Positions 1 to 64,000 of a stretch of 64,000 nucleotides of DNA are shown here, piece by piece; within the stretch, counting starts at the first letter, position 1; each line of letters begins with the position of its first letter. Location of the stretch: positions 62,001 to 126,000 of the forward strand of contig JAWLHK010000009.1 in assembly GCA_041690355.1 (NCBI GenBank). Direction: 5' to 3'. A program made the translations under genes and the position numbers. The DNA comes from a bacterium (GTDB lineage Bacteria; J088; JAWLBW01). The notes under the pieces are model-generated. The model ran no database searches and had not been told where the DNA came from. It saw only the letters and a program-made list of their open reading frames with translations.

Positions 1-202
1 CGACTTCGCGCGCGAGGGAACGGTCAACCCCCGTAAAAAGGGGCACCATGCCTACGAGGCGCGCCACGGCGGCGAGGGTGAAACCGGGGCGGGGGCAGCC
101 GAAGGGGCTCGCCTTCGGTGCGAAGAGGCAGGCGGTCACGACTTCAGGCCCGATCCCGGCCGCGCCATCAAACGATGCCGGTGCTGCGGCGCCCTCGCCC
201 GC

Positions 203-409
203 ATGGCCGCAGAGGAATTCAGGCCGGAACCGGGAGGGCGTCTGGTCGTCCCCGAATCGATACGAAAAGCCGCCGCGAAGCCGCCCCTACCTGCCGCTGA
301 ACTGAACAGTCCCCCGCCGCAGGAGGTCTGCCGCGGGCCACACGACTGGCGGCGCGACGCCGACCTCGGCATTCGGGCGTGCCGCCGCTGCGGGACCATC
401 GATAAATAG
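203..409 (+). CDS. Small hypothetical protein with a putative C-terminal Zn-binding motif (C-x3-H...CxxC)
   Basis: 68-aa ATG ORF in an otherwise empty gap; ends with CRGPHDW...CRRCG. Confidence 0.45.
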   Translation: MAAEEFRPEPGGRLVVPESIRKAAAKPPLPAAELNSPPPQEVCRGPHDWRRDADLGIRACRRCGTIDK

Positions 410-484
410 CCCCGGCAGCAGGCCGCCCTGCCGAGTAAGGCCGAGCGCTGCCGGTCGACCTTGCCCCTGTGGTACCATCACGCC

Positions 485-2290
485 ATGCAGTCCCGCTCTT
501 CACGGGGTTTTCTGGGGGGCTTTCTGGGACGGTTGCCGCTTCTGGTACTGGCCATTTCGCTGGGGCTGACCCTTGCGAGCTGGCTGCTCATCAAGCGCAC
601 ACTCGATCTCAAGGCCGACGAGCGTTTCGAGTTGCGCACCCTGCAGATTCAGAACGAAATCGAAAACCGCATGCAGACGTATCTGGATGCGCTGCTTCAC
701 ACGCGCGGCCTGTTCCAGGTCGACCCTCAAGTCGAGCGGGCCGAATTCGTGGAATACGTGCAGTCGATGGAAATCGGGGTGCGCTATCCGGGCATCCAGG
801 GCATGGGTTTCACCCGGCGCGTCCCGGCCGCCGATCTCGCAGCGTACGAAGAACATATCCGCGGCGAAGGATTCCCTCAATTCAAAGTGTGGCCCGGTGA
901 ACCGCGCGACGAGTATTTCAGCATCGAGTATCTCGAACCGTTCGACTGGCGCAACCGGCGGGCGTTCGGCTACGACATGCATACCGAACCGACGCGGCGC
1001 GCCGCCATGGATCGGGCCCGCGACACCGGCTACCCCACTTCCAGCGAACCGGTCACGCTGGTGCAGGAGACCGAGGCGAGCCGGCAGGTCGGTTTTCTCG
1101 TCTACGTTCCCGTCTACCGCGAGGGCGCTCCCGTAGCCACGGTCGAACAACGCCGCGACGCCCTGCGCGGATTCGTCTACGCCCCATTTCGCAGCCAGGA
1201 CCTGTTCGACGGAATCTTCAGCCAGCTCTACCGTCCCCTGGAGGTGACGTTTCGCGTCGTCGCGTTACGCGGCGATGAACCGGTTTCGCTTTATGAAACC
1301 GGCCCCCGCATGCCTGCGCCCCCCGAGCGTTCCTCCGAACGCATGACCATCGTCGCCGGGCAGCAGTGGAGGCTGCAATTCGACGCGGCGCCCGGATTTC
1401 TGACGCTCGTTGAACGAACCGCTCCGCCTGTCGTCCTCGTCTTCGGAACTCTCTTCAGCATCACCCTTTTCTTTCTCATCGGCGCCGAAGGGCGCCAACG
1501 TCAGGTCGAACGCGTTCTGCTTGCAAAAGAGCAGACGTCAAGACGCCAGGCCGAAGAGGCCGTGCGGGCCCGTGAGGATTTTCTCTCCATTGCCTCGCAT
1601 GAGCTGAAAACGCCGTTGACGAGTCTGACCCTGCAGCTGCAGATACTCGCCCGGGCGCTCTCGGGCGAAGAGCCGCGCCCGACCGAGCCCGAGCGTCTCC
1701 AGCGCATCATCGGCGCCGCGCTGCGCCAGGTCGAGCGGTTGAGCGCGCTGGTAACCAACCTGCTCGATGTCACCCGCGTCCACGGGGGCCGTTTTCAGAT
1801 CGAAAGAGTGCATGTCGACCTCGTCGAGATCGTGCATGAGATCGCCGATCGCTTTCGTGAGGAACTCGAGCGCGAGGGTTACGTCCTCGCGATGGAAGCG
1901 CCCGAGCCTGTCGCTGGCAGGTGGGATCGCTACCGCATCGAACAGGTCGTCGTCAACCTGCTCACGAACGCCATGAAGTACGGCGCGCGCCAACCGATTA
2001 CCATCGCGGTGCAGAATGAAGGCGACGACGCGGTGCTCCGGGTGCGCGATCGCGGGATCGGCGTCGACGCCGCCGACCAGCAACGCATCTTCGCCCGCTT
2101 CGAGCGCGCCCCCGACGCCGAAAGCGCAAGCGGTCTCGGCCTGGGGCTGTACATCGTCCACAACATCGTGACCGCGCACGGCGGCTCCATCACGGTCGAA
2201 AGCCGCAAGGGCGAAGGCGCCACCTTCACGGTACGGCTGCCCAAAGGACAGCCGGAGGTGCATCCGGAAGCGCGGAATTCTCTCTCCTGA
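485..2290 (+). CDS. CHASE-domain sensor histidine kinase
   Basis: TM helix, CHASE-like region (YLEPFDWRNRRAFGYDM...RAAMDRARDTG), second TM, H-box SHELKTP, N-box NLLTNAMKY, DRGIG and GLGLGL boxes. ATG 485 preferred. Confidence 0.92.
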   Translation: MQSRSSRGFLGGFLGRLPLLVLAISLGLTLASWLLIKRTLDLKADERFELRTLQIQNEIENRMQTYLDALLHTRGLFQVDPQVERAEFVEYVQSMEIGVRYPGIQGMGFTRRVPAADLAAYEEHIRGEGFPQFKVWPGEPRDEYFSIEYLEPFDWRNRRAFGYDMHTEPTRRAAMDRARDTGYPTSSEPVTLVQETEASRQVGFLVYVPVYREGAPVATVEQRRDALRGFVYAPFRSQDLFDGIFSQLYRPLEVTFRVVALRGDEPVSLYETGPRMPAPPERSSERMTIVAGQQWRLQFDAAPGFLTLVERTAPPVVLVFGTLFSITLFFLIGAEGRQRQVERVLLAKEQTSRRQAEEAVRAREDFLSIASHELKTPLTSLTLQLQILARALSGEEPRPTEPERLQRIIGAALRQVERLSALVTNLLDVTRVHGGRFQIERVHVDLVEIVHEIADRFREELEREGYVLAMEAPEPVAGRWDRYRIEQVVVNLLTNAMKYGARQPITIAVQNEGDDAVLRVRDRGIGVDAADQQRIFARFERAPDAESASGLGLGLYIVHNIVTAHGGSITVESRKGEGATFTVRLPKGQPEVHPEARNSLS

Positions 2291-2362
2291 CTCTGGACAG
2301 CAACTGTCCTGCCTTCGCGGTATTCTGGAGCCCGGCAAACGGGAACGGTAAAATTGAGGGCC

Positions 2363-5300
2363 ATGCTTCACGTCGTCTATGCGAACGCCATCGAATCACT
2401 GACCGAACGCCTCCTCGAACGTCTTTACGAGGGCGGCCCGGCGGATAGTCAGACGCACGACGTGTTTCGCCCGGCGACCCTGCTCGTACCCAATCGCAAC
2501 ATGGAGGTCTACCTGCGGCAGCAGATCGCGCGCCGCCGCGGCGTTGCCGCCGGCATCGAGTGCCTGTTCCTGCGTGGCTACCTCGCGGGATTGCTCACCC
2601 GGGCGGCTCCCGACCTGTGCATTCTCGAGAAAGAAGAGCTGCGCCTGTCCATCCTGGCGCACCTCACGGGGCAGGGCCTCGAACGCGACGGACTCCACGA
2701 GTTGTCCGGTTATCTGGCCGGCGGAGCGGCAGGCCCCGAGCCGACCGAAGACGATGCGCCTGCCGTCGCGCTGCGCCGTTTTCAGCTCGCCGACAGACTG
2801 AGCGACATCTACCTCGAATACTCCTTCTCGCGGCCCGACTGGCTGCGCGCCTGGGAGCTCGGGCGCCCGGTGCTGGGAGAACACAGCGATGAAACCGTGC
2901 GCCGCACCGAAGCCTGGCAGCAGCAGTTCTGGCAACGCCTGCGCGCAGACCGCGTGTCCGGAGCAGACCGCTGGCTCCTGCTGACAGAGGCCTGGGCCGA
3001 GGCCGAGAGACACCTGCGCGGGAACCCTTCGGATCTTTTTCCGGGCGGCCTTGCGCTCGATGGTCCGCCGTTGTACGTTTTCGGCCTTTCCTACATGGCC
3101 CCCGCATTCCACGCGATCCTGCAGACACTGGGGAATCTGCGACCGGTTCACGTTTACACCCTGAACCCCTCGGCTGAATTCTGGGAAGATGCGGAATCCT
3201 TCGGCGAAGCGAACCGCCGGATGCGCCAGTGGACGCGCCGTGCGTCGAGCCGCCGCAAGCCCACCGACGACAGCGACGATCCGTTCGGACTGCTCGCCGA
3301 AGACGAGAATCCGCCGCTGCGCCTGTGGGGTCGGCCGGGAAGAGAGAACATCCGCCTTCTGAACGAAGGAACCGGCTACGAATTCGAAAGCCGCTTCCGC
3401 GATCCGGTGGCCGGGGGACCGCCGACGCTGCTGCGCCTGCTCCAGCAGGACATCCTTCTGCGCAGGCCTGAACGGCGCGAGCTGCCCCTCGGCCCGGAAG
3501 CGCGCGCAAGCCTGGAGCGGGATTCGAGCGTCCGCTTTCTGGCCTGCCCCGGCCTCGTGCGCGAAGTAGAGATCGTCGCCGACGAGATCTGGCGCCTGCT
3601 GCGCGACCCGGCCCATGCCGGCCTGCGCATGCACGACATCGCCGTGATCGTCAACGGCGCCGATCGCGATACCTACTTCACGCACATCGCCTCGACCTTC
3701 GAAGATTTTCACGGCCTGCGCTGCTCCATCGTCGACCGCCCGCTGGTGGGCGAGTCCCGCGTCGGCGAAGCGCTCGAGCTGCTTCTCGATCTGCCCCTCG
3801 GCCGGTTCGGCCGCAACGATCTTCTTCGGCTGCTCACCCACCCCGTCTTCACCGGGCGTTACCCCGACGATCCGGCCGCGCACTGGCGCGCCTGGGCCGA
3901 GCGGCTCAACGTCATCTTCGGCGCAGACGCAGCCGATCTTCAGGGAACCTATATGGCCGAGGAGGACCACGTCTCCTGGGAGCAGGCCCTGCGCCGCCTC
4001 GTGACCGGCGTCTTCGCCGCCGGCCCGGCAAGCGGCCAGGAAGAGCCCCTCGACGTGGGTTACGGGCCCCTCCTGGTCGAAGACGTGGCCGACGGCGATG
4101 TCGAGGCGGCCGCGCAGCTTCTGACCGCCGCCCGCTCGCTGATGGCCGATGCCCGCTGGGCGAAGGAACAACGGCGCACCCCCTCCGAATGGGGCGCCTG
4201 GTTCGCCGCCGTCACCTCGACCTACCTTGCCGGCGCCGACCGCAGCGATCGCGCCGTCATCTCCCGATGCGTCCAGGCGCTGCGCGAGTCGGGTGAGCGC
4301 GCCCTGCCCCCGGATGCCGACGCGCCGGTTCCCTACCGCATCGCACGCGAGCTGGCCCGCGAGGCCCTCACCGGTCTCCAGGGGCGCGGGCATTATCTTT
4401 CCGACGGGATCGTCGTCTCCTCCTTTCTCCCCATGCGCGCCATTCCCTTTCGCGCCATTTTCGTGCTCGGCCTGGGCGACGGCAGATTCCCGGCCGGCGA
4501 GCGGCGCGATCCGCTGGATCTGCGTCCGGCCTCACGCCGACCCGGCGACGTCACCCGCAGGGAACAGGATAAGTACATGTTTCTCGAGACGCTCCTTTCG
4601 GCCCGGGAGCGAATCTATCTGTCCTGGGTCTGCCGCGACGCGGCTTCGGGAGAAGAGCTGGCCCCCTCGACCGTGGTCCAGGAGCTGCTCCACGTTCTCG
4701 AAACCATGTACCTGAGTCCCGGAGAAGCGCTCCCGCCGGAGCACCGCCGGGTCAACCGGCTGACCGAGCGGCACCCCCTCGCCCGCTATGATGCCCGCTA
4801 TTTCGAACCGGATGCCGACGGCCGGGCGGCCTTAACGGCAACTCAACTTCCCGAGGCCGTGCGGGAGCGCGGGGCCGGACTGCTGCGCGAGCGCCTGAAA
4901 CAGCACCTCGGATCCGGCTCGCTCCCCCCCGCGCCGGCACGGCTGCTCGAAGCGGTGCGCGAAGGGGCGCAGGCCGATACATTCCACCGCCTCCTGGGCC
5001 TCGCGCCGCCGATCCCGCCACCGCCGGCCGAAGCGCGCGGCCGACGCGCGCTTACGTTGAATCAGTTACGGGACTTCGCCGCCTGCCCGCTCCAAGGTTC
5101 CGCCAAGATCTACCTCGGCATGCGCGACGACACCGAGCAGGACATGCTCCTTGTCGAAGACGAATGCTTCGATGCCGAGCCGCATCGGCACGCCCTGTGG
5201 CTGCAGGAGATCTTCGTGGCGGCCGGCGGCGACCTCGAGCGGGCAGCGATGGAATACGACCGCCGATACACCGCGCTCAAGCTGCGCGGCGAGCTACCAG

Positions 5301-6061
5301 CCGGGCCGTTCGCCCGAGGTCAGCGCGCCCGCCATCTCGAAATCTTCCGCGACTGGCGCGCACACCTCGACGAAATGGAAATCGGCGCCCTCGACGGCTA
5401 CCGGCAGTTCCGCTTCGGGCACGCCGAGGAGTTCGCCTCCGACGCCGTCGTCTACGACCCGGTGCCGCTCCGTCCCGGACATTCCGTCGACGGACCGCCC
5501 GGTGGAATTCAGCTCTCCGGGACGAGCGCCTGGATGTCGCCCGACAACACCGTCTGTCTGCAACTGCTCTCCCGCGGCGCGTGCAAGGACCCCGTCGATT
5601 TCTTCCGCGGCTGGCTCACGCTGCAGGCCCTCGCTCTGCTCCCTGGCATCCGGCTTCCCGACGAAGTCACGGTCGTCGCCTGCTCGCGCAAGCCGGCTTC
5701 GCGCAAGGCGCCCGCCCGACGCTCCTATCGTGTGCCCGCGCCCGCGGAGGCGCGCAGCCGCCTCGAACGCCTGGCGGCCGACGCGCTTTCGCGCGTCCAC
5801 GATTACCTGTTCCCCCTCGAAGCGGCCGTGCCGGTTGCACGCCGTCTCGAATCCGACCCCGCCGCAACCGATCTGCGTGAGTTCGTCCTCGAGGCCCTGG
5901 CCGGAGACAACCATAGCTCGCAGTACGGTCCCGTGCGCCGGTACGATCGCTTCGATCCGCCCGACGAAGCCGCTTGCCGCGTCTACGCCGAGCGGGTCGC
6001 TCCCTTCGTACGCGACGAGCGAAGCCGCGAGACTCCCGCCGAACAGGAGGAGGCGTCATGA
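2363..6061 (+). CDS. recC: Exodeoxyribonuclease V gamma subunit
   Basis: About 1230 aa; LNPSAEFWED, NPPLRLWGRPGR, LLQQDIL, REVEIVADEI, PMRAIPFRAIFVLGL, DKYMFLETLLSARERIYLSW; directly precedes recB and recD. Confidence 0.93.
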   Translation: MLHVVYANAIESLTERLLERLYEGGPADSQTHDVFRPATLLVPNRNMEVYLRQQIARRRGVAAGIECLFLRGYLAGLLTRAAPDLCILEKEELRLSILAHLTGQGLERDGLHELSGYLAGGAAGPEPTEDDAPAVALRRFQLADRLSDIYLEYSFSRPDWLRAWELGRPVLGEHSDETVRRTEAWQQQFWQRLRADRVSGADRWLLLTEAWAEAERHLRGNPSDLFPGGLALDGPPLYVFGLSYMAPAFHAILQTLGNLRPVHVYTLNPSAEFWEDAESFGEANRRMRQWTRRASSRRKPTDDSDDPFGLLAEDENPPLRLWGRPGRENIRLLNEGTGYEFESRFRDPVAGGPPTLLRLLQQDILLRRPERRELPLGPEARASLERDSSVRFLACPGLVREVEIVADEIWRLLRDPAHAGLRMHDIAVIVNGADRDTYFTHIASTFEDFHGLRCSIVDRPLVGESRVGEALELLLDLPLGRFGRNDLLRLLTHPVFTGRYPDDPAAHWRAWAERLNVIFGADAADLQGTYMAEEDHVSWEQALRRLVTGVFAAGPASGQEEPLDVGYGPLLVEDVADGDVEAAAQLLTAARSLMADARWAKEQRRTPSEWGAWFAAVTSTYLAGADRSDRAVISRCVQALRESGERALPPDADAPVPYRIARELAREALTGLQGRGHYLSDGIVVSSFLPMRAIPFRAIFVLGLGDGRFPAGERRDPLDLRPASRRPGDVTRREQDKYMFLETLLSARERIYLSWVCRDAASGEELAPSTVVQELLHVLETMYLSPGEALPPEHRRVNRLTERHPLARYDARYFEPDADGRAALTATQLPEAVRERGAGLLRERLKQHLGSGSLPPAPARLLEAVREGAQADTFHRLLGLAPPIPPPPAEARGRRALTLNQLRDFAACPLQGSAKIYLGMRDDTEQDMLLVEDECFDAEPHRHALWLQEIFVAAGGDLERAAMEYDRRYTALKLRGELPAGPFARGQRARHLEIFRDWRAHLDEMEIGALDGYRQFRFGHAEEFASDAVVYDPVPLRPGHSVDGPPGGIQLSGTSAWMSPDNTVCLQLLSRGACKDPVDFFRGWLTLQALALLPGIRLPDEVTVVACSRKPASRKAPARRSYRVPAPAEARSRLERLAADALSRVHDYLFPLEAAVPVARRLESDPAATDLREFVLEALAGDNHSSQYGPVRRYDRFDPPDEAACRVYAERVAPFVRDERSRETPAEQEEAS

Positions 6062-9000
6062 CCGAGTCGTCTCTGCGCATCCGCAAGATTCCCCTGCTGC
6101 GCCAGGTGCGCGCCGGCGCCCGCCGCGGAAGCGTCATCGAGGCCAGTGCGGGCACGGGCAAGACGTTCACGATTGAGAACCTCCTGCTCGACCTGATCCT
6201 CGAACCCGACCCGGGGCGCGCGCTCGGTGTCGAGAACATTCTCGTCGTCACCTTCACCGAGATGGCGACCGCCGAACTACGCGCAAAGATCCGCCGGCGC
6301 ATCGAGAACCTGCTGCAGGCACGGGAGTCCGACGCCGCAGCCGACGAAGAAGCCTGGGTCATCGACGACGCGGCCCGCGCCCGCCTGCGCCAGGCGCTTT
6401 TCTCGTTCGACGCCGCCCCCATTCACACCATCCATGCCTTCTGCCAGCGAGTACTCCGGGAGAACGCCTTTCTCAACCGGCAGCTCTTCGAGCAGGAGCG
6501 TATCGACACCGAAATCGTCTTTCGGCGCACGCTGCGCTCCATGCTGCGCAGTGAGCTCCTCGCCGATGCCGAAGTCCGGCCGCTGCTCGACGCCCATCTT
6601 GCGACGCACACGGTCGAGAACCTCGAAACGCTGCTTCTGCAGGCCGCCCGCCTGCACGGCGCCTTTCGGCCGTCGCTTTCACTGCGCGAGGCCGAAGACC
6701 TCGTACGACAGGCGGCCGAAACCCTGCGTCCCGAGGCGCTCATTGCTCTTGCCGGCAGGGTCAAGGGGATTTCGCAGAAAAGGACGGAACGCAATTGCCG
6801 CCGCATCTGCGCGGGGATCGAAGCCTGGCGCCGGAGCGGCGACTACGCCGAGCTCGACCGGCAGTGGCGTGAGGTCGAACGCGATTTCAAACGGCCCGAC
6901 GAGCTTGAACCGCCCGAGGCAGAATTCCTCTCCCGATTCGATCGCTGGTGCGCCGAGGCTCCCGTCCCCGCGTCCATGCTCGCACAGGCTCTTCTCCCGC
7001 GCATCGAGGCGCGCATGGACGCCGATAAACAGCGCGAGGGGGTCTACGATTTCCAGGACATGCTCTCGCGGGTGCGCAGCAGCCTGTACGACAGCCCGCT
7101 CGCCGCGCAGCTGACTGCCGCGTTGCGCACGCAGTACGCCTGTGCGATCGTCGACGAGTTCCAGGACACCGACGGGATCCAGTGGGACATCTTCCGCCGC
7201 ATCTTTCTCGAGGGCGAACAGACGCGTCTGTTCGTCGTCGGCGACCCCAAGCAGGCCATCTACGGCTTTCGCGGGGCCGACGTCTTTACCTACCGCGAAG
7301 CCGTGAAGGTGATGCTGGCCGGCCGCGAGCCCGAGCGGCTCGCGCTCAACTTCCGCTCCACGCCGGCGATGGTCTGCGCCTACAACGATCTGCTCACGCG
7401 TCCGGTACAGGTTCCCGGGCGCAGAAAGAACGAGATCGTCGAACGGGCCTTCTTCACGGGGGCCAATGAATATGCGCATCCCGTCGGCGCGGGCCGGACC
7501 GGTCTCACGCTGGCTGACGGCGACGGTGCGCCGCTCGAGTCTCCCATTCGCATCCTTCACGATCCGGAAACCGAGACGAACGCCGTGCCCCTGGGCAGGA
7601 TTCAAATCGCGTGCGGCGAAGCGATCGCCGCCGAGATTCAGGGCCTGCTGGGACCCCGGCCCGTCTTTCTCGCCGAAGGAGACAGACGCCGACGCGTCGA
7701 AGCCCGAGACATCTTCGTGCTCACCGAAACGAACGGGCAGCTGGTCACGATGGCCGCCATTCTGCGCGAGGCGGGCATACCGTATGCCTATTACAAGCAG
7801 GAGGGCCTGTTTCAGACCCCCGAGGCCACCGACGTGCGCGACCTGCTGCGCGCCATCGAACGCCCCGACCGCACCGACCTGCGCCTGCGGGCATGGGGGG
7901 GACCCTTCTTCGAGGTTCCCTGGGGCGACCTGGACGGGTGCCGCGCGCTCGCCGACAGCCATCCGCTTTTCCAGCAGCTGCTCGCGTGGAGGTCGCTCGC
8001 CGTTGCCGAAGACTACGGCCGCCTGTTCCGCCGCATACTCTCCGACAGCCACCTGACGCGCCGGGAGCTCTTTCTCAAGGATTCCGAACGCGATCTGACG
8101 AATTACCAGCACTTGTTCGAAGTCCTGCTCGAAACGGCCATGCGGCGCCGGTGCTCACTGGCCGAGCTGACGCGGCTGCTCGACAACTGGATACAGGACG
8201 CCGACAAGCCCGACGGCGAGTCGGCGGGCATGCAGCGCATCGAAACCGAGAAGGCAGCCGTCAAGCTTATGACGATGCACCGCAGCAAGGGGCTCGAGGC
8301 CGCCGTCGTCTTCGTCTACGCGCTCGGCGGCGGCATCGGCGCCCGCGAAGTCAACGTATTTCACGACGATGACGGCAAGCGCTGCCTCTACGTGGGGTCG
8401 GGCGGACCGTGGAAAGACCGAATCGACCGCGAGCGTGACGAAGAGCGCCAGCGCGTGCTTTACGTCGCCGTCACCCGGGCGCAGGGGCTTCTCTATCTGC
8501 CGCTCGTCGGCAGCCGAAGCGCCGGGCGCCTCCACGGCACCTACCGGCAGTTGAATACGCGACTGCTCGACCTTCGCCACGCAGACGCGTTGACGGCCCC
8601 GCATTACGAGGTCGTTCCCTTTGCAGAACCGCGGCGCCTGACCGCAGCCGACATCGACGCCGACCTGCTTGCGGGCTGGAATCCGGCGGCCGAACCACTC
8701 CCGGAGCCCGAGCCCCCCGAGGTCTTTCATGCTGCGCTGCGCGAACGCAGGGCCTGGACGACGAGCTCCTACTCGCGCATGAAGAAGCAGGAAAAGCATC
8801 CCGGCTTCGACGACGACGAAAAGCTCGAGGCGGCGGCAGCGGCCCCGGCTGAAGGGCTGCGCGGCGGAACCGATACCGGCCTGTTCATTCACGACCTGCT
8901 CGAGCACGTCGACCCGGCTTCCTTCACGCTCCCGGAGACCGAGTGGGGGGCCGAGCCCTCCGTCGACCGGCTGTTCGGGCGGCTCATGGCGCGGCACGGC

Positions 9001-9555
9001 GTCGACGCGCGCTTCGCCGACGAGGCCAAGCGCTGGGTGTTCCGCGCGATGACCCGCCCGGTTCCCCTGCCGGGCGTGAAGACGCAGCCGTCCATCGCCT
9101 CGACCGCGCCCCGCCTGCAGCGGGAACTCGAATTTCTCTATCCGATTCCCGAGTCGGCGCATCCGCCGCTATCCGCCGCGATCCCCCCCGGCGGCCTGCG
9201 TGTCGATCGCGGATTTCTCAAGGGCTTCATCGATGTCGTCTTCGAACACGAAGGCAAAGTCTACGTCGCCGACTGGAAAACGGATCGGCTGCGCAGCTAC
9301 GACATGGCGTCCATGGACGCGCGCGTCAGGCAGCTGTATCCGCAACAGATCAACGTCTACTCCTTTGCCCTGGCCCGGATGCTCGGTCTGCGCTCTCCCG
9401 CCGACTTCGCGCGGCGCTTCGGCGGCGTCCTCTACGTATTCGTCCGCGGGCTGGGCGATCGCCCCGGACCCGAGGGTTTCTGGATCCCCCCGGTCTCATG
9501 GGACTGGCTGCAGGAGGTCGAACGCAGTCTGATCACGTTCGAACACTACGGATGA
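6058..9555 (+). CDS. recB: Exodeoxyribonuclease V beta subunit (UvrD-like helicase plus C-terminal nuclease)
   Basis: [56 protein letters not shown]; nuclease motif [24 protein letters not shown] overlap with recC stop. Confidence 0.95.
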
Positions 9556-9585
9556 ACCCCGCTCTCCATCTCTGCCGGAGCCGCC

Positions 9586-11739
9586 ATGACTGAGCCCGTT
9601 TTCTTCAGCCCCTACGGCACCGTTTCGCGCACGCTGCGCCCCCCTGCTCCGGACGAGCAGGCGGCGCACCGTTTTGTCACGACGGTGCTTTCCGGCCGGC
9701 CCGGCCAGGAACTCGGCGCCGAACGCGTCTGGCTCGCCTGGGAAACCGCCCGGCTCCTCGACGCCGGGCCCGAAGCGCGCGAGACATTCGCCTGGCTGGT
9801 GGTCGTCAGCCTCCTGTACCGCATGCAGGGGAGCACACGGCTTCCGGTCGCCCAGCCGGGCGCGCTCGAAGCGGCTCTCGAACGCATGCTCCCCGCCGGT
9901 CAGACCGACGCCACGGCACGCGCGTCGGCGCTCGCGAACGACATCCGGGCCCTGCTCGACCGGCCCGAAACCCGGCCGCTCGTTGCCGCCGATGGCGCTT
10001 TCGCCCCGTTTCTCCTGCGTGCGGGCACCTTCGTGCATCAGCGGCTCGACTGGCAGGAAGAGCGCCTCATTCGGCATCTGCGCCGTTTGCTGACTCGTGA
10101 GCCGGCCGAGCATGATCCTGCCGCGGTCCGGGTTGGCCTGGCCGACATTCTGGCGCGTCCGGCGCGGCGCGGAGGCCGTGCCGAAGGCGCCCCGGTAATC
10201 CTGCAGCCCCAGCAGCAGTACGCCGTCCTTGCGGCGGCGCTCTCGCCGCTCAGCATCATTTCCGGCGGACCGGGAACGGGCAAGACGACCATCGTCGTCT
10301 CGATGCTGCGCCTTCTTGCCCGGCTGGGCGTTCCCGTGGAATCCGTCGTCCTCGCGGCCCCCACGGGCAAAGCGGCTTACCGGATGCACCAGGCCGTGCA
10401 GGCGGGGCTCGAGGGTATTCCCGATCGGACCGACGCCGATCAACTCCTGCGCGCCGGATGCCCGCAGCCGCTGACATTGCACCGCCTGCTCGGCTACTCG
10501 CCGGGCCGCGATCGTTTCGCCCACCACGAGAACCATCCGCTCGCCGCGCGCGTCGTCATCGTCGACGAGGCGTCGATGATCGACCTGCGCCTGATGGATG
10601 TGCTCGTCCGCTCCCTGCACCGCGAGGCCCGTCTCGTCCTGCTCGGCGATCCGGATCAGCTCCCTTCGGTCGACGCGGGGGCGGTCCTGCGCGACCTCAT
10701 GCCCGACGAGACGGCGCAGGTCCCCGAGTGGGCCGAACTGCTCGCGGCGGCCCCCGAGGCCGGGACCGATTCCGGCGCCCAGCCTCATCCGCTCGCCCGC
10801 TGCACGACGCGCCTGGCCCACAGCTACCGCATGGACCCTTCCGATCCGGATGGGCGGGCCATCCTGCTCGCGGCGCACGCGGTACGCGACGGCGATACGA
10901 AGCAGCTTTTTGCCGCCGACGCGGAGAGCCATCTGGTTCCCCTCGCTGCCGGCGCGCCCGAGTTCCGCGGCATCGGCTGGCTGGCGCCGCGCGTCCCCGC
11001 CGCCGAGCGTCCGCGGGCGGCGGGGGGTGATGCGCCCGTGCTCGACGCAAGCGTGCGCGAGTTTCTCCACCACTGGAAAGAGCAACGTCTGCGCGGCCTG
11101 GCCGATTACGACGAGCTGGTCCACCACACTTACGTCCACGACGGCCAGGCGTTCTGCGAAGAAGACGCCCGGCGCCTCGCGCGCCTGTTCGCCCATGCCG
11201 AATCTGCGCGCCTGCTGTGCGTCACCCGCGTCTTTCCGACTGGAGCCGACGCCGTCAACCAGGTGCTGCGCCGCCTGCTCGACCGCGACGAAGACGACCC
11301 CTCCGCATTCCGCCCGGGCGAACCGGTCATGATGCAGCGCAATGATTACGAGAAGCGCATCTTCAACGGCGATCAGGGCATCGTGCTGCGCGTCGGCACT
11401 CCGGGGTCGGCCCCCGGCTCGCGCGGGACGCCGATGGTCGTCTTTCTGCGCGACGGCGGGTTCGCTCCTTTCGGACTGGCGACCCTGCAGGCCGACCTGC
11501 GCCTGTCGTACGCCATGACCGTACACAAGAGCCAGGGTTCGGAGTTCGACCATGTCGCGCTGCTCCTCCCCGATGAGGATATCCCTCTGCTGACCCGCGA
11601 AGTCCTCTACACGGCCATGACCCGCGCGCGCAGATCGGTCACCCTGCTCGGCGCCCGGGAGCTCATCGAAGCGGCGATCGGCCGACCGATGGAGCGCCAT
11701 ACGGGGATCCGGGAGCGTCTGCTGCAGTATCTCGCGTAG
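9586..11739 (+). CDS. recD: Exodeoxyribonuclease V alpha subunit (SF1B helicase)
   Basis: GGPGTGKTT, APTGKAA, TLHRLLG, VDEASMID, GDPDQLPSV, FNGDQG, YAMTVHKSQGSEF, YTAMTRAR. Confidence 0.95.
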   Translation: MTEPVFFSPYGTVSRTLRPPAPDEQAAHRFVTTVLSGRPGQELGAERVWLAWETARLLDAGPEARETFAWLVVVSLLYRMQGSTRLPVAQPGALEAALERMLPAGQTDATARASALANDIRALLDRPETRPLVAADGAFAPFLLRAGTFVHQRLDWQEERLIRHLRRLLTREPAEHDPAAVRVGLADILARPARRGGRAEGAPVILQPQQQYAVLAAALSPLSIISGGPGTGKTTIVVSMLRLLARLGVPVESVVLAAPTGKAAYRMHQAVQAGLEGIPDRTDADQLLRAGCPQPLTLHRLLGYSPGRDRFAHHENHPLAARVVIVDEASMIDLRLMDVLVRSLHREARLVLLGDPDQLPSVDAGAVLRDLMPDETAQVPEWAELLAAAPEAGTDSGAQPHPLARCTTRLAHSYRMDPSDPDGRAILLAAHAVRDGDTKQLFAADAESHLVPLAAGAPEFRGIGWLAPRVPAAERPRAAGGDAPVLDASVREFLHHWKEQRLRGLADYDELVHHTYVHDGQAFCEEDARRLARLFAHAESARLLCVTRVFPTGADAVNQVLRRLLDRDEDDPSAFRPGEPVMMQRNDYEKRIFNGDQGIVLRVGTPGSAPGSRGTPMVVFLRDGGFAPFGLATLQADLRLSYAMTVHKSQGSEFDHVALLLPDEDIPLLTREVLYTAMTRARRSVTLLGARELIEAAIGRPMERHTGIRERLLQYLA

Positions 11740-11847
11740 CCACCTTTCGGCGCGCGGGCCGTTCGTGCGCGGGCACGGGCTTCGACGCGCTTGCTCCCCG
11801 GGTCACCCTGCGGTACAAAGTAGGTTCCACCTCGACCGGGACGAAGC

Positions 11848-12276
11848 ATGGGACTTCTCGACAGCCTGAAATCGACCGCGACGAAACTGCTCGCCGACAA
11901 CGTTCTCGTGCGCGGCGCGCTACCCAAAGTGCAGGAGGCGCTCGGCCGACTCGAGGGGCTGTCGGCCGATTTCCTCACCGACCTCACGCTGTTCCGCGCG
12001 AAACTGAGCGATCCGTCGTACAACTATCTGCCGGCGGTGCTCCAGAATTTCGTGACCCCCGACCACTGGCACCAGTTCGTCCTGCACATGAAAGACTCGC
12101 TCTTCGTCGTCGAAGATCGGAGGATCAAGCTTCATCCCGACGTGAAACTGGCGGGGACCGAGGTTGCGCTCCGTCTGGTTTTCGGCGATCGGTGGGCCGA
12201 GAAGGGCGCCGAGTTCAAGCTGCTTCCGCCCGAAGCTCCGGCCGCGGCGTCCAAGCCGGTCGAGCCTCAGGGCTGA
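11848..12276 (+). CDS. Hypothetical protein
   Basis: 142-aa ORF with host-like codon usage and protein-like composition; no recognised motif. Confidence 0.7.
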   Translation: MGLLDSLKSTATKLLADNVLVRGALPKVQEALGRLEGLSADFLTDLTLFRAKLSDPSYNYLPAVLQNFVTPDHWHQFVLHMKDSLFVVEDRRIKLHPDVKLAGTEVALRLVFGDRWAEKGAEFKLLPPEAPAAASKPVEPQG

Positions 12277-12281
12277 GCGGT

Positions 12282-12629
12282 ATGCCGACGGAATCACGCA
12301 GCTGGTTCGAGCGGGCGATCTTCGACCTTTCGATCGCCCAGGCGCACTTCCAGAGCCGGCTGTGGACCGGCGCGGCGCTGCATGCGCGGCAGGCCGCCGT
12401 CAAGTTTCTCCAGGCCGGGCTCGCCCACACCCGCGAAATCGACCCTTCGCCGCGCATCCGTGATCTGCGCGGCAACCTTCGCGCCCGCGCCCCGGGGTTC
12501 GCCATGGACGCCGCCTGGGACGGTCTCGATCGCTATGCGGGCGACGCGGAATTCACGGAAGTGGATGCCCGCCTTGCGCTGCAGTGGGCCGCGGGCGTGC
12601 GCGACGCAGTGGCCGCGCTCCTCGGCTGA
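12282..12629 (+). CDS. HEPN-like domain protein (degenerate)
   Basis: WFERAIFDLSIA...AALHARQAAVKFLQA...LDRYAG...DARLALQWA resembles the small HEPN pattern (W...A..DL..A...QQAAEKxLKA...RY); ATG 5 nt after the upstream stop. Confidence 0.6.
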   Translation: MPTESRSWFERAIFDLSIAQAHFQSRLWTGAALHARQAAVKFLQAGLAHTREIDPSPRIRDLRGNLRARAPGFAMDAAWDGLDRYAGDAEFTEVDARLALQWAAGVRDAVAALLG

Positions 12630-12649
12630 GCCGAGGGCGCTCGTACAGG

Positions 12650-12985
12650 CTAGGCCGGAGAAATCCGCGGGTCGCCCTTCAGCAGACGCTCGGATCCGCA
12701 CTTGGCGCAGACCTTGTAGGACGCGAGCGTGCGCCATAGAAACATGACCAGGGCGGCCACGAGCAGCACGTGCACGAAGAAGCCGACGGTCAGGCCGACG
12801 GCGATCACGGGATATTCAACCCACCAGGCGCCGGGGACGATGCGCCGCACGGCGCCGTGGTACTCACACGTATCGCAGGTGCGCACGGGGCGCGCGAACT
12901 TCCACACGAGCCCGCGAAGGGATATCAGGATCGTCACGCCGAGCGCCACCGAGAGGGCGAAGGCGTGCGCTTCGAAAAACTCCAC
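12650..12985 (-). CDS. Small membrane protein with two CxxC motifs
   Basis: N-terminal TM, CDTC, hydrophobic hairpin, CAKC; GTG start 9 nt downstream of the SDR stop. Confidence 0.7.
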   Translation of the reverse strand: MEFFEAHAFALSVALGVTILISLRGLVWKFARPVRTCDTCEYHGAVRRIVPGAWWVEYPVIAVGLTVGFFVHVLLVAALVMFLWRTLASYKVCAKCGSERLLKGDPRISPA

Positions 12986-12994
12986 GCTCGTCCC

Positions 12995-13792
12995 TTACAT
13001 CTCGAACGGCTGGGTGGCAAGCCACTGCGCGCCGTCGACGATCATGATGGCCCCCGAAATATAGCGGGCGGCCGGCGAAGCGAGAAAGACGGCCATGTCG
13101 GCGATCTCCTGGATCGTGCCGAACCGCCGGAGCGGGATGTTCGCCGCCATCTTCTGGGCGAGGTCGCCCGGGGCGAGCCGCATCATCCCCTCGGTGTCGC
13201 CGATGGGCCCCGGAGCGATGTTGTTCACGCGAATGCCCAACGGTCCCCATTCAACCGCCAGATTCTTCATGAGCGCGTCGATGCCCGCCTTCGCCGCCAT
13301 GACGTGCGCCTGTAGCGGGGTGCCGACGTAGTGGAGCGTCGCCGTAATGTTGAGGACGAGCGGGTCCTGCCCTTCGGCCCCCGCCTTCGAGAGCGCCTCA
13401 AATGCCGCCTTGGTGACGTTGAAGGTGCCGATGGTGTCGATCTCCATCACGGTGCGAAAGGCGTTGTAGGAGAGCTGCGAGGCGGGGCAGAGAAAGTTAC
13501 CGGCGGCGCCGTTGACGACGGTATCGAGTTTTCCGAAACGCTCGAGCGCGACGGCCACCGCCCGCTCGACCTCTTCGGGCTTGCGCACGTCGGCCTGCAC
13601 GGGGACGCACTTGCCGCCGGCCGCCTCGATTTCTTCGGCCGCCTTTTCGAGATTTTCGAGTTTGCGGCTGGTGATGACGACGTTGGCGCCGTACTGCGAG
13701 AAGTTGCGGGCGATGCCCTTACAGATGCCGGTTCCGCCGCCGGTCACCAGCGCCACTCGGCCCTTCAGTACGTCTGCACGAAACACGCTCAT
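12995..13792 (-). CDS. SDR family oxidoreductase, 2,4-dienoyl-CoA reductase-like
   Basis: TGGGTGIC, VNGAAGNF, NITATLHY, AAKAGID, IAPGPI, VDG are typical of the peroxisomal-type 2,4-dienoyl-CoA reductase subgroup. Confidence 0.88.
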   Translation of the reverse strand: MSVFRADVLKGRVALVTGGGTGICKGIARNFSQYGANVVITSRKLENLEKAAEEIEAAGGKCVPVQADVRKPEEVERAVAVALERFGKLDTVVNGAAGNFLCPASQLSYNAFRTVMEIDTIGTFNVTKAAFEALSKAGAEGQDPLVLNITATLHYVGTPLQAHVMAAKAGIDALMKNLAVEWGPLGIRVNNIAPGPIGDTEGMMRLAPGDLAQKMAANIPLRRFGTIQEIADMAVFLASPAARYISGAIMIVDGAQWLATQPFEM

Positions 13793-13982
13793 CGGTCACT
13801 CCGCTCCGTAGACAGGTTGAACGGGTAGAGTAACAGCCCACTTCAGAATTGACAATTTACCGATTGACTCGAATGACGATTTGCCGGCAAGTACCTGTGT
13901 GCACCTGGTGATTGGGCCGCTGAAGGCGCGACCATTTACCAGCGCACGGCGACCGCCCCTGGGGCCTGGCGCTTCCGGCGTC

Positions 13983-15104
13983 TCAGATGCTTTTCGGCAC
14001 CCCGGCCCGCACGTCCTCTTTCTGGGCCGCCAGGAGCTTTTCGTAGGCTTCGCGCTCGGCATCGCTGATCGCCTTGGGCACCACGATCCGCAACTCCACA
14101 TAGAGGTCACCGCGACCGCCGCCGCGCAGATGCGGAACCCCCTTGCCCCCCAGGCGCAGCCTCTGGCCGCTCGAGCTTCCGGCGGGCACCTTCATCTTGA
14201 CCGTGCCGTCGGGCGTGGGAACTTCGATGCGCGTCCCCAGGGCCGCCTCTGCCGGCGTGAGCGGCAGGGTGATTTCGAGATCGTCGCCGCTGCGCTTGAA
14301 GAACGGATGGGGACGCACGCGCACCTGGACGTACAGGTCGCCCGGCTCGGCGCCATCGAATCCGTCGTTCCCTTTTCCGCTCAGCCGGATGGTACCCCCG
14401 TCGCGCAGCCCGGCGGGGATGCGTACGCGCAGGGACTCACGCGACAGCTGCACGCCGGCACCCCCACAGGTCAGGCAGGGGTCGCCGGTTTTTCCCGCCC
14501 CCCCGCATTGCGGGCAGGCCTGGCTGAAGGAGAGAAACCCGCTCCCCATGGTGACCTTGCCGCGTCCGCCGCATTGGGGGCACGTGCTCTGCTTGCCGCC
14601 GGGCTGAAACCCCGATCCCGTGCAGGTCTTGCAGGCGACTTCACGCTGAATTTCCAGCTGAATGGTCGAACCGTGCACGACATCGGCCAGATCGACCGTG
14701 ACTTCGGCGCGCAGATCTTCGCCGGGCGCGGCCCCGCCGCCGCCGCCGAAGAGGTCACCGAACAGATCGGCAAACCCACCGCCGCCGCGTCCGCCGCCGG
14801 CGCCGCGAAAGAGGTCCTCAAAGCGCACCCCGCCGAACCCGCCGGCTCCGGGACGGAATCCGCCGGCGCCCGCGCCGCCGCTCGTAAACGCCTCATGGCC
14901 GTACTGGTCGTAGGTCTTGCGCTTTTCAGGATCGGAGAGCACCGAGTAGGCTTCGTTCACCTCCTTGAACTTCGCCTCGGCGTCCTTGTCGCCCGGATTC
15001 ACGTCCGGATGATGTTTTCGCGCCGCCTTGCGGAAGGCTTTCTTGAGGTCGTCGACGCTCGCGTCACGCTGAACGCCGAGCACCTGATAATAATCGCGCG
15101 CCAT
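13983..15104 (-). CDS. dnaJ: Molecular chaperone DnaJ
   Basis: DYYQVLGV...HPD J-domain, G/F-rich linker, four CxxCxGxG repeats, C-terminal domain. Confidence 0.96.
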
Positions 15105-15118
15105 GCTCTGCACACCCG

Positions 15119-15157
15119 AAAAAACAGCGGGCTGCCGGGGGCTCCCGGCAGCCCGCT
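15119..15157 (-). terminator. Intrinsic terminator between dnaK and dnaJ
   Basis: Perfect 14-bp stem (15126-15139 / 15144-15157), 4-nt loop, followed on the minus strand by GTTTTTT. Confidence 0.8.
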
Positions 15158-15204
15158 CGTGTTTCTATCCGCGGACGAAGGTTCCGGCTCCAGGCTCCGG
15201 AAGT

Positions 15205-17112
<1,908 letters not shown>

Positions 17113-17165
17113 GGCTTACTGCTCCTCGAAAAAACGTTTGTGCGGATGGGATATTCTTAGTCACG

Positions 17166-17193
17166 AATGTAAGCACCCTCTGCCGGGTGTCAA
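17166..17193 (-). promoter_or_regulatory. Sigma70-type promoter of dnaK overlapped by an imperfect inverted repeat
   Basis: Minus strand TTGACA-16 nt-TACATT; plus strand TAAGCACCC-N6-GGGTGTCAA (17170-17193). Confidence 0.6.
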
Positions 17194-17250
17194 GCCCCGC
17201 GGGTAAATAACTGAAATCATATGTCTTTTCGGTGGCCGCCCGGTCCGGGA

Positions 17251-17312
17251 GGCGGAGAGGGAGAGTGGGGGAGCGGGAGAGTGGGGGACGGAAAACGAAA
17301 AACACAAAAAAC
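17251..17312. repeat. G-rich/A-rich intergenic repeat element, copy 1
   Basis: GGGAGAGTGGGGGA twice (17259-17272, 17275-17288) followed by GAAAAC-type units; closely resembles the reverse complement of 48180-48240. Confidence 0.7.
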
Positions 17313-17335
17313 GGCGACGCGGATTCCTGTTCCCG

Positions 17336-17764
17336 CTACCGGATCAGGGTCGCGTGGTCGACCTTGATGCACCGGCTCTGCACGACGTCGTAATCGTGGT
17401 CCAGTAGCATCCGGGCCGCCGCTTCATTGCGGATGCCAAGCTGCATCCAGAAGAGCGGAGCCCGCCGCCGCAGGGCGGCCTCGGCGACGCGGGGCACGTC
17501 GGCAGGCCGGCGGAAGACATTGATGATGTCGATCGAGATGCCCGGCGGAATCGCCTCGAGCGAGGCATACGGAAGCTCGCCGAGCACCCGCCGGTTCGAC
17601 GGCAACGTCGGGTTCACGGGCAGAATGCGATAGCCCGCGTTCTGCATGTAGCGGCTCACCTCGTAGCTCGCGCGGTACTCATCGTCGGAGAGCCCGACGA
17701 CGGCTATCGTCTTGGCGGTGCGCAAATGCCGCTCGATGGCCCCGGCGTCATGCGAAATCTCCAT
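17336..17764 (-). CDS. CoA-binding protein (YccU-like)
   Basis: TIAVVGLS, GYRILPVNP, DIINVFRR, FWMQLGI, SRCIKV; GGAGG RBS. Confidence 0.9.
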   Translation of the reverse strand: MEISHDAGAIERHLRTAKTIAVVGLSDDEYRASYEVSRYMQNAGYRILPVNPTLPSNRRVLGELPYASLEAIPPGISIDIINVFRRPADVPRVAEAALRRRAPLFWMQLGIRNEAAARMLLDHDYDVVQSRCIKVDHATLIR

Positions 17765-17847
17765 CCGGTGTCTCCCTCCGAATCCGAGCGGCCTGTTCGC
17801 CCCGATCGTACTCCCGGCCCGACGCGACCTGCAGCCCGGCCGGTCGC

Positions 17848-19242
17848 CTACAGGAGCCCGTCCCGATCGACGACGGCCCCCCCCTGAAGGACCGAGACGA
17901 TGCGGTGGACCGCCCCCAGGTCAAGCAGCGGATCCCCGTCTACCAGCAGCAGATCGGCCCGATAGCCGGGCGCCACCCGCCCGAGGTCGTCTCCGCGCCC
18001 GATGGCCTGGGCGTTGCCTGCCGTGACCGCCCGCAGAATTTCACCGGCCGGCATCCCCGCCGCCGCCAGGAGGTCGATTTCCTGGTGCAGGGTCGCGCCG
18101 CCGAACTGACCGATGTTTGGAGAATCACTCCCGATGAGCAGCCGCACGCCGTGCTCGCGCAGGATCTGAACGTTGCCGGCCCAGTACGGGCTCGCCTTGT
18201 GCAGCATGTCGAGATATCCCCTGAAGGCCTCGGGCGCCCGGTAATCGGCCGGTCGCGAGAGAAGCGCGTTCACCACCCCCGGATCGCCCACCGCACGCTG
18301 CAGGGGACCCAGTTCGTAGTTGCCCTGAATGAGCCGATCGATGGTGCCGAAGACCGCCAGCGTCGTCGTGACCGCCACGTTCTTTTCGGCCAGCATCTTC
18401 GCCGTGCCGGCCGTCAGCGGTTCCCGGTATACGTTGTGCGCCAGAATGTCGGCGCCGGCGGCGACCATGCGCCAGGCATCCGCGTTCGTCCCGATATGGG
18501 CGAACACCAGGCGCCGGCCGGCATGCGCCGTTTCGGCTACGGCGGCGGCGGCCTCCGACGAAAGGAGCGGAACCCCGAGGGGAATGTCGTCGGAGGTCAT
18601 CTTGATGACGTCGACACCGGCCTCCAGAAATTCGGCGACACGCACGCGGGCCTCCTCAGGCTCGCTTACGCCGACCCCGAGCAGCTCGTCACTGACGAAG
18701 AGCGACAGATACCAGGGGAGAAAGACGCGCAGCATGGCCACGGGGTGCCCACCGTCGGCCGTGAAGTGAGGGCCCGAGACCAGCATGCGCGGACCCGGGA
18801 GCTCGCCCCGCTCAATCCTGTCGCGCAGGGTGACGCTCTCATCGAGCGCTCCACCCAGGTCGACGATGGTCGTCACGCCGGCATAGAGAAACGCGCGCAG
18901 CACCTGTTCTGCATTGGGCAGGCTGAGCGCCCACGGCGGCGCCGAACCGCCCGAAGCGTGGGCGTGCATGTCGATGAGCCCCGGCATGACCGTGCGTCCC
19001 GCGCCGTCGATGACGGCCGCATCCGAAGGCACAGCGCGCGTTCCCGAAGGCCCGACCCACTCGATGCGGTCGCCGGCGAGAAAGACATCTTGCCGCGCGG
19101 TCGTCACCGTGGCGTCTCCCGAATAGACGCGCACATTCCGAAGCACGACGACCGAACGTCCGTCGGCAGCCGGACGCGGCGCGGGGACAGACTGACAGGC
19201 AGCGGTCAGAAGAGCTGCCGCGAAGAGAATCGAGTAACGCAT
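17848..19242 (-). CDS. Amidohydrolase family protein, putative lipoprotein
   Basis: Signal/lipobox MRYSILFAAALLTAAC; MPGLIDMHAH metal motif, GVTTIVD, VFAH, LAH, IGSD, GYRADLLLVDGDP. Confidence 0.88.
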   Translation of the reverse strand: MRYSILFAAALLTAACQSVPAPRPAADGRSVVVLRNVRVYSGDATVTTARQDVFLAGDRIEWVGPSGTRAVPSDAAVIDGAGRTVMPGLIDMHAHASGGSAPPWALSLPNAEQVLRAFLYAGVTTIVDLGGALDESVTLRDRIERGELPGPRMLVSGPHFTADGGHPVAMLRVFLPWYLSLFVSDELLGVGVSEPEEARVRVAEFLEAGVDVIKMTSDDIPLGVPLLSSEAAAAVAETAHAGRRLVFAHIGTNADAWRMVAAGADILAHNVYREPLTAGTAKMLAEKNVAVTTTLAVFGTIDRLIQGNYELGPLQRAVGDPGVVNALLSRPADYRAPEAFRGYLDMLHKASPYWAGNVQILREHGVRLLIGSDSPNIGQFGGATLHQEIDLLAAAGMPAGEILRAVTAGNAQAIGRGDDLGRVAPGYRADLLLVDGDPLLDLGAVHRIVSVLQGGAVVDRDGLL

Positions 19243-19281
19243 GTGGATTCCTGGATGAAGACTCAACGAGAGGACGCCGCT

Positions 19282-19803
19282 TCAGCGCGCGCCCGAGGGA
19301 AGCAGAAAGAGCAGGGCCGCCGAGATGGCCCCCTGGATAAGCCAGCCGATGACGCAGACGCCGAGCGCGCGCCACGTGTTGTCGTAATCGAGCGCCTGGC
19401 GCACGGCCACCACGGTGGCGGCCAGCATCCAGATCGAGACGACGATGAGCACGAGGCCCGACACCGGGCGGATCAGGCCGAGGATGTTCAGGAGCCCCGG
19501 CGCCGCCGCGAAACCGAGCGTCCGCAGCATCTGGCCCAGGTCGGCATCGGTCTGCGGCTGGGGGAGCAGACGGGTACCGATGACATAGGTCAGAAATGCC
19601 CAGACGAACCAGCCGAAGAGGGCCGTGATGACGCCGACGACGAGCCCGCTGAAGGTCTCGGAGTACATGCCGACGCCCGCCGCCAGGCTCGAGAGCGCCA
19701 CGACGGTCATTGCCTGACCGATGGCCCCCGGGTCGGCTTCGACATCCTCGAAGACCCGGGCATCGAGCCGGGCTGCGGCCAGCACGCGGTTGACAAACGC
19801 CAT
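19282..19803 (-). CDS. Yip1-family membrane protein
   Basis: About five TM helices; LRTLGFAAAP and VAVRQALD; GGAGGG RBS. Confidence 0.8.
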   Translation of the reverse strand: MAFVNRVLAAARLDARVFEDVEADPGAIGQAMTVVALSSLAAGVGMYSETFSGLVVGVITALFGWFVWAFLTYVIGTRLLPQPQTDADLGQMLRTLGFAAAPGLLNILGLIRPVSGLVLIVVSIWMLAATVVAVRQALDYDNTWRALGVCVIGWLIQGAISAALLFLLPSGAR

Positions 19804-19902
19804 GGTTCCCTCCTTCGTCTCGGCTCGTGAATCACGAATCCGCGGGTGCGGAGGGTACGGAGCTCCGCGGGAACTGCGGTCGGTGGCCGAAGGACGTCTC
19901 TA

Positions 19903-21573
<1,671 letters not shown>

Positions 21574-21698
21574 GGGAATCCTCGCTGGGCGGAAAAAGGA
21601 ATCCACCATTGTACCCGGCAGCCGCAGGTTTCTCTAGTGAGGCCCCGGCAGGACGAGACCCGATGCAGCGTTGCCTTCGGATTGCGAGCGGCCGCCGT

Positions 21699-22157
21699 CT
21701 AGCGCACTTCGAACACGAAGTCGATCTCGACGGCGGCATCCAACGGAAGCTCGTTGGCGCCGACGGCCGTGCGCACGTGCTTGCCCGCTTCCCCGAGAAT
21801 CTCGACCAGCAGATCGCTGGCCCCATTGGCGACCCGCGGCTGGGCGGTGAAGGCGGGGGCCGAGTTGACGAAGGCGCCGAGGCGTACGACGCGAACGAGA
21901 TTCTCAAAGCCGACGGCGTCCTGCACCAAGGCAAGCGCATTCAGGGCGCACTGCCGCGCGGCCTCTGCGCCCTGCTCGACGGTGTTCTCGCCGTCGCCCA
22001 CTTTACCGGTGAGCATGACTTTGCCGTCGAGCAGCGGCAGCTGGCCGGCCAGAAAGAGCAGGTTGCCTGAGCGAACCCAGGGCAGGTAGTTCCCGGCGGG
22101 CTTCGCCGGCGGCGGCAGGGTCAGGCCCAGTTCGGCGAGGCGGTCTTCAATGCGCAT
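21699..22157 (-). CDS. RidA/YjgF family protein
   Basis: GNYLP, LAGQLP, VANGASDLL, GKHVRTAVG, LPLDAAVEI. Confidence 0.9.
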   Translation of the reverse strand: MRIEDRLAELGLTLPPPAKPAGNYLPWVRSGNLLFLAGQLPLLDGKVMLTGKVGDGENTVEQGAEAARQCALNALALVQDAVGFENLVRVVRLGAFVNSAPAFTAQPRVANGASDLLVEILGEAGKHVRTAVGANELPLDAAVEIDFVFEVR

Positions 22158-22274
22158 GTGCAAAGTGTACAACGGGTGAAACCGGGCCGCCATCCCGGAA
22201 AGCGTCCGCGCACCCGACGGTTCGGTGAGGGATCATCCCTCCGCGATCGGGCATCGGGCATCCGGCATGCCCCC

Positions 22275-23660
22275 CTACACATCCTGCAACGCCCCGGCCA
22301 GCTTCGCGAGCGACTGCTTCGCGTCACCGAAGAGCATGCCGGTGTTCTCCTTGAAGAACAGCGGATTCTCGACCCCCGAGAAGCCGCGGCCGCGCCCGCG
22401 TTTCAACACGATGACCGAGCGGGCGCGGTCGACCTCGAGGATGGGCATGCCTGAGATGGGGCTCCCCGGGTTATCGCGGGCATCGGGGTTGACCACGTCA
22501 TTGGCGCCGATGACCACGGCGACCTCGGTGTTCGGGAACTCGTGGTTGATGGACTCGAGTTCGAAGAGCTTGTCGTACGGAACGTTGGCCTCGGCAAGCA
22601 GGACGTTCATGTGACCGGGCATGCGCCCCGCAACCGGATGGATTGCGTATTTCACGGCCACCCCACGCGCCGTGAGCAGATCGTCGAGCTCGCGCAGCGC
22701 CGTCTGTGCCTGGGCGACCGCCATGCCGTAACCTGGAACAAAGATAACCTGGCGCGCATAGGCCAGCTGAATGGCGGCGTCTTCGAACGACACCTCGCGC
22801 ATCACGCCCCCTTCGCCCGAGGCTGCCGCCGCGCCGGCTTCGGTCCCGAAGCCGCCGAACATGACGTTGACGAGCGAGCGGTTCATGGCCTTCGTCATGA
22901 TCCGGGTGAGCATGAGCCCCGAAGTTCCGACGAGTGCGCCGCCGACAATGAGCAGGCTGTTCTGCAGCACGAACCCCGTGGCCGCGGCCGCCATGCCCGA
23001 ATAGCTGTTGAGCAGGGCGACGACGACCGGCATGTCGGCCCCGCCGATGGGGAGCACGAGCAGGAGGCCGAGAATCAGGGCGACGACGGCGATCGCGGCG
23101 GCCGGCCCGGCGCCCCCCTCGAGCACGAGCCATGCAAACGCGGCGAGCATGGCGGCAGCCGTCAGCGCGGTCACGATGCGGCGGCCGGGAAACAGCAGCG
23201 GCCTGCCGCTCAGCAGCTCCTGCAGCTTGGCGAAAGCCACCAGGCTGCCGGTGAACGTGAGCGCACCGATGGCCAGACTGAAGCCGATCGTAATCCGATA
23301 GTCCGTCTCGGCGGCAAGCACCGTGGCCTGACCCCACTCGTGACCGTAGCTTCCCAGGCCGACAAGGGCAGAGGCCAGTCCCCCGAAGCCGTTCAGCAGC
23401 GCAACCATCTGGGGCATGGCCGTCATGCGCACCCGGTAGGCGAGCGCCAGGCCGATGGCTGCTCCGAGGGCGACCGCCAGCGCGATCCAGCCCAGGCGCA
23501 GGCCCGGGGTCGCAAGCGTGATGGCGATGGCCAGGGCCATGCCCGACATCGAAAGTACGTTTCCGCGGCGCGCCGTTACCGGAGAACCAAGCCGTTTCAG
23601 CCCGAGGATGAACAGGACCGTCGCGGCCATGTAGGCCAGATCGGTGAGTGTGGCCGTCAT
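22275..23660 (-). CDS. pntB: NAD(P) transhydrogenase beta subunit
   Basis: MPQMVALLNGFGG, IGGADMPVV, NSYSG, AMNRS, VPGYGMAVAQAQ, HPVAGRMPGHMNVLLAEA, GANDVVNP; ATGA overlap with the upstream gene. Confidence 0.96.
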   Translation of the reverse strand: MTATLTDLAYMAATVLFILGLKRLGSPVTARRGNVLSMSGMALAIAITLATPGLRLGWIALAVALGAAIGLALAYRVRMTAMPQMVALLNGFGGLASALVGLGSYGHEWGQATVLAAETDYRITIGFSLAIGALTFTGSLVAFAKLQELLSGRPLLFPGRRIVTALTAAAMLAAFAWLVLEGGAGPAAAIAVVALILGLLLVLPIGGADMPVVVALLNSYSGMAAAATGFVLQNSLLIVGGALVGTSGLMLTRIMTKAMNRSLVNVMFGGFGTEAGAAAASGEGGVMREVSFEDAAIQLAYARQVIFVPGYGMAVAQAQTALRELDDLLTARGVAVKYAIHPVAGRMPGHMNVLLAEANVPYDKLFELESINHEFPNTEVAVVIGANDVVNPDARDNPGSPISGMPILEVDRARSVIVLKRGRGRGFSGVENPLFFKENTGMLFGDAKQSLAKLAGALQDV

Positions 23661-23944
23661 TTCCCGGGCTCCCTGCGGCGGAACATTCCGAGCATGCGAT
23701 CGGTCACCGCGAAGCCGCCGACGACGTTCACGGTCGCGAGAAAGATCGCGCCCAGTCCGAGCGCCTCGACCCACGGATCTGCCGCGGCGCCGGCGACGAT
23801 CAGGGCGCCGAGAATGGTGATGCCCGAGACGGCGTTCGTTCCCGACATGAGCGGCGTATGAAGCGTCTGCGGAACTTTGGAGATGAGCTCGGCTCCCAGG
23901 AACGAGGCCAGCAGGAGCACGAAGAGCATTGTCAGAAGGGTCAT
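23657..23944 (-). CDS. pntAB: NAD(P) transhydrogenase alpha subunit part 2
   Basis: LHTPLMSGTNAVSG, NVVGGFAVTDRMLGMF. Confidence 0.93.
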   Translation of the reverse strand: MTLLTMLFVLLLASFLGAELISKVPQTLHTPLMSGTNAVSGITILGALIVAGAAADPWVEALGLGAIFLATVNVVGGFAVTDRMLGMFRRREPGK

Positions 23945-25098
23945 GGTTTTCGCTCGCTCTGCTGAAGGGCCGCCTGTACGCGGGGGTTCACGATGCGCCC
24001 GGCCTCGAGCACGAGGGTCGCGGCGACGATCTCGTCGGCGGTGTCGAAACCCGGGCCCGGCCTGCCGGGGTCGAAGACATGTTGAAGAAAGCTCGCCATG
24101 TTGCGCGAGAACAGACGGCTCGCATCACGAGGAACCGTAGCGGCCGGATTGAGCGGTCCCATGAGGGTCACGCCGTTCACGACGTACTCGGCCCCCGGCG
24201 AGGTGAGCGCGCAGTTGCCGCCGTTGGGAGCGGCCAGGTCGACCACCACCGCGCCGGGGCGCATACCGTGCACGGCCTCTTCGGTCAGCAGCAGGGGCGC
24301 ACGCCGGCCGGGTATCAGGGCCGTCGTGATGACGACGTCGGCCTTTTTTGCGTGCTCGGCCACGAGGCGCCGCCCGCGTTCGGCCGCCTCTTCGGTCAGC
24401 TCCCGCGCATAGCCGCCGGCGTCTTCGGTCTCGATGCCGCCGAGGTCGACTTCGAGAAAACGGGCTCCCAGCGAGCGCACCTGTTCGCCGGCGGCGGGGC
24501 GCACGTCATAGGCCTCGACGCTGGCGCCGAGACGCCGGGCGGTTGCGATGGCCTGGAGCCCGGCCACGCCGGCGCCGAGTACGAGCACGTTGGCGGGCGG
24601 CACGGTGCCGGCCGCCGTCATGAGCAGGGGAAACATGCCCGGAAACCGGACCGCGGCGTCGAGCACGGCCCGATAACCGGCGACGGTGGCCATGCTCGAG
24701 AGCACGTCCATCGACTGGGCGCGCGTGATGCGCGGCACGAGCTCGAGCGCGAAGGCGGTGAGCCCGCGCGCCGCCGGCTCGCTCAGCCCCCGCGGTTCGT
24801 CGAGCGGGCGCCACAGGGCGACGACGGCCGTCCCCGCGGGCAGACGGGCCACGACGTCGTCGGCCGGCCGATGCACCGCCGCCAGGATACCCGCGTTCTG
24901 CAGGACCGCTTCGACCGTGGACTCCACGGCGGCCCCCGCTTCCCGGTAGGCCCCGTCGTCCCATCCGGCGGCAAGGCCCGCGCCGCTCTCGACAGCGATG
25001 TGAAACCCGCCGCGCACGAGCGTACGAACCGAATCGGGACTCAGGGCAACCCGGGTCTCTCCCGCCAGGCGTTCGCGCAGTACGGCAATGCTGGTCAC
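23941..25098 (-). CDS. pntAA: NAD(P) transhydrogenase alpha subunit part 1
   Basis: GETRVA, PRITRAQSMDVLSSM, GAGVAGLQA, GGYA, TTALIPG, DLAAPNGGN; GTG start with GGGAGG RBS. Confidence 0.95.
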   Translation of the reverse strand: MTSIAVLRERLAGETRVALSPDSVRTLVRGGFHIAVESGAGLAAGWDDGAYREAGAAVESTVEAVLQNAGILAAVHRPADDVVARLPAGTAVVALWRPLDEPRGLSEPAARGLTAFALELVPRITRAQSMDVLSSMATVAGYRAVLDAAVRFPGMFPLLMTAAGTVPPANVLVLGAGVAGLQAIATARRLGASVEAYDVRPAAGEQVRSLGARFLEVDLGGIETEDAGGYARELTEEAAERGRRLVAEHAKKADVVITTALIPGRRAPLLLTEEAVHGMRPGAVVVDLAAPNGGNCALTSPGAEYVVNGVTLMGPLNPAATVPRDASRLFSRNMASFLQHVFDPGRPGPGFDTADEIVAATLVLEAGRIVNPRVQAALQQSERKP

Positions 25099-25280
25099 CC
25101 GCCCTCCCCTTGGCTCCTCGACGCGGGCCGCGGCATCCGCCGGGCCATTTCAGGGGGAACGGCGGTTGGCGGCAGCCGGATACGCCGCGTCTCGGCCGGT
25201 CCCCTGACGTTTTCAGTGTACGGGGATCGGCGCCGAACCGGGCGGCGCCGCTCTGGGATGACGGAAAGGGGGTTGCTTTT

Positions 25281-27941
25281 TCAGCGGCGGCGTAGACGGC
25301 GCAGCAGCGGCAGGGCGATCAGGAGCAGGAGCGCCGGAGCGGCCGACGAGGCGCATCCGCCGTCTGGCTCGGCGACGTGCGCCTGCACGGTGACGGTGGC
25401 CTCATGTCCGGCGGCGTCGCGGGCCGAGACCCGCAGCGTATGCCGACCCGGGCGCAGGGTCTGCGCATGCTCTGCCGCTTCGATCCACTCGCCGTCGCCG
25501 AACCGGAGGGCGACCGGGGTGGCGTCGAAAGCCGTGGCCGTCAGCCGGTTCCCCTCGACGCGCGTGCGGATCTGCGGAGCGGCCCGATCGAGCGTGAAGC
25601 GCACGGTCGACTCGCGGCCGTCCTGGCGAAAATCGAGGCGGTGCAGGCCGTCGAAGGGGATCGCGGCTGTCCATGCCCCCGTCTGCGCACGCGACCAGAA
25701 GCCGCCGTTCAGGCGCCAGAGGTAGGGCCGCCCCGGATCGAGGCCGGCCTCTGCGGGAGAGAGCGAAACGTCGAGCCCTGCGGCGAAGAGCCCCAGGTCG
25801 ACGGGCGCCGGGGCCGGGGGCGGCGCCAGGGCGAACAGGCAGTTCGTGATGAGCTGACTGAAATCCAGGTATCCGCTGAAGTTCAGATACAGGTTCAGGT
25901 AGTTGTCGACCCCCGTCAGCGGATCGGTACCCGACGACGTCAGCACCAGATCGCGCTGCCGCAGGCCACCCAGGCAATCCGTCACGGCCCCCAGCTCCAG
26001 ATTGCCGATCGCGGTCGCCAGCTCGGGCGCCATCAGATCTAGCACGCCGGGAATCAGTACCGCGAGCTTTTCGTTGGCATCCGGATTCAACTCGTTGAAG
26101 ACGACGCGGTTCGCGCTGTCGAACTTCACGCTCAGGTCGATGAGCGGGGCCGCGTTGAAGTCGATACCGCGCAGGTCGACGGCCGCCGTGACGTCGACCG
26201 CGAACCCGAAGGCGCGCACCGGCCGCACATTGAGGCCGTGCCCCATCTCGACATAGACATCGACGTAGAGCGACGGGGCCGATACGCGGAAGAAACTTCC
26301 ATCCCCTACGTCGCCGAAAGTGACGTAGGGCGACTGACGCGGCGAAACCTGGACGATCACCGGGGCCCCGGGCGCCATCTCGGCAAGCCAGGGAACAAAC
26401 GGCGCGAAACTGGTCGTCGTGAGCAGGCCCGCGAGCTCAGGCGGCAGGCTCGGATCATGCGGCGAGATCGTCGCGCACATCATGCCCGCGAGCCAGAGGC
26501 TGTAGACGACCTGGTTGAGCAGATCGTCGGAGATGGCCATGCCGATCTGATAAGGAACGTTGCGGCCGGGAATCAAATTACCGAGCTGCGGCGGATCGTG
26601 TCCCGCGCTGCCGTCGGCCTCGAGGCTCGTGTAACGGAACGAGGGGGGGAGCACCGGATTGGCGCACCCCGAGATGTCCTCGGAGTAGAGTCCCCCGTCG
26701 AGCAGAAAGAAGGCCTCGGGAATTCCCGACGGATTCGACTCGTAGGCGGCGTTGAAGTTGAATCCGAACGCGTGCCCGGTCAGATCGCTGAGTTCTTCGG
26801 CAAAGGACTTGAAGTTGACGACCGGGTCGGGCGTGCCGTCCTTCTCCTTGTCGAACATGAGCTGATTGATGCCGTCCATGAGCACGTCGGAAAGCGCGGC
26901 GTTCAGCTCGCGCTCGAAGAACTGCAGGGCGGCGCTCCCCAGCGCGAGCTCCACGGCCGACATCGCTTCGCTCACCTGGCTCCGCTGCGCCGAGCAGTCG
27001 AGTCCGGCCGTGTCGCAGAGGTTGAAGACCGCGTAGAGAGCCGGGTTCTGCGTGAGGGGCGTGAGAATCTTCAGGTTCTGGGCCAGGCGCGTGTGAAAGT
27101 CGCGCACGTCGACGAACAGGACATTGTCTTCAAAGAACGGACGCAGCATGCCGCCGGTGACCAGTTCGGCCTCGAGGGTCGCAATGAACGTGCTCTGACA
27201 CCCCGTGCCCAGAATGTTCAGCTTGAGAACCTGGCTCTCGCGGTTGTAGCAGGACTCCAGGTCGCCGCCCCCCGCCATGCCGTCGAAGACCAGCTCGGGA
27301 ATCAGGAAGTGGACGTACAGAATCGGGTGATCGGGCACCAGATCGAGCTGGGCGCTCGCGCCGTTGGCCTCTTCCAGATACAGCGCCGCGAAAAGCGCGT
27401 TCGCGACCGGGCTGGCGAGGCCGTCGACGGGCGACGTGTCGATGGCGGTGAGCACTTTTTCGTAGCGAAAACCGCGGGCGACCGCGCCGGTCACGGGAAT
27501 GGCCACCTGTCCGGCGCCGACCGCAGGCGCGGCTTCATCCTCCTGATACATGACGTACGGGCACCAGGGGCGCGACGTCTCGCCCGGGATGTACTCGGTA
27601 TCGTCGAGCCGGCCGCCGACGTTGAGGTTGTCGCGGCCGCAGGGGATGGTGATCCGGAAGTTTCCCCCGAAAATCGGCATGATGATCGAGAAGTACTGCC
27701 CTTCGAGCGCCTCGACGATGGTATCTTTCAGATCGGAGGTTTCCAGCCCGTAGCGCAGCTGCTCACCGATGAAGTCGAGCCCCGCCTCGGGGATTTTCAC
27801 GGTCACCCCGTGCGGCAGGGCCGCATCGTGGGGGCGGGTCTCGGCGTAGGGGCGCTCAGGCTGGTAGGCGAGGCCCCGCCCCGGGAGCAGGAAGGCGGCC
27901 AGGGCCGTCAAAATGAGCGTCGAGAGGGTGCGCGCCAGCAT
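25281..27941 (-). CDS. Large exported protein with BPI/LBP-like signatures, Ig-like C-terminal region and MYXO-CTERM-like anchor
   Basis: Signal peptide MLARTLSTLILTALAAFLLPGRGLA; GVTVKIPEAGLDFI and IGMAISDDLLNQVVYSLWLAG motifs; C-terminus [27 protein letters not shown]. The CDS is secure, the fold call is tentative. Confidence 0.75.
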   Translation of the reverse strand: MLARTLSTLILTALAAFLLPGRGLAYQPERPYAETRPHDAALPHGVTVKIPEAGLDFIGEQLRYGLETSDLKDTIVEALEGQYFSIIMPIFGGNFRITIPCGRDNLNVGGRLDDTEYIPGETSRPWCPYVMYQEDEAAPAVGAGQVAIPVTGAVARGFRYEKVLTAIDTSPVDGLASPVANALFAALYLEEANGASAQLDLVPDHPILYVHFLIPELVFDGMAGGGDLESCYNRESQVLKLNILGTGCQSTFIATLEAELVTGGMLRPFFEDNVLFVDVRDFHTRLAQNLKILTPLTQNPALYAVFNLCDTAGLDCSAQRSQVSEAMSAVELALGSAALQFFERELNAALSDVLMDGINQLMFDKEKDGTPDPVVNFKSFAEELSDLTGHAFGFNFNAAYESNPSGIPEAFFLLDGGLYSEDISGCANPVLPPSFRYTSLEADGSAGHDPPQLGNLIPGRNVPYQIGMAISDDLLNQVVYSLWLAGMMCATISPHDPSLPPELAGLLTTTSFAPFVPWLAEMAPGAPVIVQVSPRQSPYVTFGDVGDGSFFRVSAPSLYVDVYVEMGHGLNVRPVRAFGFAVDVTAAVDLRGIDFNAAPLIDLSVKFDSANRVVFNELNPDANEKLAVLIPGVLDLMAPELATAIGNLELGAVTDCLGGLRQRDLVLTSSGTDPLTGVDNYLNLYLNFSGYLDFSQLITNCLFALAPPPAPAPVDLGLFAAGLDVSLSPAEAGLDPGRPYLWRLNGGFWSRAQTGAWTAAIPFDGLHRLDFRQDGRESTVRFTLDRAAPQIRTRVEGNRLTATAFDATPVALRFGDGEWIEAAEHAQTLRPGRHTLRVSARDAAGHEATVTVQAHVAEPDGGCASSAAPALLLLIALPLLRRLRRR

Positions 27942-27974
27942 GCGCTGATCATACCCGCTCACGCGAACCGGTGC

Positions 27975-28141
27975 CAATCGTCAGTCGCCAGTCATGAGTC
28001 ATGAGTCGGGGCGAAGCGCCGAGCGCTGAGCACCAAGCGCCAACGAAGCTAGTACCCTTCAGCACAAGGTACTGTCGGGGAACTCGTCAATCGTCAATCG
28101 TCAATTTCCGGATTCGTCACTCGTAACTCGTGATTCGTCAC
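27975..28141. repeat. Intergenic heptameric tandem-repeat cluster
   Basis: GTCATGA x2, GCGCCGA-like x4, TCGTCAA x3 and (T/C)TCGT(C/A/G)A x4 around a small hairpin AGTACCCTT...AAGGTACT. Confidence 0.7.
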
Positions 28142-28171
28142 TGTATTGGGTATGCGCTATGCTGTTGCCCT

Positions 28172-29458
28172 ATGGTGAATCTGGCCACGCATGTGACGGC
28201 CGTACTCGCACGCCTCGGGATTCCCCCCGATGCGCCGCTCGTCGCCGCCGTCTCGGGAGGGCGCGATTCCGTCGCGCTCCTGCTCGCCCTGGCCGAAGGC
28301 CCCCGCCGGCCGCATCTCAGGGTCGCCCACGTCGATCACGGGCTGCGCCCCGAAGGGCCCGCCGAGGCAGAGTTCGTCGGTCGCCTGTGCGCGCGGCTCG
28401 GCGTTTCCCTTTCTGCGACGCGTCTCGCCCTCGACACCGCGGCCGTCGGGAATCTGGCCGCCCGCCTGCGAGAGGCCCGCTATGCCTTTCTGCGCGAGGT
28501 GGCCGGCGAAGGGTTCATCCTCACGGCGCACCACGCCGACGACCAGGCCGTGACCCTGCTCATGCGCCTTATCGAAGGGGCCGCCCTGCCGGGCCTGGCG
28601 GCCATGGCGCCCCGCCAGAGGAATCTGGTGCGTCCGCTCCTCGACGTGCCCCGTGAGGCGCTCGAGGCGTGGCTGCGGGCCCGGGGCGAAGCCTGGTGCG
28701 AAGATCCGTCGAATGCCGTCGAGCGCGCCTTCCGCAATCGCGTCCGCGAGCGTTATCTGCCCCTCTTCGAAACCGAGCGCCCCGGCGCCGCCCGCCGTCT
28801 CGCCCTGAGCGCCGCGCGGCTGCGCGAAGACGACGAGGCCCTCCAGGCGCTGGCGGCGCGGCTGGCCGAACCCGCCCTGCACGGGTGGAACTGGGTTGCC
28901 CTGCCGCTGCAGCCGCTCCCCCCGCCCGCCATCCTGCGACGTCTGCTCGCGCGGCTGCTTGAGCGGCGCTGGGGCCTCGAAGGGCCCGGCGCCGAAGCCT
29001 GGGCCGCCATGGCGGGGCCGCTCGCCGCAGGGCGCACGGTCAACCTGCCGGGGCGCACGACCGCCGTCTGGCGACGCGGCGAGCTCTGTCTGCACCGGGC
29101 GGCCTCGCTGCCGGCGTACACCGTCGCAATTCCCACCCCGGGCGTCTATACTCTTCCGCTGGGCCGGCTCGTCGTCTCCGCGCCCTCTGCGGCGCCCGGC
29201 CGCGAGCGCACGGATGCCGGCGCGCTTCCGCTTCCGCTCATCGCGCGCCCCTGGCGCCCGGGTGAGACCGCGGGGCCTCACGGACGGCCGGTGGCCGACC
29301 GTCTCGCGCGGGCCGGCGTTCCCGGCTACCGCCGGCGCGGATGGCCCGTGCTGGTCGATGCGGCTGATCGCGTCGTCGCCCTGCCCTTACCCTTGCAGGC
29401 GGCCGGCGCCGGCCCCGGGTTCGACGATGCCGCGCAGGGTCCGGAAGAGGGTCACTAA
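28172..29458 (+). CDS. tilS: tRNA(Ile)-lysidine synthetase
   Basis: AVSGGRDS PP-loop, HVDHGLR, REARY, TAHHADD, RPLL, EDPSN, RNRVR; upstream of ftsH. Confidence 0.93.
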   Translation: MVNLATHVTAVLARLGIPPDAPLVAAVSGGRDSVALLLALAEGPRRPHLRVAHVDHGLRPEGPAEAEFVGRLCARLGVSLSATRLALDTAAVGNLAARLREARYAFLREVAGEGFILTAHHADDQAVTLLMRLIEGAALPGLAAMAPRQRNLVRPLLDVPREALEAWLRARGEAWCEDPSNAVERAFRNRVRERYLPLFETERPGAARRLALSAARLREDDEALQALAARLAEPALHGWNWVALPLQPLPPPAILRRLLARLLERRWGLEGPGAEAWAAMAGPLAAGRTVNLPGRTTAVWRRGELCLHRAASLPAYTVAIPTPGVYTLPLGRLVVSAPSAAPGRERTDAGALPLPLIARPWRPGETAGPHGRPVADRLARAGVPGYRRRGWPVLVDAADRVVALPLPLQAAGAGPGFDDAAQGPEEGH

Positions 29459-29471
29459 GGTGGCCAATTCG

Positions 29472-29501
29472 TTGTAGATTGTCATTGGGGTACGTTATAA
29501 T
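29472..29501 (+). promoter_or_regulatory. Sigma70-type promoter of the ftsH operon
   Basis: TTGTAG-18 nt-TATAAT in an AT-rich gap; perfect -10 at 29496-29501. Confidence 0.6.
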
Positions 29502-29590
29502 ACTCGGGCGGGTTTCCGTCTCTGAACCGCCGGCTTCCGGGCATGAGGGAGCACGGCCGGTCGACCGGGAGGCGCCCAGAGGAGGATCGG

Positions 29591-31504
<1,914 letters not shown>

Positions 31505-31597
31505 CGCGTTCGCCGGCGTGCGGCGCTGGCAGGGTGTGGGCCGGAACGCGGTCGGTGCGTTCGTGTCGACACCCTGCTGAGGAACGACCAGGAGCCG

Positions 31598-32779
31598 ATG
31601 GCCGCTGAATTACGTCCGCTCATCCTGCCTACCGAGGCCGATGCCGAGTTGCGCTCCCGCGAGCTCGGCCATCACGGCACGGCGCGCTCCGAGGCGCTGC
31701 GGCTGCGGCGGCGCGCGTTCAAGATTCACGACCTGTCGCCCGATGAAGCGGCGGCGCTGCGCGACGGGGTGCAGGCCCTCGGCGGCGATGCACTTTTCTC
31801 CAGCGCGGGCTCCGAAGCAATCCTGAATCTGGCGGCCGGCCAGCTCCGTGCGCTCGCGGCCCTTGTCTCGAGCGAGGCGGCCCTGGCCACGCGCATCGAG
31901 ACGCTCGCCGACGGCCTCGCCCCCGAACTCTCCTGGGTCGACGGGCAGGGCCGCTCGCTGCTGCGCCCCGCCGGGGTGACCGTCATGGGGGTGCTCAACG
32001 TGACCCCCGACTCCTTCAGCGACGGAGGACGGCACCTCGACCCGATATTGGCCGAAGAGGCCGCTCTGCGCATGGTCGAAGAAGGCGCCGACATCATCGA
32101 CGTCGGCGGCGTATCGACGCGCCCGGGGTCCGAAGCGCCGCCCGAAGCAGAAGAGCTGGCGCGCATCCTGCCGGTGCTCTCGCGCCTCGCCCCGCGCATC
32201 GGCGTACCCCTTTCCGTCGACACGTGGCGCGCGTCCGTCGCCGAGCGCGCCATCGACGCGGGCGCGCGCATCGTCAACGACATTTCCGGATTCACCTTCG
32301 ACCCTGCCCTGGCCGAGGTCTGCGCGCGGCGTGAGGTCGGCGTCGTGCTCATGCACACCCCGTCCCGCCCCGCAGACATGATGGAGCATACGCAATACCG
32401 CGATCTCATCCGCGACGTGCGCCTCTTTCTCGAACAGGCCCTCGAGCGTGCCGCGCATGCGGGCATTGCGTCCGAGCGGGTGGCGCTCGATCCGGGCTTC
32501 GGGTTCGGAAAGACGGCTGACCAGGGATGGGAGATGCTGCGCAGGCTGGGGGAGTTCACGGGAACCGGCCGTCCCCTGCTCGTCGGCGTCAGCCGCAAGA
32601 GCATGTTCCGCGAGGTCCTGGGCGAAGATCGCCCGCCGGCCGATCGCGACGTTGCCAGCGGCGCCGCCGCCATGGCCGCGGCCATGCAGGGCGCGTCGAT
32701 CATCCGCACCCACCAGGTGCGCATTACCCGCGACTGTCTGGCGGTGGCCGGCAGGCTCGCCGTTTACCCGAGGCTGTAA
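31598..32779 (+). CDS. folP: Dihydropteroate synthase with an N-terminal extension
   Basis: MGVLNVTPDSFSDGG, DVGGVSTRPG, DPGFGFGK, GVSRKS, IRTH; about 125 aa extra at the N-terminus. Confidence 0.95.
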   Translation: MAAELRPLILPTEADAELRSRELGHHGTARSEALRLRRRAFKIHDLSPDEAAALRDGVQALGGDALFSSAGSEAILNLAAGQLRALAALVSSEAALATRIETLADGLAPELSWVDGQGRSLLRPAGVTVMGVLNVTPDSFSDGGRHLDPILAEEAALRMVEEGADIIDVGGVSTRPGSEAPPEAEELARILPVLSRLAPRIGVPLSVDTWRASVAERAIDAGARIVNDISGFTFDPALAEVCARREVGVVLMHTPSRPADMMEHTQYRDLIRDVRLFLEQALERAAHAGIASERVALDPGFGFGKTADQGWEMLRRLGEFTGTGRPLLVGVSRKSMFREVLGEDRPPADRDVASGAAAMAAAMQGASIIRTHQVRITRDCLAVAGRLAVYPRL

Positions 32780-33553
32780 GTGGATTTCCTGACGAACCCG
32801 GCATACTGGAAGGACTGGGAGTGGCTGCGCGACGCCTTCGACATCTTTCTCGTCGCCTACCTGGTCTACACGGCCATTCTGCTCATCCGCGGCACGCGCG
32901 CCGTGCAGATGCTCATCGGCCTGTTCGTCGTGGTGCTCGCCTATCTGGCCTCGCAGGCGGTGGGGCTCGTGACCCTCAACTGGCTGCTCACGAACGTCAT
33001 CAACTACCTGGTGCTGATCATCATCATTCTGTTCCAGCACGACATCCGCCGGGCCTTGACCCAGTTCGGACGCAATCCCTTCTTCTCGCAGGGAAACATC
33101 GAGGCACCGGCCCTGATTGAAGAAATCGTCATGGCCTGCGTGCTCATGGCCAACCGGCGCATCGGCGCCCTTCTCGCCATCGAGCGCAAGACGGGCCTGA
33201 ACAATTATGCGGAACTGGGGGTCGCTCTCGACGCCGAGATCAGCAAGGAGCTGCTCCTCAGCATCTTCTCGCCGCGCACGCCGCTGCACGACGGTTCGGT
33301 CATCATCCAGCACGGCCGCATCGCCGCCGCCGGCAGCTTTCTGCCGCTCACGGTCGACCCCGAAGTGCCCAAGAGTCTCGGCACGCGCCACCGCGCGGCG
33401 CTCGGGCTGACCGAAGAGTCAGACGCCGTCGTCATCGTCGTCAGCGAAGAACTGGGCGCCATCAGCCTCGTCGTCGAGGGGAGCATCCGCCACAACCTCG
33501 ACAGCACGACGCTGCGCGCCGAACTGCAACAGCTTCTCGGGGTGCGCCGATGA
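32780..33553 (+). CDS. cdaA: Diadenylate cyclase CdaA (DacA)
   Basis: Three N-terminal TMs, PLHDGS, GTRHRAALG, VVSEE. Confidence 0.95.
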   Translation: MDFLTNPAYWKDWEWLRDAFDIFLVAYLVYTAILLIRGTRAVQMLIGLFVVVLAYLASQAVGLVTLNWLLTNVINYLVLIIIILFQHDIRRALTQFGRNPFFSQGNIEAPALIEEIVMACVLMANRRIGALLAIERKTGLNNYAELGVALDAEISKELLLSIFSPRTPLHDGSVIIQHGRIAAAGSFLPLTVDPEVPKSLGTRHRAALGLTEESDAVVIVVSEELGAISLVVEGSIRHNLDSTTLRAELQQLLGVRR

Positions 33554-34470
33554 GTTCTGCCTGGAAAGACCGGCTGCGCTCGGCCGTCACGCACAATGCG
33601 TTGCTCAAGGTCATCAGCATCATCATCGCCTTTCTGCTCTGGGCCTTTCTCATGCTCGAGAAGAAGAGCGAGATCGCCCTCTCGGTTCCGATCCGGGTCG
33701 AGAATACGCCTGAAGAGCTGGTCATGGTGCAGCCGCCGCCCGACGACCTGCGCGTCGTCCTGCGCGGGAGCCGCACGCAGCTCAGCGCCATCAGCGAGCG
33801 GATCAACCCTTACCGTATCGATCTGTCGGGCGCGAATGCCGGCGAAAACGCGTTCGACATCATTCCCGACAAGATTGATCTGCCGCGCGGCCTGCAGATC
33901 GTGCACGTAAGCCCGAGCCAGTTCACGCTGCGGCTCGCCCCGGTCATCGAGCGGCGTCTGCCGGTGCACGTCCGCTTCCGCGGCAGCCTGCCCGCCGGAT
34001 ACCGGATGACGAGCTACACCGTCGATCCCGAGACGGTCACCATCGAGGGGGCACGTAACGAGCTCGAGTCGCTGCGCTTCATCGAGACGGAACCGATCGA
34101 TCTGGATACGATCCGCGGAAACTCGCAGTTCGAGGTCCAGCTTTCGCTCAGCCGGCTGCACATCGTGAGCGTGACCACCCAGCAGGTTCGCGTGCTCCTC
34201 GACGTCGAAGAGATCCAGACGACGCGCACGTTCAAGAACGTGCCGGTCCAGATCCCCGAAGGCTACCGGGCGCGGGGGCGCGATCGCATCAGCGTGACCG
34301 TAGCCGGCCCCCAGCACCTGCTCCAGGAGATGAGCCGCGACGACCTGCGCGCCACGCTGACGCCTCCGGCCCGCCCCGGCCGGGCCCGGCTCGAAATCGC
34401 GGTCGAAACGCCGCCGCGGGTCTCGGTCGACAGTCTCTCACCCGGCACCCTCGAGGTACTTCCCAAGTGA
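33550..34470 (+). CDS. cdaR: CdaR/YbbR-like regulator
   Basis: N-terminal TM (LKVISIIIAFLLW) then repeated beta-rich YbbR-like units (VVLRG, PETVTIEG, VTVAGP); ATGA overlap with cdaA. Confidence 0.88.
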   Translation: MSSAWKDRLRSAVTHNALLKVISIIIAFLLWAFLMLEKKSEIALSVPIRVENTPEELVMVQPPPDDLRVVLRGSRTQLSAISERINPYRIDLSGANAGENAFDIIPDKIDLPRGLQIVHVSPSQFTLRLAPVIERRLPVHVRFRGSLPAGYRMTSYTVDPETVTIEGARNELESLRFIETEPIDLDTIRGNSQFEVQLSLSRLHIVSVTTQQVRVLLDVEEIQTTRTFKNVPVQIPEGYRARGRDRISVTVAGPQHLLQEMSRDDLRATLTPPARPGRARLEIAVETPPRVSVDSLSPGTLEVLPK

Positions 34471-36512
34471 ACCGTGTCCTCCTCTTCGCGGCCCCGATTC
34501 TGCTCGCGCTGACGCCGCTTTTCTTTATCGGTCAGGACCTGCAGTACAGCCGGTGGATCGTTCTCGCTCTCGCCGCCGGGGTCGCCTGGATCACGCGCCC
34601 GCTCGACCGCCGCTCACGCACCCTGACGCTGCTGCTCGCGTTCGGCCCGCTCTGGGCGATCGTCTCCTGGGGCGTGCACGGTTTTCCGCTCTCGGGCCTG
34701 CTCTGGACGGCCCAGCTCGTCTGCGGCACGCTGCTCGTCGCCGCCCTGCTGCACGATCGGCGCCCTGAAGACTACCTGATCCCCTGGATCGTCGGCATCG
34801 CCGGCGCATCGGTCTACGGCCTGCTCCAGGCAGGAGACCTCGCGGCTGCGCCGCGCGACGCTTACGGAAGCTCTGATCCGGCCTCGGTCTTCGGCCTGAG
34901 CAATTTCGCCGCCGAGACGCTCGTTCTCTCGATCCCGCTCGCCGTTGCCGTCTTTCTGCGCGCGCGGCAGCCCTGGATGCGGGGCATCGTGCTGGTGGCC
35001 GCTGTTGTCATGTCTGCTTATCTCGCCGCGGCCGAAAGCCGCGCGGGGTGGGTCGCCGGAGCGGCTCTTCTGGCGACCGTCCTGCTGGCCTGGCGCCCCC
35101 CCAACCGTCGGCTCTACTGGGGCGCGGTGGCGGCGGCGGCGATCTTCCTCGGCGCCGTGGCCTGGCTCGGCCCGCACCAGTTCGACTACTTCCGCGGCGC
35201 GCGCGATCCGAGCATCAGCTTCCGCATCGAAGCGTGGAAGGCGGCCCGCGAGATGGCTATCGAGCAGCCGGTGCTCGGGGCGGGGCCGGGAGGATTCTAC
35301 GGCAGCATCGGCCGCTTCGCCTCGCCGGCGCTGACGGCGGCCTCTTCGGCGGTCAACCGTTCGGTTCACCATCCGCACAACGAATATCTGGCGTTTCTCA
35401 CGCAGCTCGGCATCCCCGGCGCCGTCTGGCTCCTGGGGGTTCTGCTCACCCTCATCTTCGTCATGCTGCGCCGCGGGTCTCCCTGGCAGGCCGCGGGCGT
35501 GGTCGCGGCCATGGTGATCTCGCTTTTCGCTTTTCCCCTCCAGCAGGCCTCGTTCTGGGCTGCCTTTGCTCTGCTTGCCGGAACGGGAGTACGCCGGCGT
35601 ATGGGGGGCGACCTCGAGGATACCGAAGCGCTCCCCCTCTTCGCCACCCTGCGCCCCATGGTAGTCGTGCTGCTCCTGGGCCTGACGGTGCTGCTTACGA
35701 TTCGCACCGCGGCCAATATCGACGCCCGTGAAGCGGTCGTGCTTCTCGAGCAGGCGCGCAGTGCGTCACCCGAGCAGGCGGCTCTGCTGCGCGGGCGCGC
35801 CACCGAACACCTGCGCCAGTCTCTCTCGCGCTGGCCGGCCGACCCCGAGGCCAATTTCAATCTCGCGCTGGCGACGCGCGCCGAGAGCGAGTACCGCGAA
35901 CATCTCGAGAAGTACGTACAACTCGTTCCGGGCGACCCGCGCGCCCGCATTCTGCTCGCGCGCTCGGTCGAGCGCGGGGGCGATCGGCCGGCGGCCATCC
36001 GCATGCTGCGCGACATGCTGGCCGATTTTCACTACCCGCCGGCCGAAGTCTATCATCACCTGATTTCGCTCTACTCGGCCGACCGCGATTACACCCAGGC
36101 GCGCGGCCTCGCCGAGCAGGGGCTCGCCCGCAATCCGGACGATCGCCAGCTGCTGCTCGACCAGGCCGACGTCCTGCGCCTCGCGGGGAAAACGGACCTT
36201 GCATTGCCGATCTACCGCAAGCTGCTCCAGGGAGACGCGCGCGAGCCCGCCGTGCTGCTTCGCGCCGGGCTTGCCTTCGGCGACGCAGGGCTCTACGATG
36301 AAGCCAGAGACGCCTTCACGCGCGGCGCCGAGCTGGCGCCCCGCGAGGCGATCTTCCGCGTCTATCTGGCGCAGCTCGCCTTCGCCGCGGACGACCCGGC
36401 CACGGCTCGCCGGCATCTGACCGACGCGCTGCAGGCCGATCCCAATCTGCGGCTGCGGCTGTCCGCAGACGCGCCCGAACTGCTTCCGCTGCTCAAGGAC
36501 CTCACGGAATAA
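34467..36512 (+). CDS. O-antigen ligase-like (Wzy_C) membrane protein with C-terminal TPRs
   Basis: Multi-[41 protein letters not shown]-like helical repeats in the last ~250 aa; GTGA overlap with cdaR. Confidence 0.85.
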
Positions 36513-36519
36513 CTGCATC

Positions 36520-37887
36520 ATGAGCGAGACCCGCAAACTCTTCGGCACCGACGGCATCCGCGGCGTCGCCAACCAGGATCCGATTACCGTCGAAATGGCC
36601 CTGCGCATCGGCCAGGCCGCTGCCGTGGCGTTCCGCAACGCCGACCGGCGCCACCGGGTCGTCATCGGCAAGGACACGCGCCTTTCGGGCTACATGCTCG
36701 AAACGGCCCTCTCGGCCGGCCTCTCGAGCATGGGGGTCGACGTGCTTCTCGTGGGTCCGCTTCCGACTCCGGGGATCGCCTTCATCACGGCGAGCATGCG
36801 CGCAGATGCGGGGATCGTCATCAGCGCCAGCCACAATCCCTTTCAGGACAACGGCATCAAGTTCTTCGCCGCCGACGGCTTCAAGCTCCCCGACGAGAGA
36901 GAGGCCGAAATCGAGCGGCTGATCTTCAGCGATTCGCTGACCGATTACCGGGCCGCGCCGACCGAGATCGCCAAGGCGTTCAAGATTGAAGATGCGCGCG
37001 GACGCTACGTCCAGTTCCTCAAGAACTCCCTCCCCCGCGAGCGCACGCTCGACGGCCTCAAAATTGTCGTCGACTGCGGACACGGCGCGACTTACCGCGT
37101 CGCCCCGAAAGTCTTCGAGGAGCTGGGGGCCGACGTCATCACCCTGGGCGTCTCGCCCAACGGCCGCAACATCAACGAAGGATGCGGCGCGCTCCATCCC
37201 GAAACCTGCGCAGAAGCGGTGCGCCGCCACGGCGCGCAGGTGGGTATCGCGCTCGACGGCGACGGCGATCGTGTGATTTTCGTCGACGAAACCGGCGAAG
37301 TCGTCGACGGCGACGAAATCATGGCCGTCTTCGCCACACATCTGATGAAGCGGGGCAAGCTCAAGCACAATACGCTGGTCACGACGGTCATGAGCAACAT
37401 GGGTCTCGACCTGTGCATCCGCGAAGCGGGCGGCCGCGTCGAAAAGACGGCGGTCGGCGACCGGTACGTCGTGGAGCGGATGCGCCGCGGCGGCTTCAAT
37501 GTCGGCGGAGAGCAGAGCGGCCACCTGGTCTTTCTCGACTGGGCGACCACGGGCGACGGCATCTGCAGCGCGCTGCAGCTCGTGAACGTCATGCTCGAAC
37601 GCCGTAAGCCGCTCTCGGAGCTGAAGAAGGTGATGACCCGTCTGCCCCAGGTATTGCTCAATGCCGAAGTGGGCGAGAAGCGCCCGCTCGAGACGCTGCC
37701 CGCAGTACAAAAGGTCATCCGCGAAGTCGAGCACCGGCTGGGCGACAAAGGGCGCGTGCTGGTTCGCTACTCCGGCACCGAGAACAAGGTGCGCGTCATG
37801 CTCGAGGGAGAGCACGAAGATGCCATCCGCGCAGACGCGCAGGCGATTCTTGACGTCATCGTGACGACCCTGGGCGCGCCGGTCTAG
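36520..37887 (+). CDS. glmM: Phosphoglucosamine mutase
   Basis: [42 protein letters not shown]. Confidence 0.97.
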
Positions 37888-38031
37888 GCGCGCGGCGCGG
37901 GCGGGCTCTTCGTTTTTCGTTTTGCGTTCGGCACGGGCGGGATACTTCGTGGTTCCGCGCCCTCCCTGCTCTGACTGTGCGCGGCGAAGATCGAGATGCG
38001 GTACAACCGACCCGGTACCAGGAGAACCGCC

Positions 38032-39552
38032 GTGCGCGAAGCGATCCGTCTGATCATCATTCAAGCGTTCTGTAATCAGGCCGCCATCGCCCACGGCTAC
38101 GGCTATGCCCTGCTCTCCATTCTGCCGGGCATGGCAGAACCCGAACGCGCGACGATGATCCGCTGGCTGCAGTGGACGTCCATCGGCTCGACGCTGCTCG
38201 TCACGCCCATCCTCATCGCCATGCTCCTGCCCGTCGCCACCGCGCTTGCGCGCAAGGGGAACCTTTCTGCGGAACGGTTGCAGGGTGCGCGGCGCCGCGC
38301 GCTCAATCTTCCCGTGCTCATGACCCGCCTGACCAACTGGGCCTGGTACGGCGCCGCCTTCTCGCTGCCGATCTACCTGCACCTCGCCGGCCGTGAAATG
38401 CCCTTCGTCACCACCGCCCACGTCATGGCCGTGACCATGTTGATCGGATCGGTCGCGTCGACGTTCGTTTTTTACCTTGCCGAACGCAGCCTTCGTACGC
38501 GCGTCGTTCCGCGGCTGCTCCCCGACGGCGGCGTCTTTGCCGTTCCTGGGGTCATCGTGACGTCACTCGGCTTCAAGATCCTCATGCTGCTCGTGCTCGT
38601 CTGCGTGCTTCCGGTGGTCGTCCTGACCCTGGCCGCGTGGTCGGGGGCGGTACGGCCGGCGGCCGTGTTCTACGTGGGGATCTCGTTCGTCGTCTTCGGG
38701 GCCATCCAGGGCTGGCTCATCACGCGCAGCATTGCCGCGCCGGTGCGCACCCTGGTGCGAGAAATGAAGCGCGTGCGCGATGAGGATTTCACCGCACAGG
38801 CCCCCGTCGTTTCTCCCGACGAACTGGGACAGCTCGCCGACGGCTTCAACCGCATGACCGCCGGCCTGCGGCAGGCCGAATTTGTGAAGGACACCTTCGG
38901 CCGCTACGTGACGAGCCAGGTGCGCGACGAGATTCTCGGCGGCAAAATTCACCTCGGCGGCGAGCGGCGCGAGGTCACCGTACTCTTCAGCGACATCCGG
39001 GGCTTCACGGCATTCTCCGAAAGGCAGTCCCCCGAAGATACGGTGGCCTTCCTGAACGCCTATCTGGAGCGGATGGTCACCATCATCGTCGAAGAGGGGG
39101 GCACCGTCGACAAGTTCATCGGCGACGCCATTCTCGCGTCCTTCGGCGTGCCGCTTGCGCGCGAAGACGACCCGTTGCGGGCGGTGCGCGCAGCGCAGCG
39201 CATGCTGGCCGCCGTCGACGACATGAACGCCCACGCCGGGGGAACCGCGGTTCCGCTGCAAATCGGCATCGGCATCCACAGCGGGCCCGTCGTCGTGGGC
39301 AACATCGGCTCGGCCCGCAAGATGGAGTACACGATCATCGGCGACACCGTGAATACGGCCTCGCGCATCGAGCAGCTCACCAAGGAGCTCGGCGCGTCCC
39401 TGCTGATTTCCGAGGAAACGTGGCGGCGCGTGGCCGCCGACGTGCAGGCCGAGCCGCTCGCGCCGGTGGCCGTGAAAGGCAAGCGCGAGAAGCTGCAGCT
39501 GTATGCCGTGGCGGGCATGGCGCTACGGCCGGAACCTTCGCGTATCCTCTGA
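38032..39552 (+). CDS. Membrane-bound class III adenylate/guanylate cyclase with HAMP domain
   Basis: Several TMs, HAMP (DELGQLADGFNRM), LFSDIRGFT, DKFIGDA (Lys, adenylate-type), GIGIHSG, IGDTVNTASRIE; GTG start with AGGAG RBS (alternative ATG 37996). Confidence 0.92.
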   Translation: MREAIRLIIIQAFCNQAAIAHGYGYALLSILPGMAEPERATMIRWLQWTSIGSTLLVTPILIAMLLPVATALARKGNLSAERLQGARRRALNLPVLMTRLTNWAWYGAAFSLPIYLHLAGREMPFVTTAHVMAVTMLIGSVASTFVFYLAERSLRTRVVPRLLPDGGVFAVPGVIVTSLGFKILMLLVLVCVLPVVVLTLAAWSGAVRPAAVFYVGISFVVFGAIQGWLITRSIAAPVRTLVREMKRVRDEDFTAQAPVVSPDELGQLADGFNRMTAGLRQAEFVKDTFGRYVTSQVRDEILGGKIHLGGERREVTVLFSDIRGFTAFSERQSPEDTVAFLNAYLERMVTIIVEEGGTVDKFIGDAILASFGVPLAREDDPLRAVRAAQRMLAAVDDMNAHAGGTAVPLQIGIGIHSGPVVVGNIGSARKMEYTIIGDTVNTASRIEQLTKELGASLLISEETWRRVAADVQAEPLAPVAVKGKREKLQLYAVAGMALRPEPSRIL

Positions 39553-39593
39553 GGACGACTCGGGAGCGCCTCGCTTCCTGGGCTCTCCCTCGC

Positions 39594-39962
39594 CTAAGAA
39601 GGCGGAAGACGCCTCGCAAGCAGCCCTATCGGAATCAGGGCCATTCCATAGAAACCGATGTTCACCACGAAGGTCAGCCACCTGAGTTCTCCGGGCATCG
39701 GCTCGCTGACCACGAAGTCCCACAAGTAGAATCCGATGCACAGCAGGATCGTTCCGACGCCCAGCAGCGCGCCGCTCTGAATTCGCAGGCGGATACGCTC
39801 GGCGGCGACCCCGGCCATCGGAACTACAAGACCACCAAAGAGCACAAAGGGCCGAATCTGCTCCCATGTGAGAGTATCGGCAAGCCGAGCGTAGTTCAAA
39901 AGCCCAACGACATGGAGTGCAGCTACGGCGATGAGGATGAGTATGTTCAGGATACGCAGCAT
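39594..39962 (-). CDS. Hypothetical 4-TM membrane protein (paralog 1)
   Basis: 122 aa, hydrophobic; aligns by eye with 40177-40545. Confidence 0.7.
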   Translation of the reverse strand: MLRILNILILIAVAALHVVGLLNYARLADTLTWEQIRPFVLFGGLVVPMAGVAAERIRLRIQSGALLGVGTILLCIGFYLWDFVVSEPMPGELRWLTFVVNIGFYGMALIPIGLLARRLPPS

Positions 39963-40176
39963 TGCCGAATAGCCGATCTTGCCATGACGATACTATTCGT
40001 CAGGTGCCCAAGCCCTGTACCCTTCACGGCACCGCATCTCAATGCGTTCGTTTACCGACTTAGTCACCCGGTCGGAATAGACCAGAAGAAGATTGGTACG
40101 CTGCTGACAGGCAGGCATCCGAGAACCAGCACCATGTATAGACCTGTTAGTATGGTCCGGCCGGAACTCTTCATCC

Positions 40177-40545
40177 TCATGCTGTCGGCTCCTGTCGTGC
40201 GTACACCGCCATGAGAATCGTCGGAATTCCAAAAAGACCGAGAACCAAGACCCCGTTTGCATAGGGTGGAGCAGCCGGATCCGGCACACGCACTGCAAAA
40301 TCCCAGAGGTTGAGCCCCAGGCAGCAGAGTAACGTCCCAATTCCAACCAGTACGCCCATGCGCAATCTGCGCCGAATGAGCTCAGCCGCTCCTCCCGCGA
40401 GAAAAACAACCGCGAACCCGAACGCAACATTTGGAAAAGCCTCCTGACCCCTCGATGCTCCCAGGAACGGAAGATGGTAGGCTGCAAAAAGCCCATGGAC
40501 TGCCGCGAGAGCAGTGAGCGTCAGAATATTTGCGCGTCTCAGCAT
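40177..40545 (-). CDS. Hypothetical 4-TM membrane protein (paralog 2)
   Basis: 122 aa; shares MLRxxNILxLxAxAAxH, AGxAAExIRxR, GxGTxL and LWDFxV with 39594-39962. Confidence 0.7.
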   Translation of the reverse strand: MLRRANILTLTALAAVHGLFAAYHLPFLGASRGQEAFPNVAFGFAVVFLAGGAAELIRRRLRMGVLVGIGTLLCCLGLNLWDFAVRVPDPAAPPYANGVLVLGLFGIPTILMAVYARQEPTA

Positions 40546-40712
40546 CTTCTCTCATCCCATGAGCGAACCCGGGCTCCCTATCGCAAATCCTAACATTAGC
40601 AGAGGCTGGACCTCACGCGCAATGCTAAGCGAAGTGAAAACGATGACAACTGCGAAACCGGACTCCAGGCCGAATGCCTTCTACTGGATACAACAGGGAT
40701 ACCCCGCCCAAG

Positions 40713-40747
40713 AAAAAACGGCGCCACCCCAAAGGATGCGCCGTTTT
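40713..40747 (-). terminator. Intrinsic terminator after the parAB-bactofilin operon (possibly bidirectional)
   Basis: AAAACGGCGC...GCGCCGTTTT inverted repeat with a T6 tail on the minus strand. Confidence 0.75.
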
Positions 40748-40778
40748 CCGCTGCGCGTGGGGAGTCGGCCCCCGGCGC

Positions 40779-41204
40779 TCACGCGTTGATGACGTGCTCG
40801 AATTCGCGGTACACGCCTTCCATGCGCACGTTGCCCTCGAGGATGACCCCTTCGGTCACAATCAGGGTCGGCGCGATGAGCGTGCCGTAGAACTTGGCCG
40901 GCGCCTGCACATGGACGCGCTCGCGCGCCTTCAGCTCGCCGCGGAAGGTGCCCGAGATGACGGCCGAGCCGACCTCGACGTTTCCCTCGACTTCGCCGCT
41001 CTCGCCGATGACCAGCTTGTCCTGGCTGAAGATGTCGCCGACAAATTTGCCGTCGATGCGCACGGTGCCCTCAAAGGAGAGCTTCCCCTCGAAGCGGGTA
41101 CCCTTGTCGAGAAACGCGTTGACCGATGGGCCTTCGCTCACCGTCACGCCGGTCACCCGTTCGAAAATCCCTGAGCTTTCGCCCTTTTCTCGTTTGCCCA
41201 ACAT
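40779..41204 (-). CDS. Bactofilin (polymer-forming cytoskeletal protein)
   Basis: FLDKGTRFEGKLSFEGTVRIDGKFVGDI...LVIGESGEVEGNV...GVILEG beta-helix repeats; GGAAGGAG RBS. Confidence 0.93.
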   Translation of the reverse strand: MLGKREKGESSGIFERVTGVTVSEGPSVNAFLDKGTRFEGKLSFEGTVRIDGKFVGDIFSQDKLVIGESGEVEGNVEVGSAVISGTFRGELKARERVHVQAPAKFYGTLIAPTLIVTEGVILEGNVRMEGVYREFEHVINA

Positions 41205-41220
41205 GGACTCCTTCCTCTCT

Positions 41221-42081
41221 TCAGGAGAGCAGCTGCTCTATCAGCCGATCGAATTCCTCGGGCGAGTAGTACTCGAGGACGATCTTGCCGCGGCCGGCGT
41301 TGCCGGCGAATTGTACTTTGGTTCCGAACTGCTTCGAAAGCCGGTCGACCAGGGCCCGCAGATTCGGATCCACGCTCCCCTTGGCGGGCGGCTTCGGCGG
41401 CGGGGCCCCCTCGACGGCGCGCCGGGCCATCGATTCGAGCTGGCGCACCGAGAGCCCTTCGGCGACCACGAGGCGTGCGAACTCGAGCTGGCGCGCCGGA
41501 TCTTCCATCGTGACGAGCACGCGTGCGTGACCCATCGAGATGGAGCCGTCGCGAACCAGCTGCTGCACTTTGTCGCTCAGGCGCAGCAGGCGCATGAAGT
41601 TGGCGACCGTCGAGCGATCCTTGCCGACGCTCTGCGCGATCTGATCCTGCGTCAGCGCAAATTCCTCATGCAGCCGATGGTAGCCTTCGGCCTCTTCCAT
41701 CGGATTGAGATCGACGCGTTGCAGGTTTTCGACGAGGGCAATGGCAAGGGCGTCTTTCTTCGACACCTCGCGCACGACGATGGGCACTTCGGTAAGCCCC
41801 GCGAGCTGGCTCGCGCGCCAGCGGCGTTCGCCGGCGAGAATCCGGTACCCGTCGCGGTCGGGCTGCACGAGCAGCGGCTGAATGACGCCGTGTTCGCGGA
41901 TGGAATCGGACAGGCTCGCCAGATCGTCTTCGTCAAAGTATTTGCGCGGCTGCTCCGGATTCGGATGGACGCGCTCGATGCCCACGACGTTCGTGGGTTC
42001 GGTCGCAGCCCCTTCTTCGCTCACGCCGCCCGGAATCAGGGCGCCGAGGCCGCGCCCGAGGGCCTTGCGCTTGCTGCTCAT
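41221..42081 (-). CDS. parB: Chromosome partitioning protein ParB
   Basis: KRKALGRGLGALI, NPEQPRKYF, GVIQP, AGERRWRA, ENLQRVDL, HTH GKDRSTVANFMRLL. Confidence 0.96.
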   Translation of the reverse strand: MSSKRKALGRGLGALIPGGVSEEGAATEPTNVVGIERVHPNPEQPRKYFDEDDLASLSDSIREHGVIQPLLVQPDRDGYRILAGERRWRASQLAGLTEVPIVVREVSKKDALAIALVENLQRVDLNPMEEAEGYHRLHEEFALTQDQIAQSVGKDRSTVANFMRLLRLSDKVQQLVRDGSISMGHARVLVTMEDPARQLEFARLVVAEGLSVRQLESMARRAVEGAPPPKPPAKGSVDPNLRALVDRLSKQFGTKVQFAGNAGRGKIVLEYYSPEEFDRLIEQLLS

Positions 42082-42869
42082 GCCTGCACCGCCCGCGGCT
42101 GTTCCCGCTCGCCCCGGTTGAGAATCTCTTTGGCCAGCGACTCGTAGCCGACGGCACCCTTGCTCTGCGGATCGTAGAGGTTGATCGGCTTGCCGTGGCT
42201 GGGCGCCTCGCTGAGGCGCACGTTGCGGGTGATGACGGTCTCGAAGACCTTCCAGCCGAAGTGGCCGGTGACGTCTTCGGCCACCTGGTGGCAGATGTTG
42301 TTGCGGGCGTCGAACATGGTCAGCAGAATGCCTTCGAGCTTGAGGGCCGGATTCAGATTGGCCTCGATGAGCTTGATCGTCTGCATGAGCTGGCTGAGCC
42401 CTTCCATCGCGTAGAACTCGCACTGGAGGGGCACCAGCACGCTGTCGGCGGCCGTGAGCGCGTTCAGCGTCAGCAGCCCCAGCGAGGGCGGGCAGTCGAT
42501 GAAAATGAAATCGTATTGCTCGCGCAGGTCCTGAAAAACCTTGCGCAGCCGGGTTTCGCGGGCGATGGCGCCCACGAGCTCAATCTCGGCGCCCGCCAGG
42601 CTCTGGTTCGCCGGCATGAGGTCGAGGCCTTGAACTTCGGTACTGCGCACGACGTCGGCGGGGGCAGCCAGATCGAGCAGCGCGTGATAGACATGCTGGC
42701 GCAGCTGCGCCTTGGCGATCCCCAGCCCGCTCGTGGCGTTCCCCTGCGGGTCCATATCCACGAGCAGCACCCGTTTGCCGAGGACGGCAAAGGTGCTGGC
42801 AAGGTTGATGGAAGAGGTCGTCTTGCCGACCCCGCCCTTCTGATTCGCAATGGCGATGATACGCCCCAT
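42078..42869 (-). CDS. parA: Chromosome partitioning ATPase ParA/Soj
   Basis: NQKGGVGKTT, DMDPQGNAT, IDCPPSLG, QCEFYAMEG, RNVRLSEAPSHG. Confidence 0.96.
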   Translation of the reverse strand: MGRIIAIANQKGGVGKTTSSINLASTFAVLGKRVLLVDMDPQGNATSGLGIAKAQLRQHVYHALLDLAAPADVVRSTEVQGLDLMPANQSLAGAEIELVGAIARETRLRKVFQDLREQYDFIFIDCPPSLGLLTLNALTAADSVLVPLQCEFYAMEGLSQLMQTIKLIEANLNPALKLEGILLTMFDARNNICHQVAEDVTGHFGWKVFETVITRNVRLSEAPSHGKPINLYDPQSKGAVGYESLAKEILNRGEREQPRAVQA

Positions 42870-42970
42870 CCTTCGAACGCTCGCTCCTGAGGAAAACAAC
42901 ACAGTATACCCGTGGACGGGGGCTGAATGCCAAGGCGGTCGTCGGTTGCCGGACGGCGGCGGACGGAAAG

Positions 42971-43037
42971 AACCTCACCCCCGTCGGCGCTCGCGGCGCC
43001 GATTTCCCCTCTCCTTCGCAAGGAGAGGGGAAATCGG
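42971..43037. repeat. REP-like palindromic element
   Basis: CCTCACCCCC lead-in and a perfect 18-bp stem CCGATTTCCCCTCTCCTT-CGC-AAGGAGAGGGGAAATCGG (42999-43037). Confidence 0.65.
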
Positions 43038-43133
43038 GCTCACGCCAGTCACGTCACTTGCTGATTCGTACTTGCTTCTCAGGAATCAAGAATCAGGAAT
43101 CATGGAATGACCTGGGTTTCTGCCGCGGCAGCG

Positions 43134-45752
43134 TCAGAAACCCATGTCCAGCTTCAGCAGGTCCACTTCGCTGGGGCGGCTTTCGGCCGCCGTGGCGTGG
43201 GTGGGTTCGGTGCCGTAGCGAAACGGCATGGAGACCGACTTTTCGGTCGAGGGACCCGCCAGCATCCCCGTCTTCGTGTCGATGTCCTTGTACACGACAT
43301 CGGCCGGGGGTTCCCAGTCGACCACCGGGAGCCCCTTGTGGGCAGCCAGCATGAAATCGTTCCAGATGGGGTTGGCCGCCAAGGATCCTGTTTCGTAGGG
43401 CCCCAGGTTGCGGTCGGGCTGGTCGTACCCGACCCAGACGCCGGCGGTGAGCTGCGGCGTGAACCCGATGAACCAGCTGTCGACGTTGTCGTTCGTCGTG
43501 CCGGTCTTGCCGCCGGCGGGCCGCCCGAGGGCCCGCGCGCGCCATCCGGTACCGCTCTGCACCACCCCCTTCAGCATGTGCACCATCGTGTGCGCCTGCA
43601 CGGGATCGAGCACTTCGCGCGCCCGGTAGTACTGCGCATTCTGGGCGTCGCGTTCGGCCCCGGTTACCTTACGCGCCGGGTCGAGCACCCAGTCGGGCAC
43701 CTGCTGTTCGATGACCCGGCCGTCGGGGGCCACAATGCGCCGTATGATGCGCGGGTCGCGCCGTATCCCCCCGGCATTGAACGTCTCATAGACGTTGACC
43801 ATCTCCATGAGCGACACGCCGTTGGAGCCGAGAGCGATACTCAAGTCGTTGTTGAGGGGACTCGTAATCCCCAGGTCGCCCGCCATCTGCAGAATCGCCT
43901 TGAGGCCGATGTCCTGCGCAATGCGGATGGTGGGCACGTTACGCGACTTGACGAGCGCCTCGCGCATCGTGATCGGACCGAGGAACTTTTCGTCGTAGTT
44001 CTTCGGCTTCCATAACGTGACCTCGGTGGTCCCCTCGGGCATTTCTTCGAAGACGTCGGGCGAGTCGACCACCATGGTCGCCGGGTTGTAGCCGAAGGTC
44101 ACGGCCGCCGCGTAGACGACCGGCTTGAACGAGCTGCCCGGCTGGCGCTGCGCCTGCACGGCCCGGTTGAACTGGCTCTTCTCGAAGGCGTAGCCCCCCA
44201 CCATGGCCCGGATTTCGGCGGTCTGGGCGTCGATGGCCACGAGCGCGCTTTCGGCTTCGACGGTGGGCACCAGCGTGGCCGCCCAGACGTCGGGCGTGAG
44301 CTTGAGCTTCTTCCACTCCTCGGCCCGTTTGCGATCCTCGACCGACCCCTTCGCGAGGGGGGCGGGGTCGAAGATTTCAACGAGAATCACATCCCCCTTC
44401 TTGAGCGCCTGTTTGACCGACCGCAGCGGATAATCCTCGGACTTGCGCTCGGGGTTGAACTTCGAGGCCCACGTCATCTCGAACAGCGGGAGCACCGCTT
44501 TCTGGTTCCCCACGGCCAGATCGGCCCGGCCGCTCGTGACGGCGGTCACCAGCGCCTCGACCGGTTTGTTCGGCATGCGAGGTGCATCAGCCTCGACCGG
44601 CGCAGTGACGGCGGGCCCGATGGTCTGAATGATGTCGCCAACCTCGGGTTCGCGCAGGGCCCGGTCGAGCTTCCGGATCGTCTCCGGCCACTCCTTCTCA
44701 GCCACGTTCCGCAGCGGTCCCCGATAACCGTGCCGCTTCTCCAGCGCCTGTACCCCGCGCTGCACAGCTTGCTGCGCGGCGAACTGTAGATCGATATCAA
44801 TGGAGGTTTCGACCCGGTAGCCCCCCTGCAGCACCCGCTCTTCACCGTACGTGTCGACCAGGTAGCGGCGCACGTGTTCGGCGATGTGGCCCGCCTTCGC
44901 GGCCGGGTTGCGCCAGTAGCGGATGGCCACGATCTCGCTGCGCGCGTCCGCCCCCTGCTCGGGGGTCAGAAAGCCGTTCTTCTCCATCTGGTCGAGCACG
45001 TACAGCTGCCGCGCGCGCGCCCGGTCGGGATGGTTGTAGGGCGAATAACTGCTCGGCGCCTGGGGCAGCCCGGCGAGCACGGCCGCCTCGGCCACCGTGA
45101 CATCGGAAATACTCTTGGCGAAATAGACCTGCGACGCGCTCTCGACCCCGTAGGCCCCCGCCCCGAAGTAAATCTGATTGAGGTACAGGTGAAGAATTTC
45201 GTCCTTCGTCATGACCTCTTCAATGCGAAAGGCGAGGGCCGCCTCGCGCACCTTGCGCCATATCGTGCGCTCGGGGGTCAGAAAGAAGGTCTTCGCCACC
45301 TGCTGGGTGATCGTGCTGGCCCCCTGCTTGACCTTGCCGCTGGTCACGTTCTTGACGGCGGCGCGCAGGATGGCCATGAAGTTGATGCCCGAGTGCTCGA
45401 AGAACGAAGCGTCTTCGGCGGCCAGAAAGGCCTGCACGACGTGCTGCGGAATGGCCGACGTGGGCACGAGAATGCGGCGCTGCTCCCCATACTCGGCGAT
45501 GACGCGCCCCTTCACGTCATAGAACACGGTCGGCAGCAGAGGCTGGTAGTCGGTGGCCCGATCGAGCTTCGGCAGCGTTGTGAGCACCATGCGGTAGCCC
45601 GCGTACATTCCCGCGAGCCCGAGCACGCAGACGACGACCACGGCGGCCGCCGCCAGCCGCAGCCAGCGGCGCCGTGCGGGATGCGTTTCTTCTGCGGAGG
45701 CGCGGAAAGTTTCACCTTCCGGGGCCGATTCGGGCGACCGTTCTTCTTCCAT
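43134..45752 (-). CDS. mrcA: Penicillin-binding protein 1A (bifunctional transglycosylase/transpeptidase)
   Basis: TM anchor; AEDASFFEHSG, GASTITQQ, RKVRE, KDEILHLYLN; OB-like insertion; GSSFKP (SxxK), SRN, KTGTT. Confidence 0.95.
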   Translation of the reverse strand: MEEERSPESAPEGETFRASAEETHPARRRWLRLAAAAVVVVCVLGLAGMYAGYRMVLTTLPKLDRATDYQPLLPTVFYDVKGRVIAEYGEQRRILVPTSAIPQHVVQAFLAAEDASFFEHSGINFMAILRAAVKNVTSGKVKQGASTITQQVAKTFFLTPERTIWRKVREAALAFRIEEVMTKDEILHLYLNQIYFGAGAYGVESASQVYFAKSISDVTVAEAAVLAGLPQAPSSYSPYNHPDRARARQLYVLDQMEKNGFLTPEQGADARSEIVAIRYWRNPAAKAGHIAEHVRRYLVDTYGEERVLQGGYRVETSIDIDLQFAAQQAVQRGVQALEKRHGYRGPLRNVAEKEWPETIRKLDRALREPEVGDIIQTIGPAVTAPVEADAPRMPNKPVEALVTAVTSGRADLAVGNQKAVLPLFEMTWASKFNPERKSEDYPLRSVKQALKKGDVILVEIFDPAPLAKGSVEDRKRAEEWKKLKLTPDVWAATLVPTVEAESALVAIDAQTAEIRAMVGGYAFEKSQFNRAVQAQRQPGSSFKPVVYAAAVTFGYNPATMVVDSPDVFEEMPEGTTEVTLWKPKNYDEKFLGPITMREALVKSRNVPTIRIAQDIGLKAILQMAGDLGITSPLNNDLSIALGSNGVSLMEMVNVYETFNAGGIRRDPRIIRRIVAPDGRVIEQQVPDWVLDPARKVTGAERDAQNAQYYRAREVLDPVQAHTMVHMLKGVVQSGTGWRARALGRPAGGKTGTTNDNVDSWFIGFTPQLTAGVWVGYDQPDRNLGPYETGSLAANPIWNDFMLAAHKGLPVVDWEPPADVVYKDIDTKTGMLAGPSTEKSVSMPFRYGTEPTHATAAESRPSEVDLLKLDMGF

Positions 45753-45787
45753 CAATCTAAGTACCTGACACTAATGGATAATCCACC

Positions 45788-45842
45788 ATTCTAACAAGCC
45801 GCCGGGTGTACATCAACGAGGGCGCGCACGGTTTGCTACACT
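45788..45842. promoter_or_regulatory. Divergent sigma70-type promoters for mrcA and the aminotransferase
   Basis: Minus strand TTGATG-17 nt-TAGAAT with extended TG (45788-45816); plus strand extended -10 TGcTACACT (45834-45842). Confidence 0.55.
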
Positions 45843-45863
45843 GTAGGTTTTCCCGGAGACCCC

Positions 45864-47006
45864 ATGCCGCAGCCCGACTGGTCAGCCTTTCGCGCGCAGT
45901 TCCCCGTCACTGAACGCTACTGCTACCTGAACAATGCCGGGGTCGCCCCGATGTCGCTCGCAGCCGCCACGGCCGTCCGGAGCTGGGCCGACGAGATGCT
46001 GCACCATGGGGCCGCGCGGTACTCGCAGCTGTACGCCGGCATCGTGCAGGCCCGCCGCACCTGTGCCCGCCTCGTCGGCGCCGCCCCGGAGGAGATCGCA
46101 TTCGTCGCCAACACCAGCGACGGCCTCTCGCTGGTCGCCAACGGACTCGAGTGGAAGCCGGGCGACCGCATCCTCGTTCCCGACCTCGAGTTTCCCGCCA
46201 ACGTCTATCCATGGCTGAGCCTGGCCGAGCGCAAAGGCGTGGTCGTCGAGCGCATCCCCTTCGTCGACGGGCGCTGCCCCCCCGAGCAGATCGAGGCCCG
46301 GCTCCCCGGCGCGCGCCTCCTGAGCTTGAGCGCCGTCTCGTTCGCCAACGGCTTCCGCTACGATCTCGCGGCCGTGGGAGACCTGTGCCGGAAACACGGC
46401 GTCCTCTTCTGCGTCGATGGAATTCAGGCCCTCGGCGCCATCCCGGTCGACGTGCGCCGCGCGAAGATCGACTTTCTCGCCGCCGACGGCCACAAGTGGA
46501 TGACCGGGCCCGAGGGGCTCGGCCTCTTCTACGTCGCCCGCGAACGCATGCCCGAACTCTACCCGAGCAAGATCGGTTGGAGCAACGTCGCCAACCCGCT
46601 CGAATTCTCGACCATCGACTTCCGTCTGCGCGACGACGCCGGTCGCTATGAGGAGGGGACGCCCAATGTCGGCGGCATCCTCGGGCTGGGCGCCGCCCTC
46701 GAGGCGCTTCTCGCCGTCGGCATCGAGACCATCCACGCGCGGATTCTGGCGCTCACCGACCGGCTGGTTTCCGAACTCCCGGCGCTCGGCTACCGCGTCC
46801 GATCGCCCCGCGCGGGCGCCGACCGATCGGGAATCGTCTCCTTTCTGGGTGATGCCGACGATGCCGCACGCATGGCCAAGGCAAGCGAAGCGGGCATCGT
46901 CATCGCCTACCGCGGCGGGGCCCTGCGCGCCTCGCCCCACGCCTTCAACGACGACGCCGACCTCGATCGGCTGCTCGCCTTTCTGCGCGACCACCGCCCG
47001 GTATGA
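45864..47006 (+). CDS. Aminotransferase class V-fold PLP enzyme (C-S lyase-like)
   Basis: YLNNAG, NTSDG, EFPAN, VDGIQALG, ADGHKW (PLP Lys), EEGT, LRASPH. Confidence 0.9.
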   Translation: MPQPDWSAFRAQFPVTERYCYLNNAGVAPMSLAAATAVRSWADEMLHHGAARYSQLYAGIVQARRTCARLVGAAPEEIAFVANTSDGLSLVANGLEWKPGDRILVPDLEFPANVYPWLSLAERKGVVVERIPFVDGRCPPEQIEARLPGARLLSLSAVSFANGFRYDLAAVGDLCRKHGVLFCVDGIQALGAIPVDVRRAKIDFLAADGHKWMTGPEGLGLFYVARERMPELYPSKIGWSNVANPLEFSTIDFRLRDDAGRYEEGTPNVGGILGLGAALEALLAVGIETIHARILALTDRLVSELPALGYRVRSPRAGADRSGIVSFLGDADDAARMAKASEAGIVIAYRGGALRASPHAFNDDADLDRLLAFLRDHRPV

Positions 47007-47494
47007 TCCGGAGGGCCTACATCGGTCTCGGGAGCAACGTCGGCGACCGCATGGCCATGCTGCGGGCCGCCCTTGCCGAGCTTCCGCGTCTGGGATCGCT
47101 CTGCGGCGTTTCCCGGGTTTACGAGACCGAGCCTGTCGGCTATGCGGAACAGGACAATTTTCTCAACGCCGTCGTCCGCCTCGATACGCCGCTGGAGCCC
47201 GAAGCGCTCTTGGCGGAACTGAAGACGGCCGAGGCGCGCCTGGGGCGCCTGCCCCGGTTCCTCAACGGACCGCGCGAGATCGACCTCGATCTCCTGCTTC
47301 TGGGGGATGTCGTCCGCGCCGCCGACCCGGTTCTGCCCCACCCGCGCATGGGCGAGCGCCGCTTCGTGCTCGAACCCCTGCGCGATCTTGCTCCGGAACT
47401 GAGGATTCCCGGTCGCGGATCCGTGCGCGAGCTGCTCGCCGCTCTCCCGCCGGGAGGCATCCGTGAGTGGCCGGATTCGCTTGACGCGAGCTGA
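47003..47494 (+). CDS. folK: 2-amino-4-hydroxy-6-hydroxymethyldihydropteridine diphosphokinase
   Basis: YIGLGSNVGDR, YETEP, FLNAV, GPREIDLDLL, LPHPRM.ERRFVL; ATGA overlap. Confidence 0.95.
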   Translation: MIRRAYIGLGSNVGDRMAMLRAALAELPRLGSLCGVSRVYETEPVGYAEQDNFLNAVVRLDTPLEPEALLAELKTAEARLGRLPRFLNGPREIDLDLLLLGDVVRAADPVLPHPRMGERRFVLEPLRDLAPELRIPGRGSVRELLAALPPGGIREWPDSLDAS

Positions 47495-47560
47495 GTGTTG
47501 GTTTAGCGTTATACTCTTACCCATCGTTCGTTTTTTTCCACCCACAGACTGCGACAGGCC

Positions 47561-48124
47561 ATGGCCGTTCTTTTCGATCAGGCAATCCGTATCATTACCG
47601 AGCAGGCAGAAGAGGTCGTTCAGATCTTCAATCGCGCGCTCTGGAACGATGCCTTCTCGGCCGCCCGCGAGTATGTCTTCGGATTCGCCCCGCTGGGCGA
47701 GAAGCCTCCATTCGAGATTCACGGCGAGTGCCGGTTCCGCTGGGACATTCAGCAGCTGGCCATGGCCATGGAGCCGCGCCCCACGGATGAAGAGGGCAAT
47801 CCGGTCGACGACAGTTTTCTCGACCTGGAGGTTTCCATCCAGCTCCCCCCGTTCAGCGCGCTCCCGGCCTTTCAGGAGATCCGGGCGCTGATCCAGAAGC
47901 TGCTGCCGCAGTACAACCCGCCCCTGTTCAACCTGAGCCAGGATTACAACATCGACGCCCCGGGCGAGACGGTCTACCACCTGAAGCTCGATTATCTGTG
48001 GACGTTCGAGGGCGAGGCGCGCATTCTCACGGCCCGCTACGCGGATATCTTCAACGACCTGGGGCTGCTCATCAAGGAGCTCAACCGGGCCCGCGGCGGA
48101 TGGGCGACCGCGCACTACACCTGA
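47561..48124 (+). CDS. Hypothetical protein
   Basis: 187-aa ORF with strong host codon bias; candidate promoter TTGACG-17 nt-TAGCGT (47481-47509). Confidence 0.8.
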   Translation: MAVLFDQAIRIITEQAEEVVQIFNRALWNDAFSAAREYVFGFAPLGEKPPFEIHGECRFRWDIQQLAMAMEPRPTDEEGNPVDDSFLDLEVSIQLPPFSALPAFQEIRALIQKLLPQYNPPLFNLSQDYNIDAPGETVYHLKLDYLWTFEGEARILTARYADIFNDLGLLIKELNRARGGWATAHYT

Positions 48125-48142
48125 GGCGGCACCGGCCGCCAA

Positions 48143-48240
48143 TCTTCGGTCTTCAGTCGGTCTGAAGTCCTCGGTCTTCGGTTTTTTCGTTTTTCGTCCC
48201 CCCCTCTCCCACTCCCCCGCTCCCCCACTCCACCCCCGCC
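48143..48240. repeat. Heptamer repeats plus T-rich/C-rich intergenic element, copy 2
   Basis: TCTTCGG-like units, GTTTTTTCGTTTTTCGT, then CCCCCCCTCTCCCACTCCCCCGCTCCCCCACTC; reverse complement resembles 17251-17312. Confidence 0.7.
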
Positions 48241-48335
48241 GCCCGAACACCATGAAAGGTGAGCTCACGCCCCTGAAGTGGTAGAATGTGCGACGCTTTG
48301 CGGACTCTTGCCGTAAGCAGGAACTGCCGTCGCCC

Positions 48336-48914
48336 ATGCACGACCCGTTGTCCCGAAGAGAACTGCTCCGCCGCGGCGTCTGGGGAACTCCCCTGCTCGC
48401 TGCCGCCACCGGCCTGGCCGCCTGCTCGGGCGGCTGCGCGGGCTACGCCGCCTATGTCCGCGACGAAGACGCGGCACGCCTGCAGTTCTTCACGCCCAAG
48501 CAGTTCGCCATCGCCACCGCGGCAGCCGACGTGCTGCTGCCCGGGCCCGCCGACGGATTTCCCGACCACCGCGAGCTGGGTATCGTGCGTCAGCTCGACG
48601 CCGAACTGTCCCAGTGGGAGCCCGTGCGCAGCGCCGATCTGCCGCTCCTGCTCAGCCTTCTCGAACATGGAACGCTGCTGTTCGGGCATTCCCTTTCGCG
48701 CATGAGCCGCCTCGACCTCGAAGACCGCCGTGTCTACCTCGCCGGCTGGGGCGACAGCGGCCTCAACGTGCGCCGCTCCGGGTTCATCGCCCTCAAGGGG
48801 CTGCTCGCCTTCTACTATTTCGCCCATCCCGCGACCTGGCCGGCCATCGGCTACGACGGTCCCTGGATGGACCGGTTCGAGATTCCGGCGGTCGACGTCG
48901 GCCTCCCAGCCTGA
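48336..48914 (+). CDS. Tat-exported gluconate 2-dehydrogenase subunit 3-like protein
   Basis: SRRELLR twin-arginine motif, LAAC lipobox, C-terminal FYYFAHPATWPAIGYDGP; abuts the GMC gene. Confidence 0.8.
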   Translation: MHDPLSRRELLRRGVWGTPLLAAATGLAACSGGCAGYAAYVRDEDAARLQFFTPKQFAIATAAADVLLPGPADGFPDHRELGIVRQLDAELSQWEPVRSADLPLLLSLLEHGTLLFGHSLSRMSRLDLEDRRVYLAGWGDSGLNVRRSGFIALKGLLAFYYFAHPATWPAIGYDGPWMDRFEIPAVDVGLPA

Positions 48915-48923
48915 GTGACATTC

Positions 48924-50513
48924 ATGCTCGTTGAAGGACGCAACCTCACCCGGGACCAGAACATCGAAAGCGACGTCGTCATCGTCGGCACGGGCGCCGG
49001 CGGGGCCACGGCGGCGCGCGAGCTCGTCGACGCCGGCTTCAAGGTCGTCCTGCTGGAATACGGCGCCTACGTGCGCGCCGAGGAATTCAATCAGCGCGAA
49101 GAGACCATGGCCGAGCGCATCCAGGGGGTGCGGGGCTGGCTTTCGTCCGAAGACAATTCCCTCTTCTTCACGTTCTGCACCGTGCTGGGCGGCACCACCG
49201 TCCACTACTGGGCCGACTGCGAAGAAATTCCCGACCACCGCCTCGCCCTCTGGCATGAGCGGCACGGGCTGCCCGCGCAGGATTTCGCGCAGTGGAAGCC
49301 ATACTACGAGCGGGTCGGCGCGTACATCCACGTCTCCGAAGTTCCCGAGCACCTGACGAACCGCAACAACCGGATCATCCGCGAGGCCGCGGGCCGCCTC
49401 GGCCTGCACGGCCATCAGGTGCTGCACGCCCGCAAGGACTGCGTGGGGAGCGGCTACTGCATGACCGGCTGCACCTACAACCGCAAACAGAGCCAGCTCG
49501 TCACGAACGTGCCCCACGTCCTGAAAAACGGGGGCGACATCTACACCCAGTGCGACGTCCGCCGGATACTGGTGGAGAACGGGAGGGCCGTGGGGGTCGA
49601 GGCACAGGTCATCGATCATCCCTCGCGCCGTCCGCTGGGTCCCAAGGTCCGCGTGCGCGCGCCGATCGTCATCCTCGCCGCCGGCGCCCTGAACACGCCG
49701 GTCGTTCTGCTGCGCACCGAGACGGCCAACTCCTCGGGGCTCGTCGGCACGAACCTGTACTGCAATCCCGGCGTGGCCTCTTACGGCGTCATGGACGACC
49801 CCGTCGAAATGTTCCGCGGCGTGCCCAACGCATTCACCGTCGATCACTATCTGAAGGCACGCTACCGTGACGAGGCGATGAACCGCTTCGGCTACGGCGA
49901 GGGTGAGAACGGGTACATCGAGGGCGGCTATATCATGCTCACGAGCTCGACCCACCCCGGCTACACTGGGGCGCTCTCGCCGGGCTTCGGCGCCGAACTC
50001 GGCAGCTTCATGCAGGATTACAACCGGCTGATTTCCCAGTATTCGGTACTCGACGACGAAAATCCCGGCCGCGTGCGCCTCGACGGCGACGGCAATGCCA
50101 TCTATACCTACTCGAGCCACGGCGTCGACCTGCTGAAGATCCGCGACTTCCTGCTCAAGAGCGCCCGGATCCTGCTCGAAGGCGGGGCCCGGGAGGTCAT
50201 CCTGCCCACGAACCGGACGATCCGGATCCGGAATGCGGGCGATATCGAGCGCCTCGCCGACTGGCGCATCCGCCCCAACGACATCGCCATGGCCGGCCCC
50301 CACCCGATGGGCACGGCCCGCATGGGTCCCGATCCCCGTACGAGCGTGGTCGCGCCCACCGGCGAGACGCACGACGTCAAAAATCTGTACATCTGCGACA
50401 GCAGCGTTTTTCCCACCAGCCTGGGGGTCGACCCGAGCTGGACCATCATGGCCCGCGCCGCCATGACCACCGATCACATCCGGTCCGTACACCGTCCCGG
50501 CGCGGGTGGCTGA
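48924..50513 (+). CDS. GMC family FAD oxidoreductase
   Basis: VGTGAGG, LGGTT, CVGSGYCMTGC, LAAGALNTP, HPMGTARMG, DSSVFPTSLGVDP. Confidence 0.92.
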   Translation: MLVEGRNLTRDQNIESDVVIVGTGAGGATAARELVDAGFKVVLLEYGAYVRAEEFNQREETMAERIQGVRGWLSSEDNSLFFTFCTVLGGTTVHYWADCEEIPDHRLALWHERHGLPAQDFAQWKPYYERVGAYIHVSEVPEHLTNRNNRIIREAAGRLGLHGHQVLHARKDCVGSGYCMTGCTYNRKQSQLVTNVPHVLKNGGDIYTQCDVRRILVENGRAVGVEAQVIDHPSRRPLGPKVRVRAPIVILAAGALNTPVVLLRTETANSSGLVGTNLYCNPGVASYGVMDDPVEMFRGVPNAFTVDHYLKARYRDEAMNRFGYGEGENGYIEGGYIMLTSSTHPGYTGALSPGFGAELGSFMQDYNRLISQYSVLDDENPGRVRLDGDGNAIYTYSSHGVDLLKIRDFLLKSARILLEGGAREVILPTNRTIRIRNAGDIERLADWRIRPNDIAMAGPHPMGTARMGPDPRTSVVAPTGETHDVKNLYICDSSVFPTSLGVDPSWTIMARAAMTTDHIRSVHRPGAGG

Positions 50514-50548
50514 CGGAGCGGGACGACGAGAGCGAACACGAGGTTTCC

Positions 50549-52243
50549 ATGGCACTCCTGGCCGATACCATTCAAGACATTCAGCGTCTTCGCGAAATCG
50601 TCGGCGTCCTGTCCCGCTACGGGTTCGGCGAATTCTTCGAACGCATCAATCTCGGCCGTCTCGTACCCGGGCGCGCCCCCGCCGCGCCGGCGACCCCCGA
50701 GGCCCGGGCCCAGCGTCTGGTCGACGCCTTTCAGGAGCTGGGCCCCACCTTCATCAAGTTCGGCCAGATCCTGAGCGCGCGCCCCGACGCCCTGCCGGCC
50801 GAATACGTGAAGGCTCTGCAGCATCTGCAGGACAAAGTCGAGCCGGTGTCCTTCGAGGAGGCCCGCAAGGTCATCGAAGACGAGTTCCAGCGTCCGCTCG
50901 CCGACATTTTCGACCGGATCGAGGAAAAACCGATCGCCTCGGCCTCGATCGGCCAGGTGCACCGGGCCTGGCTCAAAGACGGCCAGATGGTCGCCGTCAA
51001 GGTTCAGCGTCCCGGCATCGACGAAATGATCCGCGCCGACGTGAACATCATGTACACCGTCGCCCGCCTGACCGAGAGCGTCATCGACCTGGACGTCGGC
51101 TACACGCCCACCGAGATCGTCGGCGATTTCGATCGGGCCATCCGCATGGAGCTCGACTTCGTCAACGAGGCGAACAACCTGCGCAAATTCACGGCCAACT
51201 TCCGCGAGAAGCCGTACATCCGCTTCCCCCGACCCTTCGACGAGCTCAGCGGCCGCAAGGTGCTGACGATGGAGTTCGTGCAGGGGGTCAAGATCAGCGA
51301 AGCCTTCGGCTGGACGCAGGAACGCCGCAAGCTCGTCTGCGACCGCTTTCTCGAAGCCGGCATCCAGATGATCTTCCAGGACGGCTTCTTTCATGGCGAC
51401 CCGCATCCGGGCAACATCTTCGTCACCGAAGAGTGCGAGATCATCTATCTGGACTGCGGCCTGGCCGGGTCGCTCCCGCGCCACCTCTCCGACGCCCTGT
51501 TGCAGCTGGTCGTCGCCGCCGCGGTCAAGGACGCCGGCACGGCGGCGCGCATCGTCTACAAGATCGGCGTGGCCGAAGAACGCATCAACCTGAACGATCT
51601 CAAGAACGACATTCAGGCAATCCTCGACAACTTTCTCTCGCAGAACTGGGGCGACGTTTCGGCTGGCGAGCTCCTGGGCGATTTGATGGAGCGCGGCGCA
51701 AAGTACGGCATCAAGCACCCGACCGAACTGGCCAGCCTGAGCAAGGCGCTGCTGAACGTCGAAGGGGTCGTGCGCGGCCTGTATCCGGAACTCGATCTGC
51801 TGCAGGCGGCCAAGCCCTACGCGACCAAGCTGTTCAACGACAAGATGCAGATGGACCACCTCAAGCCCGAGCTCGCCAAGCGGGCCTACGAGGTGTTCGG
51901 GCTGCTGCAGGATCTGCCGATGCAGCTCACGCAGCTCATGCTCGATCTCGAGAAGGGGCGCGTGAACGTCGTCGTGCAGAGCGAGGATATCCGCGCGCTG
52001 CAGGCGGCCCTGCGATCGCTGGCCATCACCTTGTTCTTCGGCATGCTCACGGCCGCCTTCGTCATGGGCGGCTTTGCGGCGCTCGGCGGCGCAACCGTTG
52101 GACCGCCGGGAACCGTGGTCGCCATCGGCGCCTTCGCGCTCAGCCTTGTCACCGGCGGCTTCGCGCTGGCTTGGCACATCATCGCCATCCGGCTGCGGCG
52201 GCCCAAGCTGACCGATCTGATCTCGAAACGCTTCTCCCGCTGA
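50549..52243 (+). CDS. ABC1/AarF/UbiB family atypical kinase
   Basis: LGPTFIKFGQ (KxGQ), ASASIGQVH, VAVKVQRP, HGDPHPGN, YLDCG, two C-terminal TMs. Confidence 0.93.
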   Translation: MALLADTIQDIQRLREIVGVLSRYGFGEFFERINLGRLVPGRAPAAPATPEARAQRLVDAFQELGPTFIKFGQILSARPDALPAEYVKALQHLQDKVEPVSFEEARKVIEDEFQRPLADIFDRIEEKPIASASIGQVHRAWLKDGQMVAVKVQRPGIDEMIRADVNIMYTVARLTESVIDLDVGYTPTEIVGDFDRAIRMELDFVNEANNLRKFTANFREKPYIRFPRPFDELSGRKVLTMEFVQGVKISEAFGWTQERRKLVCDRFLEAGIQMIFQDGFFHGDPHPGNIFVTEECEIIYLDCGLAGSLPRHLSDALLQLVVAAAVKDAGTAARIVYKIGVAEERINLNDLKNDIQAILDNFLSQNWGDVSAGELLGDLMERGAKYGIKHPTELASLSKALLNVEGVVRGLYPELDLLQAAKPYATKLFNDKMQMDHLKPELAKRAYEVFGLLQDLPMQLTQLMLDLEKGRVNVVVQSEDIRALQAALRSLAITLFFGMLTAAFVMGGFAALGGATVGPPGTVVAIGAFALSLVTGGFALAWHIIAIRLRRPKLTDLISKRFSR

Positions 52244-52248
52244 TCGCC

Positions 52249-53007
52249 ATGCACGAAGTGCACCAGATTCGCGCCGGGTTCGACAACACGTTCTATCTGG
52301 CGGGCGACGCCGCGCGCCGTACGGGGGTGCTCATCGACCCTTTCGACGGCGATTCGGCCCTGCAGGCGCTCGAACGGCTGGGCTGGACTCCGACAGCCGT
52401 CATCAACACGCACGGGCACTGGGATCACGTCGGGGGGAACGATGCGGTGCGCGAACGCTACGGGGTTCCAATCTACGCCCATCCGCTCGAAGAGGTTCCG
52501 CACAGTTTGCCGCTGGAGCAGACGGTAACCCTGGCCGGAACGGACTATCAGGTGCTCCACACACCGGGTCACCGGCCGGGGCATGTCTTCCTGTACGGCG
52601 CGGGAAACGTCTTCGTAGGCGATACGCTCTTCATCGCCGGGAGCGGCAATCCGAACTTCGGCGGCGACGTTGACGCGCTTTACGAAACCTTCGTCCGCCT
52701 TGCCGCCCTGCCCGACGATACCCGGGTGCTGCCGGGACACGACTACGCGGCCAAGAACCTGCGTTTCTCGCTCGCTCGCGAACCCGAAAACGCGGCCGTC
52801 ATCGAAGCGGCTCGCGCGCGCTACGCGGCCGAACCCGAAGCGGCCCTGCATGCAACGACGATCGGCGATGAAAAACGCTGGAATGTCTTTTTGCGTCTGG
52901 CCGAACCGGCCGTTCGCAGCCGGCTCGTCTCCGAAGGGCACGTCGCTGCCGCGGACGACGAGCGCGCCGTGTTCCGCGCCTTGCGTGGCCTGCGCAACAC
53001 GTTCTGA
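52249..53007 (+). CDS. gloB: Hydroxyacylglutathione hydrolase-like MBL-fold hydrolase
   Basis: THGHWDHVGG, TPGH, GDTLF, PGHDY, TTIGDEKRWNVFLR, FRALRGLRN. Confidence 0.85.
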   Translation: MHEVHQIRAGFDNTFYLAGDAARRTGVLIDPFDGDSALQALERLGWTPTAVINTHGHWDHVGGNDAVRERYGVPIYAHPLEEVPHSLPLEQTVTLAGTDYQVLHTPGHRPGHVFLYGAGNVFVGDTLFIAGSGNPNFGGDVDALYETFVRLAALPDDTRVLPGHDYAAKNLRFSLAREPENAAVIEAARARYAAEPEAALHATTIGDEKRWNVFLRLAEPAVRSRLVSEGHVAAADDERAVFRALRGLRNTF

Positions 53008-53016
53008 GCGACGCGG

Positions 53017-53808
53017 TTATTCCACCAGACCGGGCTGGATGTCGCTCAGGACGTCGTAGAACGGATCGCGCTTCTCGCCGCTTTCAATGGTGCGGATCAG
53101 CTCGACGGCTTTGCGCTTGCTCGTCTCGTACGTGAAGTACTGAATCTCGGTTTCCGGCTTCATGGCAGGAATTTTTCTCAGTTCCGCTATCGCCTCTTCG
53201 TTGCGCCCCGCCGCCCAGAGCAGGTCGGCGATGTAGAGGTTGTACAGGGTCTGGTTCGGCGCCCGTTTGCGCGCCTGCAGCACGTACTCCATGGCCTTCA
53301 CGTGATCCCCGATGCTGACCGGGAATCCGGGGAGTACCGTGTGCACCCGCCCCAGCTGCCCAAGGGCGCTGCCGTCGAGGTAGGCCGGGTTGAGCTCGGC
53401 GCTCTTTTCGAAGGCGCGCTTGATTTCGGGAATGAGCTGCAGGGAATTGAGCACGCCGCGCGTGAGCCCGGCGAGTCCCAGCCCCGCCCCGAGCCAGTGC
53501 CATCCCTCGGCGCCGTCAGGGCGAATCTGAATCGCCTCCTTGGCGTATTTCACGCAGATCCGGGCGTACCCGAGCCGGCGTTTGTTGCTCTCCTTCTCGA
53601 GCCGCCAGGCGTAAAAGGCCAGCTGCGAGGTGCGCACGCGAAGATCGTAATCCTTCGGGCTGGCGTCGGCCGCCTTGCTGAAGGCCCCGATCAGCTGCTC
53701 GACCCGCTTCTGCTGAACGGTGTCTTCCCATTTGTACTCGGGAGCCGCCGCCCGGGCCGGGACGGCCGCCAGCAGCAGGACGGCGAGAATCGAAACAAGA
53801 ACGCGCAT
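53017..53808 (-). CDS. Exported TPR-like (TatT-like) protein, paralog 1
   Basis: Signal peptide ending ARA; AFYAWRLEK, GWHWLG, GVLNSLQL, PGFPVSIGDH. Confidence 0.8.
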   Translation of the reverse strand: MRVLVSILAVLLLAAVPARAAAPEYKWEDTVQQKRVEQLIGAFSKAADASPKDYDLRVRTSQLAFYAWRLEKESNKRRLGYARICVKYAKEAIQIRPDGAEGWHWLGAGLGLAGLTRGVLNSLQLIPEIKRAFEKSAELNPAYLDGSALGQLGRVHTVLPGFPVSIGDHVKAMEYVLQARKRAPNQTLYNLYIADLLWAAGRNEEAIAELRKIPAMKPETEIQYFTYETSKRKAVELIRTIESGEKRDPFYDVLSDIQPGLVE

Positions 53809-53944
53809 GGTATGTCGGCTCAAACTGCGAAACAAAAATCGCCAGCACTATACCATGCGCGGCCCCGGCCTGGCGAGTTCCCGCCGGGGGCACGCAGCCG
53901 AAGTCGGCCCCCTTAGTGGCGGCGGCCCGCCCGCGACCCTCACC

Positions 53945-54652
53945 TCACCGCTCGGGGAGCCCGTTGTCGGCAACGGGTTTCCGGGCGAGGTCGACGCCGA
54001 GCCACTTCTCGTACAGGCGCGCGTATGGGTGATCAAGCGCATCGGAGGTCGGGTGCAGCCAGCCGCCGAAGCCGAGAACGGAGGCCACGAGCAGCACGGC
54101 CACGGCGCCGACCGGAATCCAGAACCGCCTGCCCTCGCGCCAACGCGGTGAGACCCGGATGCGCAACATACCAAGGGCATAGAGCAGACCGTTGGCGCCG
54201 TGGTAGAGTCCTGCCAGCGCGAGCAGCAGGTAATACGGATAGAAGAAGAACGGCTGCCACCAGAGGGCGAAGGCGACCCCCTCGAACTCGGGCGCGACCC
54301 CGAAGAGTACCTGCGGCCCGCGCACGGCGGCAATGTGCCCGAAGATGACGAGCGCAAGAAACCAGGCCGACCACCGGTGCAGCCGCATGCGCCAGGGGAC
54401 GCCGGCGGCCGGCCGGCGCCGCCGGGCGCGCAGGACACCCGCCGACAGGTGAACAACGAGCGGAACCAGAATCAGTCCGAACTCCACGAGCGGAAAGCGA
54501 TACCAGGGCCCGACCGCCGCCTGAAACCGCTCGTACCAGGCTTCGCTGAATGCGGCGAGCGCCGTATTCGCGAGATGCACCGCCAGAAAGACGGCGAAAA
54601 GGACCCCCGAGACCGCCTGCGCGCGGACCAGCGTTTCGTTTTGGACAGCCAT
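53945..54652 (-). CDS. His-rich multi-pass membrane protein (cytochrome b/SdhC-like or DUF1691-like)
   Basis: About five TMs with intramembrane His (LAVHLAN, VVHLSAG, FGHIAAVR, LYHGANG); GAGGAG RBS. Confidence 0.7.
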   Translation of the reverse strand: MAVQNETLVRAQAVSGVLFAVFLAVHLANTALAAFSEAWYERFQAAVGPWYRFPLVEFGLILVPLVVHLSAGVLRARRRRPAAGVPWRMRLHRWSAWFLALVIFGHIAAVRGPQVLFGVAPEFEGVAFALWWQPFFFYPYYLLLALAGLYHGANGLLYALGMLRIRVSPRWREGRRFWIPVGAVAVLLVASVLGFGGWLHPTSDALDHPYARLYEKWLGVDLARKPVADNGLPER

Positions 54653-54687
54653 GTGCATTCTCCTCTTCAGCATGGTTTTATAGAGAA

Positions 54688-54714
54688 GACTGCCGAACAT
54701 CCGGATTTGTGACA
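54688..54714 (-). promoter_or_regulatory. ECF41-type promoter
   Basis: Minus strand TGTCACA-16 nt-AGTC against the ECF41 consensus TGTCACA-N16-CGTC; points into 53945-54652. Confidence 0.7.
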
Positions 54715-55662
54715 GAAGGCTCTAAAATTGTGGGTGCCTCCCCCGATACAGACCGAACCAGCAAGCCGACGCCGGTACCGCCCGACGGGTTTCTGACCGA
54801 ACGGAGGCGGCTGCAGGCCCTCGCCTACAACATGACCGGCTCGGTCGCAACGGCCGAAGATATCGTGCAGGATGCGTGGCTGCGCTGGCAGACCGTCGAC
54901 TCGTCGGCCGTCGACAGCCCCCGGGCCTATCTGTACCGCATCGTCGTTAATCTGGCCACCACGGCTCTCGCGCGCCAGAAGCGGGAGCGGGACGGGTATC
55001 CCGGCGAGTGGCTGCCCGAGCCGTGGGTCACCCCCTGGGTACCCGGCGCCGACGACGCGGCCGAAGCGCGAGAACTCGCCTCGCTGGCGGTGCTGCACCT
55101 GCTCGACCGCCTGGGCCCCGCCGAGCGCAGCGTCTTCGTCCTGCGCACCTGCCTCGAAATGAGTTATGACGAGATCGCCCCTGTGCTCGGCAAGTCGGCG
55201 GCCGCCTGCCGGCAGATTGACTCCCGGGCGCGCCGCCGTCTCGGCCCCCTGCCCGATCGCGCCATGAACATCGAGGCCCGCGCCGGGGTCGTGCAGGCCT
55301 TCATGGCCGCGCTCGCCGGCGAAGACAAGGCCGGACTGCTTGCCCTGCTCACCGACGACGCCGTGGTCGTGCAGGACGGCGGCGGCAAGGTGCGCGCGGC
55401 GCGCAACATCGTGCGCAGCGCCGAGTTCGCGGCGCGCCTTTTTCTCGGCCTCTGGCGCAAGCGAGCCGCCGAAACAACTTACCTGCCGTGCGTCGTCAAC
55501 GGCGACCTGGGAATGGCCGAGTTCCATGGCGAGCGGCTGCACAGTGTATCGGCCATCCACTTCCGGGGCGGGCGGATTTTCGGAATCTACTCGGTCGTCG
55601 CTCCAGCGAAGCTCGATGCGGCGCGGCAGAGCCCGGCCTTCACGCCGCCTGACGCAGCCTGA
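54709..55662 (+). CDS. ECF41 (SigJ-like) sigma factor with C-terminal SnoaL-like extension
   Basis: LAYNMTGSVATAEDIVQDAW, YPGEWLPEP linker, LGPAERSVFVLR, QDGGGK; start codon uncertain (GTG 54709 or 54730). Confidence 0.9.
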   Translation: MTEGSKIVGASPDTDRTSKPTPVPPDGFLTERRRLQALAYNMTGSVATAEDIVQDAWLRWQTVDSSAVDSPRAYLYRIVVNLATTALARQKRERDGYPGEWLPEPWVTPWVPGADDAAEARELASLAVLHLLDRLGPAERSVFVLRTCLEMSYDEIAPVLGKSAAACRQIDSRARRRLGPLPDRAMNIEARAGVVQAFMAALAGEDKAGLLALLTDDAVVVQDGGGKVRAARNIVRSAEFAARLFLGLWRKRAAETTYLPCVVNGDLGMAEFHGERLHSVSAIHFRGGRIFGIYSVVAPAKLDAARQSPAFTPPDAA

Positions 55663-55667
55663 GCAGC

Positions 55668-56462
55668 CTACTGCGCGAGGCCCGGCGGGATGTCGCTGAC
55701 GACGTCAAAGAAGGGGTCGCGTTTTTCACGCGCGAGAATGCGCTGCCGCATTTCGGCGACTTTGTTGCGGCTCGTCTCGGCGATGAAGTACTGGATCTCG
55801 CTGGCGGGCTTGAGCGCCGCGAAGCGATCCAGCTCTGCCAGGGCCTCGTCGAAGCGTCCCCCGGCCCAGAGCAGGTCGGCGGCATAGAGATAGTGCACAG
55901 GCTGCACCCCGCCGCTGCGCCGTTTGGCCTCGGTCACCCGCAACAGGGCCGTCTTGTGATCGCCGATGCTGATGGGAAACCCCGGCACGACCGTGTAAAG
56001 CCGCCCCAGCTGCGCTAAAGCACTGGCGTCCAGGTAACCGGGATCCAGTTCGGCGCTCTTTTCGAAGACCCGACGAACGTCGGGCACCAGCTGCAGCGAA
56101 TTGAGCACGCCGCGCGTGAGCCCGGCGGCGCCGAGCCCCACCCCGAGCCAGTGCCATCCCTCGGCCCGTTCGGGCCCGATGCGAACCGCCGCGCGGCTCA
56201 TGCGCACGCACGCCTCGGCCAGAGACAGCCGCCTGCGGTTGTCGGTCTTTTCGAGACGCCAGGCGTAAAAGGCGAACGTCGCCGCCTTCACGTGCACTTC
56301 GTAATCGTCGGGCCGGCTGCGGGCCTGGTTCATGAAGCCGGTAAGCAGGGCGTCGACTTTGGCCGGATTCAGCAGATCGGGCCAGCGGTAGCCCGCGGCG
56401 TCCGCATCCCGGGGCAGCAGGGCCAGCAACACGGCCAGCAACAGCGGCGCGGCCCGTACCAT
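55668..56462 (-). CDS. Exported TPR-like (TatT-like) protein, paralog 2
   Basis: Signal peptide ending ADA; same motifs as paralogs 1 and 3. Confidence 0.8.
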   Translation of the reverse strand: MVRAAPLLLAVLLALLPRDADAAGYRWPDLLNPAKVDALLTGFMNQARSRPDDYEVHVKAATFAFYAWRLEKTDNRRRLSLAEACVRMSRAAVRIGPERAEGWHWLGVGLGAAGLTRGVLNSLQLVPDVRRVFEKSAELDPGYLDASALAQLGRLYTVVPGFPISIGDHKTALLRVTEAKRRSGGVQPVHYLYAADLLWAGGRFDEALAELDRFAALKPASEIQYFIAETSRNKVAEMRQRILAREKRDPFFDVVSDIPPGLAQ

Positions 56463-56466
56463 CAGG

Positions 56467-57300
56467 CTACCGCACCAGCCCCGGCTGAAAATCGCCGATG
56501 ACGTCGTAGAACGGATCCCGGCGCGCATCCGAGCGGATGAGCGCCTCCATCTCGGCCGCCTTGTCTTTGCTCACTTCGTAGACGAAATACTGGATTTCAT
56601 TCTCGACCGGTACGTTGACCATTTTGAGATGCTTCAAGGCTTCTTCTTCTTTGCCGGCCGCCCAGAGAACGTCGGCGATGTACATGTGGTGCAGCGACTG
56701 GTTCCCCTTCGAACGGGTCAGCGCCTCGTTCAGCAGTTCGAGCGCCTTCTTGTGATCGCCGATGCTGATGGGAAAGCCGGGGACCATCGTGTACAGGCGC
56801 GCCAGCTGCAGAAGCGCAGAGCCTTCAAGGTAATTCGGATTGAGCTCGATGCTGCGCTCGAAAGCGCGCTTGATCTCGGGCACCAGCTGCAGAGAATTGA
56901 GCACACCCTGCGTCAGGCCGATCGTGCCCAGGCCGGCGCCGTACCAGTGCCACCCCTCGGCCCCGTCCGGCCGCAGTTCGGTGGCCGTCTTGCCGAGCTG
57001 GGTCATGAGCTTCGCCATGCGCAGCTTCTTGGCGACGTCTTTCTTCTCGAGGCGCCAGGCATAGAAGGCCAGCTGCGCCGTGCGGCAGGCCAGGTCGTAA
57101 TCCTTCGGATGGGCCCGAACGGCGCCAAGATATTCGGTCAACAGGACGTCGACGCGATCAGGCTGGGTCGTCTCAGCCCATTTGTACGCGCGCGGCACCG
57201 CGCCGGCCGGTGACACACCGAAAACGGCGAACACGGCGCTCAGAGCCAGGACGACGATCGCGCGGTTCGGTATGGCGGGGAACTTCCTTCCGGCTTCCAC
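56467..57300 (-). CDS. Exported TPR-like (TatT-like) protein, paralog 3
   Basis: Signal peptide ending AGA; same motifs; GTG 57300 has a GGAGG RBS (alternative ATG 57330). Confidence 0.8.
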   Translation of the reverse strand: MEAGRKFPAIPNRAIVVLALSAVFAVFGVSPAGAVPRAYKWAETTQPDRVDVLLTEYLGAVRAHPKDYDLACRTAQLAFYAWRLEKKDVAKKLRMAKLMTQLGKTATELRPDGAEGWHWYGAGLGTIGLTQGVLNSLQLVPEIKRAFERSIELNPNYLEGSALLQLARLYTMVPGFPISIGDHKKALELLNEALTRSKGNQSLHHMYIADVLWAAGKEEEALKHLKMVNVPVENEIQYFVYEVSKDKAAEMEALIRSDARRDPFYDVIGDFQPGLVR

Positions 57301-57333
57301 TCGGGCCCCTCCGGGTACGGATTCGGGCATACT

Positions 57334-58032
57334 TTACCACGCGGGGGGTCCCAGCTCCAAACCGGTCAGCGCCCCGTGGCAGGTCGACATGCTCGCCAGC
57401 AGGATGCGCCCCGCGGGCCCGCCGCGGATACGTTCGCGCGCCGCCAGGAAAGCGGCGGCCGGCACGGTGCCCACGCCGAACCGCCAGTGCAGGCAGGGAA
57501 AAGCGAGAACCGTGTCGAAGCCCGCCGCCCGTGCATAAGGGTAGACCGAATCGCGCAGGTCCCATGCCTTGGGTCCGCGGGTCGCCGGACAGCGCGGCGG
57601 CTCGATGCAATGCACCGGGCAGGTCCAGTCGGCGAAGCTCACATACCGCTGGTCTTCTCCTGCGGCCTGATCGTATCGGGTCCCCTCTCCCATCGGCGCA
57701 AGGGGGGCAGAACCCAGGTTGCGGCCGGCCGCAGCCGCTTCGAGGCGCAGCCAGTCGGCCACGAGAGCGCCTTGAAAGGGGGATGGAACGAGGTGGTCGC
57801 CGGGTCCGATTTCACCGGCGGCCACCGCCCCGGCAATCAGCTGCGCCCACTCGCCGACTCGGAGCGAGAGGGAATCGGCCGGATCGCGATCGACCCATGC
57901 GCGGCAGTGCGAATCGCGGTCGAGAAGAATCCAGCGGCTGGGCGGGAGTTTTCCATGATCGCGCGCCTTGCGCAGCTGGCGCACATAGCCCGAACCGTAG
58001 CATCCTCCGCCGATGATCCAGACGTTGACCAT
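57334..58032 (-). CDS. Hypothetical protein with a Rossmann-like N-terminus and Cys-rich motif
   Basis: WIIGGGCYG...LLDRD; WTCPVHCIEPPRCP; STCHG. Confidence 0.75.
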   Translation of the reverse strand: MVNVWIIGGGCYGSGYVRQLRKARDHGKLPPSRWILLDRDSHCRAWVDRDPADSLSLRVGEWAQLIAGAVAAGEIGPGDHLVPSPFQGALVADWLRLEAAAAGRNLGSAPLAPMGEGTRYDQAAGEDQRYVSFADWTCPVHCIEPPRCPATRGPKAWDLRDSVYPYARAAGFDTVLAFPCLHWRFGVGTVPAAAFLAARERIRGGPAGRILLASMSTCHGALTGLELGPPAW

Positions 58033-58086
58033 GGCCATCAGGGTAGCACGTACCGCACTTCGGCCGCGGGAGGACGCGCGCGGATC

Positions 58087-58707
58087 CTATTTACGCTTGC
58101 GGGCGGCCTTGCTCGGCCCCTTCGCGAGGCCGCTCTGCCAGAGAAATTCCGGCTCGCCGTACTGCATGCCGACCCACCGGCCGAGCACGAACAGAAAGTC
58201 ACTCAGCCGGTTCAGGTAGCGCAGCGCTTCGGAGCGCACGGCCTCTGCACGGCTGAGGGCGAGCACGACCCGCTCGGCCCGCCGGCACACCGTTCGCGCG
58301 AGATGAAGGTGCGCATGCACCGGCCCCCCGCCGGGAAGGATGAAGGACTTCAGCGGCGGGAGTTCGGGGGTCCACGCATCCATGCAGGCTTCAAGATGAT
58401 CGATATCTTCGGCGCCGACCCTGGGCATCCCGTCCACCAGGTCTTCGGGCAGGCAGGCCAGCTCGCTCCCCAGATCGAAAAGCGCCTGCTGCACGATCTG
58501 CAGCTCGCGTTCAACGCGCTCGGTGACCGGACCCGCGCCGCGTGCGAGATTGTGCGCGCGTACCAGACCGAGCGTTGCGTTCAGCTCGTCGATCGTCCCG
58601 TAGGACTCGATGCGCAGACTGTCTTTGGGTACCCGCGCGCCACCGACGAGCGACGTCTCGCCGCTGTCTCCCGTGCGTGTGTAAACCTTGGTGATGCGAA
58701 TGGCCAT
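58087..58707 (-). CDS. pduO: PduO-type ATP:cob(I)alamin adenosyltransferase
   Basis: KVYTRTGDSGET, YGTIDELN, LFDLG, FILPGG, RTVCRRAER, YLNRLSDFLF. Confidence 0.93.
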   Translation of the reverse strand: MAIRITKVYTRTGDSGETSLVGGARVPKDSLRIESYGTIDELNATLGLVRAHNLARGAGPVTERVERELQIVQQALFDLGSELACLPEDLVDGMPRVGAEDIDHLEACMDAWTPELPPLKSFILPGGGPVHAHLHLARTVCRRAERVVLALSRAEAVRSEALRYLNRLSDFLFVLGRWVGMQYGEPEFLWQSGLAKGPSKAARKRK

Positions 58708-58740
58708 ATGGATTGATCGTACCCGATGCCGCCGCGGCGG

Positions 58741-60348
58741 TCACTCTTCGACACCCGCCCCGCCCGGCTCGGCAGGCGCGGGGCGCACGGTTTCGCCGGC
58801 GTCGAGGGCGCGGCGCGCGATGAGCGAGCGGCGGAACTCGCCGCGCGCGGTCTGCTCGCCCGAGGCGCTTGAAAGCGGCTGGGCGGGAATCCGCGGACGC
58901 AGCGCTACCCCGTGCCGCCGACCGATGGCGCGGGCGCGGGCGAGCAGCGGCTCGGTCAATTCAGGCCGGGCGCACAGCGTATCGAAGTCTTCACCCAGCC
59001 CCGCGGCCCGGCCCCAGGCACGCACGACGGGCTCGCGCAGGGAGAGAAGCGCCACATGGTTCATCGGCTCGGGTCCGCTGACGAAAGCCGTGGCCACGAA
59101 CGGGTGCGCCGCGATCTCTTCTTCCATTCGCCGCGCGGCGTGCAATGCAGCGGCCTCGCCGCGTTCGGCGCCGTGCGGTTCCAGATCGGCAATCCACGGT
59201 CCCAGGCTGCGGGCCCAGTCGCCGGTCGCCTGCCACCAGGCCGTCGCCCGGCTGCTCCAGTCGAACGCCAGATTCCCCTGCCGGGTACCGAGCTGAATGT
59301 GGGGTAGCACGCTGCCGAAACCCGCGCCCGCTTCTTCCCACGTGCAGAAGCCGAACGCCTCGACCAGCCCGTAGCCCCAGGTCAGCCGCAGCCCGGCCCG
59401 CCGAACCTGGCGGCGAATCGGCTCGACTGGCACCGAAAAGCCCGTGTGAAGGCCGCGCAGGCCGGGCCATGCGGCACGAAGGCGCCGGGCCACCCGCCGC
59501 TGGAGCAACAGGCCGCTGAAGCCGCGCGGCAGGGGGTTCGGGCCGAGCACCGGCCAGGTCTCGGCAAAAAGTCGGTCCGACGCCTCACCGGCGGTCGCCA
59601 CCCACTCGAACGGCTCGTCGGGAAAAGCGGAACCGATCGATACGGCGCGCCCCGCGCAGACGGCCGCCCAGAGCAGCGCGCTGTGATCGACGAGTTCGAG
59701 CCGACCGCCGAAATGAAGCATGGGGCCCGTACCCAGCCGTCCGGCCACAGCCTGCGCCTGCTCGGCCAGCCGGCCGTGCGACGCCCGTACGGCGCGGGGC
59801 AGCGACAGGCTGCCGGCCGAAAACAGAATGGCGGCCGCATCCTCGTCGGTCTGCGCTATCTCACGCTGCGCGACCTCGATCGGCTTGTCGGCCAGGATCG
59901 GCTCGGCGCTCCGCGAGAGCATCTCGAGCGACACGACGGCGGGATTGCGGATGCGGCCGTGCTGGAGGATCAGCTGGACGATCCCCGGCACGGCCTTCAT
60001 GGCGCGTACGGCGCGGTCGGCTTCGGCCTCGCCGGCGCAAAAAACGTATCTGGGTTTCGCCTGCTGCAGCAGGCGGGCGAGAATCTGGTCGTCCTGCGTG
60101 GCCGGCAGGAGGGCAAAGTTCGCGCCGGCGCGCAGCACCCCGAGCAGCAGCCAGGGCCAGTCGGCGTCGGCCGTCCCGTAAAAGGCGACCGTTTCGCCGG
60201 CCTGCAGGCGGTGCCCGACGAGCGCCGCGGCGAAATGGCGCGCACGCTCGAGTGCTTCATGGCCGCGGAGGGCGCCCTGCGGGCCCCGCAGCACGACGGC
60301 ATCGGCCTGCCGGTGCCAGGCCTCCATCCACTGTTCGATGAAGCGCAT
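58741..60348 (-). CDS. AMP-binding (long-chain acyl-CoA synthetase-like) protein with degenerate catalytic motifs
   Basis: ANL-like layout; WGYGLVEA retained; P-loop reads LFSAGSLSLPRAV; ATGDW; C-terminal QTARGEFRR. Confidence 0.7.
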   Translation of the reverse strand: MRFIEQWMEAWHRQADAVVLRGPQGALRGHEALERARHFAAALVGHRLQAGETVAFYGTADADWPWLLLGVLRAGANFALLPATQDDQILARLLQQAKPRYVFCAGEAEADRAVRAMKAVPGIVQLILQHGRIRNPAVVSLEMLSRSAEPILADKPIEVAQREIAQTDEDAAAILFSAGSLSLPRAVRASHGRLAEQAQAVAGRLGTGPMLHFGGRLELVDHSALLWAAVCAGRAVSIGSAFPDEPFEWVATAGEASDRLFAETWPVLGPNPLPRGFSGLLLQRRVARRLRAAWPGLRGLHTGFSVPVEPIRRQVRRAGLRLTWGYGLVEAFGFCTWEEAGAGFGSVLPHIQLGTRQGNLAFDWSSRATAWWQATGDWARSLGPWIADLEPHGAERGEAAALHAARRMEEEIAAHPFVATAFVSGPEPMNHVALLSLREPVVRAWGRAAGLGEDFDTLCARPELTEPLLARARAIGRRHGVALRPRIPAQPLSSASGEQTARGEFRRSLIARRALDAGETVRPAPAEPGGAGVEE

Positions 60349-60357
60349 CGGGGTGCC

Positions 60358-61557
60358 TCAGCGAAAACGGACGCGCAGGAATTTGCGCTTGCCCGCGCGG
60401 AGCAGCGCCTCGTCGGCCGCGCCGAAGTCATGGTTCTCGCCGGCGGCCTTCACGCCGTCGATCTGCAGCCCCCCCTGCTGAACGAGCCGTTTGCCTTCGC
60501 TGGAGCCGCCCACCAGGCCCAGTTCGTGAAGGAACTTCGGCAGCCAGACGGGCCCTGCGGGGCGGGGCACTTCCCGCTCGGGGACGTCTTCGGGAATCTC
60601 GCCCTTGCTGAAGACCTTGCGGAAATTTTCGAGCGCCGCGTTGGCCGCGTCGGCACCGTGAAACCGGGCGGCCAGCTCGACGGCGAGCGCCTCCTTGGCC
60701 TCCTTCGGGTGCACGCGGCCTTCGCGAACCGCCTCGTACCGCTCGGGATCGACGTCACTCAACAGCTCGTAATAGCGCATCATGAGCGTGTCGCTGGTGC
60801 TCATGACCTTGCCGAAAATCTCGGCCGCCGGCTCGGTGATGCCGATGTAGTTGCCCAGGCTCTTGCTCATCTTCTGCACGCCGTCAAGCCCTTCGAGCAG
60901 CGGCACCGTCATGACGCACTGGGGGGCCTGGCCCGCTTCTTTCTGAAGTTCGCGGCCGACGATCAGATTGAACTTCTGGTCGGTGCCGCCGACCTCGACG
61001 TCGGCCTTGAGCGCGACCGAATCGTATCCCTGCACGAGCGGGTAAAGAAATTCGTGGATGGCGATGGGCCGGTGTTCGGCATAGCGTTTGGAAAAGTCGT
61101 CGCGCTCGAGCATGCGCGCCACGGTATACTTCGCGGCGAGGCGCACGACGTCGTCGGCCTTCATGGCGCCCATCCACTCGCTGTTGAAGCGGACCTCGGT
61201 CTTCTCCGGGTCGAGTATCTTGAAGACCTGGCTCTTGTACGTTTCGGCGTTGCGGCGGATCTCGTCTTCGCTGAGCGGCTTGCGGGTTTCGTTCTTGCCC
61301 GTCGGGTCGCCGATGAGGGCCGTGAAATCGCCGATGAGAAAGATGACCTGATGCCCCAGCTGCTGAAACTGGCGCAGTTTCTGGATCAGCACGGTATGGC
61401 CCACGTGCAGGTCGGGGGCCGTCGGGTCAAACCCGGCTTTCACGCGCAGGGGACGGCCGCTGCGCAGCTTTTCGAGGAAATCTTCCTGTGGAAGGACCTC
61501 GACGATGCCGCGCGAAAGAATTTTCCACTGTTCTTCGGCGCTGGGGAGCTTGATCAT
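60358..61557 (-). CDS. tyrS: Tyrosine--tRNA ligase
   Basis: [35 protein letters not shown]-terminal S4 domain. Confidence 0.97.
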
Positions 61558-62339
61558 TGCGGTTGGTACGGTTCCTGAATGCGGCGGATGGCGGTGGCGC
61601 GCCCGTCGGCTTCGTCGACGTCGACCAGAATTCCCTGTAACTTCACGTTCCCCTTGGCCACCTCGAGGCGCGTCGGCATGCCGGTTAGAAAGCGCTCGAT
61701 GGCCAGCTCCTTCTTCATCCCGATGACCGAATCGAGGGGGCCGGTGAGGCCGGCGTCGGTGATGAAGGCCGTGCCGCCGGGAAGGATGCGTTCGTCGGCG
61801 GTCTGCACATGGGTGTGCGTGCCGAAGACGATGGAGCAGTGGCCGTTCAGGTGCCAGCCGATGGCCTGCTTCTCGCTCGAGGCCTCGCCGTGAAAGTCGA
61901 CGATGAGCACGCGCGTATCGCGGCGCATCTCGCGCAGCAGATCCATGGCCATCGTGAACGGGTTCTCGAGGGGATACATGAAGACGCGCCCCATGAGGTT
62001 GGCGACGCCGACTTCGACGCCCCCCTTGCTGCGGACCACCACATGCCCCTTGCCGGGCGCGTTCGAGTAGTTGGCCGGGCGCAGCAGGCGCGGTTCAGAC
62101 TCGATATAGGAGATGATGTCCTTCTTGTCCCAGGAGTGATTGCCTCCGGTGACGACGTCGGCGCCGGCGGCAAAGAGCTCCTTGCAGGTCTCTTCGGTGA
62201 ACCCGAACCCCCCCGCGACGTTTTCGCCGTTGACGACCGTGAAATCGACCCTCTCCCGCTGGATGAGACCCGGTAGCAAATGGCGCACGGCCTTGCGGCC
62301 GGGTTCGCCCATGACGTCGCCGATACAGAGAATACGCAT
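61554..62339 (-). CDS. ymdB: YmdB/TIGR00282 metallophosphoesterase
   Basis: [46 protein letters not shown] overlap with tyrS. Confidence 0.93.
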
Positions 62340-62441
62340 AGAACCATTCAGAGTAACGGTGGCGGCAGCAGGTTTCAAGCGGAATGCGGGCTGGGATAAG
62401 GGCGGATTCCGTCCGGCCCGGGCCCCGTTGCAGTCAGAGGT

Positions 62442-63347
62442 TCAGGCGGCCGTGCGCCGCTGCCGGTCGAGCCGCTCGAGCAGGAAATCGACAAGATGGC
62501 CCGCCACGTCGAAACCGGTCGCCTTTTCGAGACCGAGAAAACTCGGGGCGCCGTTCACCTCGAGCACCTTCCATCCATTGGCGCCGCGAATCAGATCGAC
62601 CCCCGAATAGTCGAGGCCGACGGCCCGGACGGCCGAGACAGCAAGGTTCTCCATCTCGGCGGTGAGCTCGACCGGATCGGGGATGCCCCCCTGCGCCAGG
62701 TTTGTGCGCCATTCGCCTTCGACGGCCATGCGCGTGCAGCCGGCCACGGTGCGGTCTCCGACGACGAAAGCCCGCACGTCACGCCCGCCGCCCGGCACGA
62801 ACTCCTGCAGCAGTACGGCGCCGTACTCGACCAGGAAATCGGCGATGACCGGGCGTATGCCGGGTGAATCCTTCCAAAGCTCGACCCCCTCGCCCATCGA
62901 GCCGTACAGCGGCTTCGCCACGACCATGCCCTCGCGCCGCACGATCTCTTCGGCGCTCTGCAGATCGGCCACGACCCAGGTCGCCGGCGTAGGCACCCGG
63001 GCGCAGCGCAGCCGGGCCGCCACCGCCAGCTTGTCAAGCGCGAGCAGCATGGGCTCGACCCGGTTGATGACGACACACAGCAGCGTCTGCCACTCGCGCA
63101 GCACCTGGATCTGATAGTCGAAAGGGATGCGCGGATTGACGCGCCGGAAGAGGGCGGCCTCGAAGGGGGGGAGGGCAACCCCGCGGCGCCGGATGCGAAT
63201 CCGCTCGCGTTGCAGGTCGACCCCGAGCTCGCCGGCGTCGACGACCTCCATGCGTGCCCGTCCGCGCGCGGCCGCGAGCAGGCGCTCGGTGTGGCGGGAT
63301 GCGCCGCTGCTCACGAGAGCAATCCAGGGATGGGTTGCAGCAGGCAT
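62442..63347 (-). CDS. RimK-family ATP-grasp alpha-L-glutamate ligase-like protein
   Basis: DKL, VAKPLYGSMGEGV, LLQEFV, RDVRAFVVG, WRTNLAQGG, GVDLI, LEVNGAP. Confidence 0.9.
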   Translation of the reverse strand: MPAATHPWIALVSSGASRHTERLLAAARGRARMEVVDAGELGVDLQRERIRIRRRGVALPPFEAALFRRVNPRIPFDYQIQVLREWQTLLCVVINRVEPMLLALDKLAVAARLRCARVPTPATWVVADLQSAEEIVRREGMVVAKPLYGSMGEGVELWKDSPGIRPVIADFLVEYGAVLLQEFVPGGGRDVRAFVVGDRTVAGCTRMAVEGEWRTNLAQGGIPDPVELTAEMENLAVSAVRAVGLDYSGVDLIRGANGWKVLEVNGAPSFLGLEKATGFDVAGHLVDFLLERLDRQRRTAA

Positions 63348-63366
63348 GGAATCTCGGTCAGAGGTG

Positions 63367-63401
63367 AAAAGGCCGGAGGCCGGACGAATCCGGCCTCCGG
63401 C
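63367..63401 (-). terminator. Hairpin, likely terminator or attenuator, after the KGG peptide genes
   Basis: Perfect 13-bp stem (63372-63384 / 63389-63401), TTCG loop on the minus strand, followed by CTTTT. Confidence 0.65.
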
Positions 63402-63409
63402 AGTACGCC

Positions 63410-63577
63410 TTACTCTTCGCTCATGCGCTTGCCGCGCTCGATGAGTTCGGCAACCTTGCGGCCACCCTTGCGGCCGATTTCTTCGAAGTGCTCGTGGCTG
63501 TACTTGCTGGCGACGGTTTCGCCGCCCTTGCGACCAGCTTCCTGAACCGTCATGGCTCCTTTGCTAGACTTCGCCAT
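63410..63577 (-). CDS. Small GsiB/Em (KGG/LEA_5-like) stress peptide A, 55 aa
   Basis: Manually translated, below the ORF-track cutoff: MAKSSKGAMTVQEAGRKGGETVASKYSHEHFEEIGRKGGRKVAELIERGKRMSEE; AAGGAG RBS. Confidence 0.9.
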   Translation of the reverse strand: MAKSSKGAMTVQEAGRKGGETVASKYSHEHFEEIGRKGGRKVAELIERGKRMSEE

Positions 63578-63650
63578 TTCTGTCTCCTTCTGGTTGTCTC
63601 CCGTTCACAGTCCGGCCGCGGCTTGCGCCCCGGCCGCTTCTGGGCATTTT

Positions 63651-63857
63651 TTACTTGGCGCTCGCGCGCTTGCCCCGTTCAATAAGCTCGGCGACCTTGC
63701 GACCGCCCTTGCGGCCGATTTCTTCAAAGTGTTCGTGGCCGTACTTCTGGGCAACGATGCGGCCGCCCTTGACGCCCCCGCGGCGTCCCGCTTCGGCCAC
63801 CGTCATCTGCCCCTTGCTTTCGGTCGTCGTTGTCGTCGTTCGCGTCGACTTCGCCAT
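63651..63857 (-). CDS. Small GsiB/Em (KGG/LEA_5-like) stress peptide B, 68 aa
   Basis: MAKSTRTTTTTTESKGQMTVAEAGRRGG...YGHEHFEEIGRKGGRKVAELIERGKRASAK; GGAGG RBS. Confidence 0.9.
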   Translation of the reverse strand: MAKSTRTTTTTTESKGQMTVAEAGRRGGVKGGRIVAQKYGHEHFEEIGRKGGRKVAELIERGKRASAK

Positions 63858-63887
63858 AGCATCCCTCCAGTTCACATTCACAGTTGA

Positions 63888-64000
63888 TTAGCGCGAAGAC
63901 TGCTTGCCCTTCTCAATGAGATCGGCAACCTTTCTCCCGCCTTTGCGGCCGATTTCCTCGAAATGCTCATGACCATATTTTCCGGCGACCGATTCGCCAC
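63888..64000 (-). CDS. Small GsiB/Em (KGG/LEA_5-like) stress peptide C, 5' end outside the window
   Basis: Manually translated: ...GESVAGKYGHEHFEEIGRKGGRKVADLIEKGKQSSR*. Confidence 0.85.
   Translation of the reverse strand, partial: GESVAGKYGHEHFEEIGRKGGRKVADLIEKGKQSSR

Follow-up and report, generated by a model that had tools for sequence, protein, structure and literature searches.

A clade of RimK-family ATP-grasp ligases encoded beside KGG hydrophilin genes: a candidate system for hydrophilin modification

In bacteria and seeds alike, few stress and desiccation proteins are induced as strongly as hydrophilins of the KGG, GsiB and Em types. Among ATP-grasp enzymes, LysX and ArgX join an amino acid to a carboxylate of LysW, a small carrier protein of about 54 aa whose defining feature is its C-terminal Glu, the eukaryotic tubulin tyrosine ligase-like glutamylases add Glu chains to Glu side chains of proteins, and mammalian RimK-like enzymes make small acidic peptides; we know of no side-chain glutamylation by bacterial RimK-type enzymes. 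The founding member of the RimK family acts on ribosomal protein S6 and has a link to stress adaptation. For the GsiB/YciG/Em class the literature searched describes no enzyme partner and no post-translational modification. The initial annotation of the DNA considered here had stated that no system joining the two kinds of protein was known, and our literature search likewise found none linking RimK or ATP-grasp enzymes with KGG proteins, GsiB or hydrophilins, with the ATP-grasp neighbourhood survey of Iyer et al. 2009, which may bear on novelty, lying outside its coverage. In PMC13156569 and PMC7660261, RimK and KGG-type terms appear together only in unrelated passages, and a study of the KGG protein PA2146 (PMC9262955) mentions neither a ligase nor a modification.

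The locus described here lies at the right end of the window, by which we mean the whole 64,000-nucleotide stretch of DNA that was analysed, and all of its genes are on the minus strand. A complete ligase gene of the RimK ATP-grasp family (62442..63347, 301 aa) is preceded by three KGG genes, exactly three and not a longer array: KGG-A (63410..63577), a 55-aa hydrophilin adjoining the ligase, with GGAGA as ribosome-binding site upstream of its ATG; KGG-B (63651..63857), with GGAGGGA upstream of its ATG, which is 68 aa counted from that ATG (the 76-aa form in the ORF table uses an upstream GTG) and ends in ASAK; and KGG-C (63888..64000), a two-repeat hydrophilin of 73 aa of which the window holds only the last 36-37 residues, as its gene continues past the window to about 64110 and is complete in the genome copy (L014 5892-6110). 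The initial annotation had noted at least three co-oriented, similar KGG genes upstream of a complete RimK-type ligase, two of them missing from the ORF track, and an ending -MSEE on the ligase-adjacent peptide, and each of these observations is borne out. The two missing genes would be KGG-A, with only 55 aa, and KGG-C, which leaves the window; their absence is consistent with an ORF list that starts at 60 aa and excludes open-ended frames. A non-coding stretch of about 490 nt separates KGG-C from a TatD gene further upstream. A scan for sigma-70 promoters over the locus returned no sites, and the DNA preceding the KGG genes, aligned between this genome and its relative (G000 against G001), revealed no clear conserved block.

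The three peptides share the sequence HEHFEEIGRKGGRKVA(E/D)LIE(R/K)GK, and KGG-A and KGG-B show 84% identity across residues 4-53. KGG-A and the full-length KGG-C pass the cut-off of PF10685 (26.8 and 34.9 bits against 20.4) while KGG-B taken alone passes no Pfam cut-off; the 22-position PF10685 model is too short for direct genome searching, which gave no match, and these assignments come from hmmscan of the proteins. All three resemble LEA_5, the family of the group 1 LEA (Em) proteins, although at 21.7, 16.9 and 31.2 bits for KGG-A, -B and -C they fall below the PF00477 cut-off of 40. Three further KGG genes lie far from the ligase in this genome, and in its second KGG cluster two genes do pass LEA_5, with 109.7 and 123.9 bits. 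What distinguishes the ligase-linked KGG proteins from GsiB, YciG and Em is a common head, MTVxEAGxKGG, and a tail helix, KVxxLIExGK, which flank the repeat FYEEIGxKGG with its invariant Lys and Glu residues. They are repeat proteins of a known hydrophilin family, 45-136 aa in length, and are basic, with a median net charge of +5 and a pI of 9.55, 85% of 130 being net positive.

Recurrence of the KGG-ligase neighbourhood in other genomes had been set beforehand as a test of the proposed association, and it does recur, in several phyla. KGG genes are present in 44 of 179 loci holding a ligase homologue, profile and motif searches agreeing on all of them, and these are 44 of the 44 loci of the window's ligase clade for which there is genomic context, a count that leaves outside it the 11 closest orthologues (P0002-P0012, 54-70% identical). 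Among those closest orthologues, contig scans with an orthologue alignment recovered context for one, in genome G001, the only same-family relative, which carries an orthologue of KGG-A with 94% identity and an orthologue of KGG-B as well; the order TatD / KGG / KGG / ligase is kept within this family. In all 43 linked loci other than the window, the ligase and its nearest KGG ORF share a strand and are 0-226 nt apart, the ORF being downstream of the ligase in 40 and upstream in three (L140 having been corrected for a long overlapping frame); in the window the KGG genes are upstream and the gap is 62 nt. The 80 best genome loci, taken without selection, divide into 33 with KGG genes and 47 without, and for 39 of the 47 the sequence extends 1 kb or more to either side of the ligase.

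The hosts of the linked loci include Myxococcota, Armatimonadota, Actinomycetota and further lineages, and the adjacency spans ligases only 28-40% identical to the window's. The flanks differ among lineages (GlnD, MarC, DUF72, Memo, TatD and others) so that only the pair is conserved, and in some lineages the gene order is reversed with unrelated flanks. The loci are not all independent, as many come from Anaeromyxobacter relatives, and L032-L036 and several Armatimonadota loci share synteny. In a survey of 301 genomes, ligase scores at the level of the clade were found in four, all four with adjacent KGG genes, and no genome with a ligase of the clade lacked KGG. Three others (G163, G210 and G298) carry KGG genes with the same C-terminal module and no clade-level ligase in the genome, nor any clade-level match within the contig or 5 kb of the KGG genes; together with the three distant copies in the present genome, these show that the hydrophilins are not dependent on the enzyme. 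In some lineages the module has partner-switching stress regulators as neighbours, namely an RsbW-like kinase and a STAS protein. Taken together the pairing of ligase and KGG genes is not due to chance, and we consider it highly probable that it reflects a real functional link.

The ligase itself matches PF08443 (7.1e-31, 107.7 bits against a cut-off of 21) and the general family model TIGR00768 (rimK_fam, 173.9 bits against 143.4), but falls below every equivalog cut-off tested. It scores 116.9 bits on the S6-ligase model NF007764 (cut-off 331), 144.9 on LysX TIGR02144 (275.6), 55.2 on CofF TIGR04443 (300), and 43.3 and 18.7 on the graspetide maturase models TIGR04187 (350) and TIGR04185 (MvdC, 425). 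The best NCBIfam match by score is to MptN (NF040720), and several ligase relatives are labelled MptN-type in public databases, yet at 188.7 bits against 350 the window ligase is far below the cut-off; higher MptN scores (180-292 bits) are reached by the unlinked archaeal, acidobacterial and Burkholderiales relatives, which lie on the other side of the ligase tree, and no cofactor genes were found beside the KGG-ligase module. The LysX/ArgX systems are alike in pairing a RimK-family ligase with a small protein, and the window ligase reaches 145 bits on LysX_arch, but the flanks of the KGG-linked loci showed no genes for lysine or arginine biosynthesis and the C-terminal Glu of LysW has no conserved counterpart in the KGG proteins. 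The nearest solved structures are those of RimK (7QYR, 3.7e-34; 4IWX, 6.8e-33), with the solved relatives 1UC8 and 3VPD matching at about 1e-21.

Like RimK, with which it shares family, fold and catalytic residues, the window ligase would be an ATP-grasp enzyme acting on a ribosomally made protein, the KGG substrate being putative. All 27 clade members retain K145, R192, E263, N265 and R68, and 26 of 27 retain N216; of these residues, K145, R192, N216, E263 and N265 correspond to K141, R189, N213, E260 and N262 of E. coli RimK. The positions that contact the poly-Glu chain are a different matter. In PMC10092738 these contacts, R8 among them, are mapped in the structure of the Pseudomonas RimK, and H215 and R216 are positions lining the E. 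coli RimK site. R8, H215 and R216 are kept in 6-8 of 8 canonical RimKs, whereas in the KGG-linked clade R8 is replaced by A, S or G (R in 0 of 27; S in the window ligase), and H215 and R216 are not kept, being A and Q in the window ligase; S14 is mostly H in the clade. Three clade-specific columns (D at E. coli L12, D77, Q79) fall in the same two acceptor loops as these altered positions. Sequence comparison thus shows a ligase with an intact catalytic core and a changed acceptor site, and an acceptor site that has lost Arg and His and gained Asp is one that the basic KGG proteins would suit.

Placing the ligase in a tree, as had been proposed in the initial annotation, separates it from canonical RimK. 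Among 55 ligases, the 24 KGG-linked enzymes and three proteins of the window clade are on one side of a branch with UFBoot 97 and SH-aLRT 99, and 28 unlinked ligases are on the other, including E. coli RimK, the archaeal, acidobacterial and Burkholderiales forms, and a second paralogue from this same genome. A FastTree analysis of 92 rows, in which a very short branch joined the window clade to canonical RimK and which carried a long-branch warning, is superseded by the mixture-model trees. In this genome and in G001 alike, a separate paralogue falls in the same clade as E. coli RimK (100 support for the clade) and scores 285 bits on the S6-ligase model, as compared with 117 for the window enzyme. 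Because the genome also carries this canonical RimK paralogue, the KGG-linked enzyme has a job of its own.

The KGG genes are adjacent to the ligase gene, often in several copies, unlike rpsF, which is not beside rimK, but within the window's family they are set apart by a hairpin. The GC-rich element between KGG-A and the ligase (63372..63401, minus strand) is terminator-like or attenuator-like, with a perfect 13-bp stem followed by only four U in a short U tract (CUUUUC); the 76-nt stretch containing it folds at -37.9 kcal/mol (z = -5.07), which none of 200 shuffles equalled. A terminator scan reported none on the minus strand, the window hairpin missing its rule of five T. The same-family relative has a different hairpin in the same place between KGG and ligase, this one followed by six U, so the caution raised about the hairpin in the initial annotation stands, and because of the relative's hairpin and six U the peptides and the ligase may not be co-transcribed in this family. 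Elsewhere the two genes are in closer contact: the ligase stop codon overlaps the first KGG start codon in Anaeromyxobacter oryzae (ATGGCTGA), and ligase/KGG gene overlaps are also present in Polyangia loci.

We suggest that the locus specifies a two-part stress module, in which KGG/group-1-LEA-like hydrophilins would be served by a dedicated RimK-family ligase. The ligase would activate a hydrophilin carboxylate as an acyl-phosphate, by the chemistry common to RimK, LysX/ArgX, MptN and CofF, and would join to it the alpha-amino group of a free amino acid, most probably L-glutamate; the acidic residue or residues so added to basic, disordered proteins would alter their charge and water binding under stress. 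We infer the hydrophilin substrate, the amino acid added and the site alike. That the ligase covalently modifies the hydrophilins directly seems to us an evenly poised question, and the fuller proposal, that it builds tails or branches of Glu or another amino acid on LEA-like hydrophilins as a post-translational switch of charge and water-holding, is put forward tentatively, with slightly less than even expectation. Counting against modification are the KGG genes that occur without a ligase, the hairpin in the window's family, the variable C-termini and the lack of a fusion protein: no ligase-KGG fusion was found, a profile search of 596-2000 aa proteins yielding four matches that are CitG-like or peptidase M20 fusions, and PF10685 is in none of the 120 near-length ligase matches listed (proteins of 528-595 aa fall outside both searches). 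Co-folding of the ligase (52-row alignment) with KGG-A (alignment of 41 sequences), ATP and two Mg gave a score of 0.01 (mark 0.32), which counts neither for nor against binding.

How the hydrophilins might be recognised can be narrowed. An acidic C-terminus had been suggested as the cue on the strength of the -MSEE ending of KGG-A, and this does not hold: among 43 ligase-proximal KGG proteins, only 2 carry a pair of acidic residues at the C-terminus and 11 have D or E as their last residue, the remaining termini including R, K, S, G and others; the relative G001 has -KRLGG where the window has -KRMSEE; and the residues that bind poly-Glu are lost. The putative KGG substrate, in contrast to S6, is basic and without a conserved acidic C-terminus, and there is no conserved sequence cue on the KGG proteins for a RimK-style C-terminal acceptor. 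Recognition would depend not on a terminal Glu-Glu but on the conserved body, in which the head (MTVxEAGxKGG), the repeat (FYEEIGxKGG) and the tail helix (KVxxLIExGK) are the candidates. Should the site be the invariant Glu of FYEEIG, side-chain glutamylation of the tubulin type could by analogy offer a possible model, even though the tubulin enzymes belong to a different ATP-grasp family from the window ligase.

An alternative explanation, which we regard as rather unlikely although it accounts for much, is that ligase and hydrophilins are co-regulated partners with no covalent chemistry between them. The ligase would then make a free poly-alpha-glutamate, a short acidic peptide or an acidic compatible solute that acts beside the hydrophilins in osmotic or desiccation stress, the genes being together as they are needed together. 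The small acidic peptides of mammalian RimK-like enzymes offer a precedent, as does the free poly-alpha-glutamate made by RimK in vitro according to the abstract of PMC10375531. The absence of a conserved acceptor terminus on the KGG proteins, the KGG genes without a ligase and the terminator-like hairpin in the window's family are all in keeping with a free product, and the RsbW-like kinase and STAS protein of some lineages fit a stress regulon. A maker of solutes, however, might be expected sometimes to lie away from KGG genes, yet all 44 are adjacent and on the same strand; the start-stop overlap in Myxococcota and the location of the clade-specific residues in the loops that hold RimK's macromolecular acceptor also count against a free product. 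That the substrate is instead another protein, S6 or some other with an acidic tail, and that the ligase sits beside KGG only through a shared stress regulon, we consider improbable. S6 is the substrate of the family's founding member and in this genome has a long acidic tail ending in ...EESADEGKGE, but the separate RimK paralogue of this genome and G001, with its 285 as against 117 bits on the S6-ligase model, and the loss of the poly-Glu-binding residues in the KGG-linked clade both speak against such a role, which would also leave the strict KGG adjacency unexplained.

The arrangement of several small precursor-like genes next to an ATP-grasp gene, separated from it by a leaky hairpin, recalls many RiPP loci, and the invariant Lys and Glu of the KGG repeat could in principle be joined by side-chain ester or amide cross-links (-18 Da), as in microviridins. 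Graspetide-like maturation of this kind is nonetheless very improbable, since the enzyme has 43 bits on TIGR04187 (cut-off 350) and 18.7 on MvdC against 174 on rimK_fam and sits inside the RimK family in the tree, no leader/core layout is recognised in repeat proteins of 45-136 aa, and no protease or exporter is conserved beside the KGG genes. The TatD / KGG / KGG / ligase order of the window's family, taken alone, would be weak evidence for linkage, and could reflect no more than unrelated genes kept together by inertia in a few close relatives; with adjacency extending, over three named phyla and other lineages besides, to ligases that share 28-40% identity with the window's, and with reversed gene order and unrelated flanks, this is scarcely credible.

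The ligase clade, seen only with KGG genes in the 44 of 44 loci with context, provides a direct experimental handle on the hydrophilins, and cultured carriers exist in Anaeromyxobacter oryzae Red232 and A. oryzisoli SG63, where two KGG proteins are encoded after the ligase. If direct modification by the ligase is correct, the KGG/group-1-LEA class would gain its first described enzyme-written modification and the RimK family a second class of natural protein substrate. The family would then reach further than ribosomal protein S6, amino-group carrier proteins and cofactors, its acceptor site having been re-tuned, as we propose, to take a basic disordered protein in place of an acidic tail.

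The three small hydrophilin (KGG stress-protein) genes KGG-A, KGG-B and KGG-C and the adjoining RimK-family ATP-grasp gene (the ligase) form part of a minus-strand locus, and every checkable detail of these four genes and the associated hairpin in the initial annotation is correct. The locus opens outside the window with a TatD gene (PF01026 at 285 bits), followed by a gene-free stretch of ∼490 nt and by KGG-C (73 aa; 63888 to ∼64110), which is cut by the window end and at full length scores 34.9 bits with PF10685 (cut-off 20.4). KGG-B (68 aa; 63651-63857) and KGG-A (55 aa; 63410-63577; Pfam KGG 26.8 bits versus 20.4) follow, the latter with the C-terminus MSEE, and all three share the sequence HEHFEEIGRKGGRKVA(E/D)LIE(R/K)GK. 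The ribosome binding sites are good for KGG-A (GGAGA) and KGG-B (GGAGGGA) and weak for the ligase (301 aa; 62442-63347). Between KGG-A and the ligase is a hairpin (63372-63401) with a 13-bp perfect stem (z = −5.07; 0 of 200 shuffles equally stable), behind which the U tract is only four U long; terminator-like hairpins of unrelated sequence separate peptide and ligase in both the source genome G000 and its same-family relative G001. Downstream of the ligase (60358-62378, minus strand), a YmdB-type phosphoesterase gene (61554-62339; 351 bits) overlaps by 4 nt (61554-61557) a class I (W and Y) tRNA synthetase gene, read as TyrS. A fragment of a class I W/Y synthetase also lies ∼2 kb from the module on one Anaeromyxobacteraceae contig (L127), which is probably a coincidence.

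It was initially proposed that the ligase glutamylates or otherwise modifies the adjoining KGG peptides with a C-terminal -EE as its cue, and the neighbourhood on which this proposal was built does recur across genomes. KGG ORFs are present at 44 of 179 ligase-homologue loci drawn, with their flanks, from a 61-genome sample, metagenome contigs and species-representative genomes; a peptide-built profile and a simple motif search were concordant on all 44, with none discordant. At all 43 linked loci beyond the window the nearest KGG ORF is on the same strand as the ligase at a gap of 0-226 nt, with one to six KGG ORFs per locus. The KGG genes are downstream of the ligase in 40 of these and upstream in three (G001, L150 and L153); L140 is counted as downstream, because its KGG gene starts at 4385, just inside the ligase end, and only a long overlapping frame made it appear upstream. 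The window lineage has the reversed order, KGG genes upstream, with the hairpin between; the order TatD, KGG, KGG, ligase is also that of G001, whose ligase is 63% identical. In Anaeromyxobacter oryzae the first KGG start codon and the stop codon of the ligase gene overlap (ATGGCTGA), and in Polyangia the overlap reaches 19 nt, stop codon counted.

The linked loci are labelled as Myxococcota (including the cultured A. oryzae Red232 and A. oryzisoli SG63), Armatimonadota and Actinomycetota, and also cover the sparsely sampled lineage to which the window belongs and the lineage of genomes G029 and G197. Among the best 80 species-representative loci, ranked solely by similarity to an Anaeromyxobacter ligase, 33 are linked (ranks 1-32 and 35) and 47 are not, 39 of the latter having at least 1 kb on each side of the ligase. 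The unlinked loci belong to archaea (Bathyarchaeota and others), Acidobacteriota, Azohydromonas and Paraburkholderia, together with one Patescibacteria record.

Linkage follows ligase phylogeny. A mixture-model maximum likelihood tree, whose root was not inferred, included 24 of the 44 linked and 28 of the 135 unlinked ligases (near-duplicates and partial sequences being left out), together with the three closest metagenomic relatives of the window ligase, of unknown genomic context. A single branch (UFBoot 97, SH-aLRT 99) parts the linked ligases and the three relatives from all 28 unlinked ones; an earlier FastTree gave a less clear separation, with long-branch warnings. The window ligase groups with the KGG-linked ligases, across this branch from canonical RimK. 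On the unlinked side are canonical RimK (E. coli, and a second G000 paralogue) and MptN-like archaeal and bacterial groups, none of the latter above an equivalog cut-off.

Only the KGG-ligase pair is conserved, and the flanks change by lineage. The window pair is flanked by TatD and YmdB, that of Anaeromyxobacter by GlnD and a response regulator, that of one Armatimonadota-like group by MarC, an RsbW-like kinase and a shikimate-dehydrogenase-like gene, that of Actinomycetota by DUF72, TPR and STAS, and that of Polyangia by Memo. Partner-switching regulators, an RsbW-like HATPase_c_2 kinase and a STAS-domain protein, adjoin the module in L032-L034 (∼6200-7000, minus strand) and L141 (6883-7344), a hint that an alternative sigma factor may control it. 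On one Actinomycetota contig (L146; 6773-7861, minus strand) a second, unrelated ATP-grasp gene of the CPSase_L_D2/ATP-grasp_3 type lies directly behind a six-gene KGG array.

The proposed C-terminal cue fared less well. Only two of 43 ligase-proximal KGG proteins, those of the window and L144, end in two acidic residues (one of 88 distal proteins does), and the proximal G001 peptide ends in -KRLGG versus -KRMSEE in the window; RimK-like recognition of a terminal -EE is therefore not a general rule. A terminal D or E is present in 11 of 43 proximal and 9 of 88 distal proteins, and an acidic residue somewhere in the tail in 25 of 43 versus 25 of 88, although these rows are not independent. Within single-repeat peptides no acidic residue other than the second Glu of FYEEIG is invariant, although the first Glu of this motif and the Glu of EAG are nearly so.

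Alignment of 27 members of the KGG-linked clade, in E. coli RimK numbering, shows that K141, R189, E260, N262 and R64 are kept in all and N213 in 26. The poly-Glu chain bound to Pseudomonas RimK contacts S7, R8, S14, R64, S68, R189 and N262, and the E. coli site is lined by H215, R216 and R211 (PMC10092738). The clade has the catalytic core in common with canonical RimK but does not keep R8 (A, S or G, and never R, in the 27), H215 or R216; S14 is mostly H and S68 mostly G. Only three columns are clade-specific (at least 85% conserved in the clade, the same residue in at most 20% of other ligases): D at L12, D77 at F71 and Q79 at G73, all within the two loops bearing R8/S14 and R64/S68. Because catalytic residues are kept and poly-Glu-contact residues changed, the ligase looks active but re-tuned at the acceptor, its basic groove apparently having become more acidic. 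Across 130 distinct sequences the KGG proteins are basic (median net charge +5, median pI 9.55, 85% net positive), their tail module always carrying +1 or higher, and a more acidic acceptor site, as judged from sequence, may complement this charge.

Since the pairing is conserved, clade-wide and same-strand, a functional link between ligase and KGG proteins is very likely, and chance adjacency is scarcely credible. RimK-family enzymes share a chemistry in which a carboxylate of a macromolecule or cofactor becomes an acyl-phosphate that is attacked by the amino group of a Glu-like amino acid. Given this chemistry and the re-tuned acceptor loops, covalent modification of the hydrophilins is the best single explanation, at about even odds: the ligase would activate a KGG-protein carboxylate as an acyl-phosphate, which would then be attacked by Glu, or by an amino acid like it, through its amino group. 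The main rival, that the ligase produces a free acidic product acting alongside the hydrophilins, is a possibility we hold only tentatively. Outside the Iyer et al. 2009 ATP-grasp neighbourhood survey, a full-text literature search found no link of RimK or ATP-grasp enzymes to KGG, GsiB or hydrophilins.

The window ligase exceeds the RimK-family cut-off (TIGR00768, 173.9 bits versus 143.4), and among solved structures it is nearest to RimK of Pseudomonas and E. coli (about 1e-33). Action on S6 is improbable. The window ligase does not pass the equivalog models for S6-Glu ligase (116.9 bits, cut-off 331), MptN (188.7, 350), LysX (144.9, 275.6) or CofF (55, 300). The second paralogue (contig 32; 36% identical), which falls with E. 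coli RimK in the tree, reaches 285 bits with the S6-ligase model, and G000 S6 (contig 20, 31798-32300; L200 1495-2007; outside the window) has a long low-complexity C-terminal extension of ∼13 Arg-Asp dipeptides in a run and then an acidic, Glu-ending tail (...EESADEGKGE), so a canonical RimK/S6 pair appears to be present already, the window ligase being an extra. Graspetide-type cross-linking is very improbable, as the window ligase scores only 43 bits on the graspetide maturase model (cut-off 350).

Of 301 sampled genomes, most families being represented by one or two, four reach clade level with the ligase profile (∼396 bits in G000, G029 and G197; 263 in a truncated G001 copy); the next scores are 243 and 236, and all others are at most 220. 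The KGG profile matches eight: these four, where the KGG genes adjoin the ligase, G163, G210 and G298, and G146 with a single weak match. KGG genes of G163, G210 and G298 (L201; L202; L203 and L204) are built from the same head, repeat and tail modules; neither the 6.8-kb contig nor the 5 kb around them holds a ligase, and these genomes lack any clade-level match. G000 itself has three more KGG/LEA_5 hydrophilin genes on contig 26 (46940-50470; L015 3939-7467; outside the window), with the plant-Em-like repeat LGHEGYEELGRKGGEARAKE in up to six copies, two above the Pfam LEA_5 cut-off (110 and 124 bits versus 40), all with the terminal KVxxLIExGK tail module and no ligase nearby. The dependence is therefore one-sided, the ligase always being seen with KGG genes beside it but KGG genes also occurring where the ligase does not, a pattern that the sample supports rather than proves, its positives representing only two lineages. 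An accessory enzyme and the substrate or partner that it serves would be expected to show such a pattern, and the KGG proteins of G163, G210 and G298 could act as natural 'unmodified' comparators.
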